Shown here one piece after another: positions 1-64,000 of a stretch of 64,000 nucleotides of DNA. The notes beneath the pieces were generated by a model. That model ran no database searches. It was given only the letters and a program-made list of their open reading frames with translations, and had not been told where the DNA came from. The translations under genes were made by a program, and so were the position numbers. Position 1 is the stretch's first letter; each line of letters begins with the position of its first letter. Source of the stretch: Xanthomonas sp. (GTDB lineage Bacteria; Pseudomonadota; Gammaproteobacteria; Xanthomonadales; Xanthomonadaceae); contig JADFDQ010000002.1 of the NCBI GenBank assembly GCA_018262705.1, positions 239,248-303,247 of the forward strand. Reading direction: 5' to 3'.

Positions 1-510
1 ACCGCCCGCTACGTCGAGGCCGTGCGCGGCACCGGCGCCTTGATTCTCGACACCCGCAAGACCCTGCCAGGGCTTCGCGTGGCGCAGAAGTACGCGGTGC
101 GCTGCGGCGGCGGCGGCAACCACCGGATGGGGCTGTTCGACGCGGTGATGCTCAAGGAAAACCACATTCAGGCATTCGGTTCGATGGCATCCGCGATCGC
201 GCGCGCGCGCGAACTGCATCCGGAACTGCCGCTGATCGTCGAGGTGGAAACCCTGGACGAATTGCGCGCCGCGTTGGCCAGCGGCTGCACCCGGATCCTG
301 ATCGACGATTTCGAGGCCGACATGCGCCGTGAAGCGGTGCGCATCGCCAAATCCGCGCCATACGACGGCCGCATTCCGCTGGAAGTCTCCGGCGGGGTCG
401 ATCTGGCCGGCGTGCGCGCAATCGCCGATGACGGGGTGGACTGCATTTCGATCGGCGCGCTGACCAAGCACGTCCACGCCATCGATTGTTCGCTGAAGCT
501 CGGCGCATGA
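1..510 (+). CDS. nadC: Nicotinate-nucleotide pyrophosphorylase (carboxylating), 5'-truncated by window edge
   Basis: Motifs DTRKTLPGLR, HRMGLFDAVMLKENH, EVETLDE, EVSGG; frame is open from base 1. Confidence 0.95.
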   Translation, partial: TARYVEAVRGTGALILDTRKTLPGLRVAQKYAVRCGGGGNHRMGLFDAVMLKENHIQAFGSMASAIARARELHPELPLIVEVETLDELRAALASGCTRILIDDFEADMRREAVRIAKSAPYDGRIPLEVSGGVDLAGVRAIADDGVDCISIGALTKHVHAIDCSLKLGA

Positions 511-605
511 ACGCTGCCGAGTGAGGCCCGCTGCCGCCGCTGCAGCGACGCAAGCGCATGGCCCACCTGCTTGCAAGCTCAGACGATCGCCACCACAGTA
601 GATCC

Positions 606-965
606 ATGCCCAGTCTGCTCATCCTGATGATCATCGGCGCGGCGGCGTTTTTCTACTTCACCGCCGCCCGCGCCGCCGCCGAACGCGCCATCGAGATTGG
701 TCGCGACGCCTGCGCGGCCGCCGGCGTGCAGTGGCTCGACCAGTCGGTGCACGCTTCGGGATTGCGGCTGCGGCGCAAGTCCAGCGGCTGGCTGGGACTG
801 GAGCGCCGGTTTCGCTTCGAATACTCGGAGGAAGGCCACGACCGCCACATCGGGCAACTGGTGCTGATCGACGGCCGACTGGTGGGATTCATCGGCCCGA
901 CCCGCGCCGCGCAGGCGATGGTGCGGCCGTTCCCGCCACAGGAAACGCAGCGCGACTCGCCCTGA
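606..965 (+). CDS. DUF3301-like small membrane protein
   Basis: N-terminal TM helix, C...VQWLDQSV and FRFEYS...G pattern; ATG at 606 preferred to 558. Confidence 0.7.
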   Translation: MPSLLILMIIGAAAFFYFTAARAAAERAIEIGRDACAAAGVQWLDQSVHASGLRLRRKSSGWLGLERRFRFEYSEEGHDRHIGQLVLIDGRLVGFIGPTRAAQAMVRPFPPQETQRDSP

Positions 966-1046
966 GTTCGAACGCTTCGCGTTCTCCGCTATGATGCGCA
1001 CGCCGGACGGCGACGCCATGGAACGCGCGGCAAAAGGACGCTGCGC

Positions 1047-2522
1047 GTGGGACTGATTTCCGTCGAGTTCGGCCTGTTTTTCGTGGCCTTGTTCGCCCTG
1101 TACTGGGCGTTCTGGCGCCAGCCGCGGGCGCAAACCATCCTGCTCACGCTGGCCAGCCTCGGGCTGCTCTGGCACTACGCGACGCCGATCGCCTGCGTCG
1201 CCTTCACCGGTTTCACCGTCTTCGTCTGGCTGGTGTCGCACGCCATGGATGCGCTGCCGCGGGTGTCGCGCAAGGCGTGGCTGTGGATCGGCATCGGCGG
1301 CGGCGTGGCGCATCTGGCGTTCTGGAAATACGCCGAATTTTTCCGGGTGCCGCTGCGCGAGGCGCTGACGGCGCATGGCTTCGGGACCGGCGCGCTGGAA
1401 TCGACCTGGCTGCTGCCGCTGGGCGTGTCCTATTACACCTTCCAGGCCATCAGCTATCTGACCGCGCGCTACCGGCGCGAAATCACGATTGCCCAGCGCT
1501 TCAACCTGTTCGATCTGCTCGGCCATTTCGGGCTGTTCCTGACCGTCACCTCCGGCCCGATCCTGCGCGCCCGCAACGCCAAGCATCTGACTGACTTCGA
1601 GGGCAAGGAATGCAACGCGCTCGACCAGATCCGGCCGCCGGCGCCGCGCTCGGTGCTGGCGCCGACGCTGGCGCTGACGCTGGTGCTGCTGGCGCTGGCG
1701 AAGAAATGGTGGCTGGCCGGCTGGCTGTCTGAAACCATCGTCGATCCGGTGTTCGCCAATCCGGCGCAATACCAGTCGCTGGACGTGCTGGCAGCGATCT
1801 ACGGCTACACGCTGCAGCTGTTTTTCGATTTCTCCGGCTACAGCGATCTCGTGGTCGGGCTGGGGATGCTGCTGGGGTTGCGGATCCCGGTCAATTTCCG
1901 CGCGCCGCTGCTGGCGCACAACATCCGCGAGTTCTGGGACCGCTGGCACATCAGCCTGTCGGTGTGGATCCGCGATTACCTTTACATCCCGCTGGGCGGC
2001 AGTCGACACGGTTTCAGCCGCACCCAGATCAACCTGTTCATCGCGCTGGTGCTGTCCGGACTCTGGCACGGCCAGGGCTGGAACTTTGCGCTGTGGGGCT
2101 TCCTGCACGCCTCGACGCTGGTGCTGCTCAACATCGGCGACAAGCTGCTCGGCGGCCACGAAAAACTCGCCGCAACGGGGCGGCTTGGCAAAGCGCTGGG
2201 CGTGTTTGCGACCGTCAATTTCGTCTGTTTCGCGTTCGTGTTTTTCCGCGCACCGCATCTGGAAGACGCCCTTGCATTGCTGCGCGCGTTGGCGATGAAC
2301 CTGTTCGACACGCCGATCGCCACCGATGCGCCGCTGCTGCTGCTGGCGATGCTTGCGGCGCTGCTGGCCTATCCGTGGCTGGCGCGGCTGCCCGCACGCT
2401 ACGCAAGCGCAGTGGACAGGCTGCCGGCCTGGGCACGCCCGGCGCCATTGCTGGCGACCCTGGCCGTGATCGCGGTGCTGGCGCCTTCCGGCGTGCCGGG
2501 ATTCATCTATGCCAACTTCTGA
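1047..2522 (+). CDS. MBOAT family O-acyltransferase (PatA/AlgI-like)
   Basis: Multi-TM protein with PLGVSYYTFQAISY, FDFSGYSD, FWDRWHISLS, YIPLGG, SGLWHG, C-terminal FIYANF. Confidence 0.9.
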   Translation: MGLISVEFGLFFVALFALYWAFWRQPRAQTILLTLASLGLLWHYATPIACVAFTGFTVFVWLVSHAMDALPRVSRKAWLWIGIGGGVAHLAFWKYAEFFRVPLREALTAHGFGTGALESTWLLPLGVSYYTFQAISYLTARYRREITIAQRFNLFDLLGHFGLFLTVTSGPILRARNAKHLTDFEGKECNALDQIRPPAPRSVLAPTLALTLVLLALAKKWWLAGWLSETIVDPVFANPAQYQSLDVLAAIYGYTLQLFFDFSGYSDLVVGLGMLLGLRIPVNFRAPLLAHNIREFWDRWHISLSVWIRDYLYIPLGGSRHGFSRTQINLFIALVLSGLWHGQGWNFALWGFLHASTLVLLNIGDKLLGGHEKLAATGRLGKALGVFATVNFVCFAFVFFRAPHLEDALALLRALAMNLFDTPIATDAPLLLLAMLAALLAYPWLARLPARYASAVDRLPAWARPAPLLATLAVIAVLAPSGVPGFIYANF

Positions 2523-3591
2523 CGCACCCGTGCCGGCAACTCCGCCCGTCCCGCGCCGAAGCGGCGCGCCGGCGACCGGCCTGATCCTCGCCGCGCTGAT
2601 GCTGGGCCTGCTGTGGCTGATGCAGGGCTCGCTCGCCAGCTATGTGCAGCAGCAGTTCCACCGGCCCAGCCCGTTGCAGGCGCTGGATGCGCTGCCCGGC
2701 TGGACGCGTGGACGTGCGCTGTGGACAACGCTCGACGCTGCCCACGCGGCGACGGTTCGCGGCATCGCTGCGGCGTCCGCTGCGCTGCGCTCGGGCCTGA
2801 ACGAGCACGTCGTCCTCACCCCCGCCTATTGGAACAAACAGCGGCAGGAACGCGCCCGCATCGCCCGCGAAAAAACCGAAGCCGAACGCCAGTACCGACA
2901 GGCGCTGGCGCGCGACGCGGCGCTGGCCGAGCAGATCCGGATCCGCAACTACCTGACCATTGCCGCGCCGGCCAAGGTGCTGTTCGCCGGCGATTCGCTG
3001 ATGCAGGGCGTGGCGCCGCAGATGCAGCGCATGCTGCAGGCAAGCAGCGGCATCGACAGCCTGAACCTGAGCCGGCAGAGCACCGGCCTTGCCTATCCGT
3101 CGGCCTTCGACTGGCCGCAGACCATCGAGGACACGCTCGCCGGCGATGACGCGATCCGGCTGCTGGTGGTCATGCTCGGCCCGAACGACCCCTGGGATAT
3201 GCCCGATCCCGAGCATCCCGGCCGCACCTATCTGAAATTCGAAAGCGCGCCCTGGGAAGCGGTTTATCGCGCCCGCGTCGCCCGCATTCTCGATGCCGCC
3301 AAGGCGCACGGCGTCGGCGTGCTGTGGATCGGCGCGCCGGGCATGAAGCGCGAACAGCTCGATGTCCAGATGGCCTGGCTGATGCCGGTCATCCGGGACG
3401 AAGTGACCCGCCGCGGCGCGGTGTTCCTCGACACCCGGCCGCTGCTGTCGCAGCCCGGCCAGCCCTTCAGCGATGCCATCACCCTCGACGGCAAGCTGGT
3501 CAAGATGCGCAGCGGCGACGGCATCCATTTTTCCCCGTCCGGACAAATTTACGTCGCCCGCCACGCCATCGACCTGCTCACGATAAAATGA
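2509..3591 (+). CDS. SGNH/DUF459 family protein (PatB-like O-acetyltransferase)
   Basis: N-terminal TM anchor, GDSLMQG, STGL, GPNDPWD, DGIHF; overlaps end of MBOAT gene. Confidence 0.8.
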   Translation: MPTSDAPVPATPPVPRRSGAPATGLILAALMLGLLWLMQGSLASYVQQQFHRPSPLQALDALPGWTRGRALWTTLDAAHAATVRGIAAASAALRSGLNEHVVLTPAYWNKQRQERARIAREKTEAERQYRQALARDAALAEQIRIRNYLTIAAPAKVLFAGDSLMQGVAPQMQRMLQASSGIDSLNLSRQSTGLAYPSAFDWPQTIEDTLAGDDAIRLLVVMLGPNDPWDMPDPEHPGRTYLKFESAPWEAVYRARVARILDAAKAHGVGVLWIGAPGMKREQLDVQMAWLMPVIRDEVTRRGAVFLDTRPLLSQPGQPFSDAITLDGKLVKMRSGDGIHFSPSGQIYVARHAIDLLTIK

Positions 3592-3619
3592 GCGCCATGA
3601 CCGCACGCCACACCCCCCG

Positions 3620-5011
3620 GTGACGCGCTTGACGCGCTGCCTTGCAGCCCTGCTGCCGTGCGCGCTGCTGCTTGCTGGTGCCGCCGACGCCGGCCCCGGC
3701 GTGGTCTGCAAGCGCGTCAACGAACAGGGCGTTACCGAATACAAGAACATGGACCGCTGCGGCAAAGGCTGGACGCTGGCCGCGCAATTCCAGCCCGACC
3801 CGACGCCGGTGCCCCCCGCTGCCCGGCAAGACGGCGCAGCGCAGGTCGCGCCGCCGGTTGCCGCGGCCGTCGCCACGCCGGACGCACCGCCGCCGCTGCC
3901 GGATGCCGGCGCAAGCGGCGCCGACACTGCCAGCCCGAGCCTGCACGATTTCGGCGATCCCAATGCCGCCAGCGTGCTGGCGCGACTGCGTTCGGGGCCG
4001 GGGGCGACCTTCCGCTATCTCCAGATCGGCGACTCCCATACTGCCGGCGAGTTCCTGACCGAACGCCTGCGCGTCCGCCTGCAGCAGCAGATCGGCGACG
4101 GCGGCCTGGGCTGGGTGACGCCGATGTCGATTCCCGGCCAGCGGATGGCGCGGATCAGCTTCACCCAGAGCGGCTGGCAGCTGATCAGCAGCCGGACGTC
4201 CGGCCCCGGTTTCGATTATCCGTTCGGCGGTTTCATCGCCCAGCCGGTCTCCGCGTTCGCCACGCTTACGCTGACGCCGCGCTACCGGACGCCGCGCCAG
4301 GCCATCACCCTGCTGATCCGCCAGGGCCTGATGGATGCGCCGTTGACCGTCACCGACGTCGGCGGCGTGCAGCTGGCGATCAAGAGTCCGGCCCCCGACA
4401 ACCAGTGGCATGCGGTCACCTTCGATGCCGAACTGCCGCTCACGATCAGCGCCTCGCTCAGCCCGCAGACCGCCATCGGCGGCTGGTGGATGCGCAACGC
4501 CGGGCGCGGCGGCGGCGCGATCGTGTCCGCCGCCGGCATCAACGGCGCCGAAATCGAACAATGGAACCGCTGGCGCAGCGGCTGGATGGATGATCTGGCC
4601 CCGGCCCATCCGGATCTTGTCGCGCTGGCGTACGGCACCAACGAAGCGTTTCAGACCACGCTGGATCCGGCGTCGCTGCGCGCCACCCTGATCGACGCCG
4701 TGACCCGGCTGCGGCAGCGCTTCCCAGGCAGCGCCATCCTGATCATCGGCGCGCCGGAGTCGCTGAAAAGCACGGCCGGCCAGTGCGGCGTTCGCCCGGC
4801 CATGCTGGACGCCGTGCAGGCGGTCCAGCGCGAGGTCGCGCAGCAGCAGCACGCCTTGTACTGGGACTGGCAGCAGGCGATGGGCGGTCGCTGCAGCATG
4901 GTGCCCTGGGTCGCACGCGGGCTGGCGCGACGCGACGGCGTGCACTTCAGCCGCGCAGGCTACGAGGCGCTGGCCGACGACCTAGCTTCCGGATTGCTGC
5001 ACCTGAACTGA
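3620..5011 (+). CDS. SGNH/GDSL esterase (Ape1-like O-acetylpeptidoglycan esterase)
   Basis: Signal peptide, GDSHTAG, GINGA, YGTNE, DGVHF; third gene of a patA-patB-ape arrangement. Confidence 0.75.
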   Translation: MTRLTRCLAALLPCALLLAGAADAGPGVVCKRVNEQGVTEYKNMDRCGKGWTLAAQFQPDPTPVPPAARQDGAAQVAPPVAAAVATPDAPPPLPDAGASGADTASPSLHDFGDPNAASVLARLRSGPGATFRYLQIGDSHTAGEFLTERLRVRLQQQIGDGGLGWVTPMSIPGQRMARISFTQSGWQLISSRTSGPGFDYPFGGFIAQPVSAFATLTLTPRYRTPRQAITLLIRQGLMDAPLTVTDVGGVQLAIKSPAPDNQWHAVTFDAELPLTISASLSPQTAIGGWWMRNAGRGGGAIVSAAGINGAEIEQWNRWRSGWMDDLAPAHPDLVALAYGTNEAFQTTLDPASLRATLIDAVTRLRQRFPGSAILIIGAPESLKSTAGQCGVRPAMLDAVQAVQREVAQQQHALYWDWQQAMGGRCSMVPWVARGLARRDGVHFSRAGYEALADDLASGLLHLN

Positions 5012-5021
5012 ACCCGCCGGG

Positions 5022-5486
5022 TCACTTCACGATGCGCAGGTGGCCGCTGCGCTTGGGCTGTGGCGCATCGTCGGGGGCGGGAGGTTCCGCCGAAGGTTTT
5101 GCGGATGGCGCGTCGGAAACAGGCGCGTCCGCAGCCGCGCCGCTGACGACCGGCTCGTCCGGCAGCGCCATCCCCTGCCCGCTTTCGCGTGCGTAGATCG
5201 CGATCACCGATTCGACCGGAATCACGACGCTTTGCGGAACGCCGCCGAAGCGTGCGGAAAACCTGAGCGCGTCGTTGTCCATCGCCAAGCGCGACACCGC
5301 GCGTTCGGCGATGTTGAGCACCACCTGCCCGTCTTTCACCGCCTGCGCCGGCACCCGCACGCCCGGCGCCTTGGCATTGACCAGCAGGTGCGGGGTCATG
5401 CCGTTGTCGGCGATCCATTCGTACAGCGCGCGCAGCAGATACGGGCGCTGGCTGGTCATCGGAGGCGGCGGTTCGGGGGCGGCCAT
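5022..5486 (-). CDS. sspB: ClpXP specificity factor SspB
   Basis: MTSQRPYLLRALYEWIADN, VVLNI, FSARFGG; follows sspA. Confidence 0.95.
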   Translation of the reverse strand: MAAPEPPPPMTSQRPYLLRALYEWIADNGMTPHLLVNAKAPGVRVPAQAVKDGQVVLNIAERAVSRLAMDNDALRFSARFGGVPQSVVIPVESVIAIYARESGQGMALPDEPVVSGAAADAPVSDAPSAKPSAEPPAPDDAPQPKRSGHLRIVK

Positions 5487-5496
5487 TGCGACTGGC

Positions 5497-6135
5497 TCAG
5501 AACGCCAGATCGCGCAATTTCTTCTCGCGATCGGTCAGGCTGCGCAGGAAACCCGGATTGCGGAACACCCGGTTGCCGTAATCCTCGATCACCTTGCCGT
5601 CCTTGGGCATGCCCACACCCAGCGCATCAAGGCGCCAGATGATCGGCGCCATCGCGCAGTCGGCGAGGCTCATTTCCGGATTGAGGAAGAATTTGTAGGC
5701 TTTGAACAGCGGCACCGATTGCGCCAGCAGTTCCTTGAGGCGCTTGCGCCCGGCTTCGACCTGCTGCTTGTTGCCGAGCTGGATCGCCTGCACCTGCGGC
5801 ACCCAGTCGTGTTCGATGCGCAACATCGCCAACCGCAGGCGCGCGCGCGCCAGCGGCTCCACCGGCATCAGCGGCGGGTGCGGATAGCGCTCGTCGAGAT
5901 ATTCGCTGACCACGCTGGCGGCGTACAGCACCAAATCGCGCTCGACCAGTGTCGGCACCGAGTGGTAGGGGTTGAGGTCGAGCAGATCCTCGGGCGGATC
6001 TTGCGGATCGACGGCGACGAAATCGTAGGTCACGCCCTTGGCAGCCAGCACGAGACGCACGCGGTGGCAGACGACGTCGTCAACGGCGGAAAACAGGGTC
6101 AGGGCATTACGCATGCGAGGACTCACGGCCATCAT
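5497..6135 (-). CDS. sspA: Stringent starvation protein A (GST fold)
   Basis: HRVRLVLAAKG, LNPYHSVPTLVERDL, EYLDERYPHPPLMP; start placed at ATG 6135. Confidence 0.93.
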   Translation of the reverse strand: MMAVSPRMRNALTLFSAVDDVVCHRVRLVLAAKGVTYDFVAVDPQDPPEDLLDLNPYHSVPTLVERDLVLYAASVVSEYLDERYPHPPLMPVEPLARARLRLAMLRIEHDWVPQVQAIQLGNKQQVEAGRKRLKELLAQSVPLFKAYKFFLNPEMSLADCAMAPIIWRLDALGVGMPKDGKVIEDYGNRVFRNPGFLRSLTDREKKLRDLAF

Positions 6136-6249
6136 TGGGGATCCACTCTCGCGCACGGCAAGACCGCACGCTTCGGCGTCGCCCGCACGCTGCGGGCGAC
6201 CGACCTGTTTCCGTTCCCCGAGGCGGCCGCGCTGGAAGCGCGTACCGCG

Positions 6250-6993
6250 TCAGTGAACGTCTCGCCAATACTCCTTCTTCAGCAGCAGGGCGAGGAAAGC
6301 AAAGAAGGCGAGGAACAGCACCGTCCAAACGCCGATGTTGTGGCGCTTGAGCGCCGCCGGCTCGCCGGCGTATTCGAGGAAGGCGGCGATGTCGCGCGCG
6401 GTCTGGTCGAACTGCTGCGGCGTCTGGGTGCCCGGCTGGCTGACCGTGAAGCCTTCCACCGGCGCGTCGCCGGTGGCGTCCTTCGGCCCGTACTTGGGCA
6501 TCTGCAGCCCCTGCATCTGCCACAGCGGATTGGGCATCGACACGTTCGGGAACAAGGTGTTGTTCCAGCCGGTCGGGCGGCTTTCGTCCAGATAGAAGGA
6601 CTTCAGGTAGGTGTAGATCCAGTCCGGACCGCGCACGCGGGCGATCAGGCTCAGATCCGGCGGCGCCTTGCCGAACGCGGCCTTGCCGGTTTCGGGCGAC
6701 ATCGCCGATATGACGTGATCGCCGAACTTGCCGCCGGTGAAGTTCAGGTTCTGCATCACCTGGGCTTCCGACAGCCCGAGGTCTTCGGAAATCCGCGCGT
6801 AGCGAACGTATTTGAGCGAATGGCAGCCACTGCAGTTGTTCATGTACAGCGCCGCGCCGCGCTGCAGAGAGGCGCGGTCGTCGAGATCGGTACCCGACTG
6901 TTGGAGGTTGCCGCCCTCGACGGCGAAGGCGGTGGCGCTCAGCAGCACGCTGGCGGCGAACACCGCCGCGCGGGACAGGAAGTTCTTAGTCAT
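6250..6993 (-). CDS. petC: Cytochrome c1
   Basis: CSGCH heme motif, PPDLSL, NVSMP, C-terminal TM helix. Confidence 0.95.
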   Translation of the reverse strand: MTKNFLSRAAVFAASVLLSATAFAVEGGNLQQSGTDLDDRASLQRGAALYMNNCSGCHSLKYVRYARISEDLGLSEAQVMQNLNFTGGKFGDHVISAMSPETGKAAFGKAPPDLSLIARVRGPDWIYTYLKSFYLDESRPTGWNNTLFPNVSMPNPLWQMQGLQMPKYGPKDATGDAPVEGFTVSQPGTQTPQQFDQTARDIAAFLEYAGEPAALKRHNIGVWTVLFLAFFAFLALLLKKEYWRDVH

Positions 6994-8269
6994 GCATCGT
7001 CACCCGTTCCGGCACCGGCTTGGTCTTGTCGATCTTCGTCCACACCGGCATGGTGATGAAGAAGGCGAAATACAGGAAGGTCAGCACCCGGCCGATGATG
7101 GCCTCGACCGGATCGGTGCCGGGGCCGGCGCCGATCTTGGCCAGCCACAGGAAGCTCACCGCGAACATCAGCAGCATCGCCCAGCTCAGCGGGCCGCGGT
7201 AGCGGAAGGACTTGACCGGCGACCTGTCCAGCCACGGCAGCAGGAACAGCATCACGATCGCGCCGAACATCACCAGCACGCCCCACAGCTTGATCCCGAA
7301 GAACGACGGGATGACGCGCAGCATCGCGTAATACGGGGTGAAGTACCAGACCGGCTTGATGTGCGCGGGCGTGACCAGCGGGTTGGCCTCGGTGAAGTTG
7401 TCGTGCTCCAGGAACCAGCCGCCGAAGGTCGGCGCGAAGAAGATGATGAACGCGGCGATGCCGAGCAGACAGGCGACGTAGAACAGGTCCTTGACCGTGT
7501 AGTACGGATGGAACGGAATGCCGTCGGCCGGCGCAGTCGGCGACCAGCGGTTGCCCTTCGGCCCCTTCTTGATTTCCACCCCGTCGGGGTTGTTCGAACC
7601 CACTTCGTGCAGGGCGAAGATGTGCAGCACGACCAGCAGCAGCAGCACCAGCGGCAGCGCGACCACGTGCAGGGCGAAGAACCGGTTCAGCGTCGCATCG
7701 CCGGGATTGAAGTCGCCCATGATCCATTCGGTCAACCCGGTGCCGACCACCGGGATCGCGCCGAACAGCGAAATGATCACCTTGGCGCCCCAATACGACA
7801 TCTGGCCCCAGGGCAGCACATAGCCCATGAAGGCTTCGGCCATCAGCACCAGGTAGATCACCATGCCCAGCAGCCAGACCAGCTCGCGCGGCTTCTTGTA
7901 GCTGCCGTACATCATCCCGCGGAACATGTGCAGGTAGATGGCGATGAAGAACAGCGACGCGCCGGTGGAGTGCATGTAGCGGATCAGCCAGCCCCAGTCG
8001 ACGTCGCGCATGATGTATTCGACCGAGTCGAAGGCTTCCGCCGCGCTCGGCTTGAAGTGCATCGTCAGGAAGATGCCGGTGACGATCTGGTTGACCAGCA
8101 CCACCAGCGAGAGCACGCCGAAGATGTACCAGATGTTGAAGTTCTTCGGCGCGTAGTACTCGCTCATGTGCTTGCGGTAGGCCGGCATCATGCCCGGCGC
8201 GCGCGCATTGACCCAGTCCATGACGCCGGTGGCGACGTTGCAGCAGACCTGCGTGATCTTGTTGGTCAT
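6986..8269 (-). CDS. petB: Cytochrome b
   Basis: YAPKNFN, RYMHSTGAS, WGQMSYWG, HIKPVWYF. Confidence 0.97.
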   Translation of the reverse strand: MTNKITQVCCNVATGVMDWVNARAPGMMPAYRKHMSEYYAPKNFNIWYIFGVLSLVVLVNQIVTGIFLTMHFKPSAAEAFDSVEYIMRDVDWGWLIRYMHSTGASLFFIAIYLHMFRGMMYGSYKKPRELVWLLGMVIYLVLMAEAFMGYVLPWGQMSYWGAKVIISLFGAIPVVGTGLTEWIMGDFNPGDATLNRFFALHVVALPLVLLLLVVLHIFALHEVGSNNPDGVEIKKGPKGNRWSPTAPADGIPFHPYYTVKDLFYVACLLGIAAFIIFFAPTFGGWFLEHDNFTEANPLVTPAHIKPVWYFTPYYAMLRVIPSFFGIKLWGVLVMFGAIVMLFLLPWLDRSPVKSFRYRGPLSWAMLLMFAVSFLWLAKIGAGPGTDPVEAIIGRVLTFLYFAFFITMPVWTKIDKTKPVPERVTMHD

Positions 8270-8272
8270 GGT

Positions 8273-8869
8273 TTACGCGGCCCCCTTGTGATCGACGCCG
8301 ATCTCGATCGTGTTGTCGTCCACGAAGTGGTAGGGCGGCACCGGCAGGTTCAGCGGCGCCGGCTGCGACTTCATCACGCGCCCGGAAATGTCGTAGCGCG
8401 ACTTGTGGCAGGGGCAGAAGTAGCCGCCCTTCCAGTTCGGGTCGAACGGTTCCGGCTTGATCTGCGGGTACAGATCCGGCGCACAGCCCAGGTGCGTGCA
8501 CACGCCGATCAACACCAGGATTTCCGGCTTGATCGAACGGTTCTCGTTCTTAGCATAGGGCGGTTGGTCGGAAGCATCGGACTTGGGATCGGCCACCAGC
8601 GCGTCCATCTGCGGCAGCACGTCCAGCATCGTCTTGGAGCGTTTGGCGATGAAGATCGGCTGCCCGCGCCAGCCGATGACCAGCTGTTGGCCCTCGGACA
8701 GCGCGCTGATGTCCTGCGTGACCGGCGCGCCGGCAAAACGCGCGCGCGCGCTCGGACTCCACGATTTGATGAACGGCACCGCAGCAAAGCCTACCCCGAC
8801 CGCTCCCACGACCGATGTGGTCGCGGTGAGGAATCGGCGTCGGCCGTTATCGACCTCTTCGTTGGACAT
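8273..8869 (-). CDS. petA: Rieske iron-sulfur subunit
   Basis: Tat motif RRRFL, CTHLGC and CPCH; start placed at ATG 8869. Confidence 0.97.
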   Translation of the reverse strand: MSNEEVDNGRRRFLTATTSVVGAVGVGFAAVPFIKSWSPSARARFAGAPVTQDISALSEGQQLVIGWRGQPIFIAKRSKTMLDVLPQMDALVADPKSDASDQPPYAKNENRSIKPEILVLIGVCTHLGCAPDLYPQIKPEPFDPNWKGGYFCPCHKSRYDISGRVMKSQPAPLNLPVPPYHFVDDNTIEIGVDHKGAA

Positions 8870-8954
8870 CCCGAACTCCGTTGAACCCAAAACGCGACCA
8901 CCGACGGATCGGCGGCACGCAAACGATCAAAGACGCACCAGTTTAACGGAACGT

Positions 8955-9956
8955 TCAGCGAGCCGACAATCCACCCGGCGCCGAAGCCGGTGCCAAAGCC
9001 GCCGCCGGGGCCAACGCGCCGCGGTAGCGCTGGGCCAACTGCGCCACGCGCTGGACGTAGCGCTGGGTCTCGCTGTAGGGCGGCACGCCGCCGTACTTGT
9101 CCACGGCCCCTTCGCCGGCGTTGTAGCCTGCTGCGGCCAGCGTCAGGTCGCCGTTGAAGCGCCGCAGCAGCCAGGCAAGGTATTGCACGCCACCGGCGAT
9201 GTTCTGGCCGGCATTGAAGGCATCGCTGACCCCGAACCGACGCGCCGTTCCCGGCATCAGCTGCATCAGGCCCTGGGCGCCGGCGCGCGAAAGCGCCATC
9301 GGGTTGTAGGCGGATTCGGCATGGATAATCGCGCGAACGACCGCCTCTTCAACCCCGTTGGCCGCGGCCGCAGCGCGGATTTCGGCGCTGTAGGCGTCTG
9401 TGTTCAGTCGAACCGAACTGAAATTGACCCCCGGCAGGACGCCGCAGGCGTAGCAGGTCTGGATGTAGCTGTAGGCAATCGTCCGCACCGCCGCAGCCGG
9501 AACCCCGCGCGGCCGCACGCTGGTGTAGTTGCGCACGCCGTCCGCGCCGACGAAGGAATAAACCTGGCCGCGCACCACGCGGGGCGCGCTGGAAGCGCGG
9601 GCGGGCGGGGCCGCAGCCGGCGCGGGAGCGGCACTGGCAGCGGGCATCGGCGCCGGAGCCGCGGTGGTGGCGGTTGCGCCAGCCACTGGAGGCACGCCGC
9701 CCCGAGCTGCCGCTGGCGCAGTCGCGTTCCTGGTCAGGTTCACCGGCACCGGCACCGGCACCGGCGAGCGCCGCGACTGCCGCGGCGCGGCCACCGGCTG
9801 GGTTCGATAGCTGATGGGCTTGCACTGCGCGCCGGGAACCCGTTTGCTAACGTAGCTGACGCTGCCGCCGGCATCTTCGCAGCGGTAAACGCGCCCGGCC
9901 CAGCCGGGCGCGGCCAGCGCGAGCAGAACCAGTGCAGTGGCAACCCTCCCCAGCAT
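8955..9956 (-). CDS. Lytic transglycosylase (SLT domain) with N-terminal DUF4124-like segment
   Basis: AIIHAES, GAQGLMQLMP, AAAGYNAGEGAV; start uncertain (9956 or 10010). Confidence 0.88.
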   Translation of the reverse strand: MLGRVATALVLLALAAPGWAGRVYRCEDAGGSVSYVSKRVPGAQCKPISYRTQPVAAPRQSRRSPVPVPVPVNLTRNATAPAAARGGVPPVAGATATTAAPAPMPAASAAPAPAAAPPARASSAPRVVRGQVYSFVGADGVRNYTSVRPRGVPAAAVRTIAYSYIQTCYACGVLPGVNFSSVRLNTDAYSAEIRAAAAANGVEEAVVRAIIHAESAYNPMALSRAGAQGLMQLMPGTARRFGVSDAFNAGQNIAGGVQYLAWLLRRFNGDLTLAAAGYNAGEGAVDKYGGVPPYSETQRYVQRVAQLAQRYRGALAPAAALAPASAPGGLSAR

Positions 9957-10093
9957 GGAAGCGAGTCTCGACCCTTTGCCCGACGTTGGCAAGTCCTTGA
10001 TTTTCCGCACCCGATCGCATCATCGCCGCCTGCAGCGGTTAAAATCGCCCACCCGCCACCGGCCCGGACTGTCCACCGCGCCCCGGAATCGAC

Positions 10094-11479
10094 ATGACCG
10101 ATCTGCTCCCGCTCCCTGCCCTGCCCTCAAGGCACCCGCCCACGCCCGGCGCCAAAAGATTCTTCATCCAGACCTACGGCTGCCAGATGAACGAGTACGA
10201 CTCGGCGCGGATCGCCGATCTGCTGGTGGTGCAGGAAGGGATGGAAGAGACGAAAAACGTCGAAGAGGCCGACCTCATTCTGGTCAATACCTGCTCGGTG
10301 CGGGAAAAGGCGCAGGAAAAGGTGTTCAGCCAGCTTGGGCGCTGGAAGCGTCTCAAGCAGGGCGACCGCCCGGTGGTGATCGGCGTCGCCGGCTGCGTGG
10401 CCTCGCAGGAAGGCGCCGCAATCCTCGACCGTGCGCCCTACGTCGACCTGGTGTTCGGACCGCAGACCCTGCACCGGCTGCCGGAGATGCTGCACCGGCG
10501 CCAGGCCACCGGCCGGCCGCAGGTGGACATCAGCTTTCCGGAAATCGAGAAATTCGACCGCCTGCCCGAGCCGCGCGCGGAAGGCCCGACCGCCTTCGTC
10601 TCGATCATGGAAGGTTGTTCCAAATATTGCTCGTATTGCGTGGTGCCCTACACCCGCGGCGAGGAAATGAGCCGGCCGTTCGAAAGCGTGCTCAATGAAG
10701 TGGCCGAACTGGCTGCGCAGGGCGTACGCGAGATCAACCTGCTGGGGCAAAACGTCAACGCCTACCGCGGCGCGCTGGGTGGGGGCGACGCAAGTGCGGA
10801 TCTGGGGCTGTTGATTCGCACCATCGCCCAGATCGAGCGCATCGGCCGAATCCGCTTCACCACCTCGCATCCGCTGGATTTCTCGGATTCGCTGGTCGAG
10901 GCCTACCGCGACGTGCCCAAGCTGGCCAACTACCTGCATTTGCCGGTGCAGTCTGGCAGCGACCGGATTCTGGCGGCGATGAAGCGCGGCTACACCGCGC
11001 TCGAATACAAGCAGAAGATCCGCAAGCTGCGCGCGGCGCGGCCGGACATCTGCATCAGCTCGGACTTCATCGTCGGTTTCCCCGGCGAAACCGCGATCGA
11101 CTTCGAAAAAACCATGAAGCTCATTGCCGACGTCGGATTCGACCAGTGCTTCTCGTTCATCTACTCGCGTCGCCCCGGCACGCCGGCCGCCGACCTCGCC
11201 GATGACGTGGACAGCGCGGAAAAACACGCGCGGCTGGAACGGCTGCAACAGGACATCAACGCGCGCGCCGCGGCGATTTCCAGGGCCATGGTCGGCAGCG
11301 TGCAGTCGGTGCTGGTGGAAGGGCCGTCGAAGAAAAACCCCGAGGAATTGACCGGCAAGACCGAGAACATGCGTTCGGTCAATTTCCCTGCCCCGCCGCG
11401 GCTGATCGGCCAGTTCGTGGACGTGCGGATCACCGAGGCGCTGAGCAATTCGCTGCGCGGCGAGGTGGTGACCCAATAG
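10094..11479 (+). CDS. miaB: tRNA methylthiotransferase MiaB
   Basis: [20 protein letters not shown], radical-SAM CSKYCSYC, C-terminal TRAM domain. Confidence 0.97.
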
Positions 11480-11509
11480 CCGTTGCGGCGCGATTCCCAG
11501 CAGGTGCGG

Positions 11510-11674
11510 CACCCCGTAGGAGCGCACCGCAGGGGCGCGATGAACGTCGTCTCACCCCGTAGGAGCGCACCGCAGGGACGCGATGAACGTCGTCTCACCC
11601 CGTAGGAGCGCACCGCAGGGGCGCGATTGCCGCGATTCGCACCTCTCGGCCTGCGGCCTCGATGTGCTCCTACA
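11510..11674. repeat. GTAG-type REP cluster: three tandem 43-bp units plus an inverted partial copy
   Basis: CACCCCGTAGGAGCGCACCGCAGGGGCGCGAT starts at 11510, 11553, 11596 (43-bp period); inverted GATGTGCTCCTACA ends at 11674; lies between convergent genes. Confidence 0.85.
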
Positions 11675-11695
11675 ACCGGCGGCCGTGATGTGCTG

Positions 11696-13363
11696 CTACC
11701 GGCGCGGGCTGGCCTCAAACACCGGCTTGCCATCGACGTAGGTGGCCTTGATGGTCAGCCTGCGCAACGCGGCGCCGGGAACCGCCAGCGGGTCCTCGGC
11801 CAGCACCACGAAATCGGCGCGTTTTCCGGCCGCAAGGCTGCCGATTTCATTTTCCGCAAACCCGGCATACGCGGCCTCCAGCGTGAAACCGCGCAGGGCT
11901 TCGAAGGCGGTCAATTCCTGCTCCGGATGCCAGCCGCCGGCCGGTTTGCCTTCCGGATCGGCGCGGGTGACGGCCGAATACAGGCCCAGCCGCGGGTTGA
12001 CCGATTCCACCGGGAAATCGGAGCCCAGCGCCAGGTGCAGCCCGGCGTCGCGCACGCTGCGCCAGGCGTAGGCCAGGACAATGCGCTGCGGTCCGATCCG
12101 GTCTTCCGCCCACGGCATGTCGCTGGTGGCGTGGGTGGGCTGCATCGAGGCGATCACATGCATCCGCACCAGCTGCGGCAGTTCATCGGATGAGAGAATC
12201 TGCAAGTGCTCGATCCGCCAGCGGTGGTCGGTGGTCGCGGCGTCGTTTCCGAGCGCATGGGCATAGGCGTCGATGGCCAGTTGGATGCCGCGATCGCCGA
12301 TCGCGTGGGTGGCCACCTGCACGCCGCAGCGGTGGGCTTTTTCGGTCGCCGCCGTCATTGCTTCGGGCGAGGTGACGAACATCCCTCGATTGCCGGGATC
12401 GTCACTGTAGTCCTGTATCAGCGCAGCACCGCGGCTGCCGAGCGCGCCGTCGGCGATCAACTTCAGGGTCCGCAGCTGCAGCCGACCCGACGGGTGCCGG
12501 TACAAACCGTTGCTGCAGATCCAGTCCAGCAGTTCGCCGTCGCCCAACGCCATGGCGTAGATCCGCATCGGCATCTGCCCGCGATCGGCCAAGCGCTGGT
12601 AGGCGCGCAGCTCCGCCATCGTGATCCCGGCATCGTGCACGCCGGTCAGGCCGTTTTCGACCGCCGCGCGCATGCCCAGGGTCAGCGCGCGTTCGATCGT
12701 CGCGCCATCCGGCTTCGGCACCACGGCTTCGATCAGATTCATCGCATTATCGACCAGCACCCCGCTCGGCTGACCCTGCGCATCGCGCAGGATGCGACCG
12801 CCGTCGGGCTGCCAGTCGCCGGTCAGATCGCGCGCTATCGCGCGCAGCGCGGCACGATTGGCCCAACCGGCGTGACCGTCGATGCGCGACAGCCAGACCG
12901 GGCGATCCGGGAAGGCGGCATCGAGATCGGCCGTGGTCGGGAAATTCTTGTCGTCCCAGTCGTTCTGGTCCCAGCCGTGACCCGACAGCCACTGACCGGG
13001 CGGCAGCGTGGCAGCAAATGCGTTCAGACGTTCGAGAATCTCTGCCTTGCTGCGGGTACCGACCAGATCGACCGTGAGCATCGACATGCCGAGGCTGGAC
13101 ACATGGCCGTGGGCGTCGATCATGCCGGGGATCACGGTGGCATCGCCGACATCCAGACGACGCGCATCGCGGTAGCGGTTCAGCAGGTCATCGCGATTGC
13201 CGACCGCCAGAATCCTTCCATCCGCATCGAAGACCATTGCCTGCGCCTGCGGCCGGGTGGCGTCCATGGTGTGGATGCGCTGGGCGGTCAGCACGGTGAC
13301 GTCGGCCGCGGCCAGCGGCCCGGTCGTCAGCACCAGCAGCGCGGCAAAAAGCAGTCTGCGCAT
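11696..13363 (-). CDS. Secreted amidohydrolase (amidohydrolase-3/YtcJ-like)
   Basis: Signal peptide MRRLLFAALL, PGMIDAHGH, KLIADGALGSRGA, HAIGD, RIEH, GSDFPVE. Confidence 0.9.
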   Translation of the reverse strand: MRRLLFAALLVLTTGPLAAADVTVLTAQRIHTMDATRPQAQAMVFDADGRILAVGNRDDLLNRYRDARRLDVGDATVIPGMIDAHGHVSSLGMSMLTVDLVGTRSKAEILERLNAFAATLPPGQWLSGHGWDQNDWDDKNFPTTADLDAAFPDRPVWLSRIDGHAGWANRAALRAIARDLTGDWQPDGGRILRDAQGQPSGVLVDNAMNLIEAVVPKPDGATIERALTLGMRAAVENGLTGVHDAGITMAELRAYQRLADRGQMPMRIYAMALGDGELLDWICSNGLYRHPSGRLQLRTLKLIADGALGSRGAALIQDYSDDPGNRGMFVTSPEAMTAATEKAHRCGVQVATHAIGDRGIQLAIDAYAHALGNDAATTDHRWRIEHLQILSSDELPQLVRMHVIASMQPTHATSDMPWAEDRIGPQRIVLAYAWRSVRDAGLHLALGSDFPVESVNPRLGLYSAVTRADPEGKPAGGWHPEQELTAFEALRGFTLEAAYAGFAENEIGSLAAGKRADFVVLAEDPLAVPGAALRRLTIKATYVDGKPVFEASPRR

Positions 13364-13468
13364 GAGGAAATCCCCGATGGATATCTGCCAACAATGCGAC
13401 AACCTGCGGTCGGCACGCAAACATCGGACGTGGCGGGGCGAGGCGAGGCGCGCTAGGCTGCACGTCGC

Positions 13469-14437
13469 ATGGAGCAGCGTGACTTCACCCTCGACCCGAA
13501 CGACGCCGAACGTCTGGCCAACCTCGCCGGAGCCTTCGACGCACACTTGCGCCTGATCGAGCTGCGCACTGGAACGGAAATCGCCAATCGCGGCAACATC
13601 TTTCGCGTGCAAGGCGAAAGTGCGCCAGCGGTTGCGGCCACCGAGCGGCTGCTGCGCAGTCTGTATGAAGACGCCGAACAGACAACGCTGGACGAACACG
13701 CGATCCATCTGCGGCTGGGCGCGCTGGACGCCTTCGCGCGCACGTCCAGCGACGGCGGGGAAGACATCGCCGTCCGGGTCAAGCGCGGCACCCTGCGCGG
13801 TCGCGGCGCCAATCAGCGCAACTACCTGCAGGCCATCGCCAGCCACGACATCAACTTCGGCATCGGCCCGGCCGGCACCGGCAAGACCTATCTGGCGGTG
13901 GCGATGGCGGTGGATGCGCTGGATCGCGCGCGGGTGCAGCGGCTGGTGCTGGTGCGCCCGGCGGTGGAGGCCGGCGAGAAACTTGGCTTCCTGCCGGGCG
14001 ATCTGTCGCAGAAGGTCGACCCTTACCTGCGCCCGCTGTACGACGCGCTCTACGAGATGCTGGGCGTGGACAAGGTGGCGCGGCTACTGGAGCGCAACGT
14101 GATTGAAATTGCGCCGCTGGCCTACATGCGCGGGCGCACCCTCAACGATGCGTTCGTGATTTTGGACGAGGCGCAGAACACCAGCATCGAACAAATGAAA
14201 ATGTTCCTGACGCGCCTGGGCTTTGGCAGCACCGCAGTCATCACCGGCGACGTCACCCAGATCGACTTGCCCAAGCACCAGAAATCCGGTTTAAAGGACG
14301 CGGTGGACGTCCTGCGCGGCGTCGAAGGCGTGAGCTTTACCTATTTCGAAGCACGCGACGTGGTGCGGCACCCGCTGGTGGCGCGGATCGTCACTGCGTA
14401 CGAGGCGCGCGACGCGCGCAACAATGCGGACCCCTGA
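13469..14437 (+). CDS. ybeZ: PhoH-like ATPase (YbeZ)
   Basis: GPAGTGKT, RPAVEAGEKLGFLPG, YMRGRT, DEAQN. Confidence 0.93.
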   Translation: MEQRDFTLDPNDAERLANLAGAFDAHLRLIELRTGTEIANRGNIFRVQGESAPAVAATERLLRSLYEDAEQTTLDEHAIHLRLGALDAFARTSSDGGEDIAVRVKRGTLRGRGANQRNYLQAIASHDINFGIGPAGTGKTYLAVAMAVDALDRARVQRLVLVRPAVEAGEKLGFLPGDLSQKVDPYLRPLYDALYEMLGVDKVARLLERNVIEIAPLAYMRGRTLNDAFVILDEAQNTSIEQMKMFLTRLGFGSTAVITGDVTQIDLPKHQKSGLKDAVDVLRGVEGVSFTYFEARDVVRHPLVARIVTAYEARDARNNADP

Positions 14438-14464
14438 AAGCACAGTATTCCGGAGGCATGAGAC

Positions 14465-14947
14465 ATGACCCGCGGCCCGGTTCACCTCGACGTTGCCGTC
14501 TCCTACGCGCTGCCGCGCGCGGGCGTGCCCGCCTCCGTCAGTTTTCGCAGCTGGGTGGCGGCGGCGTTGGCCGGGCGCATCCGCGAGGCGGACGTGGCGA
14601 TCCGGATCGTCGGCGCGCGCGAAGGCCGCGCGCTCAATCGCCACTACCGCGGCAAGGATTACGCCACCAACGTGCTCAGCTTTCCGGTCGAACTGCCGGA
14701 AGGCCTGCCGAAGGAAGCGCGGCTGCCGCTGCTGGGCGATCTGGTGCTGTGTGCGCCGGTGGTCGCCCGCGAGGCGAAGGAACAGGGCAAACCGCTGCGC
14801 GCGCACTACGCGCACCTGACCGTGCACGGCTGCCTGCACCTGCTCGGCTGGGATCACGAGGATGCGCGCGAGGCCGATGCGATGGAGCAGCTTGAGCGCG
14901 AGATCCTCGCCGGACTCGGCCTGCCCGATCCCTACCGGGACGACTGA
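14465..14947 (+). CDS. ybeY: rRNA maturation RNase YbeY
   Basis: YRGKDYATNVLSF, HGCLHLLGWDH. Confidence 0.96.
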   Translation: MTRGPVHLDVAVSYALPRAGVPASVSFRSWVAAALAGRIREADVAIRIVGAREGRALNRHYRGKDYATNVLSFPVELPEGLPKEARLPLLGDLVLCAPVVAREAKEQGKPLRAHYAHLTVHGCLHLLGWDHEDAREADAMEQLEREILAGLGLPDPYRDD

Positions 14948-16500
14948 GGCAAGCCCGCGGAATCGGCGCCGCTGCCGGCAATGTCCAGATCGCTCAGGAT
15001 CGCCTTGAAGCGCGGATCGTCGGCATAGCGGGTCACGAACGGCATGTAGCGGATCTCGACGATGCCGGGATCGCCGCTGCGGCGCGCCACGTCCAGCCAG
15101 CGGAACAAGGCTTCGCGGTCGTCGCGCTGGGCGTAGACGCCGGCGATCTGGGTCGGCGCATCCCGGCCGTGCTCGCGGATCAACGATTGCAGCGCGGCTT
15201 CCGAATTGACGCGGTCGCCCGCCGCCCAATACGCCATCGCCAGCGCGTAGTCGCGCCACAGCGGCACCGGCTCCTGGCCGGCCGTGGCGATGGCCTCGCG
15301 CGCGCGGCCCTGCTGGAACTGGGCGATGGCGAGGAAGGCGTGCACCAGCGGCATCGAAGGCTCCAATCCGCTGGCGCGCTTGAGCACATCCTCGGCCTGA
15401 GCAAAATCCGCCAATCCCAAATAGACATAGCCAAGCTGGTAGAGCATCGCCACCGACAGCGGATCGCGGCGCTGCGCCTGCCGCAGCGTGGACGCGGCCT
15501 GCTGCAGTTGCCCGAATCCGGTCTGGCGCACGGCCAGCATCCCGAGCAACACCGGATCATCCGGTTGCAGCGCCAGTCCGCGGCGAATTTCCTGCTCGGC
15601 GCTGACCGCATCAAGCGCCACGTCGCCCAGCCACATCGCCCGAACGCGGTGCGCCAGCGGATCGTTCGGCGCAAGCTTGAGCGCAGCTTCGGTGTCCTTG
15701 CGCACCTGCTCGCGCAGGGCGTCGGTCGCTCCGCCCGGGGCAGCGCCCGGCGCGAGCTGGCGCAGGCGAACCAGCGCCTGCAGCGCGTGCGGCCGTCCCC
15801 ACTGCGGATCGATTTCGATGGCATTGGCGAAAAATCCAAGCGCCGCCTGCAGCGACGCCGGATCGCCGCGCTGCACCGCCCATTCGCCCCTGAGCACGGT
15901 GTCGTAGGCCAGCGCGCTGCCGCTGGGCGGTGCGTCCGCTGCGTTCGTAGCCGCTGTCCAGCGGATCTTCAGCGCCTCGGCAATTTTCGCGGCGATCGCA
16001 TCGGCCAGTCCGGGCAACTCGGCTGCGGAGCGATCCCAGCGATCGTGCCAGAGGGTCTGGCCGTCATCGGCGCGCATGAAATCCAGATCCAGAATGAGCC
16101 GGTCGCCGCGCTGGGTGAGTTTGCCGCGCAGCAGATGGGTCGCACCCAGCTGTTCGCCGATCCGGGTGTTGAGCTCGCTGGAATCGCGCAGACGAAACGC
16201 GGACGCCGGCGCAATCGTCTCGAGCGCGGGCGAGCGCGCCAGCGCTTCGGACAGATGGCGGGCGATGCCGTCGGACAGATAGCGCGGCGCGGCGCCTTCC
16301 GCCACAAGCGGCAGCACGGCAATCAGGGGTCTGTCCGCCGCCACCGCCTGCGGTGCCTGGGTTGGCGCTGCCTCGGTGGCGGTTGGCGGCGGCGCTGACG
16401 GCTGGGAGCAAGCGCCAAGCAACGCGGCGGCCAGCAGAATCCACGGCGCGCCCCGGCACCCAATGGTGCTTCCGTGTCCAGCATCGATCCCTTGGCGCAT
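14932..16500 (-). CDS. Putative lipoprotein with TolB-like N-domain and TPR repeats
   Basis: Lipobox-like LLGAC, IAVLPL...YLSDGI...SAFRL segment, several TPR-like repeats; start uncertain. Confidence 0.7.
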   Translation of the reverse strand: MRQGIDAGHGSTIGCRGAPWILLAAALLGACSQPSAPPPTATEAAPTQAPQAVAADRPLIAVLPLVAEGAAPRYLSDGIARHLSEALARSPALETIAPASAFRLRDSSELNTRIGEQLGATHLLRGKLTQRGDRLILDLDFMRADDGQTLWHDRWDRSAAELPGLADAIAAKIAEALKIRWTAATNAADAPPSGSALAYDTVLRGEWAVQRGDPASLQAALGFFANAIEIDPQWGRPHALQALVRLRQLAPGAAPGGATDALREQVRKDTEAALKLAPNDPLAHRVRAMWLGDVALDAVSAEQEIRRGLALQPDDPVLLGMLAVRQTGFGQLQQAASTLRQAQRRDPLSVAMLYQLGYVYLGLADFAQAEDVLKRASGLEPSMPLVHAFLAIAQFQQGRAREAIATAGQEPVPLWRDYALAMAYWAAGDRVNSEAALQSLIREHGRDAPTQIAGVYAQRDDREALFRWLDVARRSGDPGIVEIRYMPFVTRYADDPRFKAILSDLDIAGSGADSAGLPQSSR

Positions 16501-16670
16501 CCGGCATTCTCCCGCGGCAGGAGCGGCAATTATGGCCACTCTGATCAAATCGGCGTTGCCTTGTTCCCGGAAACTGCAGATTGCACCACGCCCGGCGCGT
16601 CCGTGAGCGACGCAAGGCCGCGCAATTCGCTAGACTGACGCCAGTTTCAGGCCACCAATCGATGCAGCAG

Positions 16671-17549
16671 ATGCCCGAGGACGACAGTCGAACCCCCGCA
16701 GAAACCGAAGACAAATCGCCGGAAAAAGGCCAGCGCTCATGGCTGGATCGGATCAGTTCGGCGCTGTCGGGGGAGCCCACCAGCCGTGAGGATTTGATCG
16801 AACTGCTGCGCGACGTGCAGGCCGACGGCGTGATCGGTGCCGACACCCTGCGCATGCTGGAAGGCGCGATCAACGTGGCCGACATGACGGTCGGCGACGT
16901 GATGGTGGCGCGCGCCCAGATGGTCACCCTGCCGGCCGAAGCGGATCTGATGGAGCTGATGAAGCGGGTCGTCGAGTCGGGCCATTCGCGGTTCCCGGTG
17001 CACGGCGAAGACAGGGACGAGATCCTCGGCATCCTGCTGGCCAAGGATCTGCTGCGCGGCGTGGTGGAAGACCAACACCCGAGCAGCGTGCACGAGCTGC
17101 TGCGCCCTGCGGTGCTGATCCCCGAATCCAAGAACCTCAACGTGCTGCTGCGCGAGTTCCGGCAGTCGCGCAACCACATGGCCATCGTCATCGACGAATA
17201 CGGCGGCGTGTCCGGCCTGATCACCATCGAGGACGTGCTGGAGGAGATCGTCGGCGAAATCGACGATGAACACGACGATGCCGGCGACGAGGGCACGCTG
17301 ATCGCGGCCCAGGCCGACGGCCAGTTCGTGGTCGACGCACTGACCCCGATCGCCGATTTCAACGAGCGCTTCAGCGCCGATTTTTCCGACGCCGACTACG
17401 ACACCATCGGCGGTTTGCTGACCGACGCCATCGGCCACCTTCCGGAAGCCGGCGAAGAACTGAAGCTGGGCCGCTTCACGTTCCGGGTGGCGCGCGCCGA
17501 CGCGCGGCGCTTGATCGCGCTGCTGGTGAGCATCGATGCCGAGCCCTGA
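16671..17549 (+). CDS. corC: Mg/Co efflux CBS-domain protein CorC (YbeX)
   Basis: GHSRFPV, IDEYGGVSGLITIEDVLEEIVGEI, DTIGG; start placed at ATG 16671. Confidence 0.9.
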   Translation: MPEDDSRTPAETEDKSPEKGQRSWLDRISSALSGEPTSREDLIELLRDVQADGVIGADTLRMLEGAINVADMTVGDVMVARAQMVTLPAEADLMELMKRVVESGHSRFPVHGEDRDEILGILLAKDLLRGVVEDQHPSSVHELLRPAVLIPESKNLNVLLREFRQSRNHMAIVIDEYGGVSGLITIEDVLEEIVGEIDDEHDDAGDEGTLIAAQADGQFVVDALTPIADFNERFSADFSDADYDTIGGLLTDAIGHLPEAGEELKLGRFTFRVARADARRLIALLVSIDAEP

Positions 17550-17571
17550 GCGGTCGCTTGCGTGAACCGCC

Positions 17572-18804
17572 GTGCGCCCTGAACCCGCAGCGTCGCCGAT
17601 TCGCCTGCTGGCGCTGGTGCTGCTGTGGCTGGCGGGCGGCATCTGCGCGGCCGCGCAGCCAACCGCGGCGCCCACGCTCCTGCCGCCGCCGCGGATCGGC
17701 GTGCTCACCATGGGCCCGGGCGAGATTTTCTGGGAGCGCTTTGGCCACGATTCCATCGTGGTCGCCGATCCGGCCCAGGCCGAGCCGATCAGCTACAACT
17801 ACGGTTTTTTTGACATGGAAGAAGCCGGTTTCGCCCGCCGTTTCGTCGAAGGCCGGATGGAATACATGCTGGTCGCCCTGCCGCTGTCGCAGGATCTGGA
17901 TTACTACCGCCGGGTCGGGCGCGGCGTGCGGCTGCAATGGCTGGCGCTGTCTCCCGCACAGGCCCGCGTGCTGGCCGCTGCGCTCGCGGAAAACGCCAAG
18001 CCCGAAAACGCCCGCTACCGCTACGACTACTTCACCAGCAACTGCACGACCAAAGTGCGCGATGCGCTGAACGTGGCGTTGGGCGGCCAGCTACTGCGCC
18101 AGACCGAGGGGCGCTCCAGCGGCGACACCTACCGCAGCGAAACGCTGCGGCTGGCTTCGCCGTCGCCATGGCTGTGGTCGGGATTCGACATCGCGCTGGG
18201 GCCGATGGCCGACCGCGCGCTGACGCGCTGGCAGGAAGACTTCCTGCCGCGCCGGCTTGCGGACGATTTGCGCGAACTCCGGTTGAGCGACGGCAAGCCT
18301 TTGGTGAAAGAAGAAGTCGAACTGCTGCCGCAGCGCCTCGCCGCCGAACCCAGCGACGGCAGCACCCCGCTGTGGCCGTGGCTGCTGGCCGGCGCGGCGC
18401 TGGCGTTGGCGCTGGGCAACCTCGGCCCGCGCCACGACCGCCGGCTCGCCGCACTGGCGGGCGGATTCTGGCTGCTGTGCGCGCTGCTGGGTGCGGTTCT
18501 CGCGCTGGCCTGGGGCGTCACCGAGCACCGCGCGCTGTGGGCCAATCGCAACCTGCTGCTTTTCAATCCGCTGTGCGTGCTGCTGCTTCCCGGCGCTCTC
18601 GCCTTGCTGCGCGGACGCGCGACCTCGGTTTCCTTCCGCTTCCTGCTGGCGGTCGTCGCCGCGCTTGCGGCGCTGGCCTGCCTGCCGCTGTGGCTGCAGG
18701 TTTACCCGCAGCGCAACGGGCACTGGATCGCCCTGTTGCTGCCGCTGCACGCGGTGCTGGCCTGGCGCTGGACGCAGCGCGCGGCCGACGGCACGCCGAC
18801 TTGA
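17572..18804 (+). CDS. DUF4105 membrane protein (Lnb-like lipoprotein N-acyltransferase candidate)
   Basis: FGH, YNYGFFD, YRYDYFTSNCTT (His/Cys pair), C-terminal TM bundle with N-R-N-L-L-L-F-N-P. Confidence 0.75.
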   Translation: MRPEPAASPIRLLALVLLWLAGGICAAAQPTAAPTLLPPPRIGVLTMGPGEIFWERFGHDSIVVADPAQAEPISYNYGFFDMEEAGFARRFVEGRMEYMLVALPLSQDLDYYRRVGRGVRLQWLALSPAQARVLAAALAENAKPENARYRYDYFTSNCTTKVRDALNVALGGQLLRQTEGRSSGDTYRSETLRLASPSPWLWSGFDIALGPMADRALTRWQEDFLPRRLADDLRELRLSDGKPLVKEEVELLPQRLAAEPSDGSTPLWPWLLAGAALALALGNLGPRHDRRLAALAGGFWLLCALLGAVLALAWGVTEHRALWANRNLLLFNPLCVLLLPGALALLRGRATSVSFRFLLAVVAALAALACLPLWLQVYPQRNGHWIALLLPLHAVLAWRWTQRAADGTPT

Positions 18805-18835
18805 TCGCAAACCCCGACCGGCGCAGGATTCGTCG

Positions 18836-19831
18836 ATGAACGATCACCACCGCTTGCCAAGCAGCGTCGTCAACTGCGCCGCCTACGACCGCTGCGGCCT
18901 TCGCCGCGACATCTCACTCGATGCCATCAGCGATGTGCTGGCGGTGGACGACGGCAGCTTCGTGTGGGTGGGGCTGTACGAGCCGCAGGAACATCTGCTC
19001 GACAAACTACAGGAAGAATTCGGCCTGCACGATCTTGCGGTGGAGGATGCCCAGAGCGCGCACCAGCGGCCGAAGGTCGAAGCCTACGGCAACAGTCTGT
19101 TCGTCGCCGTCCACACCGCGCAGAAAGTCGAAGGCCACGTTCGGTTCGGTGAAACCCAGGTCTTCGTCGGCCCGCGCTTCCTGATCACGGTGCGCCATGG
19201 CGCGTCGCTCAGCTACGCCACCGTGCGCCAGCGGCTGGAGCGCGATCCGGCCGCACTGGCGCTGGGGCCCAGCGCTGTCCTGCACGCCATCCTCGACTAC
19301 GTGGTCGACAACTACCAGCCGATCGCCACCGATTTCGAAGCCGAACTGGATGCGCTGGAGCAGGACGTGTTCGCCGAAAGCTACAAGCGCGGCACCATCC
19401 AGCGCCTGTACGAACTGCGCAAGGAACTGACCCGGATGCGGCTGGCGGTGGCGCCGATGCAGGACATCCTCTCGCAGCTGACGCGCACCCCGACGTTCAC
19501 CATCCCCGAGGAAGTGCGTCCCTATTTTCGCGACGTGCACGACCATGCCCGCCGGGTGGGCGACACCATCGACACCCTGCGCGAAATGGTCTCCGCGGCG
19601 ATGAGCGTGAACCTGTCGCTGGTGACCGTGGCCCAGGGCGAGATCGTCAAGAAACTGGCCGGCTGGGCGGGACTGCTCGCCGCGCCGACCCTGATCGCAA
19701 GCTGGTACGGGATGAACTTCCAAGGCATGCCGGAGTTGCACGGCCGCTACAGCTATCCGATCCTGATCGGCGTCGTCGCACTGGTTTGCGTCGGCCTGTA
19801 CGCGTATCTCAAACGGATCGATTGGCTGTAG
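18836..19831 (+). CDS. corA: CorA family Mg2+/Co2+ transporter
   Basis: WVGL, HQRPKVE, YGMNF signature, two C-terminal TM helices; ATG at 18836. Confidence 0.93.
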   Translation: MNDHHRLPSSVVNCAAYDRCGLRRDISLDAISDVLAVDDGSFVWVGLYEPQEHLLDKLQEEFGLHDLAVEDAQSAHQRPKVEAYGNSLFVAVHTAQKVEGHVRFGETQVFVGPRFLITVRHGASLSYATVRQRLERDPAALALGPSAVLHAILDYVVDNYQPIATDFEAELDALEQDVFAESYKRGTIQRLYELRKELTRMRLAVAPMQDILSQLTRTPTFTIPEEVRPYFRDVHDHARRVGDTIDTLREMVSAAMSVNLSLVTVAQGEIVKKLAGWAGLLAAPTLIASWYGMNFQGMPELHGRYSYPILIGVVALVCVGLYAYLKRIDWL

Positions 19832-19956
19832 CGACGCGTTTCCATCGGCGCGGATCAGAACCGACACTCGGACGGATCCCCTTGCTGAACCTGCTCACGG
19901 CAACGTCAAGCAGGCGAAAGCCGACATCCGTTTCGACTGCGCCCACGCTCCTGCTC

Positions 19957-19985
19957 GATGGATCCCGGTTTGCACCGGGGTGACG
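19957..19985 (-). repeat. CGTC-type REP-like palindrome
   Basis: Minus strand reads CGTCACCCCGGTGCAAACCGGGATCCATC; intergenic between convergent genes. Confidence 0.55.
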
Positions 19986-20036
19986 TGAGAAGCCTTCGAA
20001 TCCGCGGCAATCAGCTGTTCGGATCTTCCGACCCAG

Positions 20037-22127
20037 TCACTTCCAGGTGTGCATCTTCAGCCAATCGAACACGGTCCGATGCCAGAGCAGGCTGTTGGCC
20101 GGCTTGAGCACCCAGTGGTTCTCGTCCGGGAAGTACAGGAACTTCGACTCGACGCCGCGGCGCTGGGCCGCGGTGAAGGCCGCGATGCCCTGTTCGACCG
20201 GAATCCTGAAATCCTGCTGGCCGTGGATGATCAGGATCGGCGACCGCCAGTCCTTGACGTGATTGGCGGGATTGAAGCGCTGGTAGCCTTCCGGATTGTC
20301 ATACGGCGTGCCGCCGTTTTCCCAGTCGGAGAACCACAGCTCTTCGGTCGCATAGCCCATCATGAAATTGTCGAACACGCCGTCGTGGGCGACGATGCAC
20401 TTCCACGGCGAGCTTCCATTGGAATTGAACCAGTTGCCGGCGATCCAGTAGGCCATGAAGCCGCCGTAGCTGGCGCCGAGCGCGCAGGCGCGGTTGCCGT
20501 CGAGGAAGGCGTACTTCGCCTGTGCGGCCTCCCAGCCCCGCTTCAGGTCTTCCAGCGGACGGTCGCCCCAGTGCCCGCTGATCGCATCGGTGAACGCCTG
20601 CCCGTAGCCGGTGCTGCCGTGGAAATCGACCATCACCACCGCATAGCCCTGCCCCGCATAAGTTTGCGGATTCCAGCGGTAGCTCCAACCATCGCCGAAG
20701 CTGCCCTGCGGGCCGCCGTGGATCAGGAAGGCGACCGGATACGTCTTGCCGGGCTCATAGTTCCACGGCTTGAGCACGTAGCCGTGCACGGTTTCGTTGT
20801 TCCAGCCGGTGAAGCTGAACTGTTCGTACTCGCCCCAGCCGACGCTGGGCAGCATGTCCTGCGCGCTTGGGGTGATCTGCCGCAGCGGCGCGGCGCCGTC
20901 CGGACTGGTGACGTAGAGCACGTCGCCGCTGCGCATCGAATTGCGGGAAACGGCCAGCGTCGGACCGGCCAGTTGCACGGAGGACACGCTGCCGTCGCCG
21001 ACGATGCGATGTACTGCACCGGTCGCGATATCGACCGTGAACAGCGGATGCTGGCCCATGTCTTCGGCGGTGGTGTAGATCGACGTGCCATCGGTCGACA
21101 GGGTGATGCCGTCGGCGCTGCGGTCCCAGCTCGGATCGATCTCGCGGATCGCACCGGAAGCCAGGTCCATCGCCATCAGGCCAAAGCGATCGGCTTCGAA
21201 ACCGGGGCGCTTCATCGCCCGGTAGTACAAGGTTTTGCCGTCGGCGGAGAACACCGGGCCGGCATCCCAGGCCATGTTGGCGGCCGTCAGGTTGCGTGCG
21301 CCGCTGCCGTCGGCATTCACCAGCCAAATGTCGAAATTGGTGCTCCACGGCTCCTCGCGGTTGGCCTGACGCACGCTCATCGCCACCGTCTTGCCGTCCG
21401 GCGACCACGCGAAATCCGACAGGTCGCCGAAGGGTTTAGAAGGAATGTCGCCAACGATCCCGCCGCTGAGCAGGGCGGCCGTGGTCAGCGGCGCATCGCC
21501 ACCGAGCGTGGCCGCGAACACGCGGTTCAATCGGCCGTCGGCCCAGGTGTCCCAGTGGCGGATGAACATGCGATCGAAGGTGACGCCGCTGGCCTTGCGC
21601 GCCGCGTCGGCATCGAACCGCTTCTTGGTGCAGTCGAGGTCGGCATTGCACTCCGGGAAGGTGGCAAACGCCAGCGCCACCCGGCGGCCGTCCGGCGAGA
21701 GTTTGTAGCCATCCACGTCAACCGGGAAATTGCTGAGCTGGCGCGGCTCACCGCCCTCGGACGGCATCGCGTAGAGCTGGCTGGAGCCGGATTTTCCGCT
21801 CAGGAAATAGAGGGTCTTGCCGTCGGGAGAGAACGCCGGCGAATTGACGTTCCAGCCGTCCGGGCTGATCTGGTTCGGCGGCACGTAGTCGCGAGTGACC
21901 AGATTGCGCATCCACAGCGAGGTGCTGGCCTTGTTGCTCGCCCGGTCGATCACGCGCTTGGAAAACACCAGCGTGCGCCCGTCCGGCGACAGCGTCGGAG
22001 CCGAATAGCGATCCAGATAGATCATTTCCTCGGGGCTCAGGCCGTGGCGGGCCGGAGTGGCAGCACCGGCAACCGCCGGCAGCGACAGCGCGAGCGCAAG
22101 GGGAAGGAGTGCGTGATGAAGTTTCAT
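20037..22127 (-). CDS. Secreted S9 family (dipeptidyl/acylaminoacyl) peptidase
   Basis: Signal peptide, beta-propeller repeats, IHGGPQ, GASYGG nucleophile, DFRI, DENH. Confidence 0.92.
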   Translation of the reverse strand: MKLHHALLPLALALSLPAVAGAATPARHGLSPEEMIYLDRYSAPTLSPDGRTLVFSKRVIDRASNKASTSLWMRNLVTRDYVPPNQISPDGWNVNSPAFSPDGKTLYFLSGKSGSSQLYAMPSEGGEPRQLSNFPVDVDGYKLSPDGRRVALAFATFPECNADLDCTKKRFDADAARKASGVTFDRMFIRHWDTWADGRLNRVFAATLGGDAPLTTAALLSGGIVGDIPSKPFGDLSDFAWSPDGKTVAMSVRQANREEPWSTNFDIWLVNADGSGARNLTAANMAWDAGPVFSADGKTLYYRAMKRPGFEADRFGLMAMDLASGAIREIDPSWDRSADGITLSTDGTSIYTTAEDMGQHPLFTVDIATGAVHRIVGDGSVSSVQLAGPTLAVSRNSMRSGDVLYVTSPDGAAPLRQITPSAQDMLPSVGWGEYEQFSFTGWNNETVHGYVLKPWNYEPGKTYPVAFLIHGGPQGSFGDGWSYRWNPQTYAGQGYAVVMVDFHGSTGYGQAFTDAISGHWGDRPLEDLKRGWEAAQAKYAFLDGNRACALGASYGGFMAYWIAGNWFNSNGSSPWKCIVAHDGVFDNFMMGYATEELWFSDWENGGTPYDNPEGYQRFNPANHVKDWRSPILIIHGQQDFRIPVEQGIAAFTAAQRRGVESKFLYFPDENHWVLKPANSLLWHRTVFDWLKMHTWK

Positions 22128-22181
22128 GGTGATGTCCTTTCGTGGAGTCGTGGCTCTCCAACGAGGGAAAGCCCTTAAAGA

Positions 22182-24152
22182 TCAGCTGTGCGGATTGGCC
22201 TTTGCGCCGGTGCGGTAGAGCAGCCAACCGACCACGGCCAACACTGCCAGCCCAACCCATTTGCCCTGCTGCAACGCTTCCGGCAGCGCGATCACGTCGG
22301 CGCGTCCGGAAACCACGATCGGGATCGCGATCAGGATGCCCATCAGCGCCTCGCCGGTGATCAGGCCGGCCGCGAACAACGTGCCGGGACGATGCAGGCG
22401 ATCGCGCGCGGATTCGTCCTTGCTGCCGACCATGCCGTGACGCTTTTCCACCAGATAGGCCAGCAAGCCGCCGAGGAATATCGGCACCATCAATTCCAGC
22501 GGCAGGTAGATGCCGATCGCCGCCGCCAGCACCGGCACCCGGAAGCTGCTGGCTTTCGCCTTCAGCCATTCGTCGAGGGCGATGATGCCGGCACCAACCG
22601 CCGCGCCGATGGCAATGATCGTCCACGGCAATTCGCCGCCGAACATGCCCTTGGCCACCGACGCCATCAAGGTGGCCTGCGGTGCCGACAGTGCGTTGGG
22701 ATGTTCGGCCGTGGGCGCGCCGATGCCGTAGGCCTGTGCCAGCAGGCTGAGCACCGGCGCCATGATCAGGGCGCAGGAAAACGCGCCGATGCCGAGCATC
22801 AGCTGCTGCTTCCACGGCGTCGCGCCGACGATATAGCCGGCCTTGAGGTCCTGCAGGTTGTCGCCACCGACCGCCGCCGCGCAGCACACCACCGCGCCGA
22901 TCATGATCGCCGCCACCGCGCCCAGCGGCGCGCCGTGCACGCCCACCGCCTGCTTGCCCGCCTCGCCCAACAGCACCAGCAAGACCGCCGAAGCGAACAG
23001 GATGGTGGCGATCGTGATGCCCGACACCGGGTTGTTCGACGAACCGACCAGGCCGGCCAGATAGGCCGACACCGACACGAACAAAAAACCTGCCACGATC
23101 ATGATGATCGTCATCGGGATGCTGACGTGCCACATGCCGACGATGGCCTGGTACAGGCCCAGCAGCGGCAGCACGAACACCAGCAGCGCCACCAGCATCC
23201 ACTTCATCGGCAGGTCGCGCTCGGTCTCCGCCACCTCCTCGCCACTGCCCTTGCGCGCAGCTGCAATGCCGCTCTTGACGCCCGACAGCAGCGATTTGCG
23301 CAGCGAGAACAGCGTCCAAACGCCGCCGATCAGCATCGCGCCGACGCCGAGGTAGCGGATCTTGGCCGACCAGATCGCACCGGCAATATCGGCAGCGCTC
23401 GCATTCGCAATTGACGCCGCCAGCGCCGGATCGCTATCCATGAAAAAGGCGTGGTAAATCGGGATGGCGATGTGCCAGGACAGGATCGAACCGGAGACAA
23501 CGACAATGCCGATGTTCAGCCCGACGATATAGCCCACGCCCAGCAGCGCCGGCGACAGGTTGGTGCCGAGATAGCCCAGATACTTGCCGAAGAAGCCGGC
23601 ACCGGCGGCGGTGTCCGGAATCAGGCGCATGCCGCTGGCCGCGGCCGCCTTGATGAAGCCGCCCAGCGCCGCGGAAAAGGCGAGGATCTTCAAGCCCGGG
23701 CCGGGGTTTTCGCCGGCCTTGAGCACTTCCGCCGCCGCCTTGCCCTCGGGAAACGGCAGCGGCTCTTCGACAATCATGGAACGCCGCAGCGGCACCGAGA
23801 ACAGCACGCCCAGCAGCCCGCCGAGCCCGGCGATCGCCAGCACCCACAAATATTCGAAGTCCTGCCAGTAGCCCAGGATGATCAGCGCGGGAATGGTGAA
23901 AATCACCCCCGCCGCAATCGAAGACCCGGCCGACGCGCCGGTCTGGACGATGTTGTTTTCCAGAATGCTGCCGCCGCCGAGCAGCCGCAGCACGCCCATC
24001 GACACCACGGCGGCGGGAATGGCGGTGGCGATGGTCAGGCCGGCGAACAGGCCGAGATAGGCGTTCGCTGCGGAAAGGATGACGGCCAGAATGATGGCCA
24101 GAATGACCGCGCGCAACGTCAGCTGCGGCACCTGCGACACCGAACTTGCCAT
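22182..24152 (-). CDS. OPT family oligopeptide transporter
   Basis: QLTLRA, ENNIVQT, FPEG, SSNNPVSG, DNLQDLKAG, PQATLMA; start placed at ATG 24152. Confidence 0.92.
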   Translation of the reverse strand: MASSVSQVPQLTLRAVILAIILAVILSAANAYLGLFAGLTIATAIPAAVVSMGVLRLLGGGSILENNIVQTGASAGSSIAAGVIFTIPALIILGYWQDFEYLWVLAIAGLGGLLGVLFSVPLRRSMIVEEPLPFPEGKAAAEVLKAGENPGPGLKILAFSAALGGFIKAAAASGMRLIPDTAAGAGFFGKYLGYLGTNLSPALLGVGYIVGLNIGIVVVSGSILSWHIAIPIYHAFFMDSDPALAASIANASAADIAGAIWSAKIRYLGVGAMLIGGVWTLFSLRKSLLSGVKSGIAAARKGSGEEVAETERDLPMKWMLVALLVFVLPLLGLYQAIVGMWHVSIPMTIIMIVAGFLFVSVSAYLAGLVGSSNNPVSGITIATILFASAVLLVLLGEAGKQAVGVHGAPLGAVAAIMIGAVVCCAAAVGGDNLQDLKAGYIVGATPWKQQLMLGIGAFSCALIMAPVLSLLAQAYGIGAPTAEHPNALSAPQATLMASVAKGMFGGELPWTIIAIGAAVGAGIIALDEWLKAKASSFRVPVLAAAIGIYLPLELMVPIFLGGLLAYLVEKRHGMVGSKDESARDRLHRPGTLFAAGLITGEALMGILIAIPIVVSGRADVIALPEALQQGKWVGLAVLAVVGWLLYRTGAKANPHS

Positions 24153-24225
24153 CGACCTCTCCGCTGGGATGCAAGCCCTGCACGCTAACGATTGCGGGGG
24201 CGCAAGTCCAGTGCGACGGCAGCGC

Positions 24226-25509
24226 TCACGGACTCCGACCCACCTCGCGCATGCCGATATCGGCTGCGCGGCGGAATGCACTGGCCACCCGGTCACATTC
24301 TCGCACCGGCACGCCCAGCCCTTCGTAGATGTCACGCCAGCCGCGCACGGTGCGCACAATGCGATCAATGATCCGCACCGCATCCGGCGGCAGCAAACCG
24401 AAACGCCCCGCTCCGGCCAGTGCATTGTCCAGTCGCGCCAACCGCCCCTGCGGCCCAATCGACAGGTGCAGCATGCGCTGTTGCGCCGCCTGCGGTTTCG
24501 GGACCACGTCGTAGAGCGGGCTCAGCCGCCAGCCTCCGCCTTTCGCATCGAAGAGAAAAGCGTGATTGCGCAGATGGTCGTCGTTATTGGACACGAGAAC
24601 GTTGAACACCATCCGCGCGAACAGTTCCCTGCGATCAGTCGCGATCCAGCCACTCACGCCATACACTCCAATTGCATCTGCAATCGCCGCATAACTGGAA
24701 TCCGGCGAATCCTGCTCGCGCAAGGCCAGCAGCGTAAGCGCGCTGACCATGTGGCGACGCCCCGTGCCGCAGGCCAGCGGCTCACGGTCGAAACGTTCGA
24801 TCAGCATCACCTGTCGCCCGTCAACCAACGTCTCCATGCGCGTGCGCGGTACGACCAAACCCGCCTCGCGCGCCAGCTCCAGGGTGGCCCGCTCGATCAG
24901 AGGCACGTTGAATGGATCGCCCTTGGCGGGAAACTTGGCAATCCACTCACCATCATCAACCGTGACCACCGCCTTCGGCCGCGCTCCCCCCACGGAAGGC
25001 CCAGCCGCGAAAAAGACATCCAAATGCGCCGGCACCGGCTCGCCTTCCTCGACGCGCGCCGCGGCATCCAGCAAATGCCGCAAATCGACAAGCGCCGGTA
25101 GCGCGCCATCCGCCGGCGGGCTGGTCGGCAACCCGCGCACGTCCAGCGCACCGGCACGATACGGACCGGTATGATCCAGATAGACGGATTCCGGCAACCC
25201 GTTCGGCGGAGCATGCAAACGGTTTTCGATGACTCGCCGCCCCCAGGCATCGGGCGCCGCATCGCGCAGCGCCCCGAACATCGCCAACCCAGCCGCGGGA
25301 AGTCGCTCCTCGCCACCTGCTTCATCCACCAGTGCCAGCGAAACCGGATCGACCGGCAAAGCGTTGGCGCGCGCCACGTAGCGGCGACCATAAGCGAAGG
25401 TTGAAGCCTGCACCTGCAAACCCTGCTCGATCATCGTCAGGCGCCCCGCCGGGACGGCCTCCGTTTCGCCGGGCAGATGAATGAAGACGGTTCGCTCGAC
25501 CACGTTCAA
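24226..25509 (-). CDS. HipA-family serine/threonine kinase toxin
   Basis: SVGGARPK loop, AKFP, NNDDHLRNH, LSPLYDV; 4-nt overlap with upstream HTH gene. Confidence 0.88.
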   Translation of the reverse strand: MNVVERTVFIHLPGETEAVPAGRLTMIEQGLQVQASTFAYGRRYVARANALPVDPVSLALVDEAGGEERLPAAGLAMFGALRDAAPDAWGRRVIENRLHAPPNGLPESVYLDHTGPYRAGALDVRGLPTSPPADGALPALVDLRHLLDAAARVEEGEPVPAHLDVFFAAGPSVGGARPKAVVTVDDGEWIAKFPAKGDPFNVPLIERATLELAREAGLVVPRTRMETLVDGRQVMLIERFDREPLACGTGRRHMVSALTLLALREQDSPDSSYAAIADAIGVYGVSGWIATDRRELFARMVFNVLVSNNDDHLRNHAFLFDAKGGGWRLSPLYDVVPKPQAAQQRMLHLSIGPQGRLARLDNALAGAGRFGLLPPDAVRIIDRIVRTVRGWRDIYEGLGVPVRECDRVASAFRRAADIGMREVGRSP

Positions 25510-25829
25510 AAGTCCAGATCGTCCCGCCGACGAGAACGCGCGCGCTGTGCCCGCGTTGCGTCCAACACGGAGGCGGACGCCGGATCACGCAGTGCATCGA
25601 ACAGGGGCAATAGATTCAAGCTCTCGAACACCGCCAGCCAACCGCCCAGCGAAACCTCAACCGCACCGCCCTCCATGCGCTTCAACGTCGCCAGGCTGAT
25701 GCGCGCACGTTCCGCCAAGCCGTGCTGTGTCCACGCGCGCGCCAAGCGGGCCTGGCGAACCAGACTCCCAAGGTGGGCCGCCGCCTTCGCAGTCGCGGGC
25801 GTGGCGAAGTCAATCTCCTTACGGCGCAT
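25506..25829 (-). CDS. XRE-type HTH antitoxin (HipB-like)
   Basis: RQARLARAWTQHGLAERARISLATLKRME HTH; directly upstream of hipA-like gene. Confidence 0.82.
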   Translation of the reverse strand: MRRKEIDFATPATAKAAAHLGSLVRQARLARAWTQHGLAERARISLATLKRMEGGAVEVSLGGWLAVFESLNLLPLFDALRDPASASVLDATRAQRARSRRRDDLDF

Positions 25830-25996
25830 GGCTCATATATAAACTATTAAGCTTACAACAGCTTGTTTTAGACCTATATAGCCCACTTGGAATGCATCGT
25901 CAACAAGTGCCAGTGCCTGAAGATTGGTGGACCTTCAATTCTCTTTCGTGCCACGCCAGATGCATAGTAGGCGCCACTCCACCCTAGGCCACACCA

Positions 25997-27760
25997 TTGA
26001 CCGCAACTGCCCGCGCCCTGCCCGCCCGCGAGGATTTCCTCGGCCACCCCAAGGGCGTTTACGTGTGCTTCTTCACCGAGATGTGGGAGCGTTTCTCGTT
26101 CTACGGGATGAAGGCGCTGCTGCTGCTCTATCTGATCAAGCACCATCGCTTCAGCGACGCCTCCGGGCTGGACCTGCTGGGCGCTTACGGCGGGCTGGTC
26201 TATTGCATCCCGGTGTTCGGCGGGCTGCTGGCCGACCGCTGGCTGGGAATGCGCAAGGCGGTGACGTTTGGCGGTATCCTGCTGGTGCTCGGGCATCTGG
26301 GAATGGCCGTCGAGGGCCACGACGCAACCCTTGTGAACGGGCAGGTGGTGCGCGACGCGGGCGCGCTCAACGCCATGTACCTCTCGCTGGCGCTGATCAT
26401 CATGGGCGTGGGTTTCCTCAAGCCCAACATTTCGACCATCGTCGGCAAGCTCTACGCCGACAACGATCCGCGTCGCGACTCCGGGTTTTCGCTGTTCTAC
26501 GCCGGCATCAACCTCGGCGCGCTGTTCGCCTCGCTGGTGTGCGGCTATGTCGGCGAGACCTGGGGCTGGAAGTACGGTTTCGGCGCCGCAGGCGTGGGCA
26601 TGGTGATCGGGCTGGCGATGTTCCTGTGGGGTCAGAAGTACCTGCATGGCCACGCCGAACCGACGCGCCCGGAAACCCTGCGCGAGCGCGTGCTGGGCTT
26701 GCCGCGCGAATGGCTGATCTATGCGATTGCCGCGCTGGGGGTGCTGCCGGTGGCGTGGCTGATGTGGGCCGCCGCCAACGGCGCCTTCGCGCTCGGCGGC
26801 GAGGTGTCGCTGGCGCTGCTGTTGATGATCGTGGTGATGGGCGCGGTGCTGCTGTGGTTCGGCTGGTTCGTCGGCGCGCGCTGCACGCCGGTCCAGCGCC
26901 AGCAGATGCTGGCGATGATGGCGATGATCTTCATGGCGCTGGTGTTCTTCACCCTGTACGAGCAGACCTACGGCTCGTGGGTGACGTTCACCGACCGCCT
27001 GCTGACCAAGGACATCGTGCCGGCAATGGTGATCCGGCAAGGCACGCCGTGGCCGTGGTCGGCGCTGTCGCTGCTGCTGGCGCCGCTGGCGTTCTTCCTC
27101 GCCGCGCGGATGTCCGACCGCAACCCGGATTCAAACGCGCCGCGCGCGCTGTTCCTCGTCGCCAGCGTCGTCATCCTCGTTCTGCTGATCCGCGACTGCG
27201 TGGCGCTGCCGCAGACCGCCGGCTCGCTGACCTATCTTGGCGCGTTCTTCCTGGTTGCGCTGGCGCCGCTGTTCACCGCGCTCTGGGGCTGGCTGGACAA
27301 GCGCGGAGCCGATCCGTCCAAACCGATCAAAACGGCGGTCGGCCTGCTGTTCGGCGGGCTGTCCTTCATCCCGATGGCGCTGGCCGCGCAGCAGGTCGGC
27401 GCCACCGGCGCGATGGCCAGCGTGTGGTGGTTGGTGCTGGCCTATCTTGTCCTTGAAATCGGCGAAATGTGCCTGTCGCCAGTCGGTCTGTCTGCAGTGA
27501 CCCAGCTTGCGGTGCCACGGGTGGTCAGCCTGATGATGGGCACCTGGTTTCTCGCCACCGCATTTTCGGAGACGCTGGCGGCGCTGTTCGGCAAGTTGGC
27601 GGCGATCGACGTTCCCGAAGGCGAGGCGCTGGATCTGGTCGCCGCGTCTGCAAAATACGCCCACTTGTTCTGGCTCTTGATGTGGGTCGGGATCGGCTGC
27701 GCGCTGCTCGCTTTCCTGGTCGCGCCGCTGCTCAAGCGGATGATGCATGGCGTGAAGTGA
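25997..27760 (+). CDS. POT/PTR family di-/tripeptide:H+ symporter
   Basis: GHPKG, EMWERFSFYG (ExxERFxYY motif), KPNIS, FYAGINLG; TTG start. Confidence 0.92.
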   Translation: MTATARALPAREDFLGHPKGVYVCFFTEMWERFSFYGMKALLLLYLIKHHRFSDASGLDLLGAYGGLVYCIPVFGGLLADRWLGMRKAVTFGGILLVLGHLGMAVEGHDATLVNGQVVRDAGALNAMYLSLALIIMGVGFLKPNISTIVGKLYADNDPRRDSGFSLFYAGINLGALFASLVCGYVGETWGWKYGFGAAGVGMVIGLAMFLWGQKYLHGHAEPTRPETLRERVLGLPREWLIYAIAALGVLPVAWLMWAAANGAFALGGEVSLALLLMIVVMGAVLLWFGWFVGARCTPVQRQQMLAMMAMIFMALVFFTLYEQTYGSWVTFTDRLLTKDIVPAMVIRQGTPWPWSALSLLLAPLAFFLAARMSDRNPDSNAPRALFLVASVVILVLLIRDCVALPQTAGSLTYLGAFFLVALAPLFTALWGWLDKRGADPSKPIKTAVGLLFGGLSFIPMALAAQQVGATGAMASVWWLVLAYLVLEIGEMCLSPVGLSAVTQLAVPRVVSLMMGTWFLATAFSETLAALFGKLAAIDVPEGEALDLVAASAKYAHLFWLLMWVGIGCALLAFLVAPLLKRMMHGVK

Positions 27761-27834
27761 GGCTGAACCGCAGCCGCAGCCCGAACGTCATGCGCTGATA
27801 CACTCTGGACTTTGACCGCCACGAGTCCTGTCGT

Positions 27835-29838
27835 ATGCCAACACTGCGCCCGCTCGCCCTCGCACTTGCCGCCACCCTCGCCGCATCGCTTGCTGCTCCC
27901 GCCAGCCATGCCGCCAAGAAGCCGGCACACGCCAGAAGGCCCGCGGCCGCCTGCAACGATTTTTTCGCTGAAGCCAACAAGGGTTGGCTGGCTGCCAGCC
28001 CGATGCCGGCCAGCGGAGCAACCTCGGCCTTGGGCGAATTGGCGACACGCGCGCTGGCGCAACAAAAGACGTTGCTGGACCGGGCGATGCAATCCCCGCA
28101 GAACGACATCCAGCGTCTGCTCGGCGACTTCTGGGCCAGCGGACTGGACGAAGCCGCGGTGGAAACCGACGGCGCCAAGCCGATCGCCCCGCTGCTTTCC
28201 CGCATCGATGCCATCCGCAGCAGCAAGGACGTCGCGCCTGCAATCGCGGCCTTGCATCAGGTCGGCATTCCGGTCGCCTTCCAGTTCGGCGCCGACGTCG
28301 ATCTGCGCGATCTCGGCCGGCATCTGGGCTATTTCAGTCAGGGCGGCATCGGCCTGCCCGACCCGGCCTATTACACCCGCAGCGATGCCGACACCCAAGC
28401 GGTGGTCGCGCGCTACGCCGACTACATTCGCAAGGTTCTCGCCCTGACCGGCGTCCCGCAGAACCAGATCGAGGCCCAGACCGCGCTGGTGCTCGATCTG
28501 GAACGCAAGATTGCGCATGCGGCGCGGCCGCTGGCCGATCTTCGCGACCCGCGCAACAACTTCGCGCCGATCGCCACCTCCGGCTTGGGAAAGCAATACC
28601 GCAACCTGCAGCTGGACGCCTTCCTCAAGGCGCAGGGCATCAGCGACGACACGGTGTCGCTCGCCAATCCCTTGATGTTTGCCGAGATCGACAAACTGGT
28701 CGGCACCCTGAAACCGGCGCAATGGCAGGCGTACCTGCGCTGGCGGGTGGGCGATGCCATGGCGCCTTACCTGTCCAGACCGTGGCGCGAGGCTTCCTTC
28801 GATTTCCGCGGCAAGGTGCTGCACGGACAGGCCGCCGCCGCACCGCGCTGGCTGCAGGTGCTGGACGCCATCAACCTCGCCGCCGGCCCGATGCTCGGTC
28901 GCGAATTCGCCGCCGCGTATCTGCCCGATGCGACCCGCCGGCAGGCCGAGCAGATCGCCCTGCAGGTTCGCGATGCGCTCAAGCGCGCCGTCGCCGGCAG
29001 CGCAGCGTTGGGCGATGCGGCCAAGGCCGAAGCCACGAAAAAGCTGGACCGACTGCGCGTCGAAGTGGGTTTGCCGCCGTACGACATCGATTTTTCCATC
29101 CAGCCGATGGGCCGCGGCAGCTTCGGCAGCAACATGCTGATCGCCTCGACCTGGCGCCATCGGCTGGAAATGCGCCGGATCGGCAAGAACAGCGCCGCGC
29201 GGCGCTGGGACGTGCTGCCGCAGCAGCCGGCGCTGGCCTATGACCTTGCCCAGAATCGCCTGATCGTGACCGCGGCCATGCTGCAGTCGCCGGTGCTGGA
29301 TACGGCGATGCCGGAAGGCAACCGCTACGGCGCCTTTGGCGCGCTGGTCGGGCACGAACTCAGCCATGCCATCGACGACCGTGGCCGCCACGTCGACGCC
29401 GACGGCAACGTGCGCGACTGGTGGAGCGCCAGCGACGCCAGCGCCTGGGAGGCGACCGCCAACGAAGTCGCGGCGCTGTATGGCGCACTACCTTATCCGG
29501 GGTTGTCCGCCGTCAAGGTCAACGGCAGGCTGACCCGAGACGAAAACATCGCCGATCTTGCCGGCGTGGAACTGGCGCTGTCGGCGCTGCAGGCAGCCCA
29601 GCCCAATGCCAACGGCCAGACCCACAAGGCCTTCTTCACCGGCTGGGCGCAGGTTTGGGCGCAGCGCGTGACCCAGAGCGAAGCGCAGATCCGCGCCCAG
29701 CAGGACGTGCGCGCGCCGGGCGAATGGCGCGCCAACGTGCCGCCGATGCAAAGCGCGGCGTTCGGCACGGCATTCGGCTGCCCGGTGGGCACGCCGATGC
29801 AGCCGAAGCCGGAGGACCGAATCCGGATTTTCCGCTGA
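27835..29838 (+). CDS. Secreted M13 family metallopeptidase
   Basis: CNDFF, GHELSH, ENIAD; secondary motifs deviate from canonical M13. Confidence 0.85.
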   Translation: MPTLRPLALALAATLAASLAAPASHAAKKPAHARRPAAACNDFFAEANKGWLAASPMPASGATSALGELATRALAQQKTLLDRAMQSPQNDIQRLLGDFWASGLDEAAVETDGAKPIAPLLSRIDAIRSSKDVAPAIAALHQVGIPVAFQFGADVDLRDLGRHLGYFSQGGIGLPDPAYYTRSDADTQAVVARYADYIRKVLALTGVPQNQIEAQTALVLDLERKIAHAARPLADLRDPRNNFAPIATSGLGKQYRNLQLDAFLKAQGISDDTVSLANPLMFAEIDKLVGTLKPAQWQAYLRWRVGDAMAPYLSRPWREASFDFRGKVLHGQAAAAPRWLQVLDAINLAAGPMLGREFAAAYLPDATRRQAEQIALQVRDALKRAVAGSAALGDAAKAEATKKLDRLRVEVGLPPYDIDFSIQPMGRGSFGSNMLIASTWRHRLEMRRIGKNSAARRWDVLPQQPALAYDLAQNRLIVTAAMLQSPVLDTAMPEGNRYGAFGALVGHELSHAIDDRGRHVDADGNVRDWWSASDASAWEATANEVAALYGALPYPGLSAVKVNGRLTRDENIADLAGVELALSALQAAQPNANGQTHKAFFTGWAQVWAQRVTQSEAQIRAQQDVRAPGEWRANVPPMQSAAFGTAFGCPVGTPMQPKPEDRIRIFR

Positions 29839-29920
29839 GGCGACACGCTGCAGACGCGGGACGACGCGGGAGTCCGCGGATTTCTCTCGACGGAAGAACA
29901 ATCCGCTGCTGTCGCGCGCC

Positions 29921-30586
29921 TCAGCGGACGATGCGGACGTTCGGTCCGCGGCGACCGCCGCCGAACGGCCCCTGCCCGCGCCATCGGCGGATCAGCAGCC
30001 AACCGAACAGCATCCCGCCAAGGTGGGCGAAGTGCGCCACGCCCGGTTGCAGGCCGGTGAACCCCGCACCCAGCTCGAACAGGCCGTACAGGATGACCAG
30101 GGTGCGCGCCTTCATCGGGATCGGCGGGATCAACAGCATCACCCGCTGGTTCGGAAACAGCATGCCGTAGGCGAGCAGCAGCCCGAACACGCCGCCGGAG
30201 GCGCCAATGGTCGGATACGGCGTCGCGCCCTGGGCGACCGCATAGGAGCCGACCAGCAGTTGGCAAATCCCGGCGCCGAGCACGCAGACGAAGAAATAGG
30301 TCGCGAACCGCTTCGGCCCCCAGACGTACTCCAACGGCGCCCCGAACATCACCAGCGCCAGCATGTTGAAGGCCAGATGCCAGAAACTGCCGTGCAGGAA
30401 GGCGTAGCTGAGCAGCTGCCAGGGCATGAACTCGGGCGCCATTCCGGTCGGATCAAAGACCGATCCGTTCCACGGCCACAGCATCAGCGCGATCATGGCC
30501 TCGTTGCCAATCAGCATCTGCAGGCCGTAGCCCACGATGTTGGCGATCAGCAGCGCTTTGGTGATTTTCGGCAGATTGAACGGCAT
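29921..30586 (-). CDS. Rhomboid intramembrane serine protease
   Basis: HLAFNM, GASGG, AHFAHLGG. Confidence 0.92.
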   Translation of the reverse strand: MPFNLPKITKALLIANIVGYGLQMLIGNEAMIALMLWPWNGSVFDPTGMAPEFMPWQLLSYAFLHGSFWHLAFNMLALVMFGAPLEYVWGPKRFATYFFVCVLGAGICQLLVGSYAVAQGATPYPTIGASGGVFGLLLAYGMLFPNQRVMLLIPPIPMKARTLVILYGLFELGAGFTGLQPGVAHFAHLGGMLFGWLLIRRWRGQGPFGGGRRGPNVRIVR

Positions 30587-30628
30587 CCGTGCGGAGTCTC
30601 AATTTCGCTGCATCGCATCATAACCGTT

Positions 30629-30988
30629 TCAGCGCGGCGCCCAGACCGCCGCGTCCAGCGTTTGCGCTTCCTTTGCGATCTCGACCCGGCCGTTGCGGAT
30701 CGCGACACCTTCGGCGCGCAGTCGTTTCGCCTGCTCGCGCCAGGGGCGCGTTCCGGGTGCAAAAGCAATCCGCCCGTCCGAACGCAGGATCCGGTGCCAG
30801 GGCAGCTGCGGATCCTCGCATTCGCCAAGCACCCGTGCGACCAGCCGCGCGCGCCCGGGCAGTCCGGCGCGCCGCGCGATGCCGCCGTAGCTGGCCACCT
30901 GCCCGCTTTGCACCGCACGGATCGCATCGACGATGCGCTGCTGCGGCGACCGCTTGTCTTCAAGCCGATCCATGATCCGGGTTAGCAT
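30629..30988 (-). CDS. MGMT/Atl family alkyltransferase-like DNA-binding protein
   Basis: GQVASYGGIA, ARLVA, LPWHR (Trp in place of catalytic Cys), EGV; start uncertain. Confidence 0.85.
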   Translation of the reverse strand: MLTRIMDRLEDKRSPQQRIVDAIRAVQSGQVASYGGIARRAGLPGRARLVARVLGECEDPQLPWHRILRSDGRIAFAPGTRPWREQAKRLRAEGVAIRNGRVEIAKEAQTLDAAVWAPR

Positions 30989-31019
30989 AGCGCTCTGCCC
31001 CGTCAACATGCCCGTAGCG

Positions 31020-31430
31020 ATGATCAATTTCGAACAAATCCGCCAGCATCTGCAGTCCGCCGGCTACCACCTGTTGCTGGAAGAGCCCGGACTGGCCTGC
31101 GTCGAACTGTCGCTCGGGCAGGGCAAACGCCATCAGGCCATCTTCCTGGCCGAACTGCAGGACGACGACGGGCGCCGGTATCTGCGGGTGAGCACGTCGA
31201 TCGCTCCGATCACCGGGCTGGATGCGCGCAAGGCGCTGGCGTTCAACTGGGAAAGCCGGGTCGGCTTCCTCGCCATCGGCGAACTCGACGACGTGCGCTA
31301 CCTGCAACTGTGCGAAAACCGCCCTTACGACAGCCTGCTTCCCGCCGAAATCGACCGTCTGATTCTGGAAATCGGCGGCACCGGCGATGCCATGGAAAAG
31401 CCGCTGTCGGCCGGCGGGGATTTGCTGTAG
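31020..31430 (+). CDS. Hypothetical protein, possibly YbjN/type III chaperone-like fold
   Basis: Small alpha/beta pattern (QAIFL, YLRVSTSIAP, ALAFN...GFLAI); family assignment tentative; 3' end lies in the left direct repeat. Confidence 0.5.
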   Translation: MINFEQIRQHLQSAGYHLLLEEPGLACVELSLGQGKRHQAIFLAELQDDDGRRYLRVSTSIAPITGLDARKALAFNWESRVGFLAIGELDDVRYLQLCENRPYDSLLPAEIDRLILEIGGTGDAMEKPLSAGGDLL

Positions 31431-31436
31431 CCGACG
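31408..31436 (+). repeat. Left 29-bp direct repeat (attL-like), contains the stop codon of the upstream gene
   Basis: Exact match to 33495-33523; flanking bases differ. Confidence 0.95.
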
Positions 31437-31679
31437 CGCTAGAGTGAGCGCTACCGCGCAGACGCACGATCCAAGCAGCTAGCATGGGGATGCGAGAATT
31501 CGCTGTCCCGGTGCAGATGCGCGAAACGGGCGGGCATGGAACTTCCGCGGTTGAAGACCTCAGGGTAGGGCGGGCGCCGCGCAGGGGCAAGGCTTGACAG
31601 CGGCGATCTCCGGTAGCGGCGCGCCGAGGATCGGATTAGTCGCATCGTCAATGCTGCGAGCATCGACCGCAGGCGTCGA

Positions 31680-31707
31680 TCAATATTGACTATTGATTTT
31701 GAAATCA
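31680..31707. promoter_or_regulatory. AT-rich promoter/operator-like region with two palindromes
   Basis: TCAATATTGA (31680-31689) and TGATTT-TG-AAATCA (31694-31707); TTGACT at 31686. Confidence 0.4.
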
Positions 31708-31723
31708 GCTATTTTCACGACTT

Positions 31724-32293
31724 GTGCCTGAATTCGCGTCATGGGGAAGGCACTCGCAGGTCGGCGGCAATCCGTCCTGCGAAGCATCCGCGTCGGACAA
31801 ACCGCACGGCGTGCGCATCCGCTACATGGGCGGCTGCCGCTGCGCGCCGTGCCGTTCGGCCAACACGGCCTACGAAACGCAACGCGCCAAAGCGCGCAAG
31901 GCCGGCGACTGGAATGGCATCGTGCCCGCCGACGCTGCGCGCGACCACCTCCACAAACTGCGCCGCCAAGGCATCGGTCGGCGCACCGTGCAGGCGTGCA
32001 CCGATGTCGGCGACACCGTGCTCAGCCAAATCATCAGCGGCAAGAAGACGCGCATCCGCGCGCGCACCGAGCGCCTGATCCTGCGTGTGGGCAAAGCCCA
32101 AGCCGCCGACCATGCGCTTGTCTCCGCGGAACGCTCACGCCGGCTGATCCAGCTGCTGCTCGAAGAGCAGTACACCGAGGCCTACCTGGCCAAGCGGCTG
32201 GGCTACAAGAACCACTACTTGCAATTCGGCGCCGTCATCACGGTGCGCAACGCGGCGCGGATCAAGCGGTTGTATCTGGAGCTGACATCATGA
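31724..32293 (+). CDS. Phage-like protein with HG-x5-Y-x2-GCRC-x2-C motif and two HTH-like segments
   Basis: KPHGVRIRYMGGCRCAPC; later HLHKLRRQGIGRRTV...LSQIISG and YLAKRLG; start uncertain. Confidence 0.6.
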   Translation: MPEFASWGRHSQVGGNPSCEASASDKPHGVRIRYMGGCRCAPCRSANTAYETQRAKARKAGDWNGIVPADAARDHLHKLRRQGIGRRTVQACTDVGDTVLSQIISGKKTRIRARTERLILRVGKAQAADHALVSAERSRRLIQLLLEEQYTEAYLAKRLGYKNHYLQFGAVITVRNAARIKRLYLELTS

Positions 32294-32313
32294 CGCACGC
32301 CACCGCCACGCAC

Positions 32314-32763
32314 CTACGCCGCGCGCCGCGCCTGTTCGGCTTCCCAGCCCTTCAGCGCCAGCAGCACCGTGCGCGGTACCGGGCGTGCGCCGGTGCGGTA
32401 TTGGCTGACGGTGCGGCGGGTCATGCCGATGGCCTCCGCCGCCTGCGCCAAGCTCAAGCCGTGCCTGTCCTGCCAGCGGCGGAAGGCCAGCGTATCGGCG
32501 CGGCCTTCCTGCTCCAGCGCCATCTCCATCACGCGGTCGGCATCCAGCCCTTCGCCATTGGGCCACTCCAACGAATGACCCCAGTCGCCGACCGCCACGC
32601 GGCGGAAGAAGGCGCGGTCGCGCAGTGGTGCGAACACGGCGAAGCGTTCCGGCAGTTCGGACACGTCCACCCGCACCACCTGCCCGCCGGTGTAGGCCAC
32701 TTCCAGCGCCAGACCGCGCAGCGGCTTGACGGATTCGATTCGGTTGACGTTTTGCTTGCTCAT
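32314..32763 (-). CDS. DUF2442 plus C-terminal HTH putative antitoxin
   Basis: FAPLRD..FF..V.V..WG..LEW..GLDAD, then GLSLAQAAEAIGMTRRTVSQY. Confidence 0.82.
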   Translation of the reverse strand: MSKQNVNRIESVKPLRGLALEVAYTGGQVVRVDVSELPERFAVFAPLRDRAFFRRVAVGDWGHSLEWPNGEGLDADRVMEMALEQEGRADTLAFRRWQDRHGLSLAQAAEAIGMTRRTVSQYRTGARPVPRTVLLALKGWEAEQARRAA

Positions 32764-32766
32764 GGC

Positions 32767-33003
32767 TCACCTCGGCGGCGGATTGTTCATGCGGTCCCAC
32801 TCGGCACGGACGGCGGCGGCATTGGCCGTCACCCAGGCAACAGCCTGCGCGATCACGTCAGCAGGCACGCCGGAGTTGACCACCGTGCCGTCGATGCCGA
32901 CCGACGCACGGCCATCGGGATGCAGGACGTGGGCATGAACGGGCGGATGTTCGCTGCCCTGCACCTTGATGATCCAGCTGCGCGCGGAGTGGATTTTGCC
33001 CAT
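32767..33003 (-). CDS. DUF4160 family putative toxin
   Basis: EHPPVHAHV, terminal AEWDRMN; directly upstream of DUF2442; ATG at 33003. Confidence 0.82.
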   Translation of the reverse strand: MGKIHSARSWIIKVQGSEHPPVHAHVLHPDGRASVGIDGTVVNSGVPADVIAQAVAWVTANAAAVRAEWDRMNNPPPR

Positions 33004-33009
33004 GTGCGA

Positions 33010-33038
33010 ATTATGGAGAAATAATTTCTCCATGTCAA
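33010..33038 (-). promoter_or_regulatory. Sigma70 promoter (TTGACA-17-CATAAT) overlapped by a perfect 21-bp palindromic operator
   Basis: -35 at 33038-33033, -10 at 33015-33010; ATGGAGAAAT-A-ATTTCTCCAT at 33013-33033. Confidence 0.8.
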
Positions 33039-33057
33039 GCGCCGTGTATCGGCGCGG

Positions 33058-33087
33058 TTGACAACGCGCTGGATTCGGGGCGATGCT
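33058..33087 (+). promoter_or_regulatory. Divergent sigma70-like promoter for the c4-like/bro transcript
   Basis: TTGACA at 33058-33063, GATGCT 18 nt downstream. Confidence 0.5.
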
Positions 33088-33149
33088 TGCCGTGCAGCCG
33101 CAGTGCGGTTGCCGGGAATCTTGGCAGTGACCCGAAATCCAGGCGCACA

Positions 33150-33191
33150 GAAAAGAGCGCCGATGATCTCCATTGGCGCTCTTTTCGTTTC
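33150..33191 (+). terminator. Intrinsic terminator/attenuator hairpin in the leader
   Basis: GAAAAGAGCGCC / GGCGCTCTTTTC 12-bp stem followed by GTTTC. Confidence 0.6.
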
Positions 33192-33216
33192 TGTGCGTGC
33201 GCTGCCCGCAGTTTGC

Positions 33217-33285
33217 GGCGGGCGGCGCGGGGGCACCTTCGGGTGCGTCGGTCCTGGCCGATCTGCCAACCCCGCGTCGTCCGCC
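33217..33285 (+). ncRNA. P1 c4 / P4 CI-like antisense RNA
   Basis: 16-bp closing stem (33217-33232 with 33270-33285), GCACC-UUCG-GGUGC hairpin, second hairpin, unpaired CUGCCAA complementary to TTGGCAG (33121) and TTGGCA (33293). Confidence 0.72.
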
Positions 33286-33335
33286 ACCCAGCTTGGCAAT
33301 GCGGTGGCGGACTCCATCACTTCCAGGAGTCCGAG

Positions 33336-33500
33336 ATGAACGAAATCACCATCTTTGGGTTTGAAGGCCGGGTTGTCCGCACCGTGGTGCTGGACGAGGA
33401 GCCGTGGTTCGTTGGCCGGGACGTGGCTGACATCCTCAGCTACGCCGACGCTACCAACGCGCTCAAGCAGCTTTGTCGTGGGGTGGTGAAATACCGGCCG
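33336..33500 (+). pseudogene. Truncated Bro-N (phage antirepressor) gene
   Basis: MNEITIFGFEGRVVRTVVLDEEPWFVGRDVADILSY..NALKQLC with GGAG RBS; Bro-like sequence ends inside the right direct repeat. Confidence 0.85.
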
Positions 33501-33523
33501 GCGGGGATTTGCTGTAGCCGACG
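33495..33523 (+). repeat. Right 29-bp direct repeat (attR-like)
   Basis: Exact match to 31408-31436. Confidence 0.95.
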
Positions 33524-33551
33524 TCATCGCGCCGAATCGACGCAGCCGCGC

Positions 33552-34673
33552 TCAGTCCCAGCCCGCCAGCATCAGGAACTTGTAGAACAGCCAGGCCACG
33601 GTGCCCGAAGCCGGGATCGTCAGGATCCACGCCCAGACGATGCGCTCGATCGTGCCGAGCTTGAGCCGACGCGGATTCTTGGCAAAGCCCACGCCCATGA
33701 TCGCGCTCGACACGGTATGGGTGGTCGAGACCGGCATGCCGAAGTGCGCCGCCGCCATCAGCACCGTGGCCGAACTGGTGTCCACCGCGAAGCCGTCGAG
33801 CGGATGCAGCTTGACCATCTTGTGGCCCAGGGTTTTGATAATGCGCCAGCCGCCGGACGCGGTGCCGCAGGCCATCACCAGCGCGCAGGTGACGATGATC
33901 CAGTCGGCGACGTCACTGCCGGCCGAACGCTCGGGATGCATGAAGGACAGGAACCAGGGCAGGCCGTCCAGCGCGCCGGAGGCTTCCGCACCGACCAAAG
34001 TCAGCGCGATCACGCCCATGGTTTTTTGCGCGTCATTGTGACCATGCGCATAGCCCATGTAGGCCGCGGAGCAGATCTGCAGTTTGCCGAACAGGGCGTT
34101 GATCCAACGCGGGCGCGCCAGCCTGCGCAGCGCGCCACCGCTGCGTTCCAGCCCGCGGATCAGCACATACAGCAGCACCATCAGGATCAGCCCCAGCAGG
34201 AATCCGGCCAGCGGCGAAGTCACCATCGGCACCAGCACCTTCCACAACAGACCTTTGCTCTGGGTCCAGCGCTCGGCGGCCTGCACCCAGATCAAGGAAT
34301 TCCAGTTGCCGTGCGAAGCCGACAGCGCCGCGCCGCACAGTCCGCCGATCAGCGCATGCGAGGACGACGAAGGCAGGCCAAGCCACCACGTCACGAGGTT
34401 CCAGACGATCGCGCCGAGCAGGGCCGCCAGCACCAGCTGGGAACTGGCCGCGACCACCTCGGTATTGACGATCCCGGTGGCGATCGTTGCCGCAACCGCG
34501 GTTCCGGTCAGCGCGCCGAGCATGTTCGTGGTAGCCGCCAGACCCACCGCCTTCCCGGGCGAGAGCACCTTGGTCGCCACCGAGGCTGCGATCGAATTGG
34601 CGGTGTCGTGGAAGCCGTTGATGAACTCGAACACGAGCGCGGCGGCGATCACCACGAGGACTAAGGTCAGCAT
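33552..34673 (-). CDS. PiT family inorganic phosphate transporter
   Basis: NGFHDTAN and GHNDAQKTMG signature motifs, PVSTTH. Confidence 0.93.
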   Translation of the reverse strand: MLTLVLVVIAAALVFEFINGFHDTANSIAASVATKVLSPGKAVGLAATTNMLGALTGTAVAATIATGIVNTEVVAASSQLVLAALLGAIVWNLVTWWLGLPSSSSHALIGGLCGAALSASHGNWNSLIWVQAAERWTQSKGLLWKVLVPMVTSPLAGFLLGLILMVLLYVLIRGLERSGGALRRLARPRWINALFGKLQICSAAYMGYAHGHNDAQKTMGVIALTLVGAEASGALDGLPWFLSFMHPERSAGSDVADWIIVTCALVMACGTASGGWRIIKTLGHKMVKLHPLDGFAVDTSSATVLMAAAHFGMPVSTTHTVSSAIMGVGFAKNPRRLKLGTIERIVWAWILTIPASGTVAWLFYKFLMLAGWD

Positions 34674-34686
34674 GCCGGCGTCCCCG

Positions 34687-35313
34687 TCAGCTGTTCTTCA
34701 ACACGATCTGGTAGGCGACCACCCCGGCCTCGCGGCAGCGGTCGATGGCTTTTTCCAGAATTTCAAAGAATTCCTTGAGCAGGAACATCTGCAGGCTGTC
34801 GAGCTTCCCGGAATAAATCTCGCGGTACAGCTCCAGCATCAGGCGGTCGGCTTCATTCTCGATCGAGCGCAGCTTTTCGTTGAGCGCGGTCATCCGGTCA
34901 AGGTTCATGTACTCGAGCTCGTCCACCATCTCGACAACCACCGCGGCGGCCTGTTCCAGCATCGCCGCGCGCGGGGCGAAATCAATCTGGCCGAGGTGCT
35001 GCACCGCCAGCACGTAGCGGTCCGCGAATTTTTCTATCTGCTTGGGGATCTTGTAGAGCGCGGACCCGAGGGCTTCGATATCCTCGCGTTCGATCGGCGT
35101 GATGTAGCTTGCCATCAGCGCCTGACTGATCTTGTCGGAGGCGGTGCGCTCGCGCTGGCGCGCCAGCTTGAAGGCATCCAGCGCCGGCTCGCGCTCGGGC
35201 GATTTCATCATCGAATACAGCGCCTTGGCGCTGTCGTGCGCAGCCTGCGCGGCGTCGTCCAGCAGCGAATAGAACTGGGTGCCGGAACCGAAAATGGTCT
35301 GCAGGGAAAACAT
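34687..35313 (-). CDS. DUF47 family phosphate transport regulator
   Basis: ITPIEREDI, IENEAD, LEKAIDRC; upstream of pit; ATG 35313. Confidence 0.88.
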   Translation of the reverse strand: MFSLQTIFGSGTQFYSLLDDAAQAAHDSAKALYSMMKSPEREPALDAFKLARQRERTASDKISQALMASYITPIEREDIEALGSALYKIPKQIEKFADRYVLAVQHLGQIDFAPRAAMLEQAAAVVVEMVDELEYMNLDRMTALNEKLRSIENEADRLMLELYREIYSGKLDSLQMFLLKEFFEILEKAIDRCREAGVVAYQIVLKNS

Positions 35314-35345
35314 GGGCCTTCCGCGATTTAGTGGAACTGCGTGGA

Positions 35346-35379
35346 AGCTTATCGACCGATTGTGACGCCTTCGTGACAA
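35346..35379 (-). promoter_or_regulatory. Pho-box-like site and -10 element
   Basis: Minus strand TTGTCAC-GAAG-GCGTCAC (11-bp period), 10-nt gap, TAAGCT. Confidence 0.55.
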
Positions 35380-35515
35380 GCGCCCGCCTGCTATGATTCA
35401 CCCGCTTCCTTGCCACCATGACCATCGCGTTCGCCCCGACCCGCCCCGCTGACCGGCCAACCAATGCCGGAGCTTCGTTGCGCGCACGGCAATCCGGCAC
35501 CCCAGGGATCCGTTC

Positions 35516-36829
35516 GTGCTGGAACTGCTGATCGTCCTCGCCCTGATCGTGCTCAACGGCTTCTTCGCCCTGTCGGAGATGGCGGTGGTCACCTCGCGCA
35601 AGGTGCGCTTGAAGCAGCGCGCCGAAACCAGCCGCGGCGCCCGCACCGCGCTGGAACTGGCGGAGCGTCCGGAGCGCTTCCTGTCCACGGTTCAGGTCGG
35701 CATCACCACGATCATCATCCTGACCGGCATGTACGGCGGCGATGCCATCGGCCAGAAAATCGGCGTTTGGCTTGGCGACCACGTGCCGACGCTGGGCCGT
35801 TATTCGACAAGCATCGGTTCGGTGCTTGCGGTCAGCCTGATCACCTATCTTTCGATCGTGCTTGGCGAACTGATTCCCAAGCGTCTGGCCCTGCTGGCCC
35901 CGGAACGGCTGGCGTCCGCGACCGCACCGACCATGCGCTGGTTCGCGTGGATCTCCGGTCCGGCGGTCTGGTTGCTCAGTAAAACCGTGCACGCCGTGCT
36001 GGCGCTGTTTCGGCTCGATGGCCACGGCAGCAACCAGGTTACCGAAGAAGAAATCCAGCTGCTGGTCAGCGAAGGCCACGAGCAGGGCGTCATCGACCTC
36101 GACGAGCGCAACATGCTCAACCGCGTCATGCGGCTGGGCGATCGCACCGCCAACAGCCTGATGACGCCGCGCACCCGCATCACCTGGCTGGATGCCAATG
36201 CCATCCTGCAGGAAAATCTCGCGGTGATGCAGGAAAGCGCGTTCTCGCGCTATCCGGTGCTGCGCGGCAGCGATGCCGATGTGGCCGGAATCCTCGAAGT
36301 GAAGACCTTGCTCGACGAACTTGGGCGGCCCAAGCCGGATCTGTTCAACGACATTCGTCCGGCGCTGTTCGTCTCCGAATCCACCCATGCGATGAAACTG
36401 CTCGAACTCCTGCGCGAGGATCAGCAGTCGATGGCGCTGGTGGTCGACGAATACGGCGACATCCAGGGACTGGTCACCATTTCCGACATCGTCGATGCGG
36501 TGATCGGACGCCTGCAATCGGGCGGCGAAACCGACGCCGACGAAGCGCTGGTGGTCGAACGCGAGGACGGCTCGCTGCTGGTCGACGGCGGCTTGCACAT
36601 CGAAGAACTGCGCGAATTGACCGGCGAACGCATCCCAGAAGCCGACGGCATGGAGTTCCATACCGCGGCGGGCCTGGTGATCGCCCACTTCGGACGCATC
36701 CCGAGGGTCAGCGAATACTTCCGGCTCGGACAGTGGCGAATCGAGATCGTCGATCTGGACGGTCCGCGCGTCGACAAACTGCTGCTGCAGCGCGATGCGC
36801 CCGCTTCGCCCCCCGCCGGAGAGGGCTGA
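35516..36829 (+). CDS. Hemolysin/CNNM-CBS-CorC family membrane protein
   Basis: NGFFALSEMA, STVQVGIT, GELIPK, SRYPV, VDEYG. Confidence 0.9.
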   Translation: MLELLIVLALIVLNGFFALSEMAVVTSRKVRLKQRAETSRGARTALELAERPERFLSTVQVGITTIIILTGMYGGDAIGQKIGVWLGDHVPTLGRYSTSIGSVLAVSLITYLSIVLGELIPKRLALLAPERLASATAPTMRWFAWISGPAVWLLSKTVHAVLALFRLDGHGSNQVTEEEIQLLVSEGHEQGVIDLDERNMLNRVMRLGDRTANSLMTPRTRITWLDANAILQENLAVMQESAFSRYPVLRGSDADVAGILEVKTLLDELGRPKPDLFNDIRPALFVSESTHAMKLLELLREDQQSMALVVDEYGDIQGLVTISDIVDAVIGRLQSGGETDADEALVVEREDGSLLVDGGLHIEELRELTGERIPEADGMEFHTAAGLVIAHFGRIPRVSEYFRLGQWRIEIVDLDGPRVDKLLLQRDAPASPPAGEG

Positions 36830-36936
36830 AGCCTGCTTCAGCGGGACGCCGCCGAGCAAATCCATCCGGGGTCGGTTCGGCGTGCGGAACCAAGGCCCTG
36901 CCCGGACTCGCTCCCGTCGCCTCGATCGGCGATGCC

Positions 36937-39063
36937 TCAGGCAAGCAGACGGGCGAACTCGGCTCCAGGCAGCGGCTCGCTGAGCCAGTAGCCCTGCACG
37001 AAATCGCCGTTGCGTTCGCGCAGCAGGTCGTACTGGCCGCGCTGTTCCACGCCTTCGGCGACGACCACGATCCCCAGCGAGTGGGCCATCGCCATGGTCG
37101 CGCTGGTCAGGGCCAGGTCGCCGGGGTCGACGAGCAGATCGGTGATGAAGCTGCGGTCGATCTTCAGGCCGTCCACCTGCACCCGACGCAGGTGGTTGAG
37201 ACTGGAATAGCCGGTCCCGAAATCGTCCAGCCAGATCCGGACGCCACGGGCGCGCAGCCTGGACAGCAGTTCCGCGGCGTGCGCCACGTCGCGAATCACC
37301 GCAGTTTCGGTGACTTCAAGATGCAGTCGCGCGGCCGCCAGCCCGGTCTCCTGCAGCACATCGTTCACCTGTTCGAACAGGTTGCTGCTGCGCAATTGCC
37401 GTCCCGACACATTGACCGATATGAACGCATGGGTGCCGTCCGCCAGCGCGGGCCAACCCGCCGCTTCGCAGCAGGCTACCCGCAGGACGCGCTCGCCGAT
37501 CTCCTCGATCAGCCCGCCCTGCTCCGCCACCGCCACGAAGACCTCCGGCGCAATCGCGCCCTCCACCGGATGGGTCCAGCGCAGCAAGGCTTCGGCGCCC
37601 ATCAGCGCGCGATCGGAAGTGCGGTAGATCGGCTGGAACACCACGGTCATCTCGCCGCGATCCCAGGCGCCGCGCAGTTCCTGCTCCATCTTCAGCCGCC
37701 GCATCGCGTCCTCGTCAACGGTGCGGCTGTAGAAGCGGTAGCAATTCTTGCCGGCAAACTTGGCCTGATACATCGCGATATCGCCGCACTTCATCAGCTG
37801 CGAGGCGCCGCTGGCATCGTCCGGGAAAATCGCGATGCCGACCGAAGTCCCGAGCACCAGCCGGCGGCCGTGCAGCAGCAGCGGTGCGGCCAACTCCTGC
37901 ACGGTGGACTCCGCAAGCCTTGTCGCCAGCCCGCGCAGATCGCCTCCAGTCGGCACCTCCAGCAGAATCACGAACTCGTCGCCTCCGACCCGGGCCAACA
38001 GCGCATTGGCCTCGCCGGCAGAACGCACCGCCTGTTCGATGCGCGCCGCGGTCTGCACCAGCACATCGTCGCCGGCCTCGTGTCCCAGCGTGTCGTTGAC
38101 GCCCTTGAAATCGTCGAGATCGGCAAACAGCAGCGCCAGTTGTCCGCCGGTGCCGTGCATCTCGCGCAGGCGCTGATCAAGTTCCGCCCGAAACGCCAGA
38201 CGATTGGCCAATCCGGTCAATGCGTCGCTGTAGGCAACCCGGCGCATGTCGCGGTCATGGCGCGCGATGCTGTCGCGCATGTGCTCGAAGGCGCGGGTCA
38301 AATCGCCCAGCTCGTCGTTGCGTGAAATCAGCGGGACCGGGTTCGAGAAATTGCCCCGTTCGATCTCGCGTGCGGCATCGCCCAGCATGCGAATCGGCCG
38401 CACCAGCATGTGCTGCAAGGCCACCGCGCCGAGCGCGCAAACCCCGGCCAGACCTGCGCACATCAGCAGCAGCCAATACAGGCTGCGCCGGTTGACCTCG
38501 GCCAGCCGCGTGCGCAGCCCGGCCAGCGTCTGCTCCTCGGCGCGTGCGGCCGCATCCATCGCATAGCCGACCCGCACGCCGCCCAACCGATCGCCGCCCA
38601 ACGCGATCGGCCGCGAGACGTCCAACCTTCCTCCGGACGACAGGGCCAGCGGGGCGGTGGCAGCGATGATTCGCTTCGCCTCGGCATCCTGCATCGGCTT
38701 TCCGAAAGCGGCGATATCGCCGGAACCATCGTGGAGGATGCGACCCTGCGCGTCATAGACCAGCACATAGGCCACGTTGGGCGCGCGTCGCGCGTCGCGC
38801 GCGAGCTCGCCCACTTGATCGAGGTCGAAGTAATAGAGCGGATTGGTCAACGCATCGGCAAGCTGGCGCACCTGCGCCTCACCGCCTTCGCGCAGCTGTC
38901 GAATCAGCAGGCCGTGCGTGCTCTGGCGGGCGACCTCGACGGTTGCCCGTTCGCCGCGGGTTTGCATGACCCACAAGATCACCGACAGCACCAGCATCAA
39001 GCCCAGCAGCAGCGCAACGGCAACGACGAAGCGCCACTGCAGGCTCGATCGACGCGGCTTCAT
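36937..39063 (-). CDS. Membrane HAMP-GGDEF-EAL c-di-GMP enzyme
   Basis: Two TMs, HAMP, D.LTGL.NR, GGDEF, EALLRW, DDFGTGYSSL. Confidence 0.92.
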   Translation of the reverse strand: MKPRRSSLQWRFVVAVALLLGLMLVLSVILWVMQTRGERATVEVARQSTHGLLIRQLREGGEAQVRQLADALTNPLYYFDLDQVGELARDARRAPNVAYVLVYDAQGRILHDGSGDIAAFGKPMQDAEAKRIIAATAPLALSSGGRLDVSRPIALGGDRLGGVRVGYAMDAAARAEEQTLAGLRTRLAEVNRRSLYWLLLMCAGLAGVCALGAVALQHMLVRPIRMLGDAAREIERGNFSNPVPLISRNDELGDLTRAFEHMRDSIARHDRDMRRVAYSDALTGLANRLAFRAELDQRLREMHGTGGQLALLFADLDDFKGVNDTLGHEAGDDVLVQTAARIEQAVRSAGEANALLARVGGDEFVILLEVPTGGDLRGLATRLAESTVQELAAPLLLHGRRLVLGTSVGIAIFPDDASGASQLMKCGDIAMYQAKFAGKNCYRFYSRTVDEDAMRRLKMEQELRGAWDRGEMTVVFQPIYRTSDRALMGAEALLRWTHPVEGAIAPEVFVAVAEQGGLIEEIGERVLRVACCEAAGWPALADGTHAFISVNVSGRQLRSSNLFEQVNDVLQETGLAAARLHLEVTETAVIRDVAHAAELLSRLRARGVRIWLDDFGTGYSSLNHLRRVQVDGLKIDRSFITDLLVDPGDLALTSATMAMAHSLGIVVVAEGVEQRGQYDLLRERNGDFVQGYWLSEPLPGAEFARLLA

Positions 39064-39995
39064 TCGACCTCCCTGAGCACCCGCTGCACGCCGCGTCCCA
39101 ACCGACGCATCACCGCCCGGTCGTCCGCGGAAATGGGCACGAAACGCGATGTCTCCATGAACTGGCGCAGGGCCGTGGCAGCCCGAGGGTCGTTTGCCGC
39201 TTCCAGCAGCAACTCCCTCAGACGCCCCTCGACGCGCGAATCCAGCCCGCTGCGCACCATCATCAGCGAGCGCGGGATGTCGTCGCTGCGCCCGATGATC
39301 CTCAGTTCGGGCAGGAATTCGGGAAGCACGCGACGCGGATTGTCCCAGTCGATATTGCTGACCACGCCGACATCGACCAGCCGTTTTTCCACCCAGGTCG
39401 AAATGTTCAGCTCGGTGCGCGCGAACAGGTAGCCGACCCGATCCGGAGAGGGGGCGTCCATCGGCGAAAGCAGCGGCTCGAGGGAATGGCCGGAATCGAG
39501 CAACACGGCTGCCGGAACGTAATAGGCGGTGGTCGAATATGGGCTCTGAAATGCGAGGCTGTGGCCCGTCAGATCGCGCATGGACTGGATCGGACTGTCC
39601 TTGCGAACGAAGAAAATCGAATGGTAATGGGCGGCCCGGTCGCGCTCGGCGATCAAAAACGAGCTGGCAACGCCGCGCTCTTCCAGCAGCGAGGCATTGC
39701 CGGCGGTTTCGTTGATCAGATCGACGCGCCCGCGGCGCAGGTAGCTGGTCATCTGCTGCAGGTCGCGCGCCATCAGGATCCGGCCGCTGCGGACCCCGAC
39801 GTCACCCATGCGCGGCACCAGATAATCGAGCAGCGGCTTGAGCTGTTCGTAATGCTCCTTGGGATTGTCGCTGATCCGCCCCAAAACCAGAACGCCGGTC
39901 TCGTCGCCTGGGCGCATTTGCTGCGCTGCCGCAGACGGAACGAATAAGGACAACAGCGCAAGTACGCAGGCAACTGTCCGGCGGATCTTGCGCAT
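39060..39995 (-). CDS. PhnD/PtxB-like periplasmic binding protein
   Basis: Signal peptide, Y.S..FVR.DS.I....DL.G..LAF....ST..Y..P pattern; 4-nt overlap with the GGDEF-EAL gene. Confidence 0.78.
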
Positions 39996-40031
39996 GTTGA
40001 ATACGAACCTCCCAGATCGATCCGTTCCAGA

Positions 40032-40832
40032 TTACAGGATTCCGCCGTTTCCGACATGCGCTCGCGCCAGCTGCGCCATGCGCTCCGAGTCGGCCAGAAT
40101 CCCATGCAGCAAGCGGACTTCGGCCGGGGTCAGGTTGGCGCGCAGGTACAAACGCCGCAGCTTGCGCAGCGCCGATGCCGGCGTACGCCCCTTGTGGAAA
40201 TCGATCGCATCGAGGGTCGCCGCCAGATGGGTGAACAAGCCTTCGAGCTGGGCGTGGGTCGCCGCCTCGGGATCCGGCGGCGGCGTGTACGGCGCGTTTC
40301 CGGAATCGCTCGAAACCGCGTCTTCCAGCAGCGCGCAGCGCAGCTCATAGCTGAGCACCTGCACCGCAGCGGCGAGGTTCAGGGAGCTGAATGCCGGATC
40401 CGAAGGGATATGCACGGCAGCATGGCACAGCGCCATTTCGGCGTTGTCGAGCCCGCTGCGCTCGCGCCCGAACACCAGCGCCACCGGCCCGCTGCCCGCG
40501 GCCAGCACCGACCGCCGCGCGGCTTCGCGCGGATGCAGCGGCTCCAGCTGGATATGCCGGCTGCGCGCCGTGCAGCCCAGCACCCAGCGGCAATCGGCCA
40601 CCGCAGCGGCGAGCGAGGCGTGCACCGGGGCGGCGGCGACGAGGTCGTCGGCCCCGGCCGCCATCGCCTGGGTATCGCGGTCCGGCGCCTTCTCCGGCGC
40701 CACCAGCACGAGCCGGGACAACCCCATGGTTTTCATCGCGCGTGCGGCAGCACCGATGTTTCCGGGATGCTGGGTGCCCACCAGCACGATCCGCACGTGG
40801 TCGCCAAGATTCTGTTGCGCTGCTGCATTCAT
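40032..40832 (-). CDS. trmJ: tRNA methyltransferase TrmJ (SPOUT)
   Basis: [35 protein letters not shown]. Confidence 0.9.
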
Positions 40833-40922
40833 CCGCCAATGTTAAACTTCGCGCCCCGGCTTTGCGCCGGCCCGTTCTTTTCCGACAGCCAGTCCAACGC
40901 CTTTCCCGCGAGGCCGTTTTCC

Positions 40923-41747
40923 ATGCAAAAACCCGTCGTCAACGTCATGGTCAAAGCAGCACGCGCCGCGGGCGGCGTGCTGCTGCGCGGGATGAACCGG
41001 CTCGATGCGATCAACGTGATCGAAAAAGATCGGCTCGACTACGCCAGCGAAGTTGACCAGAAGGCGGAACAAGCGGTCGTCAAGGAACTGCGCCGCGCCC
41101 ACCCCGAGGCGGCGTTTCTCGGCGAAGAGGGCGGCATCCAGGGCAAGGGCGGCGCTCTGTTCGTGATCGATCCGCTGGACGGCACCAGCAACTATCTGCG
41201 CGGCTTCCCGCACTGGTGCGTGTCGATTGCGCTGATTGAAGGCGGCGTGGTTCAGCACGGCGTGGTGTTCGACCCGCTGCGCAACGAACTGTTCACCGCC
41301 AGCCGCGGTGGCGGCGCCATGCTCAACGATCGCCGCATCCGCGTGACTGATCGCAAGGACCTGGCCGGAACCGTGCTGGCCACCGGCTTTCCGCCGCGCG
41401 AGCGCGAACGCGCTCCGGCGCAGCTCGACTGCCTGCGCGAACTCCTGCGCGAAACCGAGGACATCCGCCGCACCGGTTCGGCCGCGCTGGATCTGGCCTA
41501 CGTTGCCTGCGGGCGCTGCGACGGCTATTTCGAGTCCGGCCTGAAGGCGTGGGACATCGCCGCCGGGCAGCTGCTGGTGCGCGAAGCCGGCGGACGCATC
41601 TGCGACTACCGCGGGGCGTCGCCCGCGTCGCTGGATGCGCGCACGGCGGGCGGCGGCAGCCATCAGATCGTGGCCGGCAGCGTGAAGCTGGTGGCCGAAC
41701 TGCAGAAGAAGATCGCCGCTTGCGGATTGGCGGCAACGCTCGCCTGA
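40923..41747 (+). CDS. suhB: Inositol monophosphatase SuhB
   Basis: [33 protein letters not shown]; ATG 40923. Confidence 0.93.
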
Positions 41748-41767
41748 GCCCCGGCAAGCCCGCCAAA

Positions 41768-41796
41768 GCAAAAGCCGCGCAGTGCGCGGCTTTTGC
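41768..41796. terminator. Bidirectional intrinsic terminator between suhB and secF
   Basis: GCAAAAGCCGCGC-AGT-GCGCGGCTTTTGC. Confidence 0.85.
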
Positions 41797-41819
41797 ATTT
41801 TGCAGCGAGCGGCTACGGC

Positions 41820-42782
41820 TCAGGGCCGGCGCGCCAGCTCCGCGTGATCCTTGGCCTTGGGCATCAGATCCTGCTTGGTCACCTTCAGTCCGCCGATGGT
41901 CAACAGCGCGCAGGAAATGAAGATCGAGGACAGGGTGCCGATGACGATGCCGATCATCTGCGATTCGGCCATGCCCTGCAGCGAATCGCCGCCGAACAGA
42001 TACAGCGCGAGCGCGGTCAGGAAGGCCACGAACGAGGTGATCACGGTACGCGACAGGGTCTGGTTGACCGACTTGTTCAGAATGTCGGTCGGATCCGAGC
42101 GCAGCGAGCGGAAATTCTCGCGGACGCGGTCGAACACCACGATGGTGTCGTTGATCGAGAAGCCCATCACCGACAGGATGCCGGCCAGCACGTTGAGGTC
42201 GAACTCATGACCGCTGATCGCGAACCAACCCGCGCATACGACGACATCGTGCATGGTTCCGATGATCGCCGCGATCGCGAACTTCTTCTCGAATCGCATC
42301 GAGATGTAGACCAGGAATCCGATGATCACGAACAGCACCGCATACATGCCGTTCAACGCCAGGTCCTTGCCGACCGCGGCACTGATCACCGAACTGCTGC
42401 GCATGGTTGCCGGATTGCCTGCCAGCGACGCCGCCCTGGCAACCGCATCGCCGATGCTGGCCGCCTTGTTGCTGGTGCCTTCCTTCTTGTCGTCGGTCTG
42501 CAAACGCACCAGCAGGTCGTGATCGCTGCCGAAGCTTTGCACCTCGGCACCGTGGAGTCCGGCCGCCTCCAGCTGCTCGCGCACCTTATCGACGTTCGGG
42601 GCCTGCTCGTAGCGCAGCTCGATACCGACACCGCCGGTGAAATCCAGCGCGAAGTTGAAGCCGCGCGCGTACATCGCCACCAGCGAGACCAGCATCAGCA
42701 AGCCCGCAATGGCCAGCGACACCCAGCGCATCCGCATGAAGTCGATCGTGCTGTCGTACGGGAACACATTGAGCTGTTTCAT
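41820..42782 (-). CDS. secF: Protein translocase subunit SecF
   Basis: LDFTGG, HDVV, GFSINDTIVVFDRVRE, QTLSRT. Confidence 0.96.
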   Translation of the reverse strand: MKQLNVFPYDSTIDFMRMRWVSLAIAGLLMLVSLVAMYARGFNFALDFTGGVGIELRYEQAPNVDKVREQLEAAGLHGAEVQSFGSDHDLLVRLQTDDKKEGTSNKAASIGDAVARAASLAGNPATMRSSSVISAAVGKDLALNGMYAVLFVIIGFLVYISMRFEKKFAIAAIIGTMHDVVVCAGWFAISGHEFDLNVLAGILSVMGFSINDTIVVFDRVRENFRSLRSDPTDILNKSVNQTLSRTVITSFVAFLTALALYLFGGDSLQGMAESQMIGIVIGTLSSIFISCALLTIGGLKVTKQDLMPKAKDHAELARRP

Positions 42783-42795
42783 TGCATGTGCTCCT

Positions 42796-44670
42796 TCAGA
42801 TCGAAACCGACTTCGGTTTGCGCTTGCCGCCGTAGATCAAGGTGGCGATGCCGCGCGAGACCGAGACCGCCGTGTAGGCCGAGGTGATGATGCCGAGCAT
42901 AGTAGTCATGCCGAATCCCTTCAGCGGGCCGCTGCCGAAGGCGAACATCGCAAGACCGGCCAGGAACGCCGTGACGTTGGCGTCGAGGATGGTTCCCGAC
43001 GCGCGATCATAGCCTTCCGCGATGGCTTTCTGCGGGGGTAGCCCTATTCGCAGTTCCTCGCGTATTCGCTCGTTGATCAGCACGTTGGCGTCCACCGACA
43101 TGCCCACGGTCAACGCAATGCCGGCAAGGCCAGGCAAACTCATGGTGGCGCCGATCATCGACATCAGCGCGAACACCATGACCAGGTTGATCAACAGCGC
43201 AACGCAGGTGATCAAGCCGAACATCCGGTAGTACACGAGGAAGAAACCCAGCGCGAACAGGAACGAGTAGGTGACGGCCGTGAGGCCGCGATCGATGTTT
43301 TCCTTGCCTAGGCTGGGACCGATGGTGCGTTCGTCAACGAAGTCCATCGGCGCCGCCAGCGCGCCGGCGCGCAGCAGCAGCGCGAGATCCGCGGCTTCCT
43401 TCATGCTGTCCAGGCCGGTGGTCTGGAATTCCTTGCCGAGCGTGCCCTGGATGGTGGCGACCGAAATCACCTGTTCGCGGATCCGGGTCGTGCGCACCTC
43501 GTGACCGTCGACCATGCGCACCTCGGGAATGCGTTCGATATAGACCACCGCCATCGGCTTGCCGACGTGGGCGCTGGAGTAGTCGAACATGCGCTGGCCG
43601 CCGGCAGCGTTCAACCGCACCCGCACCGCCGGCGTACCCGACTGCGAATCGAAAAACGAAGACGCGGTATGCAGCTGTTCGCCGGACGCGATGACGCGCT
43701 TGTTGAGCAGGATGGGAATGGGTTTGCCGTCCGGGCCGAGTTCCTTGCGGTAGTAGATCCGCGCTTCCGGCGGAATGTTGCCGCTATCGCGCGCTTCGAC
43801 CGCGTTGCCTTCGACCACGCCGCGGTATTCCAGGGTCGCGGTCGCGCCGAGGATGCGCTTGGCCTGCGCGGTGTCCTGCACGCCGGGCAGCTGTATGGCG
43901 ATCCGATCGGTACCCTGACGCTGGATGATCGGTTCGGCCACGCCCAGCTCGTTGATGCGGTTGCTCAGAGTGCCGATGTTTTGCTGAACGGCATCGCTGA
44001 GGGCCTTGTCCAGTTCGGACTGCGGGATCCGCACCGTGATGGAATCGCCTTCGGCGCTGAGCTGGTAGGTCGGCACGCTGGTGGCAATCAGGCGCTCGGC
44101 CGCGTCGGGGTTCTGCCCGCTGCTGAGCTTGACCACGACCGTATTGTTCGCCGCCGGCTCGACCGAGATGTAGCGGATGTGGTTGTCGCGCAGCACGCTG
44201 CGGATGTCCTCGGCGGTCGTCTCGAACATCTTCTGCATCGCCGCGTGGCGATCGACCTGCATCAGGAAGTAAACGCCGCCCTGCAAGTCGAGGCCAAGCA
44301 GCATGGGCTTGGCCCCGATCGCCGCCATCCAGCTGGGCACCGTCGATGCCCGGTTGAGGGCCACCACGTAATCGCTGCCGGCGAGGTCGCGCAGCGCCGA
44401 GGCCGCCTTGGTTTGGTCGTCGGAGGACGCCAGGCGCACCAGCAGATTGCCGTCCTTTTGCACCTCGATTTCCTTCGCGTGCAGGTTCGCCGCCTTGAGC
44501 GCCGCCTCGACCCGGGTCTGGAACGCCGCGTTGACGGTCGCACCGCGGTTGGCGGTGATCTGTACCGAAGGATCCTGCGGATACATGTTCGGCACCGCAT
44601 AAATCGCGCTGAGGAACAGGACTATCGCGGCGATGATGTATTTCAGGCGGCTGTAGACGAGCATCGGCAA
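42796..44670 (-). CDS. secD: Protein translocase subunit SecD
   Basis: LGLDLQGG, RINELGVAEP, IGPSLG, GMSVDANVLINERIREE. Confidence 0.96.
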   Translation of the reverse strand: MPMLVYSRLKYIIAAIVLFLSAIYAVPNMYPQDPSVQITANRGATVNAAFQTRVEAALKAANLHAKEIEVQKDGNLLVRLASSDDQTKAASALRDLAGSDYVVALNRASTVPSWMAAIGAKPMLLGLDLQGGVYFLMQVDRHAAMQKMFETTAEDIRSVLRDNHIRYISVEPAANNTVVVKLSSGQNPDAAERLIATSVPTYQLSAEGDSITVRIPQSELDKALSDAVQQNIGTLSNRINELGVAEPIIQRQGTDRIAIQLPGVQDTAQAKRILGATATLEYRGVVEGNAVEARDSGNIPPEARIYYRKELGPDGKPIPILLNKRVIASGEQLHTASSFFDSQSGTPAVRVRLNAAGGQRMFDYSSAHVGKPMAVVYIERIPEVRMVDGHEVRTTRIREQVISVATIQGTLGKEFQTTGLDSMKEAADLALLLRAGALAAPMDFVDERTIGPSLGKENIDRGLTAVTYSFLFALGFFLVYYRMFGLITCVALLINLVMVFALMSMIGATMSLPGLAGIALTVGMSVDANVLINERIREELRIGLPPQKAIAEGYDRASGTILDANVTAFLAGLAMFAFGSGPLKGFGMTTMLGIITSAYTAVSVSRGIATLIYGGKRKPKSVSI

Positions 44671-44735
44671 ACCCTGGTGGCGCTGGGCGCCAAACCGTTG
44701 GACATCAATTGGAAGGAGTGAAGTAGGGGTTCAGG

Positions 44736-45077
44736 TCACGCCGACTTCAGCGTGCCCTTGGGCAGGACGTTGGAAACGGCGCCCTTTTGCACGCGCAGCT
44801 GCACGCCATTGGCCACTTCCACGGTGATGAAGCTTTCGCCAAGCGCGACCACGGTGCCGGCGATGCCGCCGCTGGTGATGACCTCGTCGCCCTTGCCGAG
44901 CTTTTCGATCATTTGCCGGTGTTCTTTCTGCCGCTTCATCTGCGGCCGGATCATGATGAAGTACATGATCGCGATCAGCGCAATGAAGAACAGCGAGGAA
45001 GACAGCATGCTGGCCGGCTGGCCGCCACCGGCGGACTGGGCGTGAGCAACGGGAATCAGAAAATCGAGGGGGTTCAT
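44736..45077 (-). CDS. yajC: Preprotein translocase subunit YajC
   Basis: YFIMIRPQ.KR.K, GDEVITSGG. Confidence 0.95.
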   Translation of the reverse strand: MNPLDFLIPVAHAQSAGGGQPASMLSSSLFFIALIAIMYFIMIRPQMKRQKEHRQMIEKLGKGDEVITSGGIAGTVVALGESFITVEVANGVQLRVQKGAVSNVLPKGTLKSA

Positions 45078-45237
45078 CGGGTATCCGAGTCAAAGGAACG
45101 AAACGCCGCCGCAGCGGTCAGCCGTGCATTATGCCATGACTCACCGCGCCGATCCCCTGCCTGCGAGGGAACGAAGATCGAGCGCGCGCAAGTTTGGAAC
45201 GGGCCTGTCCTTGATCAAAGGCATCGGCGCCGCTTGC

Positions 45238-46573
<1,336 letters not shown>

Positions 46574-47588
46574 AGCAGCAACATCGCATCCCCATAGCTG
46601 TAGAACCGATAGCGCTCGCGCACCGCGTGTTCGTAGGCGGCGAAGATGCGCGCTTTGCCGGCGAAGGCGGACACCAGCATCAGCAGGGTGCTTTCCGGAA
46701 GATGAAAATTGGTCATCAGCGCGTCGATGGAGCGGATGGCGCGGCCGGGATACAGGAAGATGTCGGTATCGCCCGAAAACGCTTGCAACTGGCCGTCCAC
46801 CAGCGCGCTTTCCAGCGCGCGCACGACGGTGGTACCGACCGCGATCACCCGGCCGCCAGCCGCGCGCACGCGCTGCACCTGCGCGACCAGCACATCGTCG
46901 ACGCGAATCCACTCGCGGTGCATGCGGTGCGTTTCGACATCGTCGACCCGCACCGGCTGGAAGGTTCCGGCGCCGACGTGCAGGGTGACGTATCCGAACT
47001 CGACGCCGCGCGCGCGCAGCGCTTCCAGCAGCGGCGGATCGAAGTGCAAGCCGGCGGTCGGCGCCGCCACCGCGCCCGGATCGCGCGCGTACACGGTCTG
47101 GTAGCGTTCGCCGTCGGCCGCATCGGGACTGCGCGTGATGTAAGGCGGCAGCGGCATCTGCCCGGCGCGCTGCAGCCAGTCGGCCAGCGGCGCATCAACG
47201 TGGAAACGCAAGCGCCAGAATCCGCCCTCTTCCTTTGCCAGCACCTCGGCCTGCCCGCCGGCGTCGAGTGCGATGCGGCTGCCGAGCTGCGGCGGTTTGC
47301 TGACTCCGATCTGGACCAAGGCCGCAGCATCCGCCAGCAGCCGCTCGATCATGATTTCGACCCGGCCACCGGTCGCCTTGTGTCCGAACAGCCGCGCCGG
47401 AATCACGCGAGTGTCGTTGAACACCAGCAAATCGCCGGCGCGCAGCAGTTCCGGCAAGTCGCGCACGTGGCGATCCGCAAACGCATCCGCGTCCGCCGGC
47501 ACCACCAGCAGGCGGCTGTCCGAACGTTTGGGCAGCGGCACCTGCGCGATCAACTCCGGCGGCAGGTCGTAATGGAAATCGGACGTTT

Positions 47589-48020
47589 TCAACGCTCGAA
47601 CTTGGTCGAAAGAATGATCGAGGTGTTGGTGCGCTCGACCCCATCGATGGCGCCGATGCGGTCGGTCAGCACGTCCATCTCGCCGACGCTCGCGGTCGTC
47701 GCCAGCGCGATCAGGTCGTGCCCGCCGCTGATCGAATACAGTACCCGCACCTCGTGCATCCCGCGCAGGGCCTTCACCGCCATCGCCATCTGGCGCGGCC
47801 GCAGGGTGATCAGGATGTGCGCGCGGATGCGGCTTTGTTCGAGTTCTTCGTCGATCCGTACGCTGTAGCCACGGATCACGCCCTGGCGCTCGAGCCGGGC
47901 GATGCGGTTTTGCACCGTGGTGCGCGACAGCCCGAGCCTGCGGGCGATGTCAGCGGTCGAAGCGCGCGCGTTCTCGCGCAGCACGGCCAGCAGCAGTTCG
48001 TCGGCGGGAGAAATCGGCAT
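47589..48020 (-). CDS. Lrp/AsnC family transcriptional regulator
   Basis: N-terminal HTH (ARASTADIARRLGLSRTTVQNRI), SGGHDL, RTNTSII. Confidence 0.9.
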   Translation of the reverse strand: MPISPADELLLAVLRENARASTADIARRLGLSRTTVQNRIARLERQGVIRGYSVRIDEELEQSRIRAHILITLRPRQMAMAVKALRGMHEVRVLYSISGGHDLIALATTASVGEMDVLTDRIGAIDGVERTNTSIILSTKFER

Positions 48021-48158
48021 ACCGGCGGATCATACCGGCAGATCGCCCGAATTGCCCGTCGAAGCGGTCGAATCCAACCTGTCATTCGACCAGGAACCAA
48101 GGATAATGATGAATCATCTGGCTGCGTCAGCGCGGCCAAGGCACGGACGGAGACCTCC

Positions 48159-49652
48159 ATGAACCTGATCGAAACCCTTACCCCCCTGCGCGCGCACGGC
48201 AAGGCGCGCACCACCGGCCTTGAAGACGCGGTGCTGCTCGATTTCGCCACCCGCGATCCCCAGCTCGGCGAAGCCGTCGCCGCCGCTGGCGAAGACTACG
48301 CGCGCATCCGCGTCGAATTCCCGGAACTCCTGGACATGGACGAAGCCGCGCAGGCGCACGAAGTCCAGTCCGGCTTCGTCAATTTCTACGCCGAAGACGC
48401 CGCCAACCCCTACGTGGCGCTGGCCGCGCGCGGGCCGTGGCTGGTGACCCTCAAGGGCGCCGTGCTCTACGACACCGGCGGCTACGGCATGCTCGGTTTC
48501 GGCCACACCCCGGAGCCGGTGGTTGCGGCGATGGCCAAGCCGCAGCCGATGGCCAACATCATGACCCCGAACGTCTCGCAGCTGCGCTTCGCGCGGGCGA
48601 TGAAAAAGGAAATCGGACAGACCCGCGGCGGTTGCCCCTATGCCGCCTTCATGTGCCTGAACTCCGGTTCGGAATCGGTGTCGCTGGCCTCGCGGATTGT
48701 CGATGCCAACGCCAAGTCCATGACCGACCCCGGCGCGCGTCACGCCGGCAAGACGATCAAGCGGCTGGTCGTGAAGGGCGCTTTCCACGGCCGCACCGAA
48801 GCGCCGGCGCTGTATTCGGATTCCTCGCGCAAGACCTACCAGCAGCATCTGGCCAGTTTCCGCGACGAGCACAGCGTGCTCACCGTGCCGCCTTACGACG
48901 AGGACGCGCTGCGCAAGGTGTTCGCCGACGCCGAGGCCAACGGCTGGTTCATCGAGGCAATGTTCCTCGAGCCGGTGATGGGCGAAGGCGATCCCGGACG
49001 CAGCGTGCCGGTCGCGTTCTACGACCTCGCCCGCGAACTGACCGCCGGCCACGGCAGCCTGCTGCTGGTGGATTCGATCCAGGCCGGCCTGCGCACCACC
49101 GGCTACCTGTCGATCGTCGACTCTCCCGGCTTCGAGCAGAGCAGCGCGCCGGACATGGAGACCTATTCCAAGGCGCTCAACGCCGGCCAGTACCCGCTCT
49201 CGGTGCTGGCGGTCGGGCAGCGCGCCGCGGCGATCTACAAGCGCGGCCTGTACGGCAACACCATGACCGCCAACCCGCGCGCGCTGGACGTGGCCTGCGC
49301 GGTGCTGGCGATGGTGACGCCGGAGCTGCGCAGCAACATCCAGGCCCGCGGCAAGCAGGCGCTGGAACTGCTGGAGAAACTGAAGTCGGAACTGGACAGC
49401 CGCATCACCAAGGTGCAGGGCACCGGACTGCTGTTCTCCTGCGAACTGGCCAAGGACTACAAGTGCTTCGGCGCCGGTTCCACCGAGGAATGGATGCGCG
49501 AGCGCGGCATCGGCGTGATCCACGGCGGTGAAAACTCGCTGCGCTTCACCCCGCATTTTTCGATCACCGAAGCCGAACTGGAGCTGGTGGTGTCGAAAAT
49601 CCGCCACGCCCTGCTCGAAGGCCCGCGGCTGCAGCAGTCCGCCGCCGCCTGA
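48159..49652 (+). CDS. Class III aminotransferase, likely L-lysine 6-aminotransferase
   Basis: NSGSE, FHGRT, EPVMGEG, DSIQ, YSK (PLP Lys); recalled resemblance to the Flavobacterium lutescens Lat enzyme, unverified. Confidence 0.75.
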   Translation: MNLIETLTPLRAHGKARTTGLEDAVLLDFATRDPQLGEAVAAAGEDYARIRVEFPELLDMDEAAQAHEVQSGFVNFYAEDAANPYVALAARGPWLVTLKGAVLYDTGGYGMLGFGHTPEPVVAAMAKPQPMANIMTPNVSQLRFARAMKKEIGQTRGGCPYAAFMCLNSGSESVSLASRIVDANAKSMTDPGARHAGKTIKRLVVKGAFHGRTEAPALYSDSSRKTYQQHLASFRDEHSVLTVPPYDEDALRKVFADAEANGWFIEAMFLEPVMGEGDPGRSVPVAFYDLARELTAGHGSLLLVDSIQAGLRTTGYLSIVDSPGFEQSSAPDMETYSKALNAGQYPLSVLAVGQRAAAIYKRGLYGNTMTANPRALDVACAVLAMVTPELRSNIQARGKQALELLEKLKSELDSRITKVQGTGLLFSCELAKDYKCFGAGSTEEWMRERGIGVIHGGENSLRFTPHFSITEAELELVVSKIRHALLEGPRLQQSAAA

Positions 49653-49823
49653 GTCTGACGGCAGGAAGTGCGATCCAATGGGGCGGCCGCTGGCCACCTC
49701 GTTCTTGAGCAGCGCCAAAGCAAGCATGAACATCCAGGCTTTCCAATCATAAAGACTACAACTTGACATCAATGCCTGAGAGGAGTACAGAGCGATTTCC
49801 TGGGTGACTTCGGGGGCGGCGTT

Positions 49824-50474
49824 ATGTGCGGATTCAAAGCATTTTCGACCGGTTTCGCCTTCGCCTTAGCATGCTCACCAGCAAGCTCGAACGCGCAGCC
49901 GGCAACCTCGGATGCACCGTGCGTCGTTGGCAACGGCATCCTGCGCATCACTCCACAAGGTATGTCAGATGTGCGGGAAATCATCGTGACTCGTCCTGAT
50001 GGCGGAATCGTCTACCTGTATTCCCCAAGGCTGGGCGTCTACAACCTGATGTCTCCCGTCCACGGTCTCATCGAGGTAAATCCCGCTTCCCAGCGAGGCG
50101 CACAATACGCGGATGATGGAAAGCTGCATGAACGGGAGATTTTTTCTGACTCCGGAAGCTACCGAGTGGATGTGCTGGGAAAATCCGGTAAACCCGTGCC
50201 CGGCATCCAGTATTCCCGCCTTGCGTGTTCACTTGACTTCGTCGATGGCCGAGGATTCCAACGCGCCACTCCCCTGCACGGCGTGGCTCGGGATCCCGTT
50301 TCCTTCATTTCTGATTGTCCGCCGGAGGGGCAGTCAGATCTGAGAGCTGCATGCAACTCATCTTCTGGATGCCAAAACGGGGGGCACGGCTATTGCTGTT
50401 CTTCAGCGGGTCAAGGAGGACCGTGCTATTGCAATAATTGCTGTGTAGCCTTGACCGCTAGGGTCAGGCCATGA
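49824..50474 (+). CDS. Hypothetical secreted protein with 9-Cys C-terminal tail
   Basis: Signal-peptide-like N-terminus; tail C-x11-C-x5-C-x7-CC-x8-C-x-C-x2-CC. Confidence 0.6.
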   Translation: MCGFKAFSTGFAFALACSPASSNAQPATSDAPCVVGNGILRITPQGMSDVREIIVTRPDGGIVYLYSPRLGVYNLMSPVHGLIEVNPASQRGAQYADDGKLHEREIFSDSGSYRVDVLGKSGKPVPGIQYSRLACSLDFVDGRGFQRATPLHGVARDPVSFISDCPPEGQSDLRAACNSSSGCQNGGHGYCCSSAGQGGPCYCNNCCVALTARVRP

Positions 50475-50589
50475 TCAGCCGCCTGAAGACCATTTTGAGC
50501 ATCGCAACTGAGCTGCTCTTCCGTCCCTCCTGCCAAGCGCAACAGCCATCACTGACGCCATTGTCAGGCGCGTTGCCTGCGGCGGCCAC

Positions 50590-51033
50590 ATGCTTGTGAC
50601 GCACGCGAAGATGGCCATTCGCGCCACGATCTTTTGTCTTGCCTTGGCGGTGTCACAAGGCGCAAGCGCGTTGCCCGGCATCCTGGATGCGACGTGTTCA
50701 ATCAAGGGGCAGGCATTCGTTCTGGATACCGGACGCATCAGGGTGCCGTCGCAGGCCGCCGTACTGCTGCCGAGCGGTAAACTATTGCGGCTACGCTACC
50801 CGCCTGAAAACATCGACACCTTGGGGCCACAGTATCCTCGCGGTCACGTAGCGATTCCATTCAGAACACTGAAAGGAGTTGATGCCTCGTCGCGGCAGGT
50901 TGCTGTGTTCACGGTACCGGGGACCTATCGGTTCTTGATGCAAGACGCCAATACCGCAGAAAGCATGGAACTCCATCAATTGCAATGCAGCGTCACGCTC
51001 ACCAAAGCGCAAATCGACGCGACAGGTCTTTGA
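50590..51033 (+). CDS. Hypothetical secreted protein, apparent paralog of the upstream N-domain
   Basis: Signal-peptide-like MAIRATIFCLALAVSQGASA (ATG 50611 possible); shared Cys...F-x3-G-x-YR...CS pattern. Confidence 0.6.
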   Translation: MLVTHAKMAIRATIFCLALAVSQGASALPGILDATCSIKGQAFVLDTGRIRVPSQAAVLLPSGKLLRLRYPPENIDTLGPQYPRGHVAIPFRTLKGVDASSRQVAVFTVPGTYRFLMQDANTAESMELHQLQCSVTLTKAQIDATGL

Positions 51034-51140
51034 AACGGACAGCTTTCTCCGCCTGCGCCAGGCTCGACGGAATACCTTGCGACGCTCTCCAGTCAACTCG
51101 CCACTGGCCTCCTCGTTCGTCTGTCGGCTAGTCTGCGCGC

Positions 51141-51773
51141 ATGAAAACCGTCGTCGTCGACCACCCGTTGGTTCGCCACAAGCTGGGCAAGCTGCGCGAC
51201 ATCGCGACCGACCCGGTGCATTTTCGGCTGCTCGCCGGTGAAATCGCGGTGCTGCTGGCGTTCGAGGCCACCCGCGATCTGACGACCGAGCCGGCCGACG
51301 TGCAGACCTGGGCCGGCCCGCTGCAGGTCGAGCGCGTGCGCAGCGAAGCGCTGACCCTGGTGCCGATCCTGCGCGCCGGTCTTGGTTTTCTTCCCGGCGT
51401 GCAATCCCTGCTGCCGGCCGCGCCGGTCAGCGTGATCGGACTGCGCCGCGACGAAACCACCCATCGGCCGGAAGGCTATTACCAGCGCTTGGCCGACCGC
51501 ATGGATCGGCGCAGCGCGCTGCTGATCGACCCGATGCTGGCCACCGGCGGCAGCGCCGTGGCGGCGATTGATGTCCTCAAGACGGCAGGCTGCCGGAAGA
51601 TCAAATGCATCTTCCTCGTCGCCGCGCCGGAAGGACTGCGCGCACTGGAAGCCGCGCATCCGGACAGCGAAGTCTATGTCGCCGCGATCGATCAGCGGCT
51701 GGACGAAAACGCCTACATCCGGCCCGGGCTGGGCGATGCCGGCGACCGTCTGTTCGGCACGCCGGTCGATTGA
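51141..51773 (+). CDS. upp: Uracil phosphoribosyltransferase
   Basis: HPLVRHKL, PILRAG, IDPMLATGGS, PGLGDAGDRLFGT. Confidence 0.95.
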   Translation: MKTVVVDHPLVRHKLGKLRDIATDPVHFRLLAGEIAVLLAFEATRDLTTEPADVQTWAGPLQVERVRSEALTLVPILRAGLGFLPGVQSLLPAAPVSVIGLRRDETTHRPEGYYQRLADRMDRRSALLIDPMLATGGSAVAAIDVLKTAGCRKIKCIFLVAAPEGLRALEAAHPDSEVYVAAIDQRLDENAYIRPGLGDAGDRLFGTPVD

Positions 51774-51785
51774 CGTCGCCGCGAA

Positions 51786-52940
51786 TCAGGCAGTCGCCGA
51801 CGCGGCCGGGCTGCCGTTGCCGCGATACTCTCGCGGAATGCGCTCGTTGAGTCGGGTCAGGATTTCATAGCCGATGGTGTCGGCCTGCACGGCGACATCT
51901 TCGACCCGGATCGTTTCCCCGCCCTGCCGTCCGATCAACACGACGTCGTCGCCGTTGTAGGCGGTGCCGTCCGGCCCGAGATCGACCATGAACTGATCCA
52001 TGCACACCCGCCCGACGATCGGCAGCCGCTTGCCGCGGATCAAGACCTGTCCGCGGTTGGACAAGGCGCGCGGATAGCCGTCGCCATAGCCCAGCGGAAC
52101 CGTCACCAGCCGGGTGTCGGCCGCGGGCGTCCAGGTCGCGCCGTAGCTGACCGGATGCCCGGCCCGAACCACCTTGAAGTAGACCACCTGCGACAGCAGT
52201 TCCAGCGCCGGACGCACCGCCACCGTCGGCCGCGACTTCGGATCGGGCTGCACGCCATAAAGAAGGATCCCGGGCCGCACCATGTCCAGCCAGGTGTCCG
52301 GAAAATGCAGGATGCCGCCGGAGTTGGCCAGGTGGCGAATCGGCATCGGCGCGCCAAGGCGGTCGAAGTGGGCACAGGCGGCGTGGAAACGCTCCAGCTG
52401 CAGCGCGGTCATCGCCGAATCCGGATCGTCCGAGCAGGCCAGATGCGAATACACGCCTTTCACCACGCACCAGTTCGAGGCCACCGCCGCTTCGATGAAC
52501 GGCCCGCAGGTCTCGCTGTGGACGCCGATCCGCTCCATCCCGGTGTCGATTTTCAGCTGGACCACGGCGCGCTTGCCCAGCGCCTGCGCTGCGGCTTCGA
52601 CCTTGCGCAGCTTGTCGAGCGAGGACACGGTCAGTTCGAGATCGTGTTCGATCAGCTGCCCGGCCTGTCGCCCGAGGATGCCGCCCAGCACGAGGATCGG
52701 AATGGTGATGCCGGCGCGGCGCAGGGCGATGCCCTCTTCGACGAAGGCCACGCCGAACTGCTGCGCCCCCTGCGCCTGCAAATGACGCGCGACCGGCAGC
52801 AGCCCGTGGCCATAGGCGTTGGCTTTCAAAATGGCCATCACCGGTACGCCGGCGTGCTGACGGATCGCGTGCAGGTTGCCGGACAGCGCGTCGAGATCGA
52901 CCACGATCCGGGTGGGGCGTTGGTTCACGGCATCGCTCAT
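51786..52940 (-). CDS. alr: Alanine racemase
   Basis: AILKANAYGHG, KIDTGMERIG, VRPGILLYG, GYGDGY, GRVCMDQ. Confidence 0.95.
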   Translation of the reverse strand: MSDAVNQRPTRIVVDLDALSGNLHAIRQHAGVPVMAILKANAYGHGLLPVARHLQAQGAQQFGVAFVEEGIALRRAGITIPILVLGGILGRQAGQLIEHDLELTVSSLDKLRKVEAAAQALGKRAVVQLKIDTGMERIGVHSETCGPFIEAAVASNWCVVKGVYSHLACSDDPDSAMTALQLERFHAACAHFDRLGAPMPIRHLANSGGILHFPDTWLDMVRPGILLYGVQPDPKSRPTVAVRPALELLSQVVYFKVVRAGHPVSYGATWTPAADTRLVTVPLGYGDGYPRALSNRGQVLIRGKRLPIVGRVCMDQFMVDLGPDGTAYNGDDVVLIGRQGGETIRVEDVAVQADTIGYEILTRLNERIPREYRGNGSPAASATA

Positions 52941-52984
52941 GGCGCGTTATTCGACCACGCGCCGCGCGCGTTGCCTAGCATCAC

Positions 52985-54397
52985 TTATTCGAAGCTGCCC
53001 ACGGTGTCGTGGGCAAGATTGTCGAAGCGGGTGTATTCGCCGAAGAACTTGAGCTTGAAGCTGCCGGTCGGCCCGTTGCGCTGCTTGCCGATGATGATTT
53101 CGGCCAAGCCCTTGTCCGGTGAATTTTCCTTGTGGTAATACTCGTCGCGGTAGATGAACACGATCATGTCGGCGTCCTGTTCGATCGCGCCGGATTCGCG
53201 CAGGTCGGCCATCACCGGACGCTTGTCCTGGCGCGATTCCAGCGAGCGGTTGAGCTGCGACAGCGCGACCACCGGCACCCTGAGCTCCTTGGCCAGCGCC
53301 TTGAGCGAGCGGCTGATTTCGGAAATCTCGGTGGCGCGGTTCTCGCTGTTGCCCGGCACCTGCATCAGCTGCAGGTAGTCGATCACGATCAGGCCAAGAT
53401 CGTGCTCGCGGCGCAACCGCCGCGCCTTGGCGCGCAACACTTCCGGCGACAGCGCCGGGGTGTCGTCGATGAAGATCTTCGATCCCTGCAGCAGGGCGAT
53501 CGCGCCGTTGACCCGGCCCCAGTCCTCGTCTTCCAGTTCGCCGACCCGCAGCCGCCCGGCATCGACCCGGCCCAGCGAAGAGATCAGGCGCAGGGCCAGC
53601 TGCGAGGAGGACATTTCCATCGAAAACACCGCCACCGCTTTTTTCGAACGCAGCGCGCCGTATTCGGCGATGTTGAGCGCCAGCGTGGTCTTGCCCATCG
53701 CCGGCCGCGCCGCCAGCACGATCAAGTCGGTCGGCTGCAAGCCGGCGGTCATCTTGTCGAACTCGGTGTAGCCGGTCGGCAGTCCGGTGATCCCGCCACC
53801 GCTGTCGGCGCGCTGCTGCAGCACCTCGAACGCGTCGCGCAGCGCATCCTTGACCGCGACGAAATCCTGTCGGCCGTGGGAATGGCTTTCGGCGATCGCG
53901 AACACGTCCTGCTCGGCCTTGGCCAGCAGTTCGGCGGCATCGCGACCCGCGGGCTGAAACCCGTCGTTGATGATGCCGGTGGCGACCTCGATCAAACGAC
54001 GCTGGATCGCCTTGTCGCGTACGGTCTCGGCGTAGGCGGCGATGTTGGCGGCGCCCGGGACGTTGCTGGCCAGGTCGATGATGTAGCCGGCATCGACCCC
54101 TTCACCCAGCTTGCCGTTCGACTGCAGCCACTCGCTGACCGTCAGCACGTCGCAAGGACGGCTTTTTTCGGTCAACTCACGGATGGCGCGGTAGATCAGC
54201 CGGTGATCGCGGCGGTAGAAATCCTCGTCGACCAAGCGGTCCGCGACCCGGTCGTACGCGCCCGAATCCAGCAGCAAGCCGCCCAATACGGCCTGTTCGG
54301 ATTCGATCGCCTGCGGCGGCACCCGCAGCTGTTCGACGCGCGCATCGCTGCGCGATGCGAAGCTGGCTTCTCGCCGTGCTTCCGAACCTGCTGTCAT
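52985..54397 (-). CDS. dnaB: Replicative DNA helicase
   Basis: AARPAMGKT, FSMEM, IDYLQLM, SQLNR, DLRESGAIEQDAD. Confidence 0.97.
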   Translation of the reverse strand: MTAGSEARREASFASRSDARVEQLRVPPQAIESEQAVLGGLLLDSGAYDRVADRLVDEDFYRRDHRLIYRAIRELTEKSRPCDVLTVSEWLQSNGKLGEGVDAGYIIDLASNVPGAANIAAYAETVRDKAIQRRLIEVATGIINDGFQPAGRDAAELLAKAEQDVFAIAESHSHGRQDFVAVKDALRDAFEVLQQRADSGGGITGLPTGYTEFDKMTAGLQPTDLIVLAARPAMGKTTLALNIAEYGALRSKKAVAVFSMEMSSSQLALRLISSLGRVDAGRLRVGELEDEDWGRVNGAIALLQGSKIFIDDTPALSPEVLRAKARRLRREHDLGLIVIDYLQLMQVPGNSENRATEISEISRSLKALAKELRVPVVALSQLNRSLESRQDKRPVMADLRESGAIEQDADMIVFIYRDEYYHKENSPDKGLAEIIIGKQRNGPTGSFKLKFFGEYTRFDNLAHDTVGSFE

Positions 54398-54546
54398 GGG
54401 CTTGGGTTTCCTCCTCTCTCGTCGGCACGCACACCGGACAGATGCCGCCTGAAGTCATGCATCGTAGACGGCCACGCCCCAAGGGTGTTGCAGACAACTC
54501 GTGGGACATCCTGTGGACAAGTCGTCGCACGGATTGAGATTGGATC

Positions 54547-54792
54547 AGGGGCCAGGGGCCAGGGATCGGAGGTCAGGGGCCAGAGATCAAGCGACAAGCC
54601 GCGGGTTGCCCGGACGGGTTCGAGCAGGCCAAGGATGGCCTGCGTCCGCGAATCGGAGCCGGATGCGGAGTCTTCGCGGCGAACCCGTCTGGGTGACGCG
54701 CGGCTTGAGCCGGGGATCGGGGGCCGGGGGCCGGGGGCCGGGGGCCGGGGGCCGGGGGCCGGGAACCGGGAACCGGGAACCGGGAACCGGGA
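54547..54792 (+). repeat. G-run tandem tracts (GGGGCC/GGGAACC) flanking a 112-bp structured element
   Basis: Tracts at about 54547-54582 and 54711-54792. Confidence 0.85.
54596..54707. repeat. 112-bp structured repeat element, copy 1
   Basis: Identical to 58264-58375; terminal AAGCCGCG...CGCGGCTT inverted repeat with internal hairpins. Confidence 0.9.
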
Positions 54793-54813
54793 AAAGCATA
54801 CAGCGGAAGACTC

Positions 54814-54842
54814 AACGAAAACGGGCGCCCGAAGGCGCCCGT
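54814..54842 (-). terminator. Intrinsic terminator after rplI
   Basis: ACGGGCGCC-TTCG-GGCGCCCGT followed by TTT on the minus strand. Confidence 0.75.
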
Positions 54843-54864
54843 CGCAGCAACGCAGTGCTGGCGA

Positions 54865-55320
54865 TCAGTTGGCCTCGGCAACCACCACGACCTTGATCGC
54901 AGTCTGCACGTCGGCATGCAGGTGCAGCTGCACCTCGAACTCGCCGACGTGGCGCAGCGGGCCTTCGCCCATCGTCACTTCGGAGTTGTGCACATCGACG
55001 CCGTACTGGCGGGTCAGCGCCTCGGCGATTTCGCGCGGGCCGACCGAGCCGTACAGCTTGCCTTCGGTGGACGCATTCGCGGAAATCGTCACACTGGCAC
55101 CGGCCAGCTTGGCCATCCGCACACTGGCGGCGTCCAGCGTCGCCAGCGCCTTGGCTTCGTACTCGGCGCGGCGCTGTTCGAACTCGGCGAGGTTGGCCGC
55201 GGTGGCCGGCACGGCCTTGCCCTGCGGAACCAGATAGTTGCGGCCATAGCCGGGCTTGACGGCGACCTTGTCGCCCAGACCGCCGAGGTTGGCGACCTTC
55301 TGCAGAAGAATCAGATCCAT
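54865..55320 (-). CDS. rplI: 50S ribosomal protein L9
   Basis: [23 protein letters not shown]. Confidence 0.96.
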
Positions 55321-55529
55321 GGTGTTTCTCCGTAATTCGTTAGCGACGCATCTGACGCCGCAACGGTGGCTGTCCGAATGGACGGTTCCGGTTTTGGGCT
55401 TACTCGACGGACGCACGGCCTGCGATGACGCGGCCAGGAGCGGGAGGTCGCGCGCACCGCAGTTGACCGACCGTCAACGAGGATGCGCGCAGCCGACCAG
55501 CGACAAGACCACGACGAGCAGGCGAAGCG

Positions 55530-55760
55530 TCAGACGTTGTGGTTGTCGGTGTAGGGAAGCAGTGCCAAGAACCGCGCCCGCTTCACCGCAGTCTGCAACT
55601 GGCGCTGGTAGCGCGACTTGGTGCCGGTGATGCGGCTGGGAACGATCTTGCCGGTTTCGGTGATGTACTGGCGCAGGGTATTGAGATCCTTGTAATCGAT
55701 CTCGGTCACGCCCTCGGCGGTGAAACGGCAGTACTTGCGGCGACGAAAGAATTTGGACAT
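55530..55760 (-). CDS. rpsR: 30S ribosomal protein S18
   Basis: [37 protein letters not shown]. Confidence 0.97.
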
Positions 55761-55771
55761 GGGTAGGCTCC

Positions 55772-56227
55772 TCAAGCGGCTTCGGTGGTGTCGTCGGCGC
55801 GCTCGGCATCGGCCGAACCGTCTTCGTCACGATGATTGCGCTCACTGCGCTCACCGCGTTCGCTGCGTTCGCCGCGTTCGCTACGCTCGCCGCGGTCGCC
55901 CTTTTCGTCCTTGTTCTTCATGATCAGGGACTGCTCGGACACCGCATCGTCGCGACGCATGACCATGTGCCGCAGGATCGCGTCGTTGAAGCGGAAGCTG
56001 TCGACCAGCTCGTCGAGCGCGGACTGGCTGGCTTCGATGTTCATCAGCACATAGTGTGCCTTGACCAGGTTCTGGATCGGATAGGCCAGCTGGCGACGGC
56101 CCCAGTCCTCAAGGCGGTGAACCTTGCCTTCGGCGGCTTCGATCGAGCTCTTGTAGCGCTCGATCATGGCCGGAACCTGCTCGCTCCGATCCGGATGGAC
56201 CAGATACACGACTTCGTAATGACGCAT
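55772..56227 (-). CDS. rpsF: 30S ribosomal protein S6
   Basis: [25 protein letters not shown]; charged repeat tail. Confidence 0.97.
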
Positions 56228-56345
56228 GATGTTGTCCTTGTGGGTGGTGGCGAAAAGAATCGCCGTTCAGCCCTCGGCCACCGCGGTTCTCGCGAAATCG
56301 GCGCGTTCGGGCAAGGTCTCCCGCGTTCGGGAGCCGCCTATTATG
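56228..56345 (-). promoter_or_regulatory. Putative S6:S18-responsive rpsF leader
   Basis: Minus strand CCTTGCC...CGCGGTGGCC..GGCTGAA...AAGGA, resembling the gammaproteobacterial rpsF leader; CATAAT upstream. Confidence 0.45.
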
Positions 56346-56476
56346 GGGAATCAACGGCTTGCAGGCAAGTCCAAGGCATCTTCCGGATCCATGTCTCGTT
56401 GAAAGCGGCGCACAGCGCCATCCGGCCAGCGCGCTAAACTGCACGGCTTGATCACGCTTGCAACACGAGAATCACA

Positions 56477-57877
<1,401 letters not shown>

Positions 57878-57881
57878 ACAG

Positions 57882-58199
57882 ATGGACGCCGACGTCATCC
57901 TGTTTCTGGCGCTGCTTGCTTTCGCGATCTCGATCGCCGGAGGCACCGCCTTCGTGATCTTCTGGCCGCTGACGCTGGTGCATATCCGCGACCGCCACCC
58001 CGAAATCAAGGCCCAACTCGGCCCGGGAGCCTTCCTGCGCCCGTCCGCGCTGCTGTGGCTGCTGCGCGGCGGCTACCGCGCCACGCCGGATCCCACCTTG
58101 TCGGCGCTGGCCACGCCCTCGCGGATCGCAACCTGGGTCATCCTGTCCGGGCTGGCGCTGGGCGGAATGCTCTGGGTGGTGGGCAAGGCGCTGGGCTGA
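57882..58199 (+). CDS. Small hypothetical membrane protein
   Basis: Two hydrophobic helices; ATG 4 nt after the asnS stop. Confidence 0.6.
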   Translation: MDADVILFLALLAFAISIAGGTAFVIFWPLTLVHIRDRHPEIKAQLGPGAFLRPSALLWLLRGGYRATPDPTLSALATPSRIATWVILSGLALGGMLWVVGKALG

Positions 58200-58202
58200 C
58201 CA

Positions 58203-58425
58203 GGGGCCAGGGACCAGGGACCGGGGATCGGGGATCGGGGATCGGGGATCGGGGAAAAGCGTAAAGCCGCGGGTTGCCCGGACGGGTTCGAGCAGGCCAA
58301 GGATGGCCTGCGTCCGCGAATCGGAGCCGGATGCGGAGTCTTCGCGGCGAACCCGTCTGGGTGACGCGCGGCTTGGGCCAGGGCCAGGGATCAGGGATCA
58401 GGGATCGGGGGCCGGGGCCGGGAAA
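58203..58425 (+). repeat. G-run tandem tracts (GGGGATC/GGGACC) flanking a 112-bp structured element
   Basis: Tracts at about 58203-58254 and 58375-58425. Confidence 0.85.
58264..58375. repeat. 112-bp structured repeat element, copy 2
   Basis: Identical to 54596-54707. Confidence 0.9.
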
Positions 58426-58458
58426 TGCGTTAAGCGGTTTTTCGGTCAGTCGGCTGAT

Positions 58459-60285
58459 TTATCCGCCCGCAGGTGGCGTCGGGCCGCTGGGCTGAGGCGT
58501 TGCCGCTGCTGGCGCGGGCCGCACGCTGCCGTTGTCTTCCTGCAGCTGCGGCTTGAAGGGGATGTTCGGTGCCGGGCGACCGGTCGCGGACTGTTCGTTG
58601 ACGTCAGGGTTCACCGGCAGGCAGCCTCCGCCCAGCTGCAGCAGCGAGATCACGCATTTCAGGCTGGTGCTGGTGCCGGGTATCGGAATCGAGAGTTCCT
58701 TGACGCCACGCCGCACCCATTCCTGCAGCAAGTTGCCGGAGGGAATCCAGTACTGATCGAAGCGAGTGCCGCGGTATTCCAGGCCGGGACGCTTGAGCCA
58801 GGTGCCCTGCCGGTCGAGATTGACGCCGCTATTGGCCGACCACTGATCGGGAAGGCGGACGCTGCCGTCGTTGTTGAACAGGCCATCACCATTACCATTG
58901 CCGCGACCGGCATTGTTGCCTTGACCGCCGCCGCTGCCGCTACGACCGCTGCCGTTGCCCGAGCCCGTTCCCTGCGCATTGCGGTTGGATGCGCCCCAAT
59001 CGTCGCTTCTGCCGGCGCCCGGCCAACCGCCCGGCGCCGGCTTTGCCCCGGGGCCGGCACCCGCGCCGGTGGCATTCGCGCCGCGTCCGCCCTGGGTTCC
59101 CGGCGCCGATCCATGCCCGGTTCCCGCCTGCGCTTGCCCGGTGCCGCCTGCACTGGTCGCATTGCCACCGGCGCCGCGTGCGGCGGAATCGCCCATCGCT
59201 GCCGAACCGCTGCCGGACGCAGCGGTACTGCTGCCGCCGGCGCCCGCACCCGAAGGAATCTCGCGCACTTCACCGGCCAGCGCCGGCACCTGCAGCTGCG
59301 CCTGACCGGTGGCAGTCGACGGCAGTGCGCGCTCGCGCGCCAGTTGCGAGCGATTTGGACTGAACGTCTCGAGTTCGCGCACCGTTTCCTTGAGTTCCTG
59401 CGGGCGCAACCGGGCCTGCGGTTGGCGTGCTTCGAGGGTGCGCACCGGCCGCGCCTGGAAGGTCGTCAGCGCTTCGACCTGGGCCTGCAGCTGCGGCTCG
59501 CGCGGCTGCGGCTGCGGCGTTTGTACGCTCATCTCGCGCGGTGGCGGCAGTCGGAAGGTTGCATCCGGTTCCGGCTTGGGCACCACGCTGACCTGCAGCG
59601 GCTGCGCCGGAGCGGTTTCCAACATCGGCGCGACCTGTGCAAGCTTGGGCGCCTGCGAAGCTACAACCGACGCCGCCTGAGGCAGCGGCACCGTCTCGAG
59701 CACCGGCTTGGCGCTGCCGCCGGCCGCGCTGGCCGCTTGTGCCGCCGACGTGGGCGTGGCCTTTCCGGAAGCGGCGGCAGACGCGGATGCCGGCGCGGCT
59801 TGCGCACCTTCGGTGGCCAGCGCGCCGCCGCCCTCCTGGGCATTGCCGCGACCGATGAATTCAACCTGTACGGCATCGTCACTGCCGCCGGAATCCTCCT
59901 CGGGTTCGGCAACCGCATACAGCTGCAGATACATCAGCCACAGCAGCAGCGCGGCAAGAATCAGGTGCAGCAGGATGTCGGCGCTGGTCGCCCCGATCCG
60001 CAGCGCCCGGTCATCGCGCGGATCAAACGGACGGCTGCGCCGCAACAGCTGGAAGAACGGTCGCGCCAGTCCGCGCAGACCCTTGGGTTGTTCCAGCGGA
60101 CGCGCGTCCAGCGCATCGACCCAGGCCCGCGAATCCGGTCGCCGCGACTCGCCTTCGGCGGGTGTCATGGCATCCAGCCAGCGCTGCCAGCCGGACGGAT
60201 AGCCGACGCCCTCTTCGGCCGTCTTTCCGGTCCTGAGTAGTCGCCGCTGGTTGAGCGCAGCGATGAGATCGGAAGCGGTCGTCAC
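58459..60285 (-). CDS. Single-TM protein with long Pro/Gln/Gly/Ala-rich periplasmic region
   Basis: TM helix ILLHLILAALLLWL, low-complexity linker, globular-looking C-terminus EYRGTRFDQYW. Confidence 0.65.
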   Translation of the reverse strand: MTTASDLIAALNQRRLLRTGKTAEEGVGYPSGWQRWLDAMTPAEGESRRPDSRAWVDALDARPLEQPKGLRGLARPFFQLLRRSRPFDPRDDRALRIGATSADILLHLILAALLLWLMYLQLYAVAEPEEDSGGSDDAVQVEFIGRGNAQEGGGALATEGAQAAPASASAAASGKATPTSAAQAASAAGGSAKPVLETVPLPQAASVVASQAPKLAQVAPMLETAPAQPLQVSVVPKPEPDATFRLPPPREMSVQTPQPQPREPQLQAQVEALTTFQARPVRTLEARQPQARLRPQELKETVRELETFSPNRSQLARERALPSTATGQAQLQVPALAGEVREIPSGAGAGGSSTAASGSGSAAMGDSAARGAGGNATSAGGTGQAQAGTGHGSAPGTQGGRGANATGAGAGPGAKPAPGGWPGAGRSDDWGASNRNAQGTGSGNGSGRSGSGGGQGNNAGRGNGNGDGLFNNDGSVRLPDQWSANSGVNLDRQGTWLKRPGLEYRGTRFDQYWIPSGNLLQEWVRRGVKELSIPIPGTSTSLKCVISLLQLGGGCLPVNPDVNEQSATGRPAPNIPFKPQLQEDNGSVRPAPAAATPQPSGPTPPAGG

Positions 60286-60300
60286 GCGCGCACGGCCCCG

Positions 60301-60933
60301 TCAGACCTTGCTGTACGGCGAGGCGCCGCTGGCCGCTGCGCCGGCGTTGCCGCGCTTGGCATACGGATTGGAGCCGCTGTCGTGGTCGGTGACGTCGATC
60401 ACCCGGGTCACCCCGACCACCTTGGCCAGCAACGTTTTTTCGACCCCTTGCTTGAGCGTGATATCGACCATGCTGCAGCCGTGGCAGCCGCCGCCGAAGT
60501 TGAGCAGAACCACGCCCTCGGCATCCACCCCGGCGATGCTGACGCTGCCCTTGTGCATGGCCAGCTGCGGGTTGATGTCGTTGTCGACGATCCATTGCAC
60601 GCGCTCGGCCAGCGGCGCTGCATCGTCCGGCGTCACGCCCTTGATCCGTGGCGCACGAATTTGCAGCTGGCCGCCGGTCGGGTTGGTTTCGTAATCGATC
60701 TGAGCGCCCTCAAGGTAAGGGGCGCTCGGCGCATCCAGCCACAGGGTGAAACCGGCGCAATCCACCACCCACTCGTCGCCGCTGAGTTCATCGGGTTCGG
60801 CGAATTCGAGACGCACGTCCGCATTGCGGGTGCCTGGGCTGATCGCGGACAGGCGCACGCCGAGTCCGGGAATCGACTCGCGCTCGATCAGCTTGCGGAA
60901 ATGCGTCTGCGCCGCGTCTGAAATCTGGATCAA
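60301..60933 (-). CDS. nfuA: Fe-S biogenesis protein NfuA
   Basis: [18 protein letters not shown] (CxxC), TLKQGVE; TTG start at 60933. Confidence 0.92.
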
Positions 60934-61064
60934 ACGATTCCTCCCGTTCGCATGCACGGCGCAGCGCCGCGCAAAACGACATCACAAACAACCACCTGAG
61001 GCTATTCTAGCGGTACCCGACCGCATCGCGCGCGTCCGGCTTCGTTTCCAGCAAGGAACCTTCC

Positions 61065-61403
61065 ATGATCGACCGTATCCCGCTTGCCGCCGCCCACTGC
61101 ATTCCGCGCCGCGGCCACGAACAGCGTCTCGGCGAAGCCCGCGTCCGCGAGCTGTTGGCGCAAATTCAGGACTGGACGGCGATCGAGGGCGGGCACGCCA
61201 TCAGCAAGACCTTCCAATTTGCGGACTACTACCACACGCTCTCGTTCGTGAACGCGCTGGCCCACGTCGCCAACCGCGAAGACCACCACCCCGATCTGTC
61301 GGTCCATTACGACCGCTGCGTGGTGCGCTTTTCCACCCACGACGTCGGCGGGCTGTCGGAAAACGACTTCATTTGCGCGGCCAAGGCCGATCTGTTGGCC
61401 TGA
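61065..61403 (+). CDS. phhB: Pterin-4-alpha-carbinolamine dehydratase
   Basis: [24 protein letters not shown]. Confidence 0.92.
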
Positions 61404-61414
61404 ACGCAGGTCGA

Positions 61415-61912
61415 TTACTTGAGTTGCTCGCCGTAGCCAGCGCGCGCCTTCAGGAACAGGTCGAACGGAAACCTGATCGGCACGCCCTCCAGCGCTGCTG
61501 CCAGCATTTCCAGATGCCCTTCGAACCCGGCGCAGGCCTTGGCCGGATCCTCGTCTTCCGGCAGGCGCACGCTCAGCGTCAGCCGCGTGCCCTGGCCTTC
61601 CGGCTGGAGCTGCCAGCGCAGCGGGCGCTGCGGCTGGCCGGGGCTGCTCCACGAATATTCCAGCAGCCGCTGCGGGACAAACGCCGTCACCGGGCTGTCG
61701 ATCACGGTGCCGCTGTCGGCAAAATCGATCCGCACCGCGCCGCCTTCGCGCTGGTCGATGCTGCCCGGCGCCAGCCACTGGGCCATCTGCGCCGGTTCGG
61801 TCAGCATCGACCAGACCGCGCTGGCCGGGTGGTTCAGGGTGCGCTCAAGCCGTCCCTCGAAACCGGTATCGGTCCGCGTGATGCGGCCGGGTGTCCATCC
61901 ATCGTCACTCAT
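61415..61912 (-). CDS. SRPBCC/AHA1-like domain protein
   Basis: ERTLNHP.S.VW..LTEP....QW, LLEYSW, GFEGHL. Confidence 0.8.
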   Translation of the reverse strand: MSDDGWTPGRITRTDTGFEGRLERTLNHPASAVWSMLTEPAQMAQWLAPGSIDQREGGAVRIDFADSGTVIDSPVTAFVPQRLLEYSWSSPGQPQRPLRWQLQPEGQGTRLTLSVRLPEDEDPAKACAGFEGHLEMLAAALEGVPIRFPFDLFLKARAGYGEQLK

Positions 61913-62031
61913 GGGCTTTTCCCGTTCTGATTGCGATGCAAAAGTTTGGCATTGGCCTGCATTCGCCGCATTGATTGCGGTCAGTCGTTCCCGAGACTCG
62001 ACGTTGTCCCGACGGCGATAGCCGGCGAAAT

Positions 62032-62127
62032 CCCGGTTGCCGCAGCCGATGGAGCGAAGTCAAGGAGGAGATGGTGGCTGCAGGCCACCATCGGGGGACA
62101 TGAGCGCAAGCGGCTGCGGCAACCGGG
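62032..62127. repeat. 96-bp hairpin element with a perfect 17-bp inverted repeat
   Basis: CCCGGTTGCCGCAGCCG / CGGCTGCGGCAACCGGG; inner GATGGTGGC/GCCACCATC hairpin. Confidence 0.75.
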
Positions 62128-62144
62128 CTGGAACAACATCGGCT

Positions 62145-62172
62145 CGTCATCCCGGCGCAAAATCGGGATGAC
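62145..62172 (+). repeat. CGTC-type REP-like palindrome
   Basis: CGTCATCCCG-GCGCAAAAT-CGGGATGAC. Confidence 0.5.
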
Positions 62173-62218
62173 CCAATACCTTTCACTGTATCCATCTCGT
62201 TGTAATATATTGATATTC

Positions 62219-63178
62219 TTACAACCGATCCAACACCTCTGCCAGATCCGGCGCCAGCGATGCGTTCAGCAGATACGGCGTTCGCCCGTCGTCAAGCGCG
62301 AACTCCATCGTCGAGGCATGCAGGAACAGCCGCCGCAGGTCGGCCTTGTCGCGCAGGCGCCGGTTGACTTCGGGATCGCCATATTTATCGTCGCCGGCGA
62401 CCGGATGGCCGATGTGCTGGGCGTGGACGCGGATCTGGTGGGTGCGCCCGGTGGCGATTCGAACCTCGCAGTAGCTGTGCCCGCCGCGGCGCTCGAGCAC
62501 CCGAAACTCGCTCAGCGACGGCTTGCCTTGGGCGCTGACCTGCACGTGGCGCTCGCCGCCCTGCCGCAGCCCGACGTGCAAGGGCATGTCCACCGGCAAA
62601 ACCCCGTCCGGCAGCCGCCCGACCAGAAGCGCCAAATAGCGCTTGTGCACGCCGGCGCCATGGTCTTCGCGCAGCAGCGCCTGCAGTTCAATCATGGCCG
62701 AGCGCTTCTTGGCCAGCACCAGCAGGCCGGAGGTGTCGCGGTCCAGCCGGTGCACCAATTCGAGGGTGTCGTGCGGTCGCAGCGCCCGCAGCGCCTCGAT
62801 CACGCCAAAGGAAATCCCGCTGCCGCCGTGACTGGCCACCCCGGACGGCTTGTCGATGGCCAGCAGCCGCGCATCTTCAAACACGATCGCCGCCTCAAGC
62901 GCAGCCAGCAGGCTTTTTGGCGGCGAACGTCCTGCATCATGCGGCGATTCAACGCGAACTGGCGGGATTCTGACCTCATCTCCAGCGTCCAGCTTGCGCT
63001 CAGGCTTGGCCCGTCCGCCGTTGACCCGAACCTGCCCGCTGCGCACCAGTTTGTAGATCAAACTGCGCGGCATGCCTTTGAGCTGGCCCATCAGGAAGTT
63101 GTCCAGCCGCTGCCCGGCGCGGTCTTCGGGCACGCGCACGTTGCGTACTGCGCTGTTCATGGAATCGGACTGTGTCAT
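62219..63178 (-). CDS. rluC: 23S rRNA pseudouridine synthase RluC
   Basis: GQRLDNFL, S4 domain, HRLDRDTSG, GRTHQIRVH; divergent from rne; ATG 63178. Confidence 0.92.
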   Translation of the reverse strand: MTQSDSMNSAVRNVRVPEDRAGQRLDNFLMGQLKGMPRSLIYKLVRSGQVRVNGGRAKPERKLDAGDEVRIPPVRVESPHDAGRSPPKSLLAALEAAIVFEDARLLAIDKPSGVASHGGSGISFGVIEALRALRPHDTLELVHRLDRDTSGLLVLAKKRSAMIELQALLREDHGAGVHKRYLALLVGRLPDGVLPVDMPLHVGLRQGGERHVQVSAQGKPSLSEFRVLERRGGHSYCEVRIATGRTHQIRVHAQHIGHPVAGDDKYGDPEVNRRLRDKADLRRLFLHASTMEFALDDGRTPYLLNASLAPDLAEVLDRL

Positions 63179-63627
63179 CGGGGCCTTATCTGGTACACTC
63201 GGGGGGTTGCGCAAAGGTTTGATTTCGCGGGAAGTGATGGGCGCCAAATGCGCATTCCGGCCAAAAGCCGGCCTTCCCGACGAGACCCGCCGCAGTGACG
63301 TTGGCCACCACCCTCGGGGTGGACATGTTAACGACTGCGCGGCAAGCCGGGGCGCAACCGGTCGCATGACCGTGACCTCACCGCTGAACAACGTCCCGTG
63401 CGACGCGCCCCGCCCCGATGGGAACGAGGCGGCAGTCGCCGGTCCTGCAACATACAACCAAGGAACAAGCGCTCCCGCGGTTCGCCGTGGTGTGGCAGCG
63501 CTGGAACACTGGAGAGTCACGCGGTTCGCGCCTGGCGCGACTGCGACTTGCGGTATCCAGAGGCGAAAACGCCCGCGGCGTTCCGCTTCCCGCCCATCCG
63601 GGCGAGGGAGTGCTAAGGAACGCAACA

Positions 63628-64000
63628 ATGAAGCGAATGCTCATCAACGCCACGCAGGCGGAAGAACTGCGGGTGGCCATCGTCGATGGCCAGAATCTGT
63701 ACGACATCGACATCGAACAGCCGTCGAAAGACAACAAGAAATCCAACATTTACAAGGGCCGCATCACCCGGCTCGAACCGTCGCTAGAAGCCGCCTTCGT
63801 CGAATACGGCGCCGATCGCCACGGCTTTTTGCCGCTCAAGGAAATCTCCCGCGACTACTTCCAGGCCGGCACCGACCATAACAAGGCCGGCATCAAGGAA
63901 CTGCTGCGCGAAGGCCAGGAAGTCGTGGTGCAGGTGGACAAGGAAGAGCGCGGCAACAAGGGCGCGGCGCTGACCACCTTCATCTCGCTGGCCGGCCGTT
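63628..64000 (+). CDS. rne: Ribonuclease E, 3'-truncated by window edge
   Basis: Read directly: [30 protein letters not shown]...[26 protein letters not shown]. Confidence 0.96.

Follow-up and report, generated by a model that had tools for sequence, protein, structure and literature searches.

The ybjN-pitA locus of the 64-kb window, i.e. the complete stretch of 64,000 nucleotides analyzed here, harbors an islet of temperate-phage genes that is flanked by a perfect direct repeat and located between two conserved host genes (Table 1). The ybjN-like protein has 1,328 homologues, to which some sources give the name "YbjN domain-containing", with identities of 74-90% in Thermomonas and other Lysobacteraceae; it has no match in Pfam. 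Its C-terminus SAGGDLL* is kept in 14 of 16 aligned relatives and reads SANGDLL in the other two. The insert between the ybjN-like gene and pitA has a length of 2,058 bp.

Table 1. Features of the islet and its neighborhood (positions in the window).
Feature	Position	Strand	Remarks
ybjN-like gene, 136 aa, conserved, intact	31020..31430	+	about the last 7 codons and the stop within the left repeat
Left repeat copy	31408..31436	.	~22 nt coding, stop codon, then 6 nt of spacer particular to the lineage
Non-coding left end of the insert	31437..31723	+	sigma-70-like promoter among short palindromes
Phage early gene, Cys-rich N-terminus	31724..32293	+	phrog_1590, E 3e-19; start codon uncertain
DhiA-type antitoxin, DUF2442 with C-terminal XRE-type HTH, full length	32314..32763	-	PF10387, E 8e-10; PF13560, E 3e-7
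DhiT-type toxin (DUF4160)	32767..33033	-	PF13711, E 7e-8, 33.1 bits (cut-off 23)
Promoter of the toxin-antitoxin operon	33010..33038	-	TTGACA-17-CATAAT, 11/12
Structured region, weakly isrK-like	33094..33186	+	RF01394, 23.9 bits, under the gathering score of 50
C4 antisense RNA gene, full length	33211..33291	+	RF01695, 65 bits (gathering score 45), model 1-87 of 87
Bro-N/Ant anti-repressor 5' fragment (ant), 55 codons, pseudogene	33336..33500	+	Pfam Bro-N positions 2-35 of 96
Right repeat copy	33495..33523	.	first 6 nt = ant codons 54-55
Native ybjN-pitA spacer remnant	33524..33551	.	together with 31431-31436 the 34-bp spacer
pitA-type phosphate transporter, intact right neighbor	33552..34673	-	PF01384, E 9e-90

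The repeat is the 29-mer CGGCCGGCGGGGATTTGCTGTAGCCGACG, whose two copies are the only ones in the window and lose their identity abruptly at either side; at the composition of the window, about 1e-7 exact 29-mer pairs would be expected by chance in 64 kb. The left copy comprises the last two bases of Ser130, the AGGDLL codons with the stop, and the next 6 nt. The original prediction of identical 29-mers at both ends, with the left one holding the 3' end of an intact gene, thus agrees with the sequence, and the same holds for its statement that the R-P codons of the Bro gene coincide with the beginning of the right repeat: codons 54-55 of ant (CGG CCG) are exactly its first six nucleotides. The right copy is not preceded by a non-coding phage arm; the ant coding sequence directly meets the repeat at 33494/33495, which means that no attR arm exists. 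The 29-mer is self-complementary at 10 of its 29 positions and thus without dyad symmetry, the terminal 30 nt of the islet show no terminal inverted repeats (4/30 inverted matches) and no arm-type repeats were found beside the left repeat.

A phage contig wrongly assembled into the metagenome-assembled genome at a short shared k-mer could mimic such a structure. The window seems to stem from a metagenome-type assembly and certain Logan contigs end right at the repeat (record 11 of run X2 begins at 31408), but independent contigs from six public metagenome runs of two studies (biofilter 2020, groundwater 2024) pass through both junctions without a mismatch. Examples are contigs 30999-31544 and 31770-34100 in X1, 31213-32027 and 33326-33580 in X4, 30984-31446 and 33329-33576 in X6, and 32073-33651 in X2; L001 and L118 were also cited against an artefact. 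These spanning contigs make an assembly artefact extremely improbable.

The ybjN-like gene and pitA converge as neighbors at a distance of only 11-304 bp in about 75 of the 80 related genomes of Lysobacteraceae, which makes the 2,058-bp insert lineage-specific. The in silico excision of the insert and one repeat restores a 34-bp spacer, the right part of which resembles that of the closest relative (L002), where only the first 24 nt of the repeat occur in a single copy. Contigs of run X8, which are ~92% identical, join 31429/31431 straight to 33586/33582. The five to six nucleotides after the ybjN stop codon vary among the nearest relatives (CCGACG versus CGCAAC, CCGCCT and GCGCCC). Three genomes lack pitA within 6 kb (L026, L050, L070) and gave no match when compared with the islet genes, and the exceptional L078 harbors RR-CheX-GGDEF genes. 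Neither an integrase-bearing element nor other mobile cargo was found at the ybjN site in any of the 80 related species genomes or in the related strains of run X8, and a 24-mer scan of JGI metagenomes yielded one empty site and one unrelated contig, nothing else. The proposed search of relatives accordingly recovered many empty sites, but none of the larger integrase elements that had been envisaged. The 29-mer, the degenerate ybjN 3' end and the ybjN peptide patterns, including the C-terminal one, are absent from the 2.9 million viral contigs of IMG/VR. The islet represents a lineage-specific insertion polymorphism at ybjN-pitA, and as a unit it is confined to one Thermomonas lineage and to this site.

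The cargo predicted from the bare sequence, namely a Cys/HTH phage gene, a DUF4160-DUF2442 pair, a c4-like RNA and a cut Bro-N gene, was recovered in full with Pfam, PHROGs and Rfam. At the left end, the sigma-70-like promoter (TTGACT-18-TATTTT, 31686-31715) is surrounded by the palindromes TCAATATTGA and TGATTT..AAATCA. The segment 31492-31799 recurs at ~98% identity in a different element of the same metagenomes, and the flanks of the variant contigs of that element diverge before 31492 and after 31799. The product of the early gene has no match in Pfam, NCBIfam and PDB, and its homologues are annotated as HTH DNA-binding proteins. It shows 53-71% identity to genes on seven IMG/VR contigs, two of them followed by open reading frames that were named gemA- and Mor-like by reading, as in Mu-like phages, and ~30% identity to "HTH DNA binding protein" genes of Arthrobacter phages.

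The DUF4160 and DUF2442 genes form a toxin-antitoxin (TA) operon with the toxin first, a gap of 3 nt and one common upstream promoter. The antitoxin scores 39.3 bits against PF10387 (cut-off 23.9) and has 404 homologues of 144-150 aa. The real start of the toxin is probably the ATG at 33003, which gives a protein of 78 aa, because the promoter falls within the longer open reading frame; the homologues are called as 78 aa and the alignment begins at residue 11. The perfect 21-nt palindrome ATGGAGAAATAATTTCTCCAT at 33013-33033, between the -35 and -10 hexamers, is the likely operator of the operon and hints at autoregulation. The TA cassette occurs in many unrelated contexts, where its borders are 32314 to ~33041 and not the 29-mers; in eight of these contexts the DNA homology stops at 33038-33043. 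The mobile module has sharp borders and a length of ~727 bp.

To the right of the TA promoter, the structured region is closed by a strong terminator hairpin (33150-33186, terminator scan) and followed by the C4 RNA, which ends 45 nt before the start codon of ant. By eye, TTGGCA (~33293-33298) and GGTGGCGGAC (~33303-33312) complement TGCCAA and GTCCGCCACC of the c4 RNA; the computed duplex gave no signal above shuffles. The ant fragment starts at 33336, not 33337, matches PHROG anti-repressor families down to E 6e-17 and aligns with residues 1-55 of Xfas53 Ant. Its homology stops at Pro55. Past this residue, the open reading frame crosses the repeat and continues antisense to pitA, which makes ant a pseudogene: the homologues proceed with ...K(R/C)YP(L/I)... 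and go on for more than 200 aa, while the window proceeds with AGICCS and the Bro-N domain is incomplete. Pro55 is kept in two of nine aligned Ant homologues (CRGVxKxYP; Xfas53 Ant and L093), and therefore at least CCG and at most CGGCCG was common to both partners of the junction.

A recombinase is encoded by none of the four genes: the CysHTH gene, both TA genes and the Bro-N fragment have no such match in Pfam or PHROGs, the first three none in NCBIfam either, and a remnant of int was not detected within the islet in Pfam or PHROGs. Its absence had been noted from the open reading frames and is hereby substantiated. Directly observed are the insertion polymorphism, the identity of each cargo element, the cut of ant at the junction and the lack of both a recombinase and any other use of the site. 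The islet could nevertheless be a living element whose 29-mers serve as working att sites for the recombinase of a helper phage or the host, i.e. a trans-mobilized minimal addiction or anti-phage cassette (a satellite, CIME or IMEX-like element) with DhiTA and a c4 RNA that enters the 3' end of a protein-coding gene. The perfect direct repeats and the intact cargo genes would fit, as would the many unrelated contexts of the TA cassette, which must move somehow. However, the cassette moves elsewhere with borders other than the 29-mers, the unit is known from one lineage and one site, and neither an empty-site nor a circle joint was found in the six carrying runs, at a low sensitivity with contigs of ~5x depth. 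Moreover, the right site directly adjoins the ant coding sequence without a non-coding arm, the 29-mer lacks the dyad symmetry that a simple Cre/Xer-type site needs, a dif-like site is missing and a circle would restore just an ant stub of 80 codons. We thus regard a living element as very unlikely. The earlier suggestion of an unrecognized att site with a minimal mobile cassette is not supported, given the absence of mobile elements at this site in relatives, of the 29-mer from IMG/VR, of a right arm and of a dyad. The islet looks like a fixed, non-autonomous and immobile scar of temperate-phage DNA rather than a new kind of mobile element, and it is most likely immobile today under either of the two origins considered below.

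These two origins, a microhomology-mediated capture and a collapsed prophage, had both been put forward initially, and both remain in contention. We infer the joining mechanism as well as all functions of the islet from its sequence. Our tentative first choice, held with slightly less than even confidence, is a one-step illegitimate capture with a target duplication of 23-29 bp. A contiguous phage stretch of 2,058 bp would have entered the 34-bp ybjN-pitA spacer once, in the ancestor of the Thermomonas lineage, bringing along in this order the early promoter with the Cys/HTH gene, a DhiTA-type TA moron, the isrK-like region with the c4 RNA and the start of ant. The insertion would have proceeded without a recombinase via two illegitimate joints, with an exit from the chromosome 6 nt past the ybjN stop codon (31436) and a re-entry 23-29 nt back, at a GC-rich CGGCCG microhomology common to ant codons 54-55 and the host; the segment in between would therefore have been copied twice, and the repeat would represent a target duplication instead of an att pair. 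The right junction inside an open reading frame, with its 3-6-nt overlap with ant, argues for this scenario, and a host-derived duplication explains the fast-changing 5-6 nt after the stop codon without added assumptions. It is also consistent with the absence from IMG/VR of a phage with the 29-mer or the ybjN 3' end, with the lack of other mobile cargo at the site and with the missing recombinase, terminal inverted repeats, dyad and arm-type repeats. On the other hand, tyrosine integrases classically leave just such a trace, a perfect direct repeat by which a conserved gene regains its 3' end, and documented illegitimate captures are much rarer than prophage remnants. The overlap at the right joint depends on Pro55, given that Arg54 shows no conservation, and a proline at position 55 would turn up by chance in roughly one of 16-20 cases; the microhomology of the left joint is checkable only against the donor sequence. 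No parent phage was found, and the contiguity of the 2,058 bp in the donor is an assumption.

The second scenario, possible but in our view somewhat more doubtful, is a decayed, CIME-like prophage. A tyrosine integrase would have inserted it via an attP with at least 29 bp of the ybjN end, and the loss of everything between ant codon 55 and the inside border of the attR core, int among it, would subsequently have left the left 2 kb of the prophage. This deletion may have been integrase-promoted, with a CGGCCG pseudo-site in ant and the attR overlap region as its two ends, or may have been an ordinary microhomology deletion. For lambda, deletions are reported that depend on Int and end on one side precisely at the att crossover (Parkinson and Davis, 1971), and if the overlap region lay at the border of the identity block that faces the gene interior, such an event would leave the 6-nt CGGCCG overlap. 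The c4-ant module of the immI type and morons are often located near prophage ends, as exemplified by immI of P22. A prophage origin is also in line with the exclusively temperate-phage type of the cargo, with a repeat that spans the last codons and the stop of a conserved gene that stays intact, and with CIMEs, which retain attL and attR without the integrase, being a recognized class (PMC5704250). Nevertheless, neither a phage nor a prophage with the 29-mer as core or at this site emerged from the 80 related genomes, IMG/VR or the JGI scan, and arm-type repeats by attL, a core dyad and an int remnant are missing. The identity between phage and host would need to extend over 5-6 nt of a fast-evolving spacer that differs in the closest relatives, and the deletion endpoint would have to fall exactly at or inside a target of ~30 bp.

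Features of this kind are ordinary; the junction of the islet is slightly unusual. Our analysis removes a candidate for a new mobile element with a new att site and illustrates how phage genes can come to be enclosed by a perfect repeat as a by-product of insertion. An illegitimate capture, if true, would represent a clean natural case of the recombinase-free domestication of a phage immunity and TA block with a 29-bp target duplication, which is rarely documented in bacteria. An integrase origin, if true, would predict an integrase-bearing phage or prophage whose attP carries the 29-mer (or the ybjN 3' end) beside CGCTAGAGTGAGCGC. The TA operon may still be functional with its own promoter, palindromic operator and two full-length genes, encoding a putative growth-inhibiting toxin and an autoregulating antitoxin that may act in abortive infection. 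In related incoming phages, ant could be silenced by the c4 RNA, while the resident ant is itself dead.

Among known integrase-less elements, the IMEX of filamentous phages in Xanthomonas and Vibrio also have flanking repeats of ~28-29 bp, but the repeat of the islet lies at a gene end instead of the terminus, the cargo is not of the filamentous-phage type and the 29-mer is not dif-like; with no dif-like sequence (a 28-bp site with two inverted arms about a 6-bp spacer) in the window at up to three mismatches and 10/29 self-complementary positions in the 29-mer, an IMEX (Xer/dif) was rejected. The same applies to a transposon or insertion sequence, given the lack of a transposase, the 4/30 inverted matches and a duplication of 29 bp versus the usual 2-14 bp, and to a P4-like or PICI phage satellite, as only three complete open reading frames are present, none of them from an integrase, replication or hijacking family. 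With CIMEs, described as elements that keep attL and attR after integrase loss (PMC5704250), and cryptic prophage remnants the islet shares flanking direct repeats, one of which completes the target gene at its 3' end, and a temperate mobile-element cargo retained after the loss of the integration and transfer genes. It differs in the fusion of the right repeat straight to a truncated coding sequence, with arm DNA lacking at that end, and in the absence of integrase-bearing relatives at its site, such as allow CIMEs to be mobilized in cis; a CIME requires repeats from site-specific recombination, which is a candidate origin here. In SPDIR, a precedent for an illegitimate capture, single-stranded DNA can anneal at microhomologies and be incorporated during replication; SPDIR as well as double illegitimate and homology-facilitated illegitimate recombination likewise join unrelated sequences at GC-rich overlaps of 3-6 nt in one-off events without a recombinase signature (bioRxiv 10.1101/2023.11.22.568220). 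However, documented SPDIR patches usually replace sequence and measure 3 to ~100 bp, a size that weighs against a capture of this kind, whereas the islet adds 2 kb and a 29-bp duplication by an inferred mechanism.

The c4 module resembles the immI region of P1 and P7 (c4 - icd - ant) in the location of a C4-family RNA directly upstream of an anti-repressor gene on one strand; in P1 the synthesis of Ant is under the control of c4 (PMC8201110). In contrast, the islet lacks an icd-like open reading frame between the RNA and ant, its Ant is of the Bro-N type and ant ends after 55 codons, so that the RNA alone could still act. The TA pair corresponds to DhiTA of Dickeya dadantii 3937 in the combination of a DUF4160 toxin with a DUF2442 antitoxin, the unusual toxin-first order and the tight gene spacing, and its promoter palindrome fits the autoregulation demonstrated for DhiTA in Dickeya (PMC8198452; PMC12065111). 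Experiments on this family come from Dickeya only. That the TA pair maintains the islet, as initially suggested, is a conjecture; in the lone experimental study, the effect on plasmid stability is named for ccdAB2, not for dhiTA (PMC8198452). Unlike DhiTA, the putative TA cassette of the islet is embedded in phage-derived DNA and its antitoxin carries an extra C-terminal XRE-type HTH. To the DhiTA family the islet thus contributes an antitoxin variant with a fused HTH and an occurrence in a phage setting.

The islet consists of 2,058 bp of phage-derived DNA between two copies of a 29-bp direct repeat, with a ybjN-like gene on its left and pitA on its right. The perfect repeats and the intact left gene of the original prediction were recovered exactly (see table). 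Identity of the two copies stops abruptly at all four sides, and exact 29-mer pairs are expected by chance at ~1e-7 for 64 kb of the window's composition. The host belongs to the Lysobacteraceae and is Thermomonas-like. Homologues of the ybjN-like gene number more than 1,300, some of them called YbjN-domain proteins by their sources, and the C-terminus of the protein is identical in 14 of 16 aligned relatives, the other two reading SANGDLL.

Window positions of the repeat, the gene that it ends and the modules of the islet
Feature	Position	Strand	Remarks
29-bp direct repeat CGGCCGGCGGGGATTTGCTGTAGCCGACG	31408-31436 and 33495-33523		exactly two copies in the window
ybjN-like gene	31020-31430		136 aa; its final codons (S)AGGDLL and stop lie in the left repeat, which extends 6 nt beyond them
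Module A	31437-32313		non-coding leader and one complete gene
Cys/HTH phage gene	31724-32293		PHROG 1590, complete
Module B	32314 to ~33041	minus	DUF4160 / DUF2442-HTH pair (toxin-antitoxin, TA)
TA promoter	33038-33010	minus	TTGACA-17-CATAAT
Module C	33042-33494		isrK-like region, C4 RNA, 5' part of the anti-repressor gene ant

An assembly artefact, which would have refuted the original reading, is rejected because Logan contigs from six public runs of two studies (biofilter metagenomes, 2020; groundwater metagenomes, 2024) cross both junctions with 0 mismatches. Neither an empty-site joint nor a circle joint was found in these six islet-holding runs, where rare excision could be missed because the contigs have a depth of ~5x. 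Among the other repeats of the window is a 161-bp element present twice in direct orientation (54589-54749 and 58257-58417), the copies being 89% identical overall and exactly alike over 112 bp. Microsatellites with heptanucleotide units (GGGGGCC, GGGAACC and GGGGATC) border each copy. A 43-bp tandem repeat occurs in three copies at 11510-11638 (CACCCCGTAGGAGCGCACCGCAGGGGCGCGATGAACGTCGTCT). A low-GC patch at 49500-51100 (0.58 vs a window mean of 0.66) contains the ORFs 49824-50474, with a Cys-rich C-terminus, and 50590-51033, whose hydrophobic N-termini make both products look secreted.

The ybjN-like gene and the pitA-type phosphate transporter gene are convergent neighbours, 11-304 bp apart, in ~75 of 80 species-representative genomes (the best 80 of 317 matches). 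The empty sites anticipated in relatives are thus present, and of the larger integrase-bearing elements anticipated there none was recognised; the exceptions to the adjacency among these best 80 of 317 matches contain no recognisable mobile element. Subtraction of one repeat and the intervening 2,058 bp from the window leaves a 34-bp spacer, the right part of which is similar to the spacer of the closest relative (loci L002/L111, YbjN identity 90%), where the first 24 nt of the repeat occur in a single copy. Contigs from a wastewater run, ~92% identical to the window, link 31429/31431 straight to 33586/33582. Three loci (L026, L050, L070) lack pitA within 6 kb and have no counterpart of the islet's genes; their downstream ORFs were judged from an ORF listing. 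One Lysobacteraceae MAG (L078, 6410-8510) has the ybjN-pitA gap filled with a response regulator, a CheX/CheC-like phosphatase and a PAS-GGDEF protein, which shows that insertions of a different kind are tolerated in this spacer.

The predicted anatomy of the islet, comprising a Cys/HTH gene, a DUF4160-DUF2442 pair, a c4-like RNA and a Bro-N gene cut in the right repeat, was confirmed throughout by Pfam, PHROG and Rfam. The leader of module A has a sigma-70-like promoter amid short palindromes. Its Cys/HTH gene had no match in Pfam, NCBIfam or PDB; it is 53-71% identical to genes of seven IMG/VR contigs and ~30% identical to Arthrobacter phage genes labelled "HTH DNA binding protein". In two of the seven contigs the homologue is followed by gemA-/Mor-like ORFs, named by reading the sequence, as in Mu-like phages; those of the second contig are 37-40% identical to those of the first. 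The six metagenome runs also contain a second element that has only 31492-31799 in common with the islet (308 bp at ~98% identity, from the promoter region to codon 25 of the Cys/HTH gene) and other flanks. In X1-X3, the three runs in which both are readable, this element is 1.4-2.2 times as deep as the islet; it may represent a related phage of the community.

By its domains module B belongs to the DhiT/DhiA toxin-antitoxin family, for which validation comes from Dickeya dadantii (PMC8198452; cf. PMC12065111). Judged against 404 homologues, neither gene is truncated. The -35 and -10 hexamers of the promoter precisely bracket a perfect 21-nt palindrome (ATGGAGAAATAATTTCTCCAT, 33013-33033). The position of the toxin ATG at 33003 predicts a leaderless or nearly leaderless transcript with a 78-aa product. 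A weaker divergent promoter (32996-33025, plus strand) overlaps the palindrome and faces the isrK-like/c4/ant region, so that the antitoxin might also control that side. The cassette (32314-33043) recurs in at least eight unrelated chromosomal and phage contexts, with loci L113, L116, L121, L089, L090, L123 and L127 among them: between a TonB receptor and glmS, an MmeI-type RM system and fpg, or DUF4351 and znuCB; adjoining an IS110 transposase, parDE, or portal- and terminase-like ORFs of an IMG/VR contig read as P2-like; and in a TA-rich phage region. DNA homology of the cassette to these contexts extends from the antitoxin stop codon (or within ~22 nt of it) to the -35 box. The module is sharply bounded, ~727 bp long and without a recognisable mobility gene; its sharp borders across unrelated contexts indicate a compact, self-contained unit. 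The pair may hold the islet in place; the plasmid-stability section of the Dickeya study is headed by ccdAB2 only (PMC8198452).

Module C begins with an isrK-like structured region and a strong terminator (Rfam 23.9 bits, under threshold), followed by a full-length C4 antisense RNA at 33211-33291 (65 bits vs a threshold of 45). The computed c4-leader duplex energy gave no signal above shuffles. In P1 the synthesis of Ant is controlled by c4 RNA (PMC8201110). Only the first 55 codons of the Bro-N anti-repressor are present. The Ant of Xylella phage Xfas53 and one IMG/VR homologue read CRGVxK(C/R)YP and then (I/L)P/QT..G, whereas the window reads CRGVVKYRP and then AGICCS, so homology reaches Pro55. 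At the right joint, codons 54-55 (R-P, CGG CCG) are exactly the first six bases of the repeat, as originally noticed. The right joint is thus illegitimate, lying inside a gene with 3-6 nt common to both partners; within this overlap conservation supports the proline alone.

No recombinase, transposase or replication gene was found anywhere in the islet, in agreement with the first reading of the sequence, and the left repeat is not accompanied by arm-type repeats. The ends of the islet are not inverted repeats and the 29-mer lacks dyad symmetry. An IMEX/dif origin is rejected for want of a dif-like site and dyad symmetry, and a transposon for want of terminal inverted repeats and a transposase. 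Serine integrases leave only 2-12 bp of shared sequence, for which an identity of 29 bp is too long. Mu-type transposition, considered for the Cys/HTH homologues in contigs read as Mu-like, duplicates 5 bp, not 29. Cas1-Cas2-type integration also duplicates ~29 bp, but the window has no repeat array. An attP inside ant, with excision rebuilding the gene, would give the circle junction ...KYRPAGICCSRRARVSATAQTHDPSS*, which is unlike Bro-N homologues.

The search for a parent phage returned neither the 29-mer, the degenerate SAGGDLL-stop coding sequence nor the ybjN peptide patterns from 2.9 million IMG/VR contigs, and in JGI metagenomes a 24-mer matched one empty site and one unrelated purD contig. 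A promoter/operator 25-mer was fruitless as a query, the ant fragment found 63% as its best match, the 62-aa Ant fragment returned no homologue and an INPHARED DNA search did not find the phage. Cys/HTH and DUF2442 proteins occur in different phages, never together, and exact-protein look-ups placed the islet solely in the same lineage. Nothing in the 80 genomes (best 80 of 317 matches), IMG/VR or JGI shows an integrase using the ybjN 3' end, and the proposal of a minimal mobile cassette at an unrecognised att site is not supported. The two proposed origins, a collapsed prophage and a phage fragment captured by microhomology, both stand.

Capture in one step without a recombinase may account for the islet, and is our slight preference. 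Replication or repair would leave the chromosome at 31436, 2,058 nt of phage DNA would be copied or ligated, and synthesis or joining would resume in the chromosome 29 nt before the exit point, at the CGGCCG microhomology, thereby duplicating the 29-nt segment. This needs no coincidence to put the cut gene exactly at the repeat, and accounts both for an identity that is perfect and lineage-specific and for the absence of att use elsewhere. A precedent on a much smaller scale is SPDIR, in which single-stranded DNA anneals at microhomologies during replication (bioRxiv 10.1101/2023.11.22.568220). Only slightly less likely is insertion by an integrase and then a single deletion that reached from ant to the inner edge of attR. 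The deletion could have been integrase-promoted via CGGCCG as a pseudo-site; in lambda, deletions that depend on Int and end at the att crossover are known. This scenario has the stronger prior, since integrases classically leave a repeat that restores the 3' end of a gene and remnants of the CIME type, att-flanked elements lacking an integrase, are a described class (PMC5704250). Each of its specific predictions that could be checked came out negative. The repeat also covers the 5-6 nt after the stop codon, which differ in the nearest relatives; a copy brought by a phage would need to have agreed with them at every base.

Under either route the islet lacks autonomy and is most likely immobile. 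No phage arm adjoins its right repeat, the 29-mer does not have the form of a simple recombinase site, and as a unit the islet is confined to this lineage and this site. Presumably still able to act are the TA operon, the c4 RNA and the Cys/HTH gene, whose promoter is rich in operators. The toxin might inhibit growth or cause abortive infection, and c4 might silence the ant of related phages that enter the cell. Compared with known systems, the islet is a phage-derived remnant that carries known module families and has a somewhat unusual junction.

Follow-up and report, generated by a model that had tools for sequence, protein, structure and literature searches.

[quoted passage not shown] DhiT is toxic and is neutralised by DhiA, and on a 100-bp upstream fragment the antitoxin represses by about 50% and the complex by 70-99% across the three systems tested (PMC8198452). 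On Thermus thermophilus plasmids, where DUF4160/DUF2442 is described as a 'persistence-enhancing module', the pair behaves as a TA system (PMC12724237). Neither start-site mapping nor an operator has been published for DhiTA, and the word 'leaderless' is absent from PMC8198452. The initial annotation of the DNA examined here called the pair a predicted, poorly characterised TA system. The family is no longer only predicted, as DhiTA has been validated.

A further relative is NE0471 of Nitrosomonas europaea (PDB 2AUW, an unpublished structural genomics entry), in which a DUF2442 N-terminal domain is joined to a helix-turn-helix (HTH), as in the antitoxin described below. The HTH of NE0471 resembles those of the dimeric, palindrome-reading repressors Aca2, Aca10 and HigA2 (PMC9410881). 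For NE0471 itself, neither a function nor a partner or DNA site has been reported.

All coordinates are positions in the window, that is, the whole 64,000-nt stretch of Xanthomonas sp. contig JADFDQ010000002.1 (GCA_018262705.1) that was analysed. The cassette consists of two small genes on the minus strand, with the DUF4160 gene first and the DUF2442-HTH gene second. The features are as follows.

31408..33523: islet of 2.1 kb between two perfect direct repeats of 29 bp (31408-31436 and 33495-33523), holding the cassette and phage remnants
31724-32293, plus strand: phrog_1590 gene, a phage remnant of the islet
32314..32763, minus strand: DUF2442 (DhiA-like) antitoxin gene with a C-terminal XRE-type HTH, 149 aa; putative autorepressor
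32770..32773, minus strand: GAGG, the Shine-Dalgarno (SD) motif of the antitoxin gene, 6 nt ahead of its ATG at 32763
32767..33003, minus strand: DUF4160 (DhiT-like) putative toxin gene, 78 aa plus stop
33001..33003, minus strand: toxin ATG, whose A at 33003 is the predicted start of transcription (+1); leaderless mRNA predicted from geometry
33010..33015, minus strand: -10 hexamer CATAAT (-12 to -7), which shares bases with the palindrome's right arm
33013..33033: perfect 21-bp palindrome (10-1-10), ATGGAGAAAT-T-ATTTCTCCAT, centred at -20; predicted operator of the DUF2442-HTH antitoxin dimer
33033..33038, minus strand: -35 hexamer TTGACA (-35 to -30, with the A of ATG 33003 as +1)
33058-33063: back-to-back TTGACA beside the C4/antirepressor module
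33211-33291, plus strand: C4 antisense RNA, a phage remnant of the islet
from 33336, plus strand: truncated Bro-N antirepressor gene, a phage remnant of the islet

Like DhiTA, the locus combines the two Pfam domains in a toxin-first bicistronic operon whose genes are separated or overlap by only a few nucleotides. Unlike DhiTA, its antitoxin carries an additional C-terminal XRE HTH and is 149 aa long, whereas stand-alone DUF2442 antitoxins have 76-107 aa; the partners of canonical DUF4160 genes (29 found among 30 loci) were in this size range and lacked the HTH. The toxin is also shorter (78 aa) and begins with MGK rather than MPxIS. We put at roughly 0.75 the probability that the locus is a self-contained, horizontally moving variant of the type II DhiT/DhiA cassette, with a toxin-first order, a leaderless toxin start and an antitoxin-bound operator.

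The gene pair and its surroundings

The antitoxin matched Pfam DUF2442 (PF10387) at 39.3 bits (cut-off 23.9, E 7.7e-10), and its residues 94-137 matched HTH_31 and HTH_3. Over residues 9-144 it aligned with 2AUW residues 11-145 (E 2e-24), and the HTH segment ...RRTVSQYRTGARPVPRTV... was nearly invariant among relatives. The partner gene in roughly 35 related loci likewise encoded a DUF2442-HTH protein, of about 144-166 aa. The toxin gene ends with TGA 32769-32767, leaving a 3-nt gap before the antitoxin ATG 32763 (-4 to +12 nt in relatives). Of 40 relatives, at least 22 had an SD-like motif ahead of the partner gene, a count that is too low because some starts are mis-assigned.

The toxin matched Pfam DUF4160 (PF13711) over profile positions 11-64 of 65 (33.5 bits, cut-off 23, E 4.9e-8) and retained the His-rich core (EH-PP-H-H). 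This subfamily member is divergent, and no NCBIfam model matched it. Its AlphaFold2 model (pLDDT 88) has five strands and two helices. Foldseek found no fold match for the model in the PDB (best E 0.7), a profile search of PDB sequences was empty, and PADLOC returned no defence system. HIT-like proteins came up in the Foldseek search at a non-significant TM of about 0.43. We infer from homology that the DUF4160 protein is toxic. A broken toxin gene was present in at least five relatives (L040-L043 and L045), with an intact antitoxin gene in at least L041 and L042. Decay of the toxin gene beside an intact antitoxin is the pattern expected of a real toxin.

This subfamily might instead serve some purpose other than growth arrest, for example as a regulator with an accessory protein, or as a module for phage defence or abortive infection, with a 'toxin' that is active only during infection. 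Its divergence, with a weak Pfam score and no match to NCBIfam, PADLOC or a PDB fold, would suit such a role, as would the placement of the cassette within a phage remnant and the use of DUF4160 as an effector domain in the Menshen defence system (PMC12065111). We consider it unlikely, given that the His-rich core is kept, that several relatives have broken toxin genes, and that the paired domains, the order of the genes and their tight coupling are those of the validated DhiTA.

The joined flanks, without the islet, were contiguous in about 35 of 40 genomes of the genus. No homologue of the cassette was found in 36 species of the genus, and the order yielded only one weak match, so the comparison was drawn from distant genomes. 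It comprised 41 genome loci and one viral contig, 42 in all, with a median toxin identity between loci of 56%. The viral contigs contributed this single related locus, and the plasmid records contained no homologue at 1e-8. The gene neighbourhoods differed, and no neighbour gene was common to more than three loci.

Promoter geometry and the start of the toxin gene

The initial annotation had proposed a near-consensus TTGACA-17nt-CATAAT promoter on the minus strand, a perfect palindrome filling its spacer, and a leaderless toxin gene without an SD motif. The promoter was borne out, with hexamers at 33038-33033 and 33015-33010, a spacer of 17 nt and a score of 11/12. It is the sole promoter-like site on the minus strand within 31500-34000; counting both strands, three such sites were found there, against 0.3 expected from shuffles. 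The same scan of 31500-34000 detected no internal promoter within the cassette. Across the genome (2.49 Mb, 65.3% GC), a score of 11/12 was reached at only 5 sites and 10/12 at 24 sites.

The six nucleotides TCGCAC separate the -10 hexamer from ATG 33003-33001, and SD-like motifs (AGGA, GGAG, GAGG and longer forms) were absent from the 20 nt 5' of this ATG, as had been claimed. The near-consensus sigma-70 promoter thus places the A of the toxin ATG at the canonical +1, which would leave the toxin with neither a 5' leader nor an SD motif.

The spacing recurred among the related loci. The gap between the -10 hexamer and the start codon was 6 nt in 28 of 41 loci, 7 nt in 6 and 8 nt in 2 (6-8 nt in 36/41); the outliers included L014 with 12 nt and L038 with 17 nt after a duplication. 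In the conserved profile, counted from the ATG, the -35 hexamer lies exactly at -35 to -30 and the -10 hexamer at -12 to -7, and the TT and final A of the -35 hexamer were kept among 27 aligned relatives. The mean information content was 0.12 bit per position at -70 to -41 versus 1.05 bit at -40 to -1. The stretch from -5 to -1 is fixed in length (5 nt) and free in sequence; positions -5 to -2 were random, and position -1 was a pyrimidine in 38 of 42 loci. In a Methylococcales clade the palindrome has moved by 3 nt while the -10-to-ATG gap is still 6-7 nt, which indicates that the spacing is kept independently of the operator.

Unlike the canonical DUF4160 loci, of which 22 of 30 had an SD-like motif before the toxin gene, the subfamily had none (0/42; Fisher p = 3e-12, optimistic like all such p-values here because related loci are not phylogenetically independent). 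ATG was the start codon at 40 of 42 subfamily loci versus 20 of 30 canonical ones, and none of the 30 canonical loci showed the 6-8 nt geometry. Taken together, the geometry, the -1/+1 signal and the missing SD motif across loci strongly support the predicted leaderless start of the toxin.

The promoter could be real and initiation could occur a few nucleotides upstream (A 33005 or G 33007, for instance), giving a leader of 2-4 nt without an SD motif. Although the start choice of RNA polymerase varies by 1-2 nt and some relatives have gaps of 7 or 8 nt (one has 12 nt), gaps of exactly 6 nt are the commonest, and the conserved pyrimidine at -1 and A at +1 point to the A of the ATG. We therefore regard such a leader as quite unlikely; leaders that short, moreover, function like leaderless mRNAs.

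The palindrome between the hexamers

The palindrome was recovered as a perfect 10-1-10 repeat at 33033-33013. It fills the spacer, sharing one base (the last) with the -35 hexamer and three (the first) with the -10 hexamer. At its centre the minus strand has T and the plus strand A, the form given in the initial annotation. The 2.49-Mb genome contains it a single time; a search of the whole genome with 3 mismatches allowed found no second operator copy.

The family consensus palindrome, TAGAGAAAT-N-ATTTCTCTA, was located between the -35 and -10 hexamers in about 40 loci, and 7-9 of its 9 arm pairs were complementary at most of them. Arm-to-arm covariation was modest, and many loci were asymmetric at one position. 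The DUF2442-HTH protein was the only DNA-binding protein that travelled with the palindrome across related loci. This comparison between loci strongly supports an antitoxin-bound operator, and with it the earlier suggestion that the antitoxin HTH mediates autorepression.

We compared operator variants with the HTH recognition helix for signs of covariation and found no clear pattern. At three Gallionellaceae loci (L033, L035 and L036), SKYRTG replaces SQYRTG and the left inner half-site is altered; this is a hint at most, from loci too few and too closely related to carry weight.

A different role for the palindrome, as an RNA hairpin of a longer transcript or as the site of another host or phage regulator (such as one of the adjacent phage immunity remnant), is very improbable. 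RNA of the 41-nt stretch 33045-33005 can fold (MFE -12.1 kcal/mol), but no T-run follows the palindrome, one-sided changes in its arms produce A-C mismatches and not G-U pairs, and it always lies between conserved -35 and -10 hexamers. The cassette adjoins a C4 antisense RNA and an antirepressor module, and the back-to-back TTGACA lies beside them. A tie to this phage switch was nevertheless rejected, as the C4 RNA was found in 0 of 20 related loci searched and the neighbours are not conserved; the palindrome is kept though nearly all neighbours differ, and the sole DNA-binding protein that accompanies it is the HTH-fused antitoxin.

Transcription from further upstream, with an 88-aa toxin beginning at ATG 33033 and the palindrome serving as coding sequence or leader element, is scarcely credible: the frame is open from ATG 33033, and the toxin's own database cluster and three homologues are called at 88 aa, but most homologues are called at 78 aa, an in-frame stop lies within 12 codons upstream of the conserved ATG at 27 of 42 loci (often a TAA at the palindrome centre), conservation does not extend beyond about -40, ATG 33033 falls within the -35/spacer region of the sole promoter found, and 33003 is where the Pfam alignment starts and also the MGK N-terminus of the family. 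The initial annotation had named use of ATG 33033 as evidence that would count against a leaderless toxin. Because of the upstream stops we reject ATG 33033 as a start codon, and the 88-aa gene call is, by this comparison, an artefact. Gene callers here and in several relatives add 10 codons of operator to the toxin, and the call should be corrected.

Proposed control and comparison with known systems

If the locus is the mobile DhiT/DhiA variant that we favour, transcription would start at A 33003 or no more than about 2 nt away from it. The antitoxin dimer would bind the 21-bp palindrome at -20, probably with the toxin as a co-repressor as in DhiTA, and the bound operator would occlude RNA polymerase, giving negative autoregulation. 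Leaderless initiation (5'-terminal AUG, 70S or IF2-dependent) would be weaker than SD-led initiation in proteobacteria, and a leaderless toxin with an SD-led antitoxin would then yield less toxin than antitoxin despite the toxin-first order. Efficient leaderless translation in the host lineage may weaken this stoichiometry argument. In favour of a leaderless start, such messages account for 14% of mRNAs in the order to which Xanthomonas belongs (PMC3300014).

The initial annotation had suggested that leaderless translation of the toxin would behave differently under translational stress or infection, an idea that is speculative. We tentatively consider a further step, which is possible but doubtful. 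The toxin-to-antitoxin ratio might be set at initiation, with the toxin translated from the leaderless 5'-AUG only (favoured by 70S/IF2 and disfavoured by IF3) and the antitoxin from its SD motif on the same mRNA, so that a shift between the two routes would act as the trigger. Candidate triggers would include altered initiation-factor ratios, cold, kasugamycin-type inhibition, damage to the 16S 3' end and phage takeover of translation. If true, such control of the ratio at translation would amount to a design principle of toxin-first cassettes. A BrnT toxin gene of this genome, though unrelated, is laid out in the same way.

The DhiT/DhiA family itself is known; the layout of a leaderless toxin with an operator inside the promoter is not previously described for it. 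The comparison defines a distinct DhiTA subfamily with a short MGK-type toxin, an HTH-fused antitoxin (of which 2AUW is a solved, unpublished structure) and a portable promoter-operator some 36 bp long. Both the operator, TAGAGAAAT-N-ATTTCTCTA, and the start of transcription are now predicted to the nucleotide.

Mycobacterium tuberculosis has many leaderless TA operons, which are antitoxin-first. Like HigBA, MqsRA, HicAB and BrnTA, the present cassette places the toxin before an HTH or RHH antitoxin that represses (here presumptively) through a palindrome overlapping the promoter. In MqsRA, antitoxin excess comes from additional antitoxin-only promoters (PMC6918082). Unlike MqsRA, our cassette has no internal promoter detected, and the proposed solution is a translational handicap for the toxin. 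A leaderless toxin start combined with an SD motif for the antitoxin would thus be a simple answer to the need for antitoxin excess in toxin-first operons. Mobile-element operons also offer leaderless, autoregulated first genes, namely lambda cI transcribed from PRM and paaR2 of the paaR2-paaA2-parE2 TA locus of E. coli O157:H7 (PMC8630535). As in those two systems, transcription of the first gene would start at the A of its AUG, and the operator overlaps the promoter. With lambda cI and paaR2, however, the product of the leaderless gene is the repressor or antitoxin, whereas here it would be the toxin, and the repressor-antitoxin would be translated from an internal SD motif.

Promoter and putative operator of the cassette

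Upstream of the putative toxin gene, the minus strand reads GC-TTGACA-TGGAGAAATTATTTCTC-CATAAT-TCGCAC-ATG-GGC-AAA. The features of the cassette are listed below.

33038-33033, minus strand: -35 hexamer TTGACA
Between -35 and -10, minus strand: spacer of 17 nt
33033-33013: palindrome ATGGAGAAAT-T-ATTTCTCCAT
33015-33010, minus strand: -10 hexamer CATAAT, 6 nt before the toxin ATG
33003, minus strand: toxin ATG
33003-32767, minus strand: DUF4160 protein, 78 aa (Pfam 33.5 bits, cut-off 23)
32773-32770: GAGG Shine-Dalgarno (SD) motif, 6 nt ahead of the antitoxin ATG (32763)
32763-32314, minus strand: protein of 149 aa, with DUF2442 at the N-terminus (Pfam 39.3 bits) and an XRE-type HTH at the C-terminus

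With 11/12 in a consensus scan, this promoter was the sole minus-strand promoter-like site in 31500-34000. Only 5 sites in the whole genome (65.3% GC) reach 11/12 and 24 reach 10/12, which places the cassette promoter among the strongest sigma-70-like promoters of the assembly. The palindrome is a perfect 10-1-10, and no further copy was found in the 2.49-Mb genome with 3 mismatches allowed. None of the SD-like motifs tested was present in the 20 nt ahead of ATG 33003. Thus, the promoter, the perfect palindrome in its spacer and the missing SD reported in the initial annotation were all confirmed.

On the opposite strand, toxin codons 2-3 and the palindrome centre, read in reverse complement, form a promoter-like site, TTGCCC-18-AATAAT (32996-33025, plus strand, 9/12). 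Since the two segments are conserved, the site is present in most relatives by construction. If functional, it would fire toward the C4/antirepressor remnant under the same operator.

Gene callers extend the toxin to 88 aa (MEKLFLHNSH...) from an upstream ATG at 33033, and likewise extend three homologues (affected proteins: P0001, P0011, P0021 and P0022). The ten extra "codons" (33003-33033) come from in-frame reading of the operator and the -10. In 27/42 loci, an in-frame stop lies within the 12 upstream codons, typically a TAA at the palindrome centre; ATG 33033 arises because the operator variant of the window reads ATGGAG, not ATAGAG. Judged from these sequences, the 88-aa form is a gene-calling artefact that recurs in the subfamily.

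Conservation of the layout among relatives

The relatives comprised 41 loci encoding toxin homologues, from a scan in which each species was represented by one genome, plus one viral-contig locus. Most came from metagenome-assembled genomes of Burkholderiales, Nitrosomonadales and Methylococcales; Simplicispira metamorpha was the one cultured strain among the 41. The median pairwise toxin identity between loci was 56%. Each flanking gene recurred in at most 3 of the 42 loci, indicating that the conserved upstream sequence belongs to the cassette itself.

In the upstream 70 nt, almost all relatives share the same architecture: a -35-like hexamer (TTGACA, TTGATA, TTTACA or TTGCGA), a palindrome of consensus TAGAGAAAT-N-ATTTCTCTA, a -10 (TATAAT, TACAAT or TATTAT) overlapping the right arm, and a short gap to the ATG. 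This gap is 6 nt in 28, 7 nt in 6 and 8 nt in 2 of 41 loci. In an ungapped alignment of 27 loci, the mean information content was 0.12 bit per position at -70 to -41 vs. 1.05 bit at -40 to -1. With the A of the ATG as +1, the -10 occupies exactly -12 to -7 and the -35 exactly -35 to -30 in these loci, and positions -5 to -1 are fixed in number and variable in sequence. Across the 42 loci, positions -5 to -2 have no base bias, and 38 loci carry a pyrimidine at -1 (C in 25, T in 13; naive p = 6e-8). Bacterial RNA polymerase prefers to start with a pyrimidine at -1 and a purine at +1. In addition, a Methylococcales clade (loci L009 and L011-L013) has the palindrome 3 nt further upstream and still keeps a -10-to-ATG gap of 6-7 nt, indicating that the start-codon distance is constrained independently of the operator. 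Finally, no SD-like motif was found at -20 to -3 in the 41 loci, and 39/41 start with ATG. The gap, the -1 pyrimidine and the lack of an SD in relatives lend support to the leaderless start at ATG 33003 that had been predicted.

Exceptions to the 6-8 nt spacing were also seen. Locus L038 (2931-3003) carries a tandem duplication, CTCTCACAT/CTCTCACTAT, which moves the ATG to 17 nt after the -10; in L021 (2931-3003) the palindrome lies 11 nt further upstream and a new TACAAT stands 8 nt ahead of the ATG; the gap in L014 (2182-2254) is 12 nt.

For a control, 300 same-class genomes were searched with the Pfam model; DUF4160 was found in 85, and the best 30 loci were used. These canonical loci carry an MPxIS...DHxPPHFH N-terminus.

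Table. Traits of the HTH-antitoxin subfamily and of the best 30 canonical DUF4160 loci
SD-like motif before the toxin gene: subfamily 0/42; canonical 22/30 (Fisher p = 3e-12)
-10 located 6-8 nt before the start: subfamily 36/41 (best -35/-10 pair); canonical 0/30 (TAnnnT)
ATG start codon: subfamily 40/42; canonical 20/30 (Fisher p = 0.003)
Pyrimidine at -1: subfamily 38/42; canonical 16/30
Partner: subfamily DUF2442-HTH, about 144-166 aa; canonical stand-alone DUF2442, 76-107 aa, no HTH

Since three traits co-occur in comparison with the canonical loci, the subfamily can be defined, at the sequence level, by a toxin that is short and of the MGK type, an antitoxin fused to an HTH, and a putative leaderless promoter with a conserved palindrome.

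Most loci keep 7-9 of 9 symmetric arm pairs of the palindrome. Symmetric double changes occur (TGGAG...CTCCA in the window, TAGGG...CCCTA in about 10 loci, CGTAG...CTACG in L013 and, with one mismatch, in L009), but changes confined to one arm are similarly common, so covariation between the arms is only modest. The palindrome is unlikely to be an RNA hairpin, given that it is framed by promoter hexamers and followed by no T-run, and that one-sided changes yield A-C mismatches rather than G-U pairs. As to an operator, the near-invariant half-site is matched by a near-invariant HTH segment of the antitoxin, AIG-[LM]-[TS]-RRT-[VI]-SQYRTG-x-RPVPRTV. We infer that the DUF2442-HTH antitoxin is the repressor acting at the palindrome because it is the sole DNA-binding protein that travels with it, in favor of the autorepression suggested by the initial annotation. 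In three closely related loci of Gallionellaceae/Nitrosomonadales metagenome-assembled genomes (L033, L035, L036), the left inner half-site TAGGGTTTA replaces TAGGGAAAT and the recognition helix reads SKYRTG vs. SQYRTG elsewhere, which may be a shift of specificity.

The two proteins and their genomic setting

The antitoxin matches HTH_31 and HTH_3 (Pfam) at residues 94-137 and aligned over its whole length to NE0471 of Nitrosomonas europaea (PDB 2AUW, an unpublished structural-genomics entry; E 2e-24). In its HTH, NE0471 is similar to Aca2, Aca10 and HigA2, dimers that recognise palindromes (PMC9410881). For the toxin, modelled by AlphaFold2 as five strands and two helices (pLDDT 88), no relative was found among solved structures by sequence search or by fold (best Foldseek E-value 0.7). 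This agrees with PMC12065111, in which a structural homologue of DUF4160 was likewise not found and the domain is treated as an effector.

The His-rich core of the toxin (E18, H19, P20, P21, H23, H25, H28) is intact in the window. At least five relatives have a truncated or frameshifted toxin gene (readable codons: L040, 33; L041, 64; L042, 74; L043, 59; L045, 6) and retain promoter and operator despite it; at least L041 and L042 have an intact HTH-antitoxin gene alongside. Toxin-antitoxin loci usually decay in this way. The intact core and the broken genes are indirect pointers that the first gene may be a real toxin.

The cassette lies inside a 2.1-kb islet with these features:

31408-31436 and 33495-33523: perfect 29-bp direct repeats
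31724-32293, plus strand: phage gene phrog_1590
33211-33291, plus strand: C4 antisense RNA (RF01695), 65 bits
From 33336, plus strand: Bro-N antirepressor, first ~55 codons

Once joined, the two flanks form an uninterrupted sequence in about 35 of 40 genomes of the genus, and the toxin was found in 0/36 same-genus species, indicating a recent insertion. The antitoxin and phrog_1590 genes converge with 20 nt between stop codons (32294-32313), where a terminator scan (31500-34000) found no terminator-like site. A plus-strand TTGACA (33058-33063) stands back to back with the cassette -35. After it comes a weak match to isrK (33094-33186), which at 23.9 bits falls short of the gathering score and ends in a terminator hairpin with a 16-bp stem (33150-33186), and the C4 RNA follows just downstream; 33058-33197 (plus strand) looks like a phage immunity leader region.

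Among the 29 strongest promoter-like sites of the genome, three have an ATG 6-8 nt after the -10 and an ORF of 60 aa or more: those of the DUF4160 toxin, a BrnT toxin and a MarR regulator. The BrnT gene (contig C14:3924-4234; Pfam 1.1e-22) follows TTAACA-16-TATGAT by 7 nt, has no SD, and holds a perfect 12-bp palindrome, GCATTATAATGC, in the spacer. Having the same layout, two unrelated toxin-first cassettes of one genome share a design. The MarR-family gene (157 aa, contig C2, minus strand, ATG ~93978), 7 nt after the 11/12 promoter TTGACA-17-TATAAA, is probably another leaderless autoregulator.

Proposed mechanism and the DhiTA family

The reading of a leaderless start with an operator is supported by strong comparative evidence. 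Transcription would start at A 33003. An antitoxin dimer, with or without toxin, would bind the palindrome centred at -20 and block RNA polymerase. One mRNA would serve both genes, with the toxin translated by leaderless initiation and the antitoxin from an SD of its own. Initiation on a leaderless mRNA requires an AUG at the very 5' end in E. coli and is relatively inefficient (Brock et al. 2008, cited in PMC8630535 and PMC3300014), so we propose that less toxin than antitoxin would be made even though the toxin gene comes first. In the host this disadvantage may be less marked, since in Xanthomonas leaderless messages make up 14% of mRNAs and the use of SDs is weak (PMC3300014).

The initial description of the pair as predicted and poorly characterised is outdated: in Dickeya dadantii 3937 the DUF4160/DUF2442 pair is known as DhiT/DhiA (PMC8198452), and a Thermus plasmid pair is the subject of PMC12724237. 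In Dickeya the two genes share a transcript, with the toxin gene in front; toxicity of DhiT was seen both in Dickeya and in E. coli, and DhiA neutralises it (PMC8198452). Repression of a 100-bp upstream fragment was ~50% with the antitoxin and stronger with the complex (70-99% across the three systems tested) (PMC8198452). The Thermus plasmid pair stabilises plasmids, and tolerance of its first gene requires the second (PMC12724237). Neither paper maps a transcription start or operator, and the word "leaderless" is absent from the Dickeya one. At the Pfam level, the cassette belongs to the DhiTA family, in an undescribed variant form. What it offers is not a new kind of system but a regulatory model, precise enough to be tested, for a toxin-antitoxin family that is little understood. 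The same antitoxin-excess problem is solved in MqsRA by extra antitoxin promoters (PMC6918082).

What the first reader, a model, noticed from the sequence alone, without database searches (positions are those of the whole stretch)
33058..33500. Intact c4/CI-type RNA immunity switch controlling a truncated antirepressor
Seen in order: promoter, target a1 TTGGCAG (33121), 12-bp terminator hairpin, a cloverleaf RNA exposing CUGCCAA, target a2 TTGGCA (33293), GGTGGCGG (33303-33310) able to pair with CCGCCACC and open the closing stem, and an 8-bp hairpin CGGACTCC/GGAGTCCG that hides the bro RBS. Established: this is the layout of P1/P7 immI (c4-icd-ant) and P4 immunity (seqA-CI-seqC). Inference: the RNA looks better preserved than its downstream gene, so it might act in trans to give immunity against related phages or satellites.
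Basis: partly seen in the sequence, partly recalled or inferred. Interest (0 to 1): 0.72.

Follow-up and report, generated by a model that had tools for sequence, protein, structure and literature searches.

The report
Phage C4 antisense RNA switch remnant
This is a real, structurally intact copy of a well-known phage antisense-RNA switch (the C4/CI type of phages P1 and P4), left in a 2-kb phage remnant in a Thermomonas chromosome where the antirepressor gene it once controlled is cut to its first ~55 codons; it is a new member of a known kind, not a new mechanism.

Summary
Rfam's C4 model (RF01695) matches window 33211..33291 (+) over its full length at 65 bits (gathering 45).

In 38 phage relatives with different a'/b' sequences, each RNA's own complements recur at the same offsets upstream and downstream (all four sites in 34/38, against 1.4% for non-self pairs). 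The promoter, a 5' hairpin, the terminator after b1 and an SD-sequestering hairpin sit at conserved positions too.

The downstream gene is a Bro-N antirepressor cut at about codon 55.

New context: the module lies in a 2,058-bp mosaic phage-derived insertion. It is flanked by a perfect 29-bp direct repeat of host sequence, has no integrase, and is absent from 80 related Lysobacteraceae.

The trans-immunity idea is plausible by analogy with P1 but untested. I found no element with the same specificity and no RNA data.

Verdict: ordinary, a new member of a known family.

The parts
31408..31436 (.). Left copy of the perfect 29-bp direct repeat CGGCCGGCGGGGATTTGCTGTAGCCGACG. It covers the last codons and the stop of the conserved 165-aa host gene (30933-31430).
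   Evidence: D2; host origin shown by relatives' empty sites, e.g. L004 has CGGCCGGCGGGGATTTGCTGTAGC at the same gene end
31437..33494 (.). 2,058-bp phage-derived mosaic insertion between the 165-aa gene and pit. It has no integrase and no tRNA.
   Evidence: The gene and pit are directly adjacent in about 74 of 80 related Lysobacteraceae loci, and none carries the island's genes. No tRNA. The modules occur separately in different phage types.
31724..32293 (+). phrog_1590-family gene of unknown function. The start is uncertain; homology covers aa 23-189.
   Evidence: PHROG 3.1e-19; homologues lie in the early regions of Mu-like transposable phages between Gam and GemA/Mor
32314..32763 (-). DUF2442 + HTH (Xre-type) protein
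   Evidence: Pfam; 74-77% identical relatives beside the portal gene of a P2-like viral contig
32767..33003 (-). DUF4160 protein, probably translated from a leaderless or near-leaderless mRNA
   Evidence: Pfam; the promoter TTGACA-17-CATAAT ends 7 nt before the ATG at 33003
33010..33038 (-). Strong sigma-70-like promoter (11/12 matches) for the DUF4160/DUF2442-HTH pair, divergent from the C4 promoter
33039..33055 (.). Inverted repeat GCGCCG-TGTAT-CGGCGC between the two divergent -35 boxes; candidate operator (inference)
   Evidence: read directly from the sequence
33058..33087 (+). Putative promoter of the C4 operon: TTGACA, 18-nt spacer, GATGCT. A mosaic joint at 33067 lies inside its spacer.
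   Evidence: sequence; positional conservation in 37/38 relatives; similarity to other contigs carrying the DUF module stops at 33067
33094..33193 (+). a1b1 leader, an IsrK/SeqA-like short RNA: 5' hairpin 33094-33112, a1, b1, then an intrinsic terminator
   Evidence: isrK model positions 1-77 matched at 23.9 bits, below the gathering score; fold -48.6 kcal/mol; the isrK or c4-a1b1 models hit the equivalent segment of relatives above threshold
33121..33127 (+). a1, TTGGCAG, 7-nt complement of a'
33139..33143 (+). b1, CCAGG, 5-nt complement of b', 18 nt after the start of a1 (family norm about 15 nt)
33150..33193 (+). Intrinsic-terminator-like hairpin plus T-rich tail between b1 and C4
   Evidence: a hairpin plus T-run at the same place in 29/38 relatives by a strict perfect-stem test
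33211..33291 (+). C4-type antisense RNA gene: a 16-17-bp closing stem, hairpin 1 with a UUCG loop, hairpin 2 carrying b', a single-stranded a', and a 3' ACCC tail
   Evidence: Rfam RF01695 65 bits; fold; compensatory pairs
33252..33257 (+). b' (UCCUGG), loop of hairpin 2; the shortest b' loop in the comparison set
33263..33269 (+). a' (CUGCCAA), the unpaired stretch between hairpin 2 and the 3' arm of the closing stem
33293..33298 (+). a2, TTGGCA, 2 nt after the 3' end of C4
33303..33312 (+). GGTGGCGGAC, 10-nt complement of the 3' arm and tail of the C4 closing stem (33279-33288); a possible alternative pairing in the unprocessed transcript
   Evidence: used in the minimum-energy fold of the whole leader; the equivalent element is seen in L091 and L093, and the self complement is at least 8 nt in 17/37 relatives
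33308..33333 (+). 8-bp hairpin CGGACUCC/GGAGUCCG that sequesters the SD
   Evidence: -14.4 kcal/mol
33323..33328 (+). b2, CCAGGA, overlapping the GGAG Shine-Dalgarno, 8 nt before the ATG
33336..33500 (+). 5' stub of a Bro-N antirepressor gene (codons 1-55 of a protein normally about 230-280 aa). The reading frame then runs on meaninglessly, antisense to pit, as far as 34664.
   Evidence: Pfam Bro-N profile positions 2-36/96; PHROG antirepressor families, aa 1-53; alignment to full-length relatives, last shared residue the invariant P55; ORF list
33495..33523 (.). Right copy of the 29-bp direct repeat. Its first 6 nt (CGGCCG) still read as bro codons 54-55.

Best explanation
Window 33058-33500 is a genuine, structurally intact member of the C4/CI family of phage antisense-RNA immunity modules (P1/P7 immI, P4 seqA-CI-seqC, Gifsy-1 isrK locus). 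It sits at the right end of a 2.06-kb prophage remnant in a Thermomonas chromosome.

Mechanism (inferred by homology, not shown here):
1. One promoter (TTGACA-18-GATGCT, transcription start near 33094) drives a leader containing a1 and b1.
2. Most transcripts stop at the intrinsic terminator (33150-33193) and give an IsrK/SeqA-like short RNA.
3. Read-through transcripts contain the C4 precursor. It is cut out of the leader, by RNase P in P1 and P4, whose substrate features (an acceptor-like closing stem plus an ACC tail) are present here.
4. Mature C4 uses the unpaired a' (CUGCCAA) and the loop b' (UCCUGG) to pair with a2 and b2. b2 covers the Shine-Dalgarno, which is also locked in an 8-bp hairpin. 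Translation of the first downstream gene is therefore blocked and, through polarity, so is downstream transcription.
5. The a1/b1 sites, in the leader or as the free short RNA, compete for C4 and set the switch point.

Here the controlled gene is only the first ~55 codons of a Bro-N antirepressor, so the switch no longer has a cis payload. Most likely the element is a recent leftover that still represses itself. Any present-day role would have to be in trans.

The truncation is best explained by a deletion that removed the rest of the prophage and ended inside the right-hand attachment-site identity block, at a CGGCCG microhomology.
For: Identity:
- Rfam C4 scores 65 bits against a gathering score of 45, full length. 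The minimum-energy fold is the same structure, z -4.6.
- 27/28 consensus pairs are canonical, 8 of them doubly changed against the commonest pair, and 14/28 pairs covary in the family.

Targets:
- a1 7 nt, a2 6 nt, b1 5 nt, b2 6 nt at family-typical offsets (-94, -76, +2, +32). Joint chance is about 3e-7.
- Family-wide co-variation over 38 distinct a'/b' combinations: self matches of at least 6 nt in 38/38 (a1), 37/38 (a2), 34/38 (b1) and 33/38 (b2), against 13%, 5%, 27% and 8% for non-self pairs. All four sites reach at least 5 nt in 34/38 self pairs and in 1.4% of non-self pairs.

Conserved architecture:
- Promoter position, terminator after b1 in 29/38, b2 on GGAG, and an SD hairpin/GGTGGCGG element.
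- The isrK or c4-a1b1 models hit the a1b1 segment of relatives directly upstream of C4.
- The short-plus-read-through isoform logic, and a processed downstream RNA complementary to IsrK, were shown experimentally in Gifsy-1 (PMC4825925).

Payload: relatives control ORF6N, P22_AR_N, Rha or Bro-N antirepressor-type genes. Here Bro-N is cut at P55.

Context: the segment is an insertion relative to 80 related species, bracketed by a 29-bp repeat of host sequence, and is a mosaic of phage modules.
Against: - No expression data. No RNA run holds the locus, so transcription, termination, processing and pairing are all inferred.
- The -10 hexamer is weak (GATGCT) and was not called by the consensus scan. 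A recombination joint at 33067 lies inside the promoter spacer, so the promoter could be impaired.
- The a1b1 segment is below threshold for isrK and is not hit by c4-a1b1.
- The b pairings (5 and 6 nt) are the shortest in the comparison set.
- Part of the family invariance in my set (the CCUUCGGG loop, CGG/CCG, CCCC) was fixed by the search pattern.
- The origin scenario (deletion ending inside attR) is not demonstrated. There is no integrase, and the site is not used by prophages in any of the 80 relatives.
Confidence: 0.85

Rival explanations
1. Trans-acting immunity. The orphan C4 is kept because it represses the antirepressor of incoming or co-resident phages or satellites that carry TTGGCA...CCAGGA targets, as resident P1 c4 does for superinfecting P1.
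For: - The RNA gene, its promoter geometry and both target pairs are intact while the payload is gone.
- C4-type RNAs act in trans in P1/P7, where they define heteroimmunity (review PMC12197685; Citron & Schuster 1990, as cited).
- The island is fixed at uniform depth in populations from two independent studies, biofilter 2020 and groundwater 2024.
Against: - No element with the same a'+b' specificity was found in IMG/VR or the JGI metagenome contigs. The five looser hits are chance matches in coding sequence with no C4 fold.
- There is no second a2/b2-type target in the 64-kb window.
- Intactness is equally expected for a recent remnant.
- Only one lineage carries it, so there is no evidence of selection.
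Confidence: 0.2
2. Inert relic. The module is a recently stranded fragment with no function in cis or in trans, and it looks intact only because too little time has passed for decay.
For: - The payload is truncated.
- The island is a mosaic of unrelated phage modules with no integrase.
- It is present in a single lineage among 80 related species.
- The contigs from different runs are 99.9-100% identical, so the population is young or clonal.
- The promoter carries a recombination joint and a weak -10.
Against: Nothing in the RNA, its targets or its promoter geometry is degraded. This reading cannot be separated from the best explanation without expression data. It differs only in whether the RNA is still made.
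Confidence: 0.4
3. Exapted regulator of pit. Transcripts from the C4 promoter that escape the switch run antisense through the convergent phosphate-transporter gene pit, so the RNA switch now gates antisense interference with pit.
For: - The bro' frame stays open for 442 codons across pit.
- No terminator-like site lies between bro' and pit.
- The closest relatives also have only 20-60 bp between the two host genes and no terminator there.
Against: - Long open antisense frames are usual in 65% G+C DNA.
- There are no expression data.
- Untranslated or poorly translated read-through would be stopped by Rho.
- The arrangement exists in one lineage only.
Confidence: 0.04
4. Not an RNA element at all: chance hairpins and short complementarities in G+C-rich DNA.
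For: Short 5-7-nt matches are individually common. Marginal probabilities are 0.9-5.5% each.
Against: The covariance-model E-value is 2.4e-10, the joint probability of the four sites is about 3e-7, the geometry equals that of 38 covarying relatives, and there are compensatory base pairs.
Confidence: 0.01

Closest known systems
c4 antisense RNA of phages P1/P7 (immI: c4-icd-ant); Rfam RF01695
   Same: - The same covariance-model family.
- An RNA embedded in the leader of the operon it controls.
- Two short recognition elements (a', b') with target pairs upstream (a1/b1) and downstream (a2/b2).
- b2 on the ribosome-binding site of the first downstream gene.
- The payload is an antirepressor.
   Different: - The first gene here is the Bro-N antirepressor itself, with no small icd-type ORF in front, and it is truncated at codon ~55.
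- The host is a Thermomonas chromosome remnant, not a plasmid prophage.
- The b' loop is only 6 nt.
- Processing and repression are not shown here.
CI RNA of satellite phage P4 (seqA - CI/seqB - seqC)
   Same: The same fold and the same upstream/downstream target layout. P4-type loci are the commonest relatives retrieved with my C4 pattern (69% identity to the P4 record X02534.1). The a1b1 leader is the SeqA equivalent; the IsrK paper calls IsrK a structural homologue of SeqA.
   Different: P4 CI is described as causing premature transcription termination of the replication operon (from the literature). Here b2 overlaps an SD, so translational block is the likelier primary effect. The payload differs too: P4-type loci carry a 64-aa ORF plus DUF5375.
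Gifsy-1 isrK - STnc1160/orf45 - anrP locus of Salmonella (Rfam RF01394; PMC4825925)
   Same: - One promoter gives a short terminated RNA and a read-through transcript.
- The RBS of the first ORF is held in a hairpin.
- A processed stable RNA lies downstream and is complementary to the short RNA.
- The payload is an antirepressor.
- The isrK model aligns over its whole length to window 33094-33186, and it hits relatives above threshold directly upstream of C4.
   Different: The window scores only 23.9 bits (gathering 50). In Gifsy-1 the short RNA was shown to activate translation in trans; whether that happens here is unknown. No Hfq dependence can be inferred.
Antirepressor loci of telomere phages (phiKO2, PY54) and Stx phages
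   Same: DNA similarity to the C4 region of relatives, next to genes annotated Ant/Rha/repressor.
   Different: These are known only by annotation here, and they are enterobacterial subtypes with different a'/b'.

Membership tests
C4 antisense RNA (Rfam RF01695; P1/P7 c4, P4 CI) | Covariance-model score at or above the curated gathering score, over the full model | tested here: met
   65 bits against 45, model positions 1-87/87, E 2.4e-10
C4 antisense RNA (Rfam RF01695; P1/P7 c4, P4 CI) | Fold: a long closing stem enclosing two hairpins, maintained by compensatory changes | tested here: met
   The minimum-energy fold equals the Rfam consensus, z -4.6. 27/28 consensus pairs are canonical and 8 are doubly changed against the commonest pair.
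C4 antisense RNA (Rfam RF01695; P1/P7 c4, P4 CI) | Exposed a' and b' complementary to one target pair upstream (a1/b1) and one downstream (a2/b2) on the same strand | tested here: met
   7, 5, 6 and 6 nt at offsets -94, -76, +2 and +32. Joint chance about 3e-7. Self against non-self control in 38 relatives.
C4 antisense RNA (Rfam RF01695; P1/P7 c4, P4 CI) | The downstream target overlaps the ribosome-binding site of the first gene of the controlled operon | tested here: met
   b2 CCAGGA 33323-28 overlaps GGAG 33326-29, 8 nt before the ATG at 33336. The same holds in nearly all relatives.
C4 antisense RNA (Rfam RF01695; P1/P7 c4, P4 CI) | The mature RNA is processed from the leader transcript (by RNase P in P1 and P4) | not testable with these tools
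   No RNA runs. Only the substrate-like features (closing stem plus ACC tail) are visible.
C4 antisense RNA (Rfam RF01695; P1/P7 c4, P4 CI) | Represses antirepressor synthesis and confers superinfection immunity in trans | not testable with these tools
   This needs genetics. The cis payload is truncated and no phage with matching targets was found.
c4-a1b1 motif (Rfam RF03163) | Covariance-model hit on the segment upstream of C4 | tested here: not met
   No hit at E<=10 in 32600-33900, although the model hits the relative L106 at 62.4 bits. a1 and b1 are present here by complementarity only.
isrK (Rfam RF01394) | Covariance-model score at or above the gathering score (50 bits) | tested here: not met
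   23.9 bits, E 0.011 in a 1.3-kb search, with model positions 1-77 aligned. The relatives L182 and L093 reach 51.8 and 50.8 bits.
isrK (Rfam RF01394) | Architecture: 5' hairpin, middle region, and a Rho-independent terminator allowing partial read-through into the antirepressor operon | tested here: inconclusive
   The hairpin 33094-33112 and the terminator 33150-33193 are present. Read-through is not measurable.
Bro-N antirepressor (Pfam PF02498) | A complete Bro-N domain plus a C-terminal region | tested here: not met
   Only profile positions 2-36 of 96 are matched. The alignment to relatives of 230-280 aa ends at P55.
Integrase-mobilised prophage or genomic island | Flanking direct repeats that duplicate the target (att core) | tested here: met
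   A perfect 29-bp repeat whose sequence is native to the host gene end in relatives.
Integrase-mobilised prophage or genomic island | An integrase/recombinase gene, and recurrent use of the site by related elements | tested here: not met
   No integrase among the island's ORFs. None of the 80 related loci has a phage element at this site. No empty-site or circle joints in 4 metagenomes.

The most novel reading that the evidence does not exclude
The orphan C4 RNA has been kept by the bacterium as a stand-alone, RNA-only immunity determinant. Having lost the antirepressor it once controlled, it still silences the antirepressor (immI-type) operon of incoming or co-resident phages that share its TTGGCA/CCAGGA targets, with the IsrK-like a1b1 RNA as a built-in antagonist. 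That would be a domesticated phage antisense repressor acting as host defence. A less likely variant is that it gates antisense transcription into pit.
Probability: 0.12. Interest if true: 0.6.

Novelty: new member of a known kind. Interest (0 to 1): 0.28.

Why it matters
It matters only modestly.
- It extends the curated C4/CI family to a Thermomonas (Lysobacteraceae) chromosome, with a recognition specificity (a' CUGCCAA, b' UCCUGG) not seen in the collections I could search.
- It is a clean natural case in which the RNA part of an immI-type switch outlives its protein payload.
- The comparison made along the way is more useful than the locus itself. Across 38 specificities, a'/b' co-vary with both target pairs at fixed offsets. 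The promoter, the a1b1 terminator RNA and the SD hairpin are conserved parts of the module. Two Rfam families, isrK and c4-a1b1, describe the same upstream element.
- If the orphan RNA proved to protect against phages in trans, it would be an example of an RNA-only, prophage-derived defence. There is no evidence for that yet.

Tried and rejected
- DNA similarity of 33058-33500 to 50,697 GenBank phages: only a 67-nt Bro-N match to a mycobacteriophage antirepressor.
- Word-indexed protein search with the 53-aa Bro stub: nothing. The index-free HMMER search then gave 1,756 Bro-N relatives, none closer than about 65% identity.
- The 29-bp repeat as an attP in IMG/VR: 0 hits.
- Exact same-specificity C4 pattern: 0 hits in IMG/VR and 0 in the JGI metagenome contigs. 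A looser pattern gave 5 metagenome hits, all chance matches inside transporter or helicase genes with no C4 fold, and 0 in IMG/VR.
- The idea that the DUF4160/DUF2442-HTH pair or the phrog_1590 gene travel with C4: rejected. Their viral and chromosomal relatives lack C4 and bro.
- The idea that bro is split by integration and continues across a circular junction: rejected. Reading from the stub through the repeat into the left end gives a stop after 19 codons and no Bro homology.
- The idea that the site is a recurrent phage attachment site: not supported. L062 has an unrelated chemotaxis/GGDEF insertion without repeats. L031, L058 and L080 have housekeeping neighbours. L068 has tRNAs.
- Defence-system and NCBIfam libraries for the island's proteins: nothing significant.
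- RNA-seq evidence: no RNA run holds the locus.
- Xylella phage Xfas53, the best annotated Bro-N match: its Bro-N domain is internal to a 431-aa protein with no C4 context.
Full report
1. THE OBSERVATION

I read 32700-34200 and located every motif by script.
- TTGACA at 33058
- TTGGCAG (a1) at 33121
- the hairpin GAAAAGAGCGCC/GGCGCTCTTTTC at 33150-33186 with a T-rich tail
- CUGCCAA (a') at 33263-69
- TTGGCA (a2) at 33293
- GGTGGCGG at 33303
- the hairpin CGGACTCC/GGAGTCCG at 33308-33333

The start codon is at 33336.

Rfam C4 (RF01695) matches 33211-33291 (+) over model positions 1-87 at 65 bits, against a gathering score of 45, with E 2.4e-10. It is the only Rfam family in the 64-kb window above threshold. 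The sequence alone folds into the same shape at -53 kcal/mol, z -4.6 against dinucleotide shuffles.

Instead the isrK model (RF01394) aligns end to end with 33094-33186 at 23.9 bits, below its threshold of 50.

The loop of the second hairpin, UCCUGG (33252-57), is a second recognition element, b'. Its complement occurs as CCAGG at 33139-43, 18 nt after a1 starts, and as CCAGGA at 33323-28. The second site overlaps the GGAG Shine-Dalgarno 8 nt before the ATG. The locus therefore has the full a1-b1 / a'-b' / a2-b2 set. With composition-matched mock words, the four sites have marginal probabilities of 3.8%, 1.4%, 5.5% and 0.9%, a product of about 3e-7.

3. FAMILY-WIDE TEST

A DNA pattern that fixes only parts of the two hairpins and leaves a' and b' free retrieved 120 viral contigs. 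Of these, 88 elements fold canonically and give 38 distinct a'/b' combinations.

Each RNA's own a' has a complement of at least 6 nt upstream in 38/38 and just downstream in 37/38. Its own b' does so in 34/38 and 33/38. With a'/b' taken from other loci the figures are 13%, 5%, 27% and 8%. All four sites reach at least 5 nt in 34/38 self comparisons and in 1.4% of non-self ones.

The geometry is fixed across the family:
- the -10 hexamer ends 31-33 nt before a1 in 37/38
- b1 follows a1 by about 15 nt
- a hairpin plus T-run follows b1 (29/38 by a strict perfect-stem test)
- a2 lies 2-10 nt after C4 and b2 lies 32-40 nt after it, on a GGAG

The window fits every point (33 nt; -94, -76, +2, +32).

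In an alignment of the 38 RNAs, 14 of 28 consensus pairs show double-sided changes. The window keeps 27/28 pairs, 8 of them through compensatory changes. Caveat: the positions fixed by my pattern are invariant by construction.

L091 and L093 carry nearly the same GGTGGCGGACTC...GGAGTC element, the SD is paired in most local folds, and a complement of at least 8 nt to the 3' arm of the closing stem occurs in 17/37. The evidence for the "anti-stem" is modest, because the control is inflated by the similarity of closing stems among relatives.

4. LINK TO STUDIED SYSTEMS

The commonest subtype in my set is the P4 immunity region itself (69% identity over 88% of the query to record X02534.1). Telomere phages and Stx-phage Ant loci are also hit.

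The isrK model hits L182 and L093, and the c4-a1b1 model hits L106, directly upstream of their C4 genes. So two differently named Rfam families describe the same upstream element.

The Gifsy-1 study (PMC4825925) showed the following:
- one promoter yields a short terminated IsrK and a read-through mRNA
- the RBS of the first ORF is held in a hairpin
- IsrK acts in trans on the long form
- a processed stable RNA (STnc1160) complementary to IsrK lies downstream
- the authors call IsrK a structural homologue of P4 SeqA

That is the experimental counterpart of the window's a1b1-terminator segment plus C4.

That c4 blocks antirepressor synthesis by pairing around the ribosome-binding site, and underlies P1/P7 heteroimmunity, is taken from the review PMC12197685. 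That P1 c4 and P4 CI are cut from their precursors by RNase P is my own recollection of the 1990s literature. I did not check it here.

5. THE PAYLOAD

The ORF after b2 matches Pfam Bro-N only over profile positions 2-36 of 96, and PHROG antirepressor families over residues 1-53. An index-free HMMER search found 1,756 relatives. Aligned to ten full-length ones (about 230-280 aa), identity runs through the invariant P55 and then stops: the consensus reads ...KYHPIxDAxGRxQ... and the window reads ...KYRPAGICCSRR (also Xfas53). The gene is cut at one third of its first domain.

In relatives, C4 controls ORF6N, P22_AR_N, Rha or Bro-N+ORF6N proteins, or the P4-type 64-aa ORF plus DUF5375. A C4 in front of a Bro-N gene is therefore an ordinary pairing.

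6. THE CONTEXT (NEW)

A perfect 29-bp direct repeat (31408-31436 and 33495-33523) brackets the region. The right copy begins at bro codon 54.

The host is a Thermomonas. In about 74 of 80 related Lysobacteraceae species the 165-aa gene (30933-31430) and pit (33552-34673, minus strand) are directly adjacent and convergent, and none has the island's genes. The closest relative has CGGCCGGCGGGGATTTGCTGTAGC at the end of the same gene. So the repeat is duplicated host sequence, and 31437-33494 (2,058 bp) is an insertion.

The insertion has no integrase and no tRNA. It is a mosaic of three modules:
- a phrog_1590 gene whose homologues sit in the early regions of Mu-like phages
- a DUF4160 / DUF2442-HTH pair, found beside the portal gene of a P2-like contig without any C4
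- the C4 module

Contigs from wastewater and sludge metagenomes carry a copy of 32315-33067 that is about 95% identical, with similarity breaking exactly at those two points. The right-hand joint therefore falls between the -35 and -10 hexamers of the C4 promoter.

The island is present at flank-like depth, with no empty-site or circle joints, in four metagenomes from two studies. The independent contigs are 99.9-100% identical.

7. HOW THE TRUNCATION AROSE (INFERENCE)

The first 6 nt of the right repeat (CGGCCG) still read as bro codons 54-55 (R, and the invariant P). The simplest account has two steps. First, a prophage integrated at the 3' end of the 165-aa gene with an identity block of at least 29 bp. 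Later, a deletion joined bro at a CGGCCG microhomology to a point inside the right-hand identity block. Any deletion ending inside that block makes the surviving repeat start exactly at the junction, which removes the apparent coincidence.

Alternatives are a one-step illegitimate insertion with target duplication, or short-homology integration of a circular fragment. I cannot exclude either. Against an integrase origin, none of the 80 relatives has a phage element at this site, and the repeat is not found in IMG/VR.

8. FUNCTION TODAY

The cis logic is intact but the payload is gone.
- no RNA run holds the locus
- no other a2/b2-type site occurs in the window
- no element with the same a'+b' exists in IMG/VR or the JGI metagenome contigs; the five looser hits are chance matches in coding sequence

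Intactness is equally expected of a recent relic. My estimates are about 0.4 that it is inert, about 0.2 that it acts in trans, and a few percent that read-through matters for pit. The identity and the inferred cis mechanism stand either way.

9. VERDICT

This is a new member of a known, curated family in a new host lineage, inside a small prophage remnant. It is well preserved and tidy, but it would not surprise a specialist.

Noticed in passing
window 33003-33055: The DUF4160 gene appears to be leaderless. A near-consensus promoter (TTGACA-17-CATAAT, 33038..33010, minus strand) ends 7 nt before its ATG at 33003. A perfect inverted repeat, GCGCCG-TGTAT-CGGCGC (33039-33055), sits exactly between this -35 and the divergent C4 -35. 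It could be an operator for the adjacent DUF2442-HTH protein, which would couple the two units.
   Followed up: partly
window 32315-33067: The DUF2442-HTH/DUF4160 pair with its promoter region behaves as a discrete, exchangeable 753-bp module. Copies about 95% identical occur in wastewater, sludge and freshwater metagenome contigs (one of 12 kb), with sharp similarity breaks at 32315 and 33067.
   Followed up: partly
L182 261-337, L093 4826-4901, L106 1510-1562: Two Rfam families, isrK (RF01394, no clan) and c4-a1b1 (RF03163, clan CL00128), hit the same kind of element (the a1-b1-terminator leader directly upstream of C4) in different relatives. They look like one functional element under two names. 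This is a curation point.
   Followed up: partly
window 33336-34664: The bro' reading frame stays open for 442 codons, running antisense through the whole pit gene, and no terminator-like site separates the C4 operon from pit. This is probably just G+C-rich antisense openness, but read-through would be antisense to pit.
   Followed up: no
window 31630-31640: A cluster of five substitutions within 11 nt distinguishes the contigs of runs X1 and X2 from the window and X4, in the non-coding left part of the island. The rest of the island is invariant.
   Followed up: no
window 31770-31799: Assembly graphs of runs X1 and X3 fork at this 30-nt word at the 5' end of the phrog_1590 gene. Other contigs share it and then diverge, so the same word is present in other elements of those communities.
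   Followed up: no
L062 10490-12600: Another Lysobacteraceae MAG has an unrelated insertion of about 2.1 kb (CheY-like receiver, CheC-like and GGDEF genes) between the same two host genes, without flanking repeats. The intergenic site tolerates insertions.
   Followed up: partly
window 50001-51000: Local G+C dip to 0.58 against about 0.65-0.70 elsewhere in the window. This could be another acquired segment.
   Followed up: no
L086-L205 (viral contigs): At least 38 distinct a'/b' specificities exist among 88 canonical C4 elements. The same a' is often combined with different b' loops and vice versa, which suggests modular reassortment of the two recognition elements.
   Followed up: partly
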